The notes below the pieces were generated by a model, which saw only the letters and a list, made by a program, of their open reading frames with translations, was not told where the DNA came from and did not search any database. A stretch of DNA of 42,138 nucleotides, from NCBI RefSeq assembly GCF_001194135.2, contig NC_068985.1, positions 29,058,326 to 29,100,463 of the forward strand. The letters are read 5' to 3'. The stretch comes from Octopus bimaculoides. Its lineage: Eukaryota. Position numbers and translations under genes: made by a program. This document shows, piece after piece, positions 1-42,138 of this stretch (the first letter of the stretch is position 1; the number at the start of each line of letters is the position of its first letter).

Positions 1-589
1 GCTATTCTAAGAACGTGTTAGAGACTGCCTCATCTTCGAAACACCTAGTTTAGAATAGAGGCAGCTGATGAAGGAAAAGTTCCATAAGTGGCTTGTCTGT
101 TTTCCTGTGTTCATTCTGTTGTCCGTAAAAAAAAGTCCATTTTTTGTGCTTTGTTTATGTTCCCGTTCCTTTTTTGTCCACGTTTTTTGACGTCCTGTAC
201 CCAGATATGCATCTATATAAACATGTAGATGTAGGTATGTACATATATGTATGTATACATGCATATGCTCATATATCATTTGTATTATATATATATATTG
301 ATGATGTCATAATTCAGTCTGATCCAGAACCAAACTACACTCTTAACCATTTTTCAGATCACACTTTACTGTCTTAAAAAAAAGTTGGCATACATTGGAT
401 AGTATAGTCCTAGCTGCACAACGTTTGAATAAAAAGATGGGATGATCATGATTTGAATGCTTCTGATCAAAGATTTGCTTCATCAAGATTGACATAAAAA
501 CATCAACACTTAACCCATTTAATGCAAACAATGACTGAAAGAAATAATAGATTTTTTTTTTAAATTGATAAAACACAATTCATACTTAC

Positions 590-804
590 AATTTTTGTGA
601 TAGAAATATTAAAAATTGCCTCCCCTAATTTTTCCATATCTGGTTCTTGATCAGCAGCTTTGCTCTTGATAAATTTCCAGATAATTTTCTGCACCAGTTT
701 GGAATGACGTACAGGGGACATGGAATACCTTACACATTGATTTGATTTCCACTTTGGTGTAGTTTTATTGTGTATCAACTCCATAAAATAAGGATGGCAT
801 GTAT
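590..804 (-). CDS. SEL1L3: SEL1L3-like, coding exon (last one identified in window)
   Basis: AG acceptor at 805-806, GTAAGT donor at 589; (N)TCHPYFMELIH...DMEKLGEAIFNISITKI resembles human EACHLHNSYLDL...VSEIGGKIF as recalled; phase 1 in, phase 0 out. Confidence 0.85.
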
Positions 805-1603
805 CTGGTTGAGAATGGAATCGTAGTTGATATAATTAAAAGGGACTGTATACATACAATTTGATAATAACCATATATAATAATAGCATAGGGACTTAGA
901 AATTCCTGGCATTGTACTTGGGTGTAAATAAAAGAGAATAAAATATATTAAAATGCTGGGGCTTTATTATATTCAAGAATGCACGATACTTAAATAAATA
1001 TGGTATACGTATACTAATTTACTAATGCAAAATTTGTAAATGATTTCAGAGTGAAAATTTTACCCCTATTACAAATATGTGCTTATTGTTACATGCATTC
1101 TCTAAAGCCAACTAAATCAGTCGAAAAATATAAAAGTGATGGATATTTAATTGCTATGAGAATTGTAATATGGCTGTAATATTATTCTCATGTTTAGGAT
1201 TCGTATCAAAAGGAATTTAACAAACTCAGATCAACAAAACAAATAATATATATATATTTGGTGGGATTTAGGAAAATAGCATGATACCACTCACACAGGG
1301 GCTAACTCATTCTTTCAAATGGCAAGAGCTCCAACTCACCTAATCTGATCCTGATATTTTACAAAGGTATAAATGCACAGAAAACTTTCCTCTGTGTAAC
1401 AGTCATGCGCCAATGAGGAAACCTCTGTATGATCAACTGATCTGCCACAAATAACAGCCACTTCACTTTTCAAATCACAACTAACCATTTTTGATGAAAA
1501 TACATGAGGCATAATAATCCCTGATATACAACTTTATTCATAGGTGTGTTCACTAACCTATGGTCAAACAACCTAATGAATAAAAGTCAAAATATTATCT
1601 TAC

Positions 1604-1742
1604 TATTATAGATAAAGTCCATCTTCTTTTCCTTGTAAACTTTAATCTTTTCCTTTATCCAAGTTAAGTAATTTTCACATCGTTTGTCTCGGCTGGTCAG
1701 TCTGAGCTCAAACATAGTACTGTGTGGATTTGGCATAGAAAT
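1604..1742 (-). CDS. SEL1L3: SEL1L3-like coding exon
   Basis: ttttgttttcag acceptor, GTAAGA donor; 139 nt, ISMPNPHSTMFELRLTSRDKRCENYLTWIKEKIKVYKEKKMDFIYN; phases fit both neighbours. Confidence 0.85.
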
Positions 1743-1823
1743 CTGAAAACAAAATCATATACGGAGATCAGAAATAAAACTTAATTGGTTGGCCTAGAAA
1801 TGTGACTAAAATCACTTTTAATA

Positions 1824-2187
1824 AGGAGTGGCTGTGTGGTAAGTAGCTTGCTTACCAACCACATGGTTCTGGGTTCATGCCCACTCATTCATTCTACTAT
1901 AGCCTCGGGCCAACCAAAGCCTTGTGAGTGGATTTGGTAGACGGAAACTGAAAGAAGCCTGTCGTATATATGTGTATGTATATGTTTGAGTGTCTGTGTT
2001 TGCCCCCCCCCCCCCAACATCGATTGACAACCGATGGTGGTGTGTTTACGTCCCTGTAACTTAGCAGTTCGGCATAAGAGACCAATATTACAAAGAATAA
2101 GTCCTGGGGTCGATTTGTTCGACAAAAGGTGGTGCTCCAGCATAGGTGGTGCTCCAGCAGTCAAATGACTGAAACAAGTAAAAGAGT
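1824..2187 (+). mobile_element. tRNA-derived SINE family A (internal deletion)
   Basis: A/B-box-like head GTGGCTGTGTGG...GGTTC; internal (TA)(TG) tract; AAAAGAGT tail; about 10 copies in window. Confidence 0.85.
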
Positions 2188-2976
2188 AATGCATTTGAAG
2201 AATTATGAATACATCTACAGAATCTATTCATTTGTAAAGTAAATGAAATTTTTTTTTTTAGGTATTTTATTAAAATAGGTAAATGGAAGACAGTTTGCTG
2301 ATATAATTTTTTATACATAACATTCATAGGTAAACATTCCAAGAAACTACTGTGTTATTAGTTTTCTACCTGGGGTTAAACAACACCTGCAACAACTTCT
2401 ACTTGACATAACTAATTGCACTATGAAAATAGCACAAGCATTTCTATAAAATATTAGATGACAGCAATATTAGTTGGTTGGCTGGTGGGTGGGTTTCTCC
2501 AGTCATATAGAAAGAAGGGAGGAGGAATTAAAGAGAGATACAGACAGAGTTAGCATATGACATGCAGGACGAGTGCACATACTAGGCTTGGTAGCAGGCA
2601 ATGAATAAAGAAATGCTATATACTTACACACACTCACACATTACATAGTGAGAGAGAAAGAATCATAGAGACAGAGGAGGAGGAAACAATCAAGTAGTTA
2701 TGGGAAGAGTTATACAAATAAGAAATTTGTTTCATTTCGACTTATTATAAACTAATAAATAGTTTTCTTTTGAAAATTAGTATTCATTTCATTATTCAGC
2801 AAAAGTACCATGAAATTTAATAAAAGTTAGATTATAATTTATTATATGTATGTCGTATTTCCTGATATTGCCCATGGTGCCAAAAGTATACCTACAAAAT
2901 TACTTGCCATGAGACAGGTAATACTCTAGTTTTCAATAATATAAAAATGATATTGTTATTCAAAAGAATTCATTAC

Positions 2977-3109
2977 CTTCCTGGGAGCAACAACATAGCG
3001 TCTGTAAAATGTAACTTGACCAAAATATCCTTTGAAAGCTGGTACAAATTCAGAACCTCCGAATGAAAATATTCCCTCCACATCATTGTAACGAATATCT
3101 GTATTAAAC
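2977..3109 (-). CDS. SEL1L3: SEL1L3-like coding exon (LamG/ConA-like region)
   Basis: FNTDIRYNDVEGIFSFGGSEFVPAFKGYFGQVTFYRR matches recalled human [36 protein letters not shown]; canonical AG/GT. Confidence 0.93.
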
Positions 3110-3204
3110 CTTTATAGACAGAGAAAATTTAAAGAAAGCTTAGAAAATTTTAAATAAAATATTGTTATTCATAACATATGCAGAAAAGGAAAATTTCATT
3201 TATA

Positions 3205-3400
3205 ATATTGGCTTCAAATTTTGGAATAAGGTTAGTAATTTCAGAGGAAGGGTTTAGTTGATTACATCAACCCCAGTGATCAACTGGTACTTATTTTATT
3301 GACTCCTGAAAGGATGAAAGGCAAAGTCGACCTCAACAGAATTTGAACTCAGAATGTGAAGATGGACAAAATGCTGCTCACGATTCTGCCAGCTTGTTGC
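3205..3400 (-). mobile_element. tRNA-derived SINE family B
   Basis: Reverse complement of GCTGGCAGAA...GTTCAAATTC...GTCGACTTTGCCTTTCATCC...AAGTACCAG; at least 12 copies in window (also about 8690-8797, 15040-15250, 36020-36105, 39505-39700 on minus). Confidence 0.8.
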
Positions 3401-3560
3401 ACTGGTTTTATTTATGGTATTTACAGATAAACACAACAAAAGAAAGAAATTAAATCTTTTAGTTGGGTGTGGCAGTCAATATTTATAATTGTGTAGTCAT
3501 TCTTGCCTTTATTTGGGTGAGTCAGACATTGTTCCACACTGTTTATTTCACATTACTATA

Positions 3561-3722
3561 GGTGCAGGCGTGGCTATGTGGTAAGTAGCTTGCTTACCAA
3601 CCACATGGTTCCGGGTTCAGTCCCATTACGTGGCACCTTGGGCAAGTGTCTTCTACTATAGCCTTGGGCCGACTAAAGCCTTGTGAGTGGATTTGGTAGA
3701 CGGAAACTGAAAGAAGCCTGTC

Positions 3723-3778
<56 letters not shown>

Positions 3779-3993
3779 ATATGTTTGTGTGTCTGTGTTT
3801 ATCCCCCCAACATCGCTTGACAACTGCTGGTAGTGTGTTTACATCCCCATAACTTAGCAGTTCAGCAAAATAGACTGATAGAATAAGTACTAGGCTTCCA
3901 ATGAATAAGTTCTGGAGTCGAATTTCTTGCTTAAAGGCGGTGCTCCAGCATGGTTGCAGTCAAATGACTGAAACAATTAAAAGAGTAAAAGAG
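3561..3993 (+). mobile_element. SINE family A, full length
   Basis: High similarity to copies at 1824, 36716, 38244, 40354. Confidence 0.88.
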
Positions 3994-4290
3994 ATATATT
4001 CACAATCACATTCTAGTTGATATCTATAGAAGGAGCTGAATTCAGTTCTGCAATCTAACAAAACACTTTATGATTTACAATACTTTCACTGTTTATAGAA
4101 TTAAGCTGTCACCATCTTGAATCACTTGTTTTACCATTACATACACTGAGCATTTAAGAATAAAGTATCTCGATATAGACACTGTACAAAACTAATGATT
4201 TGATATGAAAACCTCTTAACGGTGATCAAGTTTCATAGTCACATGCTTAATCAGTAATAAAAACTATAAATCAATAAAACAATTGCTTAC

Positions 4291-4349
4291 TGATGATCTA
4301 CTTCCAATTTATTTTTCCATTGTTCTCCATAATTAATTGTGATTGACCA
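4291..4349 (-). CDS. SEL1L3: SEL1L3-like small coding exon (59 nt)
   Basis: ttattcacttttag acceptor, GTAAGC donor; WSITINYGEQWKNKLEVDH(Q); supplies exactly the phase 0 to phase 2 bridge needed. Confidence 0.88.
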
Positions 4350-4401
4350 CTAAAAGTGAATAAAGAGAAAGGAGTTATAGCTATTAGTTATAAATCTACA
4401 T

Positions 4402-5298
4402 CAGTGGTTCCAAACCTTTTCACAGTGGTTCCCAACCCTTTTTATTTAAATGTGTTTTCCCATAGACCCCTTTTAATATGCTTATCCTTATGTATGTAAT
4501 ATATATACATATATAAAGTATAAGAGAAATTACCCATAACAGGTAACTTCTACATGCTAGAAGGCAGTCAAAAACGACCGAAAACCACAAAGTAAAACAT
4601 TTCAAAGGGAAGAGAAAATAAAAACTTTTACCTTATTTCTAACGGTTAGACCTATAGGATTCTGATTTTTTAGTAAATAAAGTAATTCACTACATGTTTT
4701 TTCCTTGAATGATTTTAGGTATTTTCTTAAGGATTTGACCTAAAGAGTGACTGATTTGGGGAGTAAAATCATTTCCCCGTTCTAATGAACTTGGATAGAA
4801 TTTGCTTATGATTTTATACAGTCCTATTTCAGCCATGAAATGCGCGTAGTTTATGTACTAGAACTGACTTTTATACATTTATACTTTCATACTTTATATT
4901 ATTGTATTGATTTTTACTGTCCAATTTAAAATTTTGATTTTTAAATTTTTTTAAAATTAATATTTTTATGATGAATGTTTCTTTATATGATATATTTATA
5001 CGATATATTATTTAAATTTTAAATTTTAAATTTTAGATTAAAATCTTTGATAAATATTAATATGGTATATGCCTCACAGCATGGATTTTGGACGGGTTCT
5101 GAGTTGACTGAGTTGTAGAGTGGTGGTTCGTCTCTAAATTAGTTATATACATATATATTANNNNNNNNNNNNNNNNNNNNNNNNATATATATATATATAT
5201 ATATATATACATATGAAATTTTGAATTTAGTTCATAGACTCTCAGTACTACCTTTGTAAACTGCCATGGGTCTGTGGACCCCAGGTTGGGAACCACTG
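4402..5298. mobile_element. Non-autonomous hAT (Charlie-like) element
   Basis: Ends CAGTGGTTCC...GGGAACCACTG; perfect 8-bp TSD ATCTACAT at 4394-4401 and 5299-5306; contains a small gap. Confidence 0.88.
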
Positions 5299-5779
5299 AT
5301 CTACATCAAAAATAATAAAACAAAGAACTTCAAAAAACTACAAATGAAATATTTGAAATTCACTGCTTTAAAGAGAAAGACACGAGAAATACACATTATT
5401 ACTTCATTGATTTAGGAGGCATGCAACACTGTATGGTGAGGTGAGAAAAGTGGTGACAGGAATTTAAAACATCAAACACAGAAAAGTGAAATAATAAAAA
5501 GGGGAGCAAAAAAGAAACAGATTTCAAGTAAAGCTTTAACAGTTCTACACGTGATAAGAACATCCACCATTTCCACCACTACCACCACCATAACATATTG
5601 ATAAACATATTTCCATTGCAATATCTATTTTCTCATGCTGGAAAATAATTCAGCTCCGAACGATGCCAACACTTTAAAAATACTGTTCACTTATCTGAGA
5701 TGGTGCAGTTATTTAACACAAACACAGTCTACAGCACAATACCCACCAAAATACCCAATTCCACTGGGTGAATTTTAAA

Positions 5780-6110
5780 TTAAGCCCTTCGTTCCCTATA
5801 CAGCATAGGTCATAAATGACTTTTCTCCATTGTTCACAATTCTTCAGTTGGACCCCTGCTTTTTCAGCTCTGCCTTAGTATCCCACCTCCAGATATTTTT
5901 AGAGCATCCGCTCTTCTGTTGGGACCAGACATGTGATGCAGGATGTTGGCTTCCTTTGGGATTTTGCCAGGCACATCATATGTTTCCCTGACGAAAGGCT
6001 TTTCAAGTTTTGTCGCTTCTAAATTTTCATCAATGTTTCCATAACTTCATTTTTTCTAAGCAGGGATGCTCTACACAAACTCATGTTTATCTCTGGAAAC
6101 AGGTGACCCA
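5780..6110 (-). mobile_element. Degenerate RTE-like LINE 3' end remnant
   Basis: Frameshifted translation KSGCSKNIWRWDT/AELKKQG resembles the RTE C-terminal RGRPKxTWRR...EAEL motif. Confidence 0.4.
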
Positions 6111-6620
6111 TATTAGTCTGTATACTATCCTTTGATCTATCTTGAATGGGAGGCCCTAGCAGGTGTTTGTGTTCCAATGATTAACAAACCTTAATTGACT
6201 CATGACCGTTTAGCCATTTTTTGCCCTCATTAATACTGTTATAAGGTTTTTGACTCTCCCAAAGTAACAAGTTATACATAACACCTGTCAAAATCACTTG
6301 ATTCACTTGATTCTTCTCATTATGCCTTCAGTACCCCAGCTATCTAAACCACCTTCACATTAAACCACTTGTTCACTTCTGTCTCTCCAGAACTGCAATC
6401 TCCTAAACTACCATCATTTTTACAACAGGCCTTGCTCTGCAGACGCACAAGCTGTATATCAATTGCCTTAACCTCATCAGCCTAGGAAACCAGCAAATAT
6501 CATGGACTCTTCTTACTCCTCCTCTTTTCCCCGCTTCTAAACACATTCTTTAAAACTTGGATTATAAAGAAAACGGGGGTGGGGTGGGGTGGGGTGTGGT
6601 TAGAAAACTTATTACTGTAC

Positions 6621-6736
6621 CTTATTGGAAGCTATAGAAAATACAAGTCGGAACCATTGATGAAGAGGAAGTTTAAATGGTGTTAAATTTGCCTCAGATC
6701 TTCCGTTCTTCATTATCATCTGAACATGGAGCTTAC
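6621..6736 (-). CDS. SEL1L3: SEL1L3-like coding exon (LamG/ConA-like region)
   Basis: (G)KLHVQMIMKNGRSEANLTPFKLPLHQWFRLVFSIASNK vs recalled human [38 protein letters not shown]; ttcttgtttatcag acceptor, GTACAG donor. Confidence 0.92.
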
Positions 6737-7075
6737 CTGATAAACAAGAATTTAAGATTGAGATAGTTTTCAGAAAATAACATTATCAAATTTCAGAATT
6801 AAGAGATATTTCCTACTTATGTGTATGCATGTCAATTGTGTATGTATGAACGATAACTCTTTTCAAGGTCCATAACTCAGGTTTACCTTGTTTCCTTATG
6901 ATTAGATTTTTTTTATCTATCTCTCTATCTATCTATCACTCGTCCAACTTCGTTTGTTTCCGTAGAATTTATCAAATTAGAAAACGCAAACTTAATATAA
7001 AAATATATTTTCTGAAATTGCAAATTATTTAAAATACGGAAACAAACGAAGGTGGACGAGTGGTAGATAGAAAGA

Positions 7076-7233
7076 GAGGGGGGAGAGGGAGAGAGAGGGA
7101 GAGAGAGAGGGAGAGAGAGAGGGAGAGAGAGAGAGAGNNNNNNNNNNNNNNNNNNNNNNNNNNNNNNNNNNNNNNNNNNNNNNNNNNGAGAGGGAGAGAG
7201 AGAGAGGGAGAGAGAGAGAGGGAGAGAGAGAGA
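7076..7233. repeat. (GA)n/(GAGG) purine tract with gap
   Basis: Direct reading; N at 7138-7187. Confidence 0.9.
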
Positions 7234-9362
7234 GCTCCGGCCAGTCAGTAGCCTAAGAAACAGATTTCAACTCAAACCAGCAGTAACGTTCCTTGTTTAG
7301 ATTTTTCTACTTTCACTTCTGACAGCTCATCCCATGACAGTGCCGTGTAGTTCAGTTAGAATATTTAATTGTAATAAAACCAGTCAGCAGTAACAGTTGT
7401 TTAAAACACGTAAACACTTGCTAAGAAAACAATATCACTTGTGTTAGCATGCAAAAGTAAAATATAAAGCAGAAGAAAAATGTAGAGAGGAACTATTTCA
7501 TCGACTCTATAATTTGACTGGATATTTAGGACGCGACGCGCGTTAGGATGGCCCCACTCTCACTGCATCGGTCCACTCTGGACATCAGGACGGCTTCACT
7601 CTTACTGGATCGGTTACAAACCTGGGTATCGCCGCCCATCACGCAGATAAGAGAAAAGTAAATAAATATAGGAGTCTGAACGGCTGCCGTCGAGACTTTA
7701 GGATGTCTCCGACCCTGCACTGTCGATTTCCTCCGCAAAATCGGGACAACTGCGGCCCGTTTGAGAAATAAACCCCATGAGATGGGGTGTCTACTGCAGC
7801 TAGTGTCGATGCCCATTCTCCATCGCGGTCAGGTCCGCTGGGCAGGGCTGAACGCGCCCTTTGTTCTAAGGTGTTCTTCCCCATCATCCCATCCAATCAT
7901 CACTCCTTAAGCTCCACTCCTTCTTTCCTTTTCTTTGTTTCCTTATAATTAAATTGTAATTAAAATCTGTATGCAAATGTTTATTTCTTAAACCATTTTA
8001 AAGTGTTATATTTATGCTGTTGTGCCTCAGTATAGCTGTATTTATGTTTTAGTATCATACTAACTTGTATTTTACACTCATGTTAAAGAAAAGTAGAGGA
8101 TTCTGAACAAGTATATAACAGTAATTATATCCCTTGTTGGCAGTAAAATAATCCTCTGTCTAAAGAAGCGATTATATTATGTAAATCGAAAAAGATATAC
8201 TGTCAAACTAGCAGTCGAAATTAAACTATGAAGCCAGTATATGGACAATTGCTGGAAAATAACTAGTTAAAACTCCGTCGTTAAATATATAATTTTAGTT
8301 AAAAATTCACTAAGTGTAGTAGACTTAATATGTGATCTTGTTTAACATTACATTATTTTACAGGGATTCGAACCAGCTTTCCAATTTGAAAATACCATCT
8401 TCCTTCCTACTAAGTCCTGTAAGGCAATGCCATCTCTCTAGAATTTTTTTTGTTTTTTTTTGTTTTTGTTTTTAAATAAGAATTGAAAACAAGAATTTGA
8501 AAGGTATCGTCTTAATGTATGCAAGGGAGACAAGTCTGCTAGCATTAAATTTTACGTGAGTGAGCGGTATAAAATGACATGTTGATTATCTTTGTCTAGA
8601 TTCTATACTGAAGACCATTGTTTTCTGTAACTTCAGATTTCCATATGTAAAATGAAAATATTCTTTTCTACTCTACCCCCGCCCATCCCTAAAGTTTGGG
8701 ATGGGCGGGGGCAGTATGCAACTGGTACTTAATTTATCGACCCCGAAAGGATGAAAGGTAAAGTCGACCTCGGTGGAATTTGAACTCAGAACGTAAAGTA
8801 AAATGAAAATATTAAAATAACTTTGGTGTGCATCTCACAGATAATAAAATAAAATTATTTCTTCCTTTCTCTTTAAAATTAACCTGAATATAGCGTATGA
8901 AATATATGAGTGTTTTCAATGTCTGTAAAACTGTCCAATCTACAATTTTCAAACAAAGATATTTAATTTTCTTTAAATATGTTATTTAATTTCTTATGCG
9001 TGCTTGTTACAGAAATTAGAGAGAAAACAAACTGACACAAATCAATCGAATGACCATGAAAAGTAACGATTAAACTAATAATGGCATGATATTCATCTTA
9101 TGAAGGTTTTCTCACATTAGAAAAAACTATACATTTTTAGAAGAACCTATACAGTTTGTTGAATTGTCTGTTATACATTTCATCGTTTTCCGAGGTCAAG
9201 GATTTATGGAAGACAAAGTCGACCCAGAATACAGAGCAACAAGAGTAAATTCTAAAGTAATTTAGCTTAATACACTACCGTTTCGGCCATTCCCACTTCC
9301 ATTCCTTGTTTTCAAAGAAATGAGAATGGTAAATATAAAGTTAGATATCGTCATAGACTTAC

Positions 9363-9493
9363 CCTCGTCAGTAAAAAACAATAAAGGGGACAAATAGTTG
9401 TTCATCCAATCAAAATGATACATGATACTGCATAGGTTTGTTAGACTTCCAGTACAATATTCTAATATATACATCCACATGCTGACTGTTAGC
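9363..9493 (-). CDS. SEL1L3: SEL1L3-like coding exon
   Basis: LTVSMWMYILEYCTGSLTNLCSIMYHFDWMNNYLSPLLFFTDEG vs recalled human [41 protein letters not shown]; tcttctttttgcag acceptor, GTAAGT donor. Confidence 0.93.
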
Positions 9494-9554
9494 CTGCAAA
9501 AAGAAGAGGATACAGTCTTCGTTATATTTGCAATAATACAACAACAAAATATCA

Positions 9555-9682
9555 TGTGTATGTGTATGTGTCCGTTTTTAATTTTTTAACTCTCCAATCG
9601 TATTTGTTAATTGTTTAATAATACATATATGGACATGTATACTTGTATGCGTGCATGAGTATGGATGTATATGTATGTGTGC

Positions 9683-9751
<69 letters not shown>

Positions 9752-9850
9752 CATATGTATGCATATGTATGCATGCATGCATGTTTATGTGTGTATATGT
9801 ACACATGTGTATGTGCGAATGCATATATATGTGGATGAGTGTGTGCATAT
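9555..9850. repeat. Compound (TA)n/(TG)n/TATG low-complexity tract
   Basis: Direct reading; source of spurious HT/CV-rich ORFs. Confidence 0.9.
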
Positions 9851-10055
9851 TTTCACCATATTACATTCCATTGCTTTGAAGTAGGAAGAACATATTAACG
9901 AATTATGTAGCTCTAGATATACTTGAATGGAAAAATTCGGCGAGATGGTCACGTCTTGAAAATGTCATCATAGGGTTGCCCAGTCAATTACAGCCGTGGA
10001 CTTCACATTCTAAGATTTTGTCATAAAAAAATGTAAACATTTAAATTACCATTAC

Positions 10056-10182
10056 CTCGGCTCATTTATTTCAGTTAATCGTGTTTTCTCCAGATTTAAG
10101 TTATTGTACGGCTTAAAGGTATGAAACAGTCCAAAGTTTAAACCATTCAATGCAATAGGGTAATCCAAGATCTTCACAGTTT
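10056..10182 (-). CDS. SEL1L3: SEL1L3-like coding exon
   Basis: 127 nt, (E)TVKILDYPIALNGLNFGLFHTFKPYNNLNLEKTRLTEINEP(R); canonical sites, phases 1 and 2 fit neighbours. Confidence 0.9.
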
Positions 10183-11384
10183 CTGCAATGGCCAAACAGT
10201 GAGAAAATATTCATTAGCGAGTGAAATAGCAATTGTGATTGTGTTTAAATTCATTTTTAACGTGTGCTGTTATTGTTATCTTATAATAATTCTGCTTGTT
10301 GTTGCGTTACTTAGCCCGTAGCTAACGCTTTCACGTGATTAGAGAAAAAGAGGGAGAAAGAAAAGAAGGAGAGAGAAAAAGAGGAGGAAGTAATAGAGGG
10401 AGAAAGAAAGAAGGAAAGAAAAAAAGAAGAGAGAGTAACAGAGGGAGAGAGAAGCGTCCATGACGTGATGTAGAGGGAATGTAATTGTAATGTTTTCAGG
10501 TGAAGGGAAATAGCGGAGAAAGAAAAAGAGGATAAAGCGAAGAGTGAGACACAAAGAGGGTGAAAGAAAAAAGGGGAGAGGGAAGAGTCCATGACGTGAG
10601 GTAGGGGGAACGTAATATTTATTACGTGGTTAAAAATGCGAGTCGAAGGTAGAGGAGGACAATTAAAAATATAACTTTAGCATAGGGATGATGTTAAAGA
10701 AAGGCACACAGAGAGGGGAAGGAGAGAGGAGGAAAGAGAGGTAGAGGTAGAGAAAGAGAGAGGAGAGGGAGGGTGAGAGATTATGATAGTGGTGGTGATT
10801 GGATAGGAAAATGTGTATTTATTTTTAACTGAAGTTTTTTTATATCACCTGTCACATGACGTATGCATATAAGTGCAATTCCGTGAAATATTCACGCTTA
10901 TTTACGTGTCAGACATACAATTTAACTAAAGGTTGTATCATATGTACGGATTTTGGAGGTTTTTATTTGTTTATGGGGGAAATGGAAAAATAAGAGTGAA
11001 TATTTATTTTATGAGTGCTGCGTATTAAGTCTATAAAATTGTGCATAAAGTATATAAAGTGTATATATATAAAGTATATTAAGTAATCATCGAATTCCAA
11101 TTTCTTTCACTTTTCAATGAGTGTAGAGCGTAACAAGAGAGTATACGACTTACAAAGGAACAAGGGATAATGTCATTCATTAGCTTAAAGCTAATTGTGT
11201 ATCACCTTATAGCTTCGTCAGAGCTTCAAAAATGAAGTGCAATTTTATTTGAAAAATCATTTATACACATAGAAAGGATCACTGACGAAAAACAAAATAT
11301 AAAAGTATGTAAGAAATGGAGTATTAAGATTGAAAATTAAAAGCTACTCCCTGAAATATGTAGATTTAGATAATTTTGTGTGTG

Positions 11385-11417
<33 letters not shown>

Positions 11418-11639
11418 ATATATATATATATATATATATATACATCTCACTACATAAATAAATGAAGTTTGTACGAAACGTACGTACTGCTATAACCTAG
11501 TGCATTTTTGTTGTTTTTCTTCAAACTTTATTCACCAAATCTCTTGATTTTGTTTTGGGTTTTTACACGACCAAATTCTGGTGCCTCAAACATTTTAAGT
11601 ACCATATTTAATCTTTTGATTAAATCTATATATATATAT

Positions 11640-11825
11640 GGGAGAATATACAAATAATAACAACAGACGAGGACAGGTGGTGTAAATAACAAAAGTATAT
11701 ATTAGTATGACGCTCGGGAATACGGAAAGTCTTTGACGTTTCGAGCTACGCTCTTCAACAGAGTGAATACGGAGACAAGGAGAAAAACACGGAGAAAAAA
11801 AATTGAATAGTGTTCAGTCAACGGT
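11640..11825 (-). mobile_element. Probable pLTR fragment of a second Penelope-type family with a hammerhead-like motif
   Basis: Minus strand CTGTTGA-AGAGC-GTA-GCTC-GAAAC-GTC at 11729-11761; CpG-retaining segment between microsatellites; no ORF support. Confidence 0.45.
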
Positions 11826-11941
11826 AGACATATAGACAATGCATATTGAGAAATACACACACATATACATAGACATACACAGAGATAGATCCAGGTATAT
11901 AGACATATATATAAACATCAACATGAGCGTATACATATACT

Positions 11942-11979
<38 letters not shown>

Positions 11980-12103
11980 TTGGTCAATTTAAAAATTCGT
12001 TAGAAACTGTTGTAATGAATTGACACCTATCCATCGTTGTGATATATATATGTGTGTGTGTGTGTGTGTAACATTTGAGTAAATATTCTAAATTTACACT
12101 TAC

Positions 12104-12482
12104 CATCTTCGTAAGGGCACTTAAGTATTTCCTTCGCTGAAAGTTGAGACCAGAATTGATAGGGCCAGCGAACACAATCATGAATTGGTTTCAATGGCCG
12201 AGAATAAGGTGGTTGAACACGAATAGGATAAGACGCTTTGGCTTCAGCTAAATCATACATTAGAGATCTTTGGGGTATTAAGCGCCATTTCACTTCTTCT
12301 AACATCCATACCCGTAACTTGGCTGATCTTATCAATGCAGAATATTTGTTGAAATAATTTGGTTGGTAGACGATCGAATCTGGCAGAACGATGTCGTTCC
12401 TACGCGTCTTTAACTCGGAATCTCCTTCACATACCCAAATGGATTTAAATACATTCTTATGCGTACCACCTTCCATTCTGAT
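12104..12482 (-). CDS. SEL1L3: SEL1L3-like coding exon (379 nt)
   Basis: Covers most of ORF 12027-12476; VFKSIW...LPDSIVYQPNYF...PPYSRPLK...CVRW...KCPYED resembles recalled human VYKKRW...FPSIMVYRDDYF...PPFERPFK...CLEW...QCPLEN; tttttcag acceptor, GTAAGT donor. Confidence 0.92.
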
Positions 12483-12735
12483 CTGAAAAACTTGGAAATA
12501 TCAATTTTCAAAGAACAACAACAAGTGATATTTGAATAAAAATATAATCATCGATTAGTTTTTTAAAATAATTTAAACAATAAACTTCAAATATATTTCA
12601 AACGTAACATCACGTGTTTGATTCCTGTTTATTTCACATGATCTCTATAAAATATGCACAGGTCATGGTTATTGTTCTACTTAGCATTCTAACACCGGAT
12701 TTAGAGTGTTTCTCGGTTGTGTGATATATGAAATG

Positions 12736-13112
12736 GAGGCGCAATGGCCCAGTGGTTAGGGCAGCGGACTCGCGGTCGTAGGATAGTGGTTTCGATTCCC
12801 AGACCGGGCGCTGTGCGTGTTTATTGAGCGAAAACACCTAAAGTTCCACATGGTTCCGGCAGGGGATGGTGGCGAACCCTGCTGTACTCTTTCACCACAG
12901 CTTTCTCTCGCTCTTTCCTCCTGTTTCTATTGTACCTGTACTTTAAAGGGCCAGCCTTGTCACTCTGTGTCACGCCGAATCTCCCCGAGAACTACGTTAA
13001 GGGTACACGTGTCTGTGGAGTGCTCAGCCACTTGCACGTTAATTTCACGAGCAGGCTGTTCCGTTAATCGGATCAACTGGAACCCTCGTCGTCGTAAGCG
13101 ACTGAGTGCCAA
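12736..13112 (+). mobile_element. Young tRNA-derived SINE family D
   Basis: A-box TGGCCCAGTGG, B-box-like GTTTCGATTCC; CpG-rich; possible degenerate TSD GATATAT; related head at about 27255-27514 (-). Confidence 0.8.
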
Positions 13113-13738
13113 CTAAAGATATATCAAAACTATGTTATCTCTAGTTTAGAAAATATAAGCAGGGTTTTTTTTTTCCTTCTTTTCAAACATAAAGTTTATT
13201 TAAGATTTGCCAAAGACAATAATTTCTGTTTTGGTACTAATGTTCCTTTCTTTCTTTGCATTAGATGCATTTTGATCAGCAGTGAGCAGCTCTGTGTCTG
13301 GCACCCACTGATGAAGCTGTATGCTTGAGATCAGAGATACGCAAACGGCAGCTATAACACTTTTTAGAGACCTTACGAAAAATAATTGAAGACTAGAGAT
13401 CAATAAAAGTTTTTGATGTGAGGACCCAAATTTAACTGCCTAACATATAATCACATTGTCGTAATTACCATATCCTTTCTAATCTTCTCTCTCTTACCTT
13501 CATAGAACTTACTTTACTTCTTGCGGTTCAAGATTATTGATCCTGCTAGAGAGAAGAAAGGCAAAATCAATTCCTGAGTATGAGACTTAGGTTAGAGATT
13601 AAGGAAAAGTAAATATTTTAAAGAGGTTGTTGTTCAATAATTCCCGTTATTTTGTGGGGTTGGAGTTCCTGTCAAAGTAAGTTATGCACGATTCGGGTTA
13701 TAAAACTAAAGATTAAAAGCTCACGGAATTTTACCCAC

Positions 13739-13903
13739 CTGTAGTTCCAGGCCAACGATACTTCTTTTCTTACACCTGTACTTTGTCACAAGACCCATAG
13801 TTTTAGTGAGAGTCTGGGGAACGTTCAGAAATTGTACGTAATCTTCGCTTTCGGAAATATCATTTAATACAACAGACATCTGTTCAGGGTTTAAACCCGT
13901 TAC
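13739..13903 (-). CDS. SEL1L3: SEL1L3-like coding exon (most 5' one identified)
   Basis: 165 nt open, VTGLNPEQMSVVLNDISESEDYVQFLNVPQTLTKTMGLVTKYRCKKRSIVGLELQ; resembles recalled human KDFIYF...VEYLCSQPCVVNLE; ttatttag acceptor, GTGGGT donor, phase 0/0. Confidence 0.82.
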
Positions 13904-14317
13904 CTAAATAATATTTTAAAAGAACAAAAAGCTTTAGATATATACTTACACTCATATGTTACTTATAAACTATTATCGTTGTCCAACAATTCGTTTAACA
14001 CAGCGTATAACATGCTTATGTATCTGATATCATCTATTGAGAATTATTCTAATAAACCATAGCAATTATATGCATAGAACACATTTCGTATGTATATGCA
14101 ACTTCCTATATAGAGAGACCGAAATAAAGCATACTTCCCAATATTAAAGCAGAAATATTATAGAAATTAAATGATATTCAAACGGCTTTTAAGCGGCACT
14201 AATATAACATAAACTGTTGTCTGAGTTTATTCGACTATAAACGTCTTCGAGGACCAAGTAAGCACTAGAATCACATCGTATGTGATTAGAACTCAAACAA
14301 ATGTTGACGCAGCTATT

Positions 14318-14325
14318 AGTAGTAT

Positions 14326-14383
<58 letters not shown>

Positions 14384-14387
14384 GGTG
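14318..14387. repeat. (TAG)n followed by (TGG)n microsatellite
   Basis: Direct reading. Confidence 0.9.
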
Positions 14388-14595
14388 TCTGAAAAAATGC
14401 ATACTCTCGAGTTTTTTTGGTGTATCAATTAATTTGATTTGATTTTGAAATTTTAGAATTGTAGAAAACTAATAGACTATCATTGAAGTGTCTCGCTCTA
14501 AAAGGTTCAGTTTACAAATACATTTCACATAGAGAGAGAGAAATCAATATAATCTACAAATGCGTTCAATAATCAAGCATTTTATTGTAAATATC

Positions 14596-14810
14596 GGTTT
14601 CAAATTTTGCCACAGGCCCAGCAATTTTGCGGGAGAGAGTTAAATTGATTACATCAGCCCTCAGTACTCAACTGGTATTTATTTGACCGACTCTGAAAGG
14701 AGGAAAAGTAACGTGAACCTGAGCAGAATTTGAATCCAGTACGTGAACACGGACGAAATGCCGTGAAACTTTTGCCCGTTGTGCTAACGATTTTGCCAGC
14801 TCGTCGCCTT
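14596..14810 (-). mobile_element. SINE family B
   Basis: Diverged full-length copy. Confidence 0.75.
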
Positions 14811-16624
14811 ATTTTACAGTAGATATTGACCTAATTTACGCACTAAGGAATACAAATGAACTCTTTGAGAAGCAACAAAGGAAGTGAACACGTCCCTGAA
14901 ATAATACCACTATGACAATTTTCCTAAAGTAGTAATAATTGAAGATGTGAATTCAGCTCAGTATTCCTAAACTAAAGAAAGCAAAGTGAATCAACATTCA
15001 GCTGACATCAACCCTGAACTAGAAAAAAAGAAAATTATTGCTTCTAATACAGGCACAGGGCTTAAAATTTGGGAGAGTGGGGCAGGTCGATTACAATACT
15101 TGACTGATACTTTATTCTATTGACATCGAAGAGATGAAAAGCAAATTTGACCACGATGGGATTTGAACTATTGAATGTAAAGAGCCTAAACAAATTCTGC
15201 CATGCATTTTTTTTCCCGACGCTCTAACGATTCCACCAACTCAACACCGTTGAAAAAAAAAAAAAAAAAAAAAAAAAAAANNNNNNNNNNNNNNNNNNNN
15301 NNNNNNNNNNNNNNNNNNNNNNNNNNNNNNNNNNNNNNNNNNNNNNNNNNNNNNNNNNNNNNNNNNNNNNNNNNNNNNNNNNNNNNNNNNNNNNNNNNNN
15401 NNNNNNNNNNNNNNNNNNNNNNNNNNNNNNNNNNNNNNNNNNNNNNNNNNNNNNNNNNNNNNNNNNNNNNNNNNNNNNNNNNNNNNNNNNNNNNNNNNNN
15501 NNNNNNNNNNNNNNNTATATATATATATATATATATTAGATAGCGTGTACTAATGCAGAGAAAGAAACTCAAAACAGAAAACTTTAAAATGAATTCGGTC
15601 TGACCAGTTGAATTTTTAAATTCTACATCTATATCGGGGAAAATAGTTGTAGGAAATCCATTTTCAATGAAATTTATTAAAAGATATGACTTACCAATGA
15701 ACAGATGACGGTTAAAAGTAACGACAAGAAAAGGATTCGGTTGTGATCGTCCATTTTGAATGAACGAATACGTCACCAATTTTCTTAGCTTACCTAACAT
15801 TGCAGCTGTTGCCATTGTTTTTATAATACCAACAAGCAAGACGGAAAAAACTCGTGGCGAAACATTCCATTGATTTCCCAATTGATTTATTTTGGGGAGG
15901 GCTTGACTTTGTAATATTTCTTTCTTTTATAATAGATTTCGTAACTCAAAGTTTTCTTGTCGCAGTTACTTGTTGAATCAAAACTGAGGACTGAAAATAC
16001 TACTCTTTTGGTATGATCTGCAATATTTCCTGTTTTTGGTTGATAATATTCGTACCAAAACTATATAGAGTCAATAATAGTTTTCGCTCTGTAAATGCAG
16101 ACGTTGACACATTTTGTTAGCGCAAATAATCTATAATAGATGTTTAAGTTTGAAAGTTATCTCGAAAACATCGATATAAATAGGAATTAAATTTTATGGC
16201 ATGCATAAAATTTTATAATTGGTGGCTTTGGAAATAAACAATTAGTTTGGTGAAAAGTAAAAATCGATCTTTGAGGGATTCGAAATCCAAATATAGACAG
16301 ATGAGAGTAAATACTATGTAGCACATGCACCATTCTACCATTTCTGAGAACACACTTTTATTTTAGAGTTGTCTCATTTGGAATAAATTTTATTCCAGAA
16401 AGCTTGATGTCGTAGCGAAGTGGAAAAATAGGAATCCAAAGTAATCATTTGTTTTCCAACGCCTTTAACTCACGAAGTTAAATTATTCTACACTACAATA
16501 TTTCTTGTCAAAATAATTAACAACTGCACAACTACCATACGTCTACAACTATGCAAGTTAATCGGTATAGAATCAGTAATGGCGTACAGTAATATAGTAA
16601 TTGTATTTTTCACTTGTTCCATTC

Positions 16625-16986
16625 ATTAGACCGTGACCATGTTGGGGCACCGCTTTGAAGACTTTTAGTCGAATATATTGACCCCAGTATTTATTTATTT
16701 TAGAGCCTGTTACTTTTCCTATCCCTTCTTTTTGCCAAACTACTAAGGTACGGAGACGTAAACACACCAGCACCGGTTATCAAACAGTGGTGGGGGGAAA
16801 AACACACACACACACATACACACAAATATATATTTACGACGGGCTTCTTTCGGTTTCCATCTACCAAATTCACTCACAAGGCCTTGGTCAGTCCGTAGTA
16901 GAGGACACTTGCCCAAGGTGTCACATTATGCAATTGAACCTGGAACCATATGATTTGGAAGTAAGCTTCTTGCCACACAGCCACTT
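16625..16986 (-). mobile_element. SINE family A
   Basis: Diverged reverse-complement copy. Confidence 0.75.
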
Positions 16987-16998
16987 TTGCGCCTAAGT

Positions 16999-17282
16999 CA
17001 TCATCATCATCGTTTAACGTCCGCTTTCCATGCTAGCATGGGTTGGACGGTTTGACTGAGGACTGGTGAAACCAGATGGCTACACCAGGCTCCAATCTGA
17101 TTTGGCAGAGTTTCTACAGCTGGATGCCCTTCCTAACGCCAGCCACTCCGAGAGTCTAGTAGGTGCTTTTACGTGTCACCCGCACGAAGGCCAGTCAGGC
17201 GGTACTGGCAACGGCCACGTTCAAAATGGTGTATTTTATGTGCCACTCGCACAAGAGCCAGTCCAGGGGCACTGGCAACGAT
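16999..17282 (-). mobile_element. Retroposon family C 3' portion with (ATG)n tail
   Basis: Reverse complement of ...GGAAGGGCATCCAGCTGTAGAAAC...GCATGGAAAGCGGACGTTAAACGATGATG; other copies at about 24585-24741 (+) and 35588-35880 (-). Confidence 0.75.
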
Positions 17283-17611
17283 GAGTGTAAAAAGAAACAA
17301 ATAAGCTTGCGATTATTCTAGTCCGAACACGAATTTGAGTAACTATGTTTTTTTAGAAAAGCTTCAATGTTACAAACTCTCATTTTCCCTCCTTTATCAA
17401 AATGAGTCCGATTCAAAAGAATGGGATGCCAGTTAATGTAATCGAATACCATTCTACCCGAATTTGAGGCCCTAAACCAATAGTAGAAATTAATATTACG
17501 TACTACCGTACCCGACAATAAAATTTATTATAGAGAATAGTATGTGACACACCGCCCAAAAAGAACCTTAATATTTTTTTATCTAGAGATTGCGTCAGTA
17601 TTATTTAATAG

Positions 17612-18072
17612 GAAAGCGGCGAGCTGGCAGAAACGTTAGCACGCCGGGCGAAATGCTTAGCGATATTTCGTCTGTCATTGCGTTCTGAGTTCAAATTCCG
17701 CCGAGGTCGACTTTGCCTTTCATCCTTTCGAGGTCGACTTTGCCTTTCATCCTTTCGAGGTCGATGAATTAAGTACCAGTTGCATACTGGATCGATCCAG
17801 TCGACTGACCCCCTCCCCAATAATTTCGGGCCTTGTGCCTAGAGTAAAAAAGAATATTATTTAATAGGAAGGCGGCGAGCTAGCACGCCGGACGAAATGC
17901 TTAGCGGTATTTCGTCTGACTTTACGTTCTGAGTTCAAATTCCACCGAGGTCGACTTTGCCTTTCATCCTTTTATTGTCGATAAATTAAATACCAGTTGC
18001 GTATTGGAGTCGATCTAGTCGATTGGTCCCCTCCCCAAAAATTTCGGGCTTTGTGTCTAGAGTAGAAAAGAA
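17612..18072 (+). mobile_element. Head-to-tail dimer of SINE family B
   Basis: Copies 17612-17854 and 17868-18072, separated and flanked by TATTATTTAATAG. Confidence 0.88.
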
Positions 18073-18999
18073 TATTATTTAATAGCAGAATATCACAAAT
18101 AGTTCCACGATTTGATTCTATATGCTATCCACCGAAAATGGGACACAACTGTATATAAACTATTAGTTATTTGTGCAGTCAAAAGTGACGAGTTATTTTG
18201 TTAGATCTTTTTATTTTATATATACTATTCTCGTCGAGTACTTTTTAAGGATAGTTACAGACCTGTGAGCCCATATCGAACGGCTGCTGTCACGTGTTGG
18301 ACGAGTCCGGTTGTCAACCGAGTCTATCGTAAATATTTCCCCGCCACCTTCCTTTAACCGGGAAGGCAAGGCAGTTTTCATCGTACTGGTGGCTATGGCG
18401 AAAGAATGTGTATAGTGGACTCGTTTGAAAGGCTTAGAGACAAATACAATACTTTTCTTTCAGGCCAACCTCTCATCAATCTTTTCAAGTATTACTTGAA
18501 AGGAAAGGTGAGAGTAGAGAGGGAAGTTTTGTCTAATGAAAAGTTTAATAAAAGATGGGTGAATGTAGCAAAGACGGACCCACTTTGAGCATGAACCTAT
18601 TAAACAAAAAGAGAAAGAGCGCTTTGCTATCATGTTTTTTTCCGAGGTGGTTACCGTGATTTTTTTTTTTTTTGTAGGTTTCTCTTTCTACGGATAACCC
18701 TAGTCAGTGTTATATTTTCTCCCCCTTTGGGGAATTTCTGTTGTTAAAACGTTACCTTGTTATTTCTTTGTGTACTGGTCCCAAAACATTTTTGATCCCT
18801 ATTGGTCGGTTTTGGAAAGAAAAATTCTACATTGTATTGTCCCCTCTGTTAAAAATATTTCAAGGGAGATAACTTTGTAATCGCATTCAAGTGTTCTCTA
18901 CCGTTAGTAGAGCGTAACAGAAAACAAATACGCATCGGTAATTACATTATAAAGATTGTCGACAATTTTCTACAAAGAATAGAGACTGTAGGGAAATGG

Positions 19000-19266
19000 G
19001 GTACTACTAAAGCAGCGCGGACCCGAACGCGCAGTCGCGCGTCCGCGCTAGCTAGTCGTGAGTGGTCGATCCTAACCCTAACCCTAACCCTAAACACGTA
19101 TTCATTTGCACACGCGGGTTAGGGATAGGGTTAGGGTTAGGGTTAGGGATAGGGTTAGGGTTAGGGACAGGGTTAGGGTTAGGGTTAGGGTTAGGATCGA
19201 CCACTCAAGACTAGCTAGCGCGGACGCGCGACTGCGCGTTCGGGTCCGCGCTGCTTTAGTAGTACC
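19000..19266. mobile_element. MITE with 94-bp TIRs containing telomeric repeats, 9-bp TSD (Merlin- or MULE-like)
   Basis: 19000-19093 is the reverse complement of 19173-19266 with one mismatch; GGGAAATGG duplicated at 18991-18999 and 19267-19275; ends GGTAC...GTACC; internal (CCCTAA)n and (TTAGGG)n. Confidence 0.92.
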
Positions 19267-19789
19267 GGGAAATGGAGGATTTCCTGTATGTTGAAACTGC
19301 GATTCAAATTAAGTACTTGAGTGCTACAACTTCACTTTAATTACTTGGCTAGGTATCAACTTAACATCATCACATTCTGTCACAGTAGTTTACCTAATCA
19401 ATTTCTGTGTTTTGTGGATTCTAATAGTAAAGGTAGCCTGAGGTTCATCCACTTGAAATCCTTTTCATTTCGCTTCCACAGATAATGTCCACGGAAATGA
19501 TGATTGTTGTAACTATCCAGTTGTTTTGTTTTGTTTTGTTTTTTAATTTAGGCCATTAGTATTTGGTAAAAACTAAGCGAATACTACATATTACATTCGT
19601 ATTTTTCCTTCCTGTTGTTGACAAGAAATATATAGGTAAGCTCAATAAGGTTCGATGGAACGAACTTGTAACGTAGAGATAACTAGTTAACATTTGCTTA
19701 TAGGTGCAAACATAAAAAAGGGTGCAGCGTGTCTGTACTAGCATTGGTTTAAAACATACATTTTAATTACAAAGTAAGCTCGAACGACA

Positions 19790-20400
19790 CTGTAAGTTTA
19801 CAGCTCTATTTAGTCAGTGATTTACCGAATAAACAGGCTCCCTCCCTACGTCCAATCAGGTTCTCTACACTACGTCCGATTGTCACTTATATAATGTGGC
19901 TGCGGCTATGTTTGACTGAGTTCCTTTCACTTCGTTGCTCTAAAGGACTTTATATTTATTCTCTTCACCCTTTTCCCCACACCAACGAAAATATAATGCA
20001 AAATCAATTCTTGTTAGGCATTTCGTTTGATGTTCTACTTTTCAAACCATTCCATCGGCTTCGGTAAAACAATTGTAAATAAATCAAGCATCGTCTGTTA
20101 TTTGGCCATTATTATATAAAGTATACTTCTAGATCGGAAGCACTGGACATAGTTCGGTGGAAAAGCTCTTGCTACCAAGCCATCTCTGACTTTGAGATAG
20201 CGAGGGGCCAACAACCTGGAGGAGGTAAAAAAAAAATAGCATAGATCCGGGTCCAATCTATCTCAAAATGACAGAGACCACTACTTAAACGTCTGTAACC
20301 GGATCTGAATATCCCAAATAGGTCTGAATTTTAATGTTAGACGATACAGCAAAACACCGGACTAAAAACACTGTTCTGTTACGTCCGGCTCAACCCTCGT
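19790..20400. promoter_or_regulatory. Candidate promoter region upstream of the SEL1L3-like gene
   Basis: Repeat-poor, CpG-retaining stretch with CCAATC (19852), duplicated CTACGTCC, TATATAA and ETS-like CGGAAG; motif evidence only. Confidence 0.3.
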
Positions 20401-21334
20401 TCATTGAAGCGACAAGAGAGTTCAATAATTTCCAGAACTCATTACAAGAAACCAAACTCTAAGCTGAATGTCTACGTTTTGTATTGTCTGCATGGATTCA
20501 CACTGACTATGTCTATATGCACAACACTCAACACTGCCAATATTTCCGTAATTAGGCATCGAAAACGTAAATCCACCAACGTAACAATTCTTTTTCTATC
20601 CCCCTCGCTTTCGGATGAAGGTCAAGATCTGGAAAGAGTATTCATTTCTCATAGCAACTACACTTACCGAGCTCTCCATTCTATAGCACCGAACTACGTA
20701 CTACAGAATATAATCACTAAATTTAGGTGGATAGTGATTGTTAATATCGGCAAACGTCAATGCAGTAAAAGCAGAGATATTCTGGCAGGAAAAAACGAAA
20801 CGATCGAGAGTTTCAGACATTGTCTTTCATTATTTCTTTGTTCGTTTGCTTTTATTACGAAGTTTTATCCCACTATGGCTAACAACCTTATAGATTAGTG
20901 CTGAGTGATATATAGAAATACTGTTATTATGAATTGTCATTGCTTGGATTTCCAAATCTTTTCATGCCTGAATTACAACCGTGATTGCTCATTCTATACA
21001 AGTTAACAGTGGTTTACTTTCAGAACTAGATGTTCCTGATCGCTGTCATTGGTAGGTTTTCAGCTTCCAGCATCTTGTGAGTTATACTGTTAACCATTAG
21101 TTAACTGAATCTTCCATCAACATTGCACATCTACCATACTGCTTCCCATTGCTTTTTATGATGAGTATAATTTTCTCTAACTCCAGACTTCAGACCTTCC
21201 CAGATTGGTTTAAACCCACCAAAGATAAAACTCCCACCAGTAAAAATCTTTAAATGAAAATAAATAATTGAAAAGCTCCAATAGAAGAAAACTTTGATGA
21301 AACCCTTCTTGGTTATATTTGTAGGTTAAATAGG

Positions 21335-22000
21335 TCAGCGAGCTGGCAGAATCATTAGCATGCCAGGTAAAAATGCTTAGCGCCATTTTGTCCGTCTTTA
21401 CGTTCAGGGTTCAAATGCCGCCGAGGTCGACTTTGCTTTTCATCTTTTCTGAGTCGATAAAAAAGGTACTAGTTGAGCACTGGGGTATATTTAATCGGCT
21501 TACCCCCTCCCCCGAAATTGCTGACCTTGCGTCAAAATTTGAAAACTATATTTGTAAGTTAAATGAAAATAATGGATGATGAAATTGTAGACATTTAAAA
21601 TTTTTAGTTTTGTTGATGATCTGAAACAGCAACATAATTATAAAAGTTCAGGCCTAGTTTCCAGATAACTCCATCATTCTCTTCCTGCTAATACTGGAGG
21701 CTCAGAGAAAAACAAGCGCTGTCCATAACCTATAGAAAAGCAATATAAAAAATATGGTTTCTTCTTTTAATTTTGACTCTCAGAAATAAATGGGGATGAT
21801 CTACCAGCTCGCCGGGCGAAATGCTTAGCGGTATTTCGTCTGCCGTTACGTTCTGAGTTCAAATTCCACCGAGGTTAACTTTGCCTTTCATCCTTTCGGG
21901 GTCAATAAATTAAGTACCAGTTACGCACTGGGGTCGATCTAATTGACTTAATCCCTTTGTCTGTTTCCTCAATGTTTAGCCCCTTGTGGGCAATAAATAA
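21335..22000 (+). mobile_element. Two separate SINE family B copies (about 21335-21545 and 21805-22000)
   Basis: Family B head and body motifs in each. Confidence 0.8.
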
Positions 22001-22009
22001 ATAACAAAC

Positions 22010-22215
22010 ATACACATACATGCAGACACACACACACACACATATATATATATTCAATGAGATTCTTTCAATTTCTGTCTACCAAGATCACTCTTAAAGC
22101 TTTAGTCGGCTCAAAGCTTTAGTGGAAGATACTTGCCGAAGATGCCATACAGTGGGACTGAACCTAAAACTATGTGGTTGAGAAGCAAACTTCTTAACTA
22201 CAAAGCCATATCTGC
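22010..22215 (-). mobile_element. SINE family A, 5' half
   Basis: Head and body up to the (TG)n tract. Confidence 0.7.
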
Positions 22216-22593
22216 ACCAATTAATCAATAAATAAAACATGATGGCCACAATTCTTCAGTCGGCTATTTTTGTTATAACTGTTTAAATCACTTTCACACA
22301 AACATTAAAAAAATAGAGAAAAATCATGTTTTGTTTTTGTCTTTTTCTTTCAATGGTTTCAGGGCAGTGAACCGAATCATCCTGGAACACTGCCTTTAAG
22401 GGTGAAGTCACAAATATCAACCCAAATTGCCCAACACTTATTTTATTGATCTCATAAAAAACAAAATAAAGGCAAGTTGACCATGCGTGAAATTGGACAT
22501 AACTGACAAAACTAAATACCACAAGGTATTTGCTACATTAATTTGGTTCATCCTGTGCCAATACAAGCATTTATATTCATGCATCCATATTAC

Positions 22594-23148
22594 NNNNNNN
22601 NNNNNNNNNNNNNNNNNNNNNNNNNNNNNNNNNNNNNNNNNNNNNNNNNNNNNNNNNNNNNNNNNNNNNNNNNNNNNNNNNNNNNNNNNNNNNNNNNNNN
22701 NNNNNNNNNNNNNNNNNNNNNNNNNNNNNNNNNNNNNNNNNNNNNNNNNNNNNNNNNNNNNNNNNNNNNNNNNNNNNNNNNNNNNNNNNNNNNNNNNNNN
22801 NNNNNNNNNNNNNNNNNNNNNNNNNNNNNNNNNNNNNNNNNNNNNNNNNNNNNNNNNNNNNNNNNNNNNNNNNNNNNNNNNNNNNNNNNNNNNNNNNNNN
22901 NNNNNNNNNNNNNNNNNNNNNNNNNNNNNNNNNNNNNNNNNNNNNNNNNNNNNNNNNNNNNNNNNNNNNNNNNNNNNNNNNNNNNNNNNNNNNNNNNNNN
23001 NNNNNNNNNNNNNNNNNNNNNNNNNNNNNNNNNNNNNNNNNNNNNNNNNNNNNNNNNNNNNNNNNNNNNNNNNNNNNNNNNNNNNNNNNNNNNNNNNNNN
23101 NNNNNNNNNNNNNNNNNNNNNNNNNNNNNNNNNNNNNNNNNNNNNNNN
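22594..23148. other. Assembly gap (largest of six)
   Basis: N-runs at 5161-5184, 7138-7187, 15281-15515, 22594-23148, 29573-29678, 40525-40655. Confidence 0.99.
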
Positions 23149-26100
23149 ATATAAGAAAAGTAGGAAATTTTATTTCGTCATAAACAAGAAAAATTATGCT
23201 GGTGACTAATAAAACAAAACAAAACAGACGGGGAAACATAACAAATTGAGACCCAAAATAAAATAACAGGGTTAATACACAATTGAGCACAGCTAATAGG
23301 CAAAACCTACATGAACGGTAACATTTGTTGACCTAGTACAGATCAATGTTCGGAGGGAATTATAAATAGAAGGGGATGAATAAAAAAAAAAGAATCAATT
23401 GCTTCTGAATATGTTTGGACAATGATGAAAAAAATATACAGACATGATTGCATGTAGGTATTTGTACATTTAATACATTTATTCATCTGAACACACACAC
23501 ACACACATATAAGGTGTGACAAAAGGAAGTAGCATTTAACAGAAGTGTAATTAAAAATTTGTCAAACTTTTGGAATTTGGTGTATAGGATGTGGGCGTGG
23601 CTGTGCAATTAAGAAGTTTGGTTTGCAACTACAGGGTCCAAGGAGTAATCCTGCTGTAGAATTTTGGACAAGTGTCTTCTACTACAGCCTCAGTTTGACC
23701 AGTTTTTTGGCACAGAATTTATGAGAACATTGCACAGAAACTTAACTGTTTATAAATACAAGTTAGGTTTGATTATTTCCAATTCATACAACATTGGAAA
23801 TAACCACTATAGTGTTAAACATGGTGAGTAGGAAAAATATTTGGAGGTAGAGAACACTGTCTGACCATGCAAGCAAGGGAAACAACTTTGAATGTTTCTC
23901 ACTTCTCAACCATTCTCAATGGAAGTACGGTTGTTGCATGCTGGCCATTAAGTACATGTGTATCTCTTACTAAGAGAAAAAAAACCCTTTACTTTCCAAA
24001 TGATGTCTATTGCAATACTTATTCTACACTGTGTTGCACATGTTCCCTTGTTACTCACACCAAGAGAAATGCTGTACATCAGTGATTGTTGTAACCAGCA
24101 AAGCTATTGTTCAAATGTGATAAAATTATGTTGAGTGTCAGTTCCTACAGACAGTTAATAAAGGAATACACTGTGATCAGCAGAATAAGCAACATTGCTA
24201 TATTAAATATCCACAGTTGATTACTTCAGTCTGCAGTAATTTGCAAACACTGAGCTATTCTATCAAAGAAAAAAAGAAAAAAAAAACTTTTTGTGAAGCA
24301 CCCATTTTTTAAGAATGTAAAAATATTTGCATGCCCTTGGTATTTTGAGGGAATATTTTTGATCATTGCAACTAGTTTCAGTAAATGAAATTAGATATTT
24401 GATAAACTAAAACTTCGAATAAATTTAAATCATTATATATAGATAAAAATACTTAATTCACATTTCAGGATAATGTTTAGAATTCATACCATTAACCACA
24501 TTTTATTAATTTGCTTTACAATAGTAAAAACATTAAAAAAAAAAAAAACACCTTAAATTCCGAAGCAAATAGACAATATATTCAACGTGGTTGGTGTTAG
24601 GAAGGGCATCCAGCTGTAGAAACTCTGCCAGATCAGATTGGAGCCTGGTGCAGCCTTCTGGCTTGCCAGTCCTCAGTCAAATCGTCCAACCCATGCTAGC
24701 ATGGAAAGCGGATGTTAAACGATGATGATGATGATGATGATAGTGTCTATAGAGTTCTGTTTGTAAAAAAAAATACAGTTTCAGAAGCTTTATAGCAACT
24801 TTTGGCTCTCAGTGTAGAGAGAGTAGATGACGCCTTTGTGTAGCTATGGCAGATATCAAGTAAGAAGAAAAAATAGGATGCATTTCCATTATGCAAATCA
24901 GTTATCAGAACAAGGTGTAATAGATAGTTCACTGAAATTTCCCCTCAAAAAGAAAGAAAAGCAGGAGACCTTTTGTGAAAATAACAGCTAGTTATTTGTG
25001 AATGAAAGATTCATTTGAGTAGATTCAGAAATTATCATATTTAGAGTTATTTCATTCAGAGATAACGCTTGAAGAGGTCACTCTACTTATATTTTGAAAC
25101 CTAAGTGAGTGGTATTGGTTTGTTTGCAAAACGATGACGCACTTAGGCCTCATTACAAGATCAGAATTAATCTCTTAAGCTATGACTTGTCATAAAAGGG
25201 TTTGCCTTTTGTTGTTGTTTCTTTTTTTGTCTGTAACTCTTGTTGCTGCTACTCATACATTTTGACTGTTTGTGTATTTTTAATTCCTCAGACTATTTAA
25301 TAGAGGAGAAGATGTGGGCGATACAAGAGTGGAGCAAGAGAAAGATTTGTTTGACCATTGTGGTCAGTAGTAAGTTTATGGACAAAAGCTGAGAGAAAGA
25401 GACAGACAGACAGTTGGTGGAAATCAGTGATATACGTTGTATTTAGAACATGAAGCAACAATACCTTGCAATATTCGGTTAAATCTCTATGTCCTATGTT
25501 TGAGTTTTTCTAGGGTTGACTTTGTTTTCCCTTCTCCTGAGGTTTAATACAAAGTGCTTGTCAGGTACTAGGGTTGATTTAACTGACTTATTCTCAAATT
25601 TCTGGCTTTGTGCCGATGCTAGAAACAATTATTGTCTTTATATAAAATACATGAGGGACAACTAGAGGTGAGGGTCCCTTCCCCACCACCTCTAACTCCT
25701 ACTCGCCTTTCGAAATCTTGTGAACTCACCCACCTACTCCAGTCCCTAGTCCACTCTACTAATTACATCACACTGTAACCTGGGTGTATGGCCCCTGTTC
25801 CCTCTCTGTTACATCATCATTTTTCTCTTCTCTCTCCATCTTCTAATGAAGACACTTTTCTGTCCCTCAGGCCTTACTGCTGCTGCTGGTGCCACACAAA
25901 AAGTACTCAAGGACAAAAACCATGCCAAAACAGAGGGCAGAGCTTGATATAGTCTTCCAATTTGTCTGTTCATATCAAACCATCCAACTCATGGGAAATG
26001 AAAGACAAACAATGATGATGACAATATCACATTCATAGTGACAATGTTACTTGCATCAATCTCACCAATCTTAGAGGACATATGAAGGCCTTGAGTACAA

Positions 26101-27537
26101 CCTCACACTCCTGGCCCAACAAAGAGAGAAACAAGAATCAAATTAACATAAAAAAACAACATGGAATCAAAATGAAATTGTGGATGAACCCATTTGCAGT
26201 TGTTTTATTCCCACTTACAAATCTCTAAGGGGAATCAAACAACTAAAGTGATGTAATAATTTTGCCTAAAGTCAACAAAGAAGTTTCTACGCAATAGCTT
26301 GATCTGCTAAAAGTAGCAGTTCATTCTCTCTCAAATCACATCCTATTGTCTTATGAAAAAGGACACATTAGCTAGTATTGTTTTGAAAATGGTATGCCTG
26401 CAAAACCAAAAACAAAAGAAGATGGAATAGCCATGGCTGAAAAGCCTTTGATCATAGCTTTGTTGGATCAACAAAGCTATGATTAAATAACACTGGAATA
26501 CTATATTTGAGCTCTGCTCAGTTAGTGTTGACCTAGAGATAAACAATGATATTTTTATGGCAACATTAAAACTCAAGTCCTAGAAGTCACTAGCTCAATG
26601 CTGTCACCACCTTACAGTCACGATGCTCTAAATAGATAGACACATACACATAAACACAAAATTGTTAGCAGAGACACACAAGTTTCAATATAGTTAAATT
26701 CAGAAAAGGGAACATCAATAAGATTACAAGAGAACTACATGACATTATCAGCCAATCCCTACAAACAATATTATAAGGCTAATCTAAACCAGTTTCTTTT
26801 TACAAAGGCACAAGGCCAGTTTTTTCTGGGTATTTTTTTTATAGTAGCAGTGATACATTCAATTAACATTGACCTCAACACATCACTGGGTTATTTATAT
26901 CATATTGATCCCAAAGAAATGAAAGATAAAACCATTCTTAACAGAATTTGCCAGAAAAAGGACACAACCAAAAATATAATATAGTTATATATAATATAGT
27001 TAAGTTAGCATTAACATAATCATTACTGACAGTAACAAACAAATGAAATTGTATGATGGGGAAAAACAAATAATAGTCATTGGATATTTTCGTTTATTCA
27101 ACAAGTAGAGGAAATAACTTCGAGCGTTTCTAAATTATTAGGGGTCTTTTCAGTGATCTAGCACAGACTTCACTGTATTTGCTGAAGTAGTGGTGAAAGA
27201 ATCAATAAATAAATATGCAATGTTACAGACTGAGAATAAAAGTACAAATTACATTTAGGCGTATGGTGGTTAGTCCATATTACTCTGTAAGGAACATAGG
27301 GCTGGTTTCCTGGTTTCTCTGGCATATATATTACTCCCTGAATGGGACACTAGTCCGTCGCAGGGTAACTCATTTTTACCAGTTGAATGAACTGGAGTAA
27401 AGTGAAACGAAGCATTTTGCTCAAGAACGCAATGCATCGCCCAGTCCAGCAATCAAAACCACAATCTTACACTTCGGAGTCTACTGCCCAAACCACTAAG
27501 CAAAGCATCTCCACTTGCTAAAAATACAGATAATATT

Positions 27538-27751
27538 CTTTTCTACTCAAGCCACAAGGCCCAAAATTTTTGGGGAGCGGGCCAGTCGATTAGATTGACC
27601 CCAGTACACAACTGGTACTTAATTTATCGACTCCGGTAGGATGAAAGGCAAAGTCGACCTCAGTGGAATTTGAACTCAGAACGTAAAGACAGATGAAATA
27701 CTGCTAAGCATTTTACCTGGTGTGCTAACGTTTCTGCCAGCTTGCTGCCTT
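27538..27751 (-). mobile_element. SINE family B with TSD
   Basis: Full copy; GATAATATT duplicated at 27529-27537 and 27752-27760. Confidence 0.85.
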
Positions 27752-27900
27752 GATAATATTAAACAAAAGCTAAGTTAGAGTTAATACATTAACTATTATC
27801 TACTAGCACATCACCCTGGATTAATCTAAAAATTCAGAAAATATAACTAACAAACATTATTTACATTGGACAGATATTTGTCCTCATCTTGTTTGTTCTT

Positions 27901-27946
27901 AACACAACGTTTCGGCTGATATACCTTCCAGCTTTCATCAGATGTC
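27901..27946 (-). ncRNA. Minimal type I hammerhead ribozyme motif in Penelope pLTR
   Basis: Minus strand GACAT-CTGATGA-AAGCTG..CAGCC-GAAA-CG-TT-GTGTT: intact core, stem I with G-U pairs, stem II GCTG/CAGC, palindromic stem III. Confidence 0.8.
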
Positions 27947-28787
27947 TTGAAGAAATTTTGAACCTGGGTTCTCATTCCTAAGGTATTTTTCGATTTTAGT
28001 ATTATTATTATTATTGTTATTGTTCAAGTCACTGCTTGGAATCAAACTCAGAATCTCGGGGTTAGTAACCCGCGCTCTTAACCACTACGCCATATGCCCG
28101 TGGGCAATTATGGAGTGAATTTTAGGGCTTATAAATCTAATATTTTTCTATCCTTCCTTAATACCGGTTCCCATATGTTATTCATATCTGCACTTGGTCT
28201 GCTTAGAAGGTGGTTGTGTCCTAGCATATGTGCTGCTTTTTTTAGTTTTCATATTTTCCAGTGGTGTTCTCTGTCTATTATTTTAACTTCATCCCACAGG
28301 GGGAGGTGGTCTCCATTTTTCCACACATGAACAGTTACACCCGATTTATTAATATCTCCTCGTGTCACAGCTTTGCAATGTCCATCTACCCTTATTTTGA
28401 GGGGGCGGCATGCTTCGCCTTTGTATAACCTACCACAGCTGCATGGGATGGAGTACACACAGTCTTTGGTCATACTCTCTTCTATTGGTGGTTTTACTTG
28501 AAGGAGATATTTGCGAAGTGTTGTATTACTCTTAAATACTGTCCTGCTGTCATATTGGTCTCAAATCTTTTCTATCCTTTCGGAGAGGCCTTTCACATAG
28601 AGTAGACAGACTGGACAGTTTATTAGTCTCATCCTCTCTCTTCTTCATAATTGGAGTGGATAGTATACTTTTGAGGTAGTTGTTGCTTAACAGATCATTA
28701 TTGAGCTTGATCATTTCTTCGTGGTGTGTATCACGATTGCTACTTATATTCTTTGCACAATGTTTTAGGCACTGAGCAATTCCCCAA

Positions 28788-28833
28788 GACACCTGATGAA
28801 GGCTGAAGGGTATATCAGCCGAAATGCTGCGTT
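28788..28833 (+). ncRNA. Hammerhead motif in inverted pLTR copy (stem III/cleavage region mutated)
   Basis: GACAC-CTGATGA-AGGCTG..CAGCC-GAAA-TGCTGCGTT versus GAAACGTTGTGTT in the sister copy. Confidence 0.65.
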
Positions 28834-29384
28834 AACAACAAACAAGATGAGGACAAATATCCGTCAAATGTAAATAATGTACATAATTCCTCATCTCTTA
28901 AATATAGATCTGTAATAACTAACAAAGTTGAATTGTATCCAACTCCTTTCATAGCTGTTCAAATGTAAAAACAAAATATATAAATAAATAAATATATGTA
29001 AATATACGTTATATTTTATTACTTACGCTTATCCTCTGGAGAAAATATTTCAGAAGAACCACAAGAAATATAAACAAAGAAACACATTTAACATTTGAAA
29101 TAAAAATGTTTACTGTACCAAGAACTGTGACCAAGCAGAGTCTGCAAGCCATTTTTGAGATGCAAAAATGTTATGTTTTTACTTTTCAGTAACTTAAAGA
29201 ACACATGTTCCACGTCAACATGAAATACGATGTATTCTTGTTAGTAGAGAAAAGAACATAATAATAATAACAATAATAACAATGACAACCTATTATGAAA
29301 ATAGCGAATGTGGAATAGAATAGCTATACAGATAATGTGGTCACTACTACAGTTTATAATAAGACTAGGTAAACAAGCACACAC

Positions 29385-29385
<1 letters not shown>

Positions 29386-29429
<44 letters not shown>

Positions 29430-29485
29430 GTATATATATATGTATGTATATATATATGTATATATATATATATGTATATATATAT
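29386..29485. repeat. (TA)n/TATG microsatellite
   Basis: Direct reading; other tracts: (TA)n 11389-11441 and 29877-29910, (GATA)n 11943-11979, (GTT)n 31570-31611. Confidence 0.9.
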
Positions 29486-29875
29486 AAGGGGAGGGAAGTA
29501 GATAAGTATAAACAAACAGCACAGCTCACAGAGCAAAGAGTATTATCATTAGTAAATAAAAAAGGAGAAAAANNNNNNNNNNNNNNNNNNNNNNNNNNNN
29601 NNNNNNNNNNNNNNNNNNNNNNNNNNNNNNNNNNNNNNNNNNNNNNNNNNNNNNNNNNNNNNNNNNNNNNNNNNNNNNAATTCATTTCATTGGTCAAATT
29701 CCAACATATAATAACAAAAGTACAAAGGCAAAAAAAAAAAATATATGTATAAATATAAATAATATACACAAAAAACAAAATTGGAGGGTAAAAAAAAAAC
29801 AAAAAAAAAGAGAATCGACTTCAGATCTTCAAACAGTGACCAAAAGTAATAGGTCTTAGGACCTTCTCCGTAAAG

Positions 29876-29913
<38 letters not shown>

Positions 29914-30572
29914 CAGCATTTTTACTTTTTTGCTTTTTTTTTTTCTCTATGGGATATCACAATAAAGGTTCATTTGCAGTTTCAGTTAATTGTTCTAGAT
30001 AGTTTCTTCCTTAATTAGGAGAGAAACAGAAACTAACAGTTAATTAAATGAACCACATTTTAGTTTTGAATATTGGAAAACAAACAGAAAGAAAAACGTT
30101 TCAAAAAAGATAGATTATTGACTATATATTTTTTCCACTGTATATATTTCTTGGCAGTACAGGTGGTGTCCATTATTTTATTAAAATCTAATGTATCGTG
30201 TTTCTATCCATTTAAAAAATCATTAAACTAAACAAAACTAGTTGAGACATAGACAGAGAAGAAGAGAGAAAAGATGAAAAAGAAACAGAAGATAAAGCAG
30301 AAAATGAGAAAGAGCTGTAAAAGAAAAGAGAGAGAGAGAGAGAGAGAATATTTATCCATTATTGGTATGCAAAATGCAAATGAAAGAATAAAGAGATGAG
30401 AAATTTAAAAATAGGTAAATATTAGCAGTAAACAAAAGAAAACTTGTACTCCAAGAGATTCTGCATTCTTCAACACACAAGTAGGCAGCTTGCACCCATC
30501 ATTACACACATGTATGCACTCATATACACCCAAGTACACATACACACACACACTCACACACAAGAGTTCTGG

Positions 30573-30777
30573 TTAATGGCCAAGGAATGATTGAGTTGTG
30601 TTGCTGCTGGACATGTTGGAAGATTCATGGAAGCTGTCTTGAATGTGGCCATGTTTCAAAGATCTTAGTTCTGTTGTCAGAGTCAACACATGACGGGCAA
30701 GTTGTTCATTGCGACGTTTCAGGCTGAGGACCATATCAGCTTGTTTTTCTAGTAATTTCTCATTGAATGAGTATCCA
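30573..30777 (-). CDS. TMEM192: TMEM192 (lysosomal membrane protein), final coding exon with stop
   Basis: ttttctgtttcag acceptor; GYSFNEKLLEKQADMVLSLKRRNEQLARHVLTLT...GH* matches recalled TMEM192 C-terminal [30 protein letters not shown]; TAA at 30573-30575. Confidence 0.92.
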
Positions 30778-31567
30778 CTGAAACAGAAAAAAAAAAAAAA
30801 AATTAGACAGAGTAAACGAACAATATAGATGACAATAAAAATTTAGTTCTGCTGTAAATCAGGCATTTCCAACCAGAGGTGCACAATCGCTTCAGATACA
30901 AGACAATATGTCAGGAGGTGCAAAAACCTAAGATTTGGCAATTTTTTTAAATATTACCATTTGACATGTAAAAAAAAAAAAGAAATTATCATATATCGAT
31001 ATATACAGTCAAGGTGTTATTCACCTAGCAGTTTGTTACAATGACAAATTAAATCCAATCGTTCAATTATGTTACTCTAAATCCCCAAAATTCCATCTCC
31101 TCATGTTTTGTCTTCAGCCAGCCCAACTCTGGTCTCTCTCTCTCTCTCAGTTCCGTTAACCATTTGCTTCTCCCAATACAACGGCATTACCTCTGCTCTC
31201 CCCACCCCATCCTGTATAAATTAGCTCCATTCAGATTCCCCTACCTCATAATTTAATATCTTACTACACAAAGTAGAAGTCAAAGATGTTCATATAAGCA
31301 ACTTCGTTTTCCAACCTAGCACACATCTAAAAACCTCATTTTACAGTGCAAATTATAATTACTTTATCATTTCATTATCTATGTACTCACATTTTAGTCT
31401 TCTATGAGATATGTTACAGAAAACTGATGATCCCCACGTTCAATCCATGTTCATTTATTATTGCTTTCCATCCATTTATCTAATTTTGTCAGAGTTTGGC
31501 TGACCAAATACTGCTGGCTATAGCTCTAGTTAAGAATGCAAATGTCCAATTCTGTTTCATTATTATT

Positions 31568-31612
<45 letters not shown>

Positions 31613-31874
31613 CTGTCACACCGACAGCCAGAGTGTTTGTTGTTTTACAGTGTGCCCACTCTTCCCACGCCCACCACATATACCAGAAGTCTTTATCCCC
31701 TGACCTCTATCAGATGTCTTTCCCCTGAATGCTTCCAATGGTTTAAATGCTTCCCCATTTCTACTTAATGTTCATCTCTTATTGAAATGTAGTGATTATG
31801 TAGCGCATAAAATGATGGCATAGTGAATGCAGGTTGAAGGCTATTGTAGGTTTATAAGTTCTGTCAAATGCAAG

Positions 31875-33695
31875 CTTTCTTTTCAGGTACAATTAGGCTC
31901 CATCCCAGGGTCTTGCGTGTCCACACCTGCCACATTCTCAGAGTTGGCACATTGAAAGGTAAGTCTGGTGAGATTGTTGAGATACTTGAAAGGAGACGTG
32001 TAGATTTGTGCTACATCCAAGAAGTAAGGTGGAAAGGAAGTTCTGCTAGGTTCCTAACAGGCAAAGAACATAGATATAAGATTTTCTGGGTAGGGAACAC
32101 TGATTGGGTTGGGGGCATGGATATACTCCTTGTGGAGAAATGGGTTGATAAGGTAGTCAGAGTCAGTGATAGAATACTTAAGCTTAGATTAGTGCTGCAA
32201 CATGGATCAGCAACCATTATCTCGGCCTATGCCCCTCAGCCAAGGCTACCTGATGAACAGAAAGACCGATTTTATGACACCCTCTAGCAGACTACCTCGT
32301 CGATAAGTGACAAGGACCTTCTCTTTGTGGCTGGCAACTTCAATGGGGATGTTGATCAAGGTTTCCATGGTGTACATGGTGGCTATGGATTTGGTTCCTG
32401 CAATGAGGAGGGAACCAGGCTGCTGGAGTTCTGTGATGCAAATGATCTTATGGTCTGTAATACTAACTTCAGGAAACCTACCAGTCACCTATTCACCTAC
32501 CGTTCTGGCAGACACACTAGTCAGATTGACTACATCCTTGCCAGGAAACAGGAAAGATGGCCACTTATAAATACCAAAACCTTCCCAGGTGAAGAATGCA
32601 CCCCACAACAAATGTTAGTAGTTAGTGACTTCAGCCAGCATGGAAAAGAAGGGTCTGGAAGTTTAAGGATCCTGTGAATGGACAGAGATTAAGAGATGTA
32701 TAACTCGAAGCTAAGCTTTAGACGAAATAGAGGAGGATGTAGCATCACATAAAGTGGAAGAAAACTGGAGGTTCCTTCGGGACAACCTTTTGAAAGCTAC
32801 TGACCATATCTGCGGATGGTACAAAGTCCCCTCTCAACCTAAGGTAACATGGTGGTGGAACAATGTAGTTGACAGAGCCACTAGGGAAAAGAAATAAGCA
32901 TAGAAGGACTGGAAGAACAGTGGTAGCAGGGAACTGTATCAGATTGCCAGAAGGGAAGCTAGGAGACAGGTTTACTTAGCCAAGGGAGAAGCAGATGAGA
33001 AAAAAAAATTGCCAATGTTCTGTGTCATGAAGACCAAAGACTTGAAGAGTTTCATGTTGCAAGACAGTGTGTGAGAGAGAATCGTGATGTCATAGGAGAG
33101 AAATGTGTCCACATGGATGATGGCTCACTTGCATTTAATGAGGCTGCAAAGAGAGAGACTTGAAGACACCACTATGAAAGGGTGCTAAATGAAGAGAATG
33201 AATGGGAGAAAGAGAGTCTGCCAAATGTTGACCCAACAGAGGGAACATCTATCCGAATTGACAGTACTTTGGTAGATAAAGCAATTAAGGGTATGAAGGT
33301 GGGGAAAGTCCCCGGCCCAACAGGAATCACTGTAGAGATGCATAAAATAGCTGGCGATGTAGGCTATAGTCTAGTCAATTGTATAGTCAATCAGGTGATA
33401 CGTGAAGGAGTCATACCCAATGACTGGTGTAGCAGCACCATAGTCAACTGCTACAAAGGTAAAGATGACGCGTTAGATATGAATAATTACAGAGGTATCA
33501 AGTTGTTGGATCAGGTGATGAAAGTCACAGAGAGGGTCATAGCCCAACTAATTAGGGAGAGAGTTAGTTTAGATAAGATGCAGTTTGGGTTTGTGCCAGG
33601 GAGAAGCACCACTGATGCTATATTTCTAGTAAGACAGCTGCAGGACAAATACCTAGTCAAAGATAAACCCTTGTACTTGGGTTTCGTTGACATGT
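31875..33695 (+). mobile_element. Decayed RTE-clade LINE (APE endonuclease and N-terminal RT), antisense in a TMEM192 intron
   Basis: ORF pieces with APE motifs (IQEVRW, IISAYAPQ, GNFNG, QIDYIL) and RT domain 0-2 motifs (NYRGIKLL, QFGFVPGRSTTDAIF, FVDM); several stops and frameshifts; ends just after FVD. Confidence 0.92.
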
Positions 33696-33861
33696 CTACA
33701 GGCCAGAGGTTGAGTGTGTTGGTGAGCACCACCTTTCCAAATATAAAATTAAACAAAGTAAAATGTAATAAATGAAAGCCTATTATGAAAGAAAAAGGTC
33801 ATTATGTAAACACCTAACTCCCCAATCCCCTCAAAGAACTTCTTAAAAATCTATAATTTAC

Positions 33862-33970
33862 CGTTCTCCAATATCCTGGAAATTCTGAGAATAAGGAAGA
33901 CCACTTTGCTGAGTTTCATCTTCAATAACATCTGGGAGTTTCTTAGCAATATTGAACCGTGAAACCTGAT
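33862..33970 (-). CDS. TMEM192: TMEM192 coding exon
   Basis: 109 nt, (Y)QVSRFNIAKKLPDVIEDE...IGE(R) vs recalled human VKIRRFNKAKPEPDILEEE; canonical sites, phases fit. Confidence 0.92.
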
Positions 33971-34069
33971 CTGTAAAATAATAAATATAGTGGTAATTAT
34001 CATCATCCATTTTGAGGAGCGATGCACTGGAAGAATTAGTAGAACATAAGACAAAATAAAGTGATAATA

Positions 34070-34299
34070 TGTTGTCAACTTAATGTGACAGTCCCATGAA
34101 AGGGAAGAATACAACTGTTATTTAGCTCTAGGAACCACTGGTGACACATTTCCTGTGTCCTTATGTTTTCAAAATGGAGATAACATAAAACATAAGGAAA
34201 CAGGAAATGTGTCAAGTCCAACAGGAAACGGTGTTTCCTATGGCTAAATAACAGTAGTATTCTTCCCTTTCGTGGGACTGTCACATTAAGTTGACAACA
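34070..34299. mobile_element. Fold-back MITE with TA TSD
   Basis: TA|TGTTGTCAACTTAATGTGACAGTCCC...GGGACTGTCACATTAAGTTGACAACA|TA; about 60-bp outer arms plus inner arms. Confidence 0.85.
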
Positions 34300-34694
34300 T
34301 ACAATCACATTATCGTATTGCTACTGCATAAATCTCTCAGAGATTTAGAAATGTATTATTTCTATAAGACAAAATACCTGGCATATTTGATTGCAAGTCT
34401 TTGTATTGAAAATTCAAACCTGGCCAAGGTCTAATGAGCTTTGTATCACCCCCATGTCAATAAAATAAGTAGTTAAGGTACTGGAACTGACTGGATTGTC
34501 TAGCTTTCTCTAACAAAAGTATTTATTTAGGTCTCTTTATTTAATGATATCAAGTTCCACTAGGATCCACTTAGTCTTTTATCCAGCAAGATTTTGATGG
34601 AATAATGAAACTTCAGTATTTAACTGAGATTGAATTAGCTGACTATAACTTCCTGTTCTAGATTTGTAGCTAAAGTTAATAAATTATTATAATT

Positions 34695-35055
34695 AGGCAG
34701 TGAGCTGGCAGAATCATTAGCACATTGGTCGAAAATGCTTAGCAGCATTCTTCTGGATTATTACATTCTGTGCTCAAATCTCACCAAGGTCAACTTTGTC
34801 TTTCATCCTTTTGCGGATGATAAAATAAAGTACCAGTCAATTAATGGGGCTAATATAATTAACTAATCCCTCCACCTACAATTGCTGGCCTTATGCCAAA
34901 ATGTGAAACCTAAATTCCCACTGAGGTCAACTTTGTTTTTCTTCCTTTCGGGGTTAATGAAATAAATACAAGTTGAACATTGGGACCAATGTAATCAACT
35001 AGCCTCCCCCCCCCCCCGCACAAAAATTGCAGGCCTTGTGCCTATAGTAGAAAGG
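34695..35055 (+). mobile_element. SINE family B, full copy plus adjacent 3' partial copy
   Basis: AGGCAGTGAGCTGGCAGAATC head; body repeated from about 34915. Confidence 0.75.
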
Positions 35056-35314
35056 GCTATTATGGTAATTTTGAAATATAGCACAGGAATGAAATTAAAA
35101 AAGAATTAGGAAAGAACATGACATGCATTTCACAGGCAGTTAGAATGTTTGGCTACTAATTACATTGGAATGGCTTCAAAATTAGCGACAATTAATGCAG
35201 TACCTAGTTAAATAAAGTATAACAATTTATTCCAAATATTAATTAGGTTTCATTAAAATTACTAAATTTTTATATATTTTTAACAACAAATTTATAAATA
35301 AAATAAAAACTTAC

Positions 35315-35467
35315 AGCCATATTGCACCAAAAACAGAAAAGCAACTAACACCTCAATTGTCGTAATGATTTGAAGGTAGGCATATGGCTTTAGGAAACCA
35401 CATTTGTCACGCCATGAACATTTGAACTCAGCAAAAATCTGGGTGGTCAGCATTTTCAAGATCATAC
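35315..35467 (-). CDS. TMEM192: TMEM192 coding exon (transmembrane region)
   Basis: 153 nt, (G)MILKMLTTQIFAEF...YLQIITTIEVLVAFLFLVQYG; ctctttctcattgcag acceptor, GTAAGT donor. Confidence 0.9.
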
Positions 35468-36715
35468 CTGCAATGAGAAAGAGAGATAAGAAGTAGACAC
35501 TAACACAAAGGGACATATTCGTCAAGCTTAGTATCTTCTCTCTTGTGAGACGAATTTATAGACAAAAATCATTTAGGAGCACATGCACATCATCATCATC
35601 GTCTAACGTCCGTTTTCCTTGCTGGCATGGGTTGGACGGTTTGACTGAGGTCTAGAGAGCCAGCGGCTGCACTAGGCTCCAATCTGATCTGGCAAGGTTT
35701 CTACAACTGGATGCCCTTCCTAATACCAACCACTCCAAGAGTGTAGTGGGTGCTTTTTACGAGCTACCGGCACAGGAGCCAGTCAAGTAGGCCTGGCATC
35801 GATCACGTTCAGATAGCACTTTTTACGTGCCACTGGCATGGGAGCCTGCCAGGGGACACAGGCATCAACCATTTGCATATATATGAATATATCATCATCA
35901 ATTAACATTCCTTCTCCATGATAACATGGGTTGTGTGGTTCAACCAGATCTGATGAGTCAGAAAAGACTGAGTTAAACCATCTAAGTTCAATTATCTTTA
36001 AAGCCATTTGTAATACTGCTTTCTAATTTTGGCACAAGGTCAGCAATTTCAGGGCAGGGGATAAGTCAATTACACTGACCTCAGTGCTTGACTGGCACTT
36101 ATTTTAGATGTACGTTACTGGTCAGGTGATACACTACAGAAAACAAAGTGTCTGAAAATCTAATTCTAAAACTTGCTTCATTTTAAGAATAAGATGGTCA
36201 TAAATTTTGGGTTTGGATTATTGGTTAAACCATATTCCTATACAGTGTTTCTTTAATAAATTCTGTAAGAATAAACTTCTAAATATTTTACAATATTTTT
36301 TTTTAAACATGTGGAGACCCGAGGTGGCCAATTCGTACAAGGGAGATTAATCATCTCATCATTATATTTGGTGGGATTAAATTAAATGTCTGAATTTGGA
36401 ATTTAGGAATGAAAAATAACAAGCAGAGAACACACATATTCATTAGCACACATGTAATCTTCCAGGTTAGATTCAGTTAAATTTTATATTCAAAAAAAAG
36501 AAAAGGTAAGGTATCTAAAGGAGTTCATATTTTTTTTTTAAATGGTAATTTATTAAGTTATTTTAGGTGTTCAATCTCTTAGCTTAATTTTAATGCACTT
36601 CAAATTTTTTTAACTGCTGAACTAAATTATTCCTAATTTTCAATTATAATATTTTTAGAGTCTATTTCTTTTCTAGGACTTTTACTTGAAAAAATTTTGA
36701 TGAAAAAAAAAATCA

Positions 36716-37092
36716 GGTGCAGGCGTGGTTGTGTGGTAAGTAGCTTGCTTACCAACCACATGGTTCCAGGTTCAGTCCCACTACGTGGCACCTTGGTATA
36801 GCCTCAGGCCAACCAAAGCCTTGTGAGTAGTTTTGGTAGATGGAAACTGAAAGAAGCCCTTCATGTGTGTGTGTGTGTGTGTGTGTGTGCATGTGTTAGT
36901 GTGTCTGTGTTTGTCCCCACCACCATCACTTGACAACTGATGCTGGTGTGTTCACGTCCCTGTAACTTAGTGGTTCAGCAAAAGAGTCCGATAAAGTAAG
37001 TACTAGACTTACAAAGAATAAGTCTTGGAATCGATTTGTTCGACTAAGGGCTCCAGCATGGCCACAGTCAAATGACTGAAACAAATAAAAAA
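36716..37092 (+). mobile_element. SINE family A
   Basis: Near full-length copy with (TG)n. Confidence 0.85.
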
Positions 37093-37564
37093 AATTATAA
37101 TTTTGTAAGTATTTTCTTTTATTTGTTTCAGTTATTGAAGAGTGTCCGTGCTGGAGCCCTGCCTTCATGTCAAACAGATTGACCCAGGTCGTTATTTTAT
37201 TGCTGATAGTTGAATCTACATAGGTGCAGATAGATCACCTTTCAGAGTGAAATTTGAATACAGGAAAGACTGGATAACAGAGGCTTGTGATAGATAAGGA
37301 CCAAGAGATTTCTGTCTCAAGGAAAAACAGGATGTGTGGTTTACATGTTAGTGAGACATGTGTAGGCTCTAGGTTAAAATGGGATTCACAGATATTATAA
37401 AAGATGAGACAGAATTGTCCAGTAAGTTTAGTGTTATTTTTTAACAGATATTTAAGGTAGTGTGGAGTATGTCAGAAGCTGATATCATGATAACTCCATG
37501 TTAAGAATCTGAGCTGAACTCTTATAACAGGGCACTCCACAAAAAGGGCACTTATGGGCATTAG

Positions 37565-37784
37565 CCCTTAGCATTCAGATTTCTCTGTCAAATATAATGC
37601 TTATTTATTCACATTGATATGAATTAATCATGCATTACCTTGTAACTTTGAGATTTCAGTGATGTGATTGTTTATTTTTAGAATAATATTGTAGGGTAAG
37701 TGTAAGAGGTTGGATCTGGCCAGTTTGAAAATGAAACAGGTAGATTATTTTGGCCAGGTATGGTTGATTTAAATGCTTAAAGGG
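37565..37784. mobile_element. piggyBac-like (TTAA) MITE
   Basis: TTAG|CCCTTAGCATT...AATGCTTAAAGGG|TTAA; related copy at about 40300-41055. Confidence 0.65.
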
Positions 37785-37914
37785 TTAAAAGCAGAATGAT
37801 CGCCTTAGCTGTTAGGCTAAATAACAACAATAAAACATTGTGATGAACACAAACAACAGAAAATAATTTAAGTGGAAAAAGAGAAAAAAAGTCGTTAGGT
37901 AGTAAGTTACATAC

Positions 37915-38140
37915 CTATTGTTACACATACTGCTGGTATATGACGCTTGTACAGCATCCGCTGGGAGAAATCGAGGTAACCAGAGATGTAAATGTAATGA
38001 TGTTGGATGTAGATGTAAACATGGAGAGCTACGATGAATGTCCATGTGAGGATTTCTGAATATGTTGCAATCGATACTGGGTCGGGCTGACACGTGGTAC
38101 ATAACCAAGGATACAGGAATGTTATTAAACACAGTGTGAC
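37915..38140 (-). CDS. TMEM192: TMEM192 coding exon (transmembrane region)
   Basis: 226 nt, VTLCLITFLYPWLC...ALHVYIYIQHHYIYISGYLDFSQRMLYKRHIPAVCVTI(G) vs recalled human [32 protein letters not shown]/GT canonical. Confidence 0.9.
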
Positions 38141-38243
38141 CTTCAGAACAAACATAAAAGTGAATTAAATAACATCATTTTTTGTTTTTTTGTTTTTTTT
38201 TGAGAAGGGTAGATTTAATCTACCTCAATAATTAACTGCTCAT

Positions 38244-38659
38244 TACTCTTTACTCTTTTACTTGTTTCAGTCATTTGACTGTGGTCATGCTGGAGCATCG
38301 CCTTTAGTCAAGTTAATTGACCCCAGGACTTATTCTTTGTAAGCCTAGTACTTATTCTATCAGTCTCTTTTGCCGAACCGCTAAGTTACGGGGGATGTAA
38401 ACACACCAGCATCGGTTGTCAAGCGATGTTGGGAGGGGACAAACACAGACACACATACACACATATATATATATGTGTGTATGTGTACATATATACGACG
38501 GGCTTCTTTCAGTTTCTGTCTACCAAATCCACTCACAAGGCTTTGGTTGGCCCGAGGCTATAGTAGAAGACACTTACCCAAAGTGCCATGCAGTGGGACT
38601 GAACCCAGAACCAAGTGGTTGGTAAGCAAGCTACTTACCACACAGCCACTCCTACACCT
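38244..38659 (-). mobile_element. SINE family A, full length
   Basis: Reverse-complement copy with (CTCTTTTA) tail. Confidence 0.88.
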
Positions 38660-39878
38660 ATTTAATTTTTTATTATTTCTCACCCACAATTCTCTTGGCA
38701 AAAAGAAAAAAAAAATTAAAAAGTAAACCACCCTGAGAGATCTGACCAGGAAGAGAGACAAACATTTATTAAAAAACAACAGCCATCAAATATCAGATAT
38801 TCACATTCAAATCTGACAGAGCATATTAAGAATGAATAGATATATAATTGTTTGGATTCTTGCTGTTCTACGTGCACCTCAGGAATTATTATTTGCTTGG
38901 CAGACAGTATGCATCAGCATATAATTTGTTTGCTGATTCCAATAAACAAGAGCTTATACTTTTTTAAGATTCATCAGTGTGGTGAGGTAGCTTTGACTGA
39001 TGAGACACACAATGAGGTTGAAACATCATGGCAACTCCAAATCTCCTTACACTAGTAGTATATGGCATGTAAAATGAACATACATCATCTAAAAGGATGA
39101 GAAGTTCTCTGATGACAAAAAACAAGTGGTCAAATATCCACATTCAAATTTGCCAGATCATATTAAGAATGAATAAATACATTGTTCAGACTTGTACTGT
39201 TCTGCATGCATCTCATGAGTTATTTTTGCTTTTGTTTTTGTTTTGTATGAGGAAGAAGAAAAGTCCTTATGAACTTTGCAGAGCCTCAGAGACAAGAAGG
39301 TAAGTACTAGCAATGTTGAGGGTAGCAGGTGAAAAAAACATATCAAGAAATAGAGTTTCCCTCAGGCCAGTGACCTTGTCACTGTTCTTGCAACAGAATA
39401 GACTCAAACAGGCACCTATGTCTAGCACTACCACTTCTGCTACAAAAATGGTTTTACATTAATTATGGCACAAGGCCATAAAATTGCAAGAATAATAATC
39501 CTTTCTACTAAAAGCACAAGATCTGAATTTTGGGGTGGAGGGGACCAGTTGATTACATTGACACCAGAGTTTCACTGGTACATTTATTGACCCCGAAAGG
39601 ATGATAGGCAATGTCACCCTCAGAACATAAAAACGGACAAACTGCCACTAAACATTTTGCCCTGCATGACAATAATTCTGTTAACTCACCACTTTGACAA
39701 GACTAATAATACTATCCAATCAAACAAATCATCTACATTACATTACTGCTACTTATTTTAGGGGCTTTTGGAATAAAAAAAAATCAAAGTCACTCAGTCA
39801 CAGCTGGATTTCATCATAAAGGATGTAATTAACCCTTTTACTACCAAACCAAATGAAGCCACCTCTGGTTTAATGAAA

Positions 39879-40095
39879 TGAGAGGGTACTGAAAAGTTCC
39901 TGGTTTTAACAGTATAATGAAAGGCCTGATTGGAGGCTCAAGCTTCCAAGTTCTTTTACAGGGCTTAGAAAAACTGAAGGACTGCTGCAATAAGTATGTG
40001 AATCTGAGAAGGGAATATGTTGAATAAAATCATAATTAACTGACCCACCTGTATTTTCTTTTACCCAAAACCAGGAACTTTTCAGCACCTCTTCG
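39879..40095. mobile_element. Mariner-type MITE
   Basis: About 30-bp TIRs (GAGAGGGTACTGAAAAGTTCCTGGTTTT / AAAACCAGGAACTTTTCAGCACCTCTTCG) followed by TA at the right end. Confidence 0.75.
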
Positions 40096-40299
40096 TACAT
40101 ATTTCCTATCTTAAATTAATCTACGTTAAAACCATCCAACAAAATTTTGCATTAATTTATGTCCCAAACAACGGCTTAGGATTTAGTAAAATAATTGTTT
40201 TATTATTTAACTCAATACTTAATTTTTTTTTTTTTTTCCCAAAATTAATTGAAAACAAAGCAGTTTATTTCAACAGAGACATGATGAGAAAAGAGTTAA

Positions 40300-41055
40300 C
40301 CCTTTAACATTCAGATTACTCTGTCAACCATGAAACTTATATATTCACTTATAGGCGCAGGAGTGGCTGTGTGGTAAGTAGTTTGCTTACCAACCACATG
40401 GTTCCAGGTTCATTCCCACTGCATGGCACCTTGGGCAAGTGTCTTCTACTATAGCCTCGGGCCGACCAAAGCCTTGTGAGTGGATTTGGTAGACGGAAAC
40501 TGAAAGAAGCCTGTCGTATATATANNNNNNNNNNNNNNNNNNNNNNNNNNNNNNNNNNNNNNNNNNNNNNNNNNNNNNNNNNNNNNNNNNNNNNNNNNNN
40601 NNNNNNNNNNNNNNNNNNNNNNNNNNNNNNNNNNNNNNNNNNNNNNNNNNNNNNNGTGTGTGTGTGTGTGTGTGTGTGTGCATATGTTTGTGTGTATGTA
40701 TTTGTCCCACTAGCATTGCTTGACAACCGATGCTGGTGTGTTTATGTCCCCGTAACTTAGCAGTTCGGCAAAAGGGACCGATAGAATAAGTACTAGGCTT
40801 ACAAAGAATAAGTCCTGGGGTCGATTTGCTCGACTAAAGGCGGTACTCCAGCATGGCCGCAGTCAAATGACTGAAACAAGTAAAAGAGTTAAAAGAGTTA
40901 CACTGTTTTAAATTAATTATGCATTACCTAGCTTCAAGATTACAATGATGCAAATGTTTACTTTTAGAATGGCATTGTTGGTTAGGTGCAAGAGGCCAGA
41001 TCTAGCCAGTTTGAACATAAAACAAGTAGAATATTTTGGTCAAATATTGCTGTAC
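40300..41055. mobile_element. Second TTAA-MITE copy interrupted by a SINE
   Basis: TTAA|CCCTTTAACATTCAGATT start; similarity to 37565-37784 resumes after the SINE at about 40900; right TIR not clear. Confidence 0.55.
40354..40898 (+). mobile_element. SINE family A, full length (gap in internal microsatellite)
   Basis: Same head, body and tail; N-run at 40525-40655 lies within its (TA)/(TG) tract. Confidence 0.88.
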
Positions 41056-41602
41056 TAAATGTTACAGTTTCAAATAATGCAACAACTACCATTTATGCTA
41101 TGCACCACACTTACGAGGAATTTTTATATAGACAAAAGGCCTTGAATTTAGAAGAGAAGAGTTAAATGAATCATGAGAAATTATTTTTCTTAATGATTCC
41201 TCAGAAAAATAAAAGGAAGACAACTAGAGAGGAATTTGAACAGAAAACACAGGAGGGAGACAATGGATAATGTATTCCTGGATAAGCTATGTCTGAATAA
41301 AATGAGATGGTCGTGACTAGATTGCCTTTTGTCACAGGTCTGCTCAGTTAGGTTTGACCTAGATCTAGACGACTACAATAATTACATACTGTAAAACATT
41401 TTAGTCTTGTGATAATACTAATCCTTGACATTGATAAAAAAAAAAATATCTTAGTAACAACAAAAATAACTTTACACAACACAATACAAATATAAGCAGG
41501 GGATGGGCTGAGTCATAAACACACATAATTCTTATGAGAATATATTTCTAGCATTGCCTTACAATAAATTTAATTATTTATTTATTTTATTTATTGCAAT
41601 TG

Positions 41603-41700
41603 GTGTAGGCGCGGCTGTGTGGCTAAGAAGCTTGCTTTACAACCATGTGGTTTCAAGTTCAGTCCCATTGCACGGCACCTTGGTTAAGTGTCTTCCACTC
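41603..41700 (+). mobile_element. SINE family A head fragment
   Basis: GGTGTAGGCGCGGCTGTGTGG...CCTTGGTTAAGTGTCTTC. Confidence 0.65.
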
Positions 41701-41870
41701 TAGTCACAGGCTAACTTAGGAAGGGCCACTCTAGTCTCAGGCTGTACTTAGGGAGTGCCACAAATACCAAAATACCTGCTAAAGCACAACCTAAAAAGTC
41801 AACAAAGCTGAAAACTTATTGGGGTAAAATTATCATGAAAGGTGAAGCAAGTGGCTAATTATATAGTTTA

Positions 41871-41966
41871 CTAGCAGAAATACCCGGCGTTGCCCGGGTT
41901 AAAGAGAATAATGAAATCTAAAAACGTCGTCTAGACTACGCAACCCTCAACTGTTAGTAGCTACGA
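41871..41966 (-). mobile_element. Helitron-type 3' terminus (possibly a tiny non-autonomous copy)
   Basis: Minus strand ACCCGG-GCAACG-CCGGGT hairpin a few nt before CTAG|T; a possible A|TC 5' end at 41966. Confidence 0.5.
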
Positions 41967-42138
41967 TACCATATTTCTACATTAATAACTCTCCAATCCA
42001 TGCCAGCATGGAACATAGACATTAAGTGGAATGCTAGAAGAAAGTCTTCAACTCATATGTATATAAAGTAAATACACGTAATTCAGAAACATGTTTTCTG
42101 TATTTTATTTCGTAACCAAACAAACAGGTACAGATTAT

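Follow-up and report, generated by a model that had tools for sequence, protein, structure and literature searches.

The repeat units of the Drosophila FB elements are 10 to 31 bp long. Merlin elements, described by Feschotte in 2004, reportedly have GG...CC termini and target-site duplications (TSDs) of 8 to 9 bp. The Merlin TSD is also cited as 8 bp, with 9 bp being less common, and we know of no Merlin element with foldback terminal inverted repeats (TIRs) that contain tandem repeats. Mutator-like elements (MULEs) have TSDs of 8 to 11 bp and TIRs that are typically long, within a range of 14 to 500 bp (PMC6446971). In the root-knot nematodes (Meloidogyne), the Phantom/Mutator foldback family Tm1 has mostly 9-bp TSDs and includes MITE-like members, its TIRs being composed of a terminal motif and 14-bp tandem repeats that are variable in number and asymmetric, and an autonomous Tm1 copy encodes a Phantom-type Mutator transposase (PMC3169594). 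In Octopus vulgaris, 21 Mutator families and 2 Merlin families have been annotated as recently active (PMC13282606).

Telomere repeats within transposon ends are found in the ciliate telomere-bearing elements (TBEs), such as TBE of Oxytricha and Tel-1 of Tetrahymena, whose host genomes fragment their chromosomes. The TBEs are autonomous elements of about 4 kb in which a single telomere unit of 17 nt occupies the outermost tip and the TSDs are 3 bp long. Among the mollusc tandem-repeat MITEs, the repeat units are much longer than a hexamer, and to our knowledge none carries telomere repeats. The TBEs are Tc1/mariner elements that have the telomere repeat within their TIRs (PMC4724952). The mollusc MITEs, exemplified by DTC84 of Donax and by the oyster element pearl, are short and non-autonomous and disperse short tandem arrays (PMC3879986, PMC7492417).

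The locus described here lies in a 42,138-nucleotide stretch of DNA (the window) and holds a short palindromic element with telomere hexamers inside both of its ends. In its arms, as in those of Tm1 and Drosophila FB, a short terminal domain of unique sequence gives way to tandem repeats whose number is unequal between the arms, and almost no middle is left; the mostly 9-bp TSDs and the MITE-like members of Tm1 extend the likeness to that family (PMC3169594). In contrast to the private 14-bp unit of Tm1, the unit here is a telomere repeat of the host type, 6 bp long. At 71 bp, the terminal domain also exceeds those of Tm1 and FB in length, and it is CpG rich; the match to their superfamily is one of architecture. 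The arrays of the mollusc tandem-repeat MITEs differ in being central and in a single orientation, and many of those elements are now assigned to Helentrons. The design of the element is ordinary for foldback/Mutator elements, and the use of the telomere hexamer as the repeat unit is unusual.

Anatomy and setting of the element

The element spans 267 bp, from position 19000 to position 19266 of the window, and is palindromic (Table 1). A repeat finder returned an inverted repeat of 94 nt, with arms at 19000-19093 and 19173-19266 that are 79 nt apart and match at 93 of 94 positions. The sole mismatch, G19058 versus A19208, is a transversion, and the CpG sites present no transition difference from arm to arm. 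A perfect 9-bp direct repeat abuts both arms. Inspection of the sequence shows that a single further base would break the match of the arms as well as that of the direct repeat, so that the duplication is exactly 9 bp; the calculated probability that two given 9-mers are identical by chance is about 4 × 10−6. The ends of the element read 5'-GG...CC-3'. Folded as single-stranded DNA, it forms a near-perfect hairpin with an energy of −131 kcal/mol, compared with −44 ± 4 kcal/mol for shuffled sequences (z = −23).

Table 1. Positions of the parts of the element and of its flanking duplication in the window
Feature	Position	Strand	Description
Target-site duplication, left copy	18991..18999	.	GGGAAATGG; direct-repeat finding and sequence
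Left arm, unique outer domain	19000..19070	+	71 bp, starts 5'-GGTACTACTAAAGC; GC 63%, 12 CpG, CpG o/e 1.69
Left sub-terminal hairpin	19014..19049	+	12-nt stems AGCGCGGACCCG / CGCGTCCGCGCT, 12-nt loop
Left arm, inner domain	19071..19093	+	(CCTAAC)3.8, telomere C-strand reading inward (Tandem Repeats Finder)
Central unique 22 bp	19094..19115	+	ACACGTATTCATTTGCACACGC; loop of the foldback
Right telomeric array	19116..19195	+	(GGGTTA)13.3 (Tandem Repeats Finder)
24-bp block, exact tandem duplication in right array	19119..19166	+	TTAGGGATAGGGTTAGGGTTAGGG; 19119-19142 = 19143-19166
Right-array stretch pairing with left array	19173-19195		Last 23 nt of the array only
Right arm, unique outer domain	19196..19266	-	71 bp, GC 62%, 11 CpG, CpG o/e 1.62; reverse complement of 19000-19070 except for the mismatch at 19208
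Right sub-terminal hairpin	19217..19252	-	Mirror of 19014-19049
Target-site duplication, right copy	19267..19275	.	GGGAAATGG; direct-repeat finding and sequence

The element has no coding capacity, as the open reading frames (ORFs) that overlap it are only 30 to 62 amino acids long and read across either telomere-repeat or TIR sequence. The TIRs, the abutting TSD, and the small size without coding capacity are the grounds for reading the element as a MITE. Each arm consists of 71 bp of unique sequence, followed by hexamers (3.8 units in the left arm, 13.3 in the right one), with only 22 bp in the middle, and this layout is what points to the foldback type. We consider it rather likely, on this evidence, that the element is a 267-bp non-autonomous cut-and-paste DNA transposon (MITE) of the foldback type, with a Mutator-like 9-bp TSD, that inserted recently at GGGAAATGG.

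The outer 71-bp domains contain 62 to 63% GC with an observed/expected (o/e) CpG ratio of about 1.6 to 1.7, compared with 36% GC and a CpG o/e of 0.54 for the window. The 93/94 identity of the arms, the perfect TSD, and the intact CpG-rich arms amid a CpG-depleted genome indicate that the insertion is young looking and probably recent in evolutionary terms; the arms of a palindrome can also be kept identical by conversion within the element. The preliminary description of this DNA had reported 94-bp TIRs with one mismatch and undecayed CpGs, a perfect 9-bp TSD, and telomeric repeats at the inner arm ends, all of which are reproduced here, and had called the element young, a reading that the present data support.

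The window is rich in microsatellites and, as read from its sequence, also holds apparent tRNA-like SINE copies. The GC-rich stretch at 17.0 to 18.1 kb, upstream of the element, resembles such copies. The preliminary description had placed the element beside a putative promoter, a proposal that is not supported, as nothing in that stretch identifies one. A LINE fragment gives weak endonuclease and reverse transcriptase (RT) matches; the best named relatives of its RT are from Argonauta hians and Octopus sinensis, and the LINE matches that span most of the query reach at most about 60% identity, while a few that cover part of it reach 77 to 79%. Several repeats of the window match chromosome CM016869.1 of O. 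sinensis with 83 to 93% nucleotide identity. The assignment of the host to the octopod cephalopods is well supported by such sequence comparison.

The two arrays are unequal, with 23 nt on the left and 80 nt on the right, lengths that may be inaccurate because the window comes from a scaffolded, presumably short-read assembly with six N gaps. The gaps, together with the difficulty that palindromes and telomere arrays pose to short reads, would also suit an artifact of assembly or library preparation (a chimeric foldback read or a collapsed repeat), and the preliminary description had allowed for such an origin; a contaminant or vector belongs to the same class of explanation. We regard all of these as very improbable. 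An artifact would not leave 9 bp of unique host sequence perfectly duplicated on the two sides of a palindrome that does not resemble the host, and the flanks of the element are unique and continuous. Plasmid and phage records match at the hexamers only, with no vector or prokaryote match beyond them, and exact scans with two TIR patterns gave no match in the viral, metagenome, and prokaryote collections, which do not include cephalopod genomes.

Polarity and growth of the telomere-repeat arrays

The telomeric share of each 94-bp arm is limited to its inner 23 bp, and the right array continues for 57 nt past the inverted repeat. Counted one hexamer at a time, the right array contains 13 GGG tracts, with two ATAGGG variants and one ACAGGG variant. 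Dimers of the telomere hexamer were observed 13 times, compared with 0.1 expected, and none lies outside the element in the 42-kb window. Both arms have the same terminal nucleotide and an identical array junction (GGTCGATCC followed by TAACCC), phase included. This shared junction and phase show that the arrays belong to the inverted repeat and are not a single captured tract. The exact duplication of a 24-bp block shows that slippage or unequal exchange has lengthened the right array, which is not a pristine telomerase product.

In both arms, the 5' to 3' direction of the G-strand points to the tip of the element, as it does at a chromosome end and in the ciliate TBEs; healing of an internal break by telomerase is expected to give the opposite polarity. 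The orientation bears on the proposal that the locus is a one-off rearrangement with no mobile family behind it, in which 71 bp and some telomere repeats were duplicated by foldback synthesis and captured at a staggered break, or in which an interstitial telomeric tract was made by telomerase during break repair. Taken jointly, these two variants are quite improbable. They are compatible with the single known copy and with an interstitial (CCCTAA)3 tract without a TIR seen in a related genome. However, telomerase healing predicts a left side with a TIR followed by (TTAGGG)n and a right side with (CCCTAA)n followed by a TIR, a layout opposite to the one observed. The precise 9-bp TSD and the identical termini are a signature of integration by a transposase or an endonuclease and not of end joining, and the composition of the 71-bp domain is foreign (63% GC and a CpG o/e of 1.7, versus 36% and 0.54). 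Telomerase repair of an internal break was rejected on the presence of two inverted arrays within TIRs, flanked by a TSD and with the polarity opposite to healing.

The resemblance to ciliate TBEs that had been suggested for this locus holds for the telomere repeat inside the TIRs and for its polarity, the C-strand running 5' to 3' inward in both (PMC4724952). It does not extend to position or superfamily, since here the repeats, which form arrays, lie 71 bp in from the end and the TSD has a length of 9 bp; the foldback/Mutator elements are the closer precedent. An identity with TBE-like elements was rejected because the repeat is not at the tip of the TIR and the TSD is 9 bp rather than 2 to 3 bp.

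If the element is a foldback transposon, the hexamer arrays would be its tandem-repeat module, whose length would shift by slippage or unequal exchange. On a more doubtful reading, in which this module is functional, it could serve for docking of a Myb/telobox-type domain of the transposase or of host telomere-binding proteins or for formation of a sub-terminal G-quadruplex structure.

Transposition and retro-insertion as possible sources of the inverted repeat

A single copy, such as the one at hand, is compatible both with a TIR transposon and with a twin-primed inverted retro-insertion. The preliminary description had called the element a DNA-transposon MITE. The insertion with TIRs, a TSD, and no coding capacity supports this, but a retroelement origin, as an inverted dimer of the Penelope-like element (PLE) kind, had not been considered. 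In such a Penelope-like or other target-primed retro-insertion, the arms would be two inverted copies of one RNA 3' end that differ in 5' truncation. The RNA would read ...ACACGTATTCATTTGCACACGC-(GGGTTA)n-71 nt-3', and both 3'-OH ends of the staggered cut would prime reverse transcription.

Twin priming of the PLE type predicts identical outer ends, differing inner ends (94 versus 173 nt), and a TSD, and the unequal arms of the element are consistent with 5' truncation of retro-copies. PLE insertions often have an adjacent inverted 5'-truncated copy, which gives rise to inverted repeats, and PLEs are abundant in Octopus species (PMC8557442). A PLE fragment is present 9 kb from the element in the same window, its inverted arms of 101 nt (27854-27954 and 28780-28880) lying on either side of a GIY-YIG-like ORF, and O. 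sinensis also has an inverted pair of this repeat. In addition to the inverted-repeat structure of the insertion, the element has in common with PLEs the short telomere-repeat stretches of some clades, namely, Athena and Coprina (PMC8557442). In those two clades, however, the reverse-complement repeat is at the 3' end of the RNA and the location is at chromosome ends, a layout opposite to that of the element. A telomere-attached PLE of the Athena/Coprina type was rejected because those elements have terminal repeats and reside at chromosome ends.

The element differs from PLEs in having neither an RT nor a GIY-YIG ORF. The 30- to 40-bp "tail" extension described for PLEs (PMC8557442) is missing from it. 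It has no sequence similarity to the PLE of the window, the sole PLE copy there, or to any other sequence of the window. Both arms of that PLE carry a hammerhead motif, CTGATGA-N20-CGAAA, at 27910-27941 and 28793-28824, whereas the hammerhead core CTGANGA is absent from both strands of the element. For the hammerhead, only the motif search is informative, as Rfam is silent both on the element and on the obvious core of the window PLE. PLEs of the Naiad type have no canonical hammerheads, so the missing core lowers the weight of a PLE origin while leaving it standing, and we consider a retro-insertion of this kind, the main alternative, unlikely. Taking the DNA-transposon and retro-insertion readings together, with a residual for another type of element, the locus is very likely to be a real and recent mobile-element insertion.

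Under the preferred reading of a foldback-type MITE, the superfamily is suggested by the ends. With a 9-bp TSD and 94-bp TIRs, the element falls within the ranges of MULEs; its GG termini and 9-bp TSD, at the edge of the Merlin range, also match Merlin. The likeness to Merlin MITEs consists of the GG...CC termini and the TSD of 8 to 9 bp. A fit to Merlin by GG termini and TSD length, or to MULEs by TSD length, had been noted before; 9 bp lies within the 8 to 11 bp of MULEs (PMC6446971), and Merlin is compatible only at the edge of its range. The likeliest source of a transposase would be a Mutator-like element of the Phantom/FB type, with Merlin being a less likely one.

The GC- and CpG-rich 71-bp terminal domain, with its hairpin of 12-bp stems, presumably carries the transposase-binding site and would be the recognition end, the sub-terminal hairpin being the candidate site. 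A transposase supplied in trans would bind both terminal domains and then excise the element. The target would be cut with ends staggered by 9 bp, the element would be joined to it, and gap filling would produce the 9-bp duplication. The site before insertion is expected to read ...CTGTAGGGAAATGGAGGATTT....

Copy number and biological meaning

Searches with TIR-derived patterns (24 and 28 nt, up to 3 mismatches) recovered only the two arms in the 42-kb window and nothing in any of 100 shuffles, and blastn-short found no further copy in the window. The 22-bp spacer has only one match in the window, 18/20 at 36432-36451, which is no better than chance (E of 0.03 to 0.5). The window contains no transposase gene and no paralogous empty site, the flanks being unique. 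In Rfam, no family matched the element at threshold; sub-threshold matches to miRNA hairpins derive from the telomere palindrome.

Three further loci, reached through LINE homologues and amounting to about 56 kb, were sampled, one from O. sinensis (chromosome CM016869.1) and two from unrelated ENA assemblies. No copy of the element was found in this badly underpowered sample, in which the telomere motif occurs only as a plain (CCCTAA)3 tract without any TIR (locus L001, 6504-6521). A six-frame search of TIR peptides against 5.8 billion proteins, a collection that does not cover the host genome, retrieved nothing at an E of ≤10. Four ORFs of the window have no exact record and the LINE is only distantly matched, which indicates that the host genome is absent from the ORF-called collections; missing matches there therefore say nothing on copy number.

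Searches of the full-text literature turned up no description, from a cephalopod or any other metazoan, of a TIR transposon that carries telomere arrays internally. This agrees with the preliminary description, which knew of no such cephalopod family. The preliminary description had also proposed an active family that seeds interstitial telomeric sequence, which a single copy does not support. It is doubtful, as judged from one copy, that the element represents a lineage-specific and recently active family of cephalopod DNA transposons in which the host telomere repeat has been built into the ends as a functional inverted-array module. If this were true, each transposition would create a further interstitial telomeric site together with a G-quadruplex cluster.

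Interstitial telomeric sequences are fragile and recombinogenic, bind shelterin-type proteins, and are usually traced to chromosome fusions or to telomerase-mediated repair. As a single copy, the element is a well-formed curiosity within the known foldback/Mutator design. If it belongs to a family, a metazoan DNA transposon would be spreading interstitial telomeric arrays in finished form, with each insertion delivering 13 G-tracts (up to three tandem G-quadruplexes) and an inverted partner array. Such a family would be a new parallel to the ciliate TBEs, and transposons would constitute a third, testable route to interstitial telomeric sequence.

Penelope-like and LINE fragments

A fragment of a Penelope-like element (PLE) contains a GIY-YIG-like open reading frame, with a sequence that includes ...CVYSIPCSCGRLYKGEACRPLKIRVDGH..., between inverted arms of 101 nt (88%). 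Both arms carry the hammerhead-core-like motif CTGATGA-N20-CGAAA, and the reading frame and arms gave no Pfam match at E ≤ 0.01 and no Rfam match at E ≤ 10. The repeat of this fragment is also present as an inverted pair in Octopus sinensis, at positions 8117-9709 of L001 (a locus sampled from chromosome CM016869.1), with 85 to 93% identity. Among the closest database relatives of a degraded LINE are short sequences recorded as Escherichia coli and as a Herbaspirillum MAG (77 to 79% identity), apparently contamination of bacterial assemblies with cephalopod DNA.

Repeats and palindromes in the window
Feature	Position	Strand	Remarks
SINE-like repeat	1900-2230, 3600-3960, 16680-16990, 36930-37230, 38320-38720, 40350-40720	both
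Inverted repeat	6921-7078		44 nt, 93%; AT-rich loop of 70 nt
tRNA-like SINE pair (by appearance)	17600-18080
Tandem triplication	17702-17764		27-bp, exact
PLE fragment	27854-28880
Inverted arms	27854-27954, 28780-28880
GIY-YIG-like ORF	28252-28560	minus
Degraded LINE	31850-33775		weak matches to endonuclease (Exo_endo_phos_2) and RT (RVT_1)
Palindrome	34056-34313		arms 83 nt, 90% complementary, 92 nt apart

SINE-like repeats

One SINE-like repeat occurs in at least six copies, every one accompanied by a (TG/AC)n microsatellite, and the conceptual translations of these copies have ...YDRLLSVSVYQIHSQGFG... and ...SYRDVNTPASVVKRCW... in common. At 38.2-40.9 kb, these copies give rise to long inverted repeats. 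Two neighbouring repeats that resemble a tRNA-like SINE (GGCGAGCTGGCAGAAACGTTAGCACGCC...GAGTTCAAATTCCGCCGAGGTCGAC...) lie upstream of the focal element; one of them contains the tandem triplication, and ARAGORN called no tRNA in them. This cluster explains the GC-rich patch 5' of the focal element.

Other palindromes and a telomere-like tract

The second compact palindrome does not resemble the focal element in sequence and could be a further MITE or a foldback; its inverted similarity seems to continue slightly outward past the arms, and inspection by eye found no clear TSD. The shorter inverted repeat, flanked by TATC and GA microsatellites and adjoining an N gap, may be a small MITE.

In O. 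sinensis, a short interstitial (CCCTAA)3 tract at L001 6504-6521 has neither TIR nor TSD, and therefore plain tracts of this short, telomere-like kind are also present in this related genome, independent of an element like the focal one.
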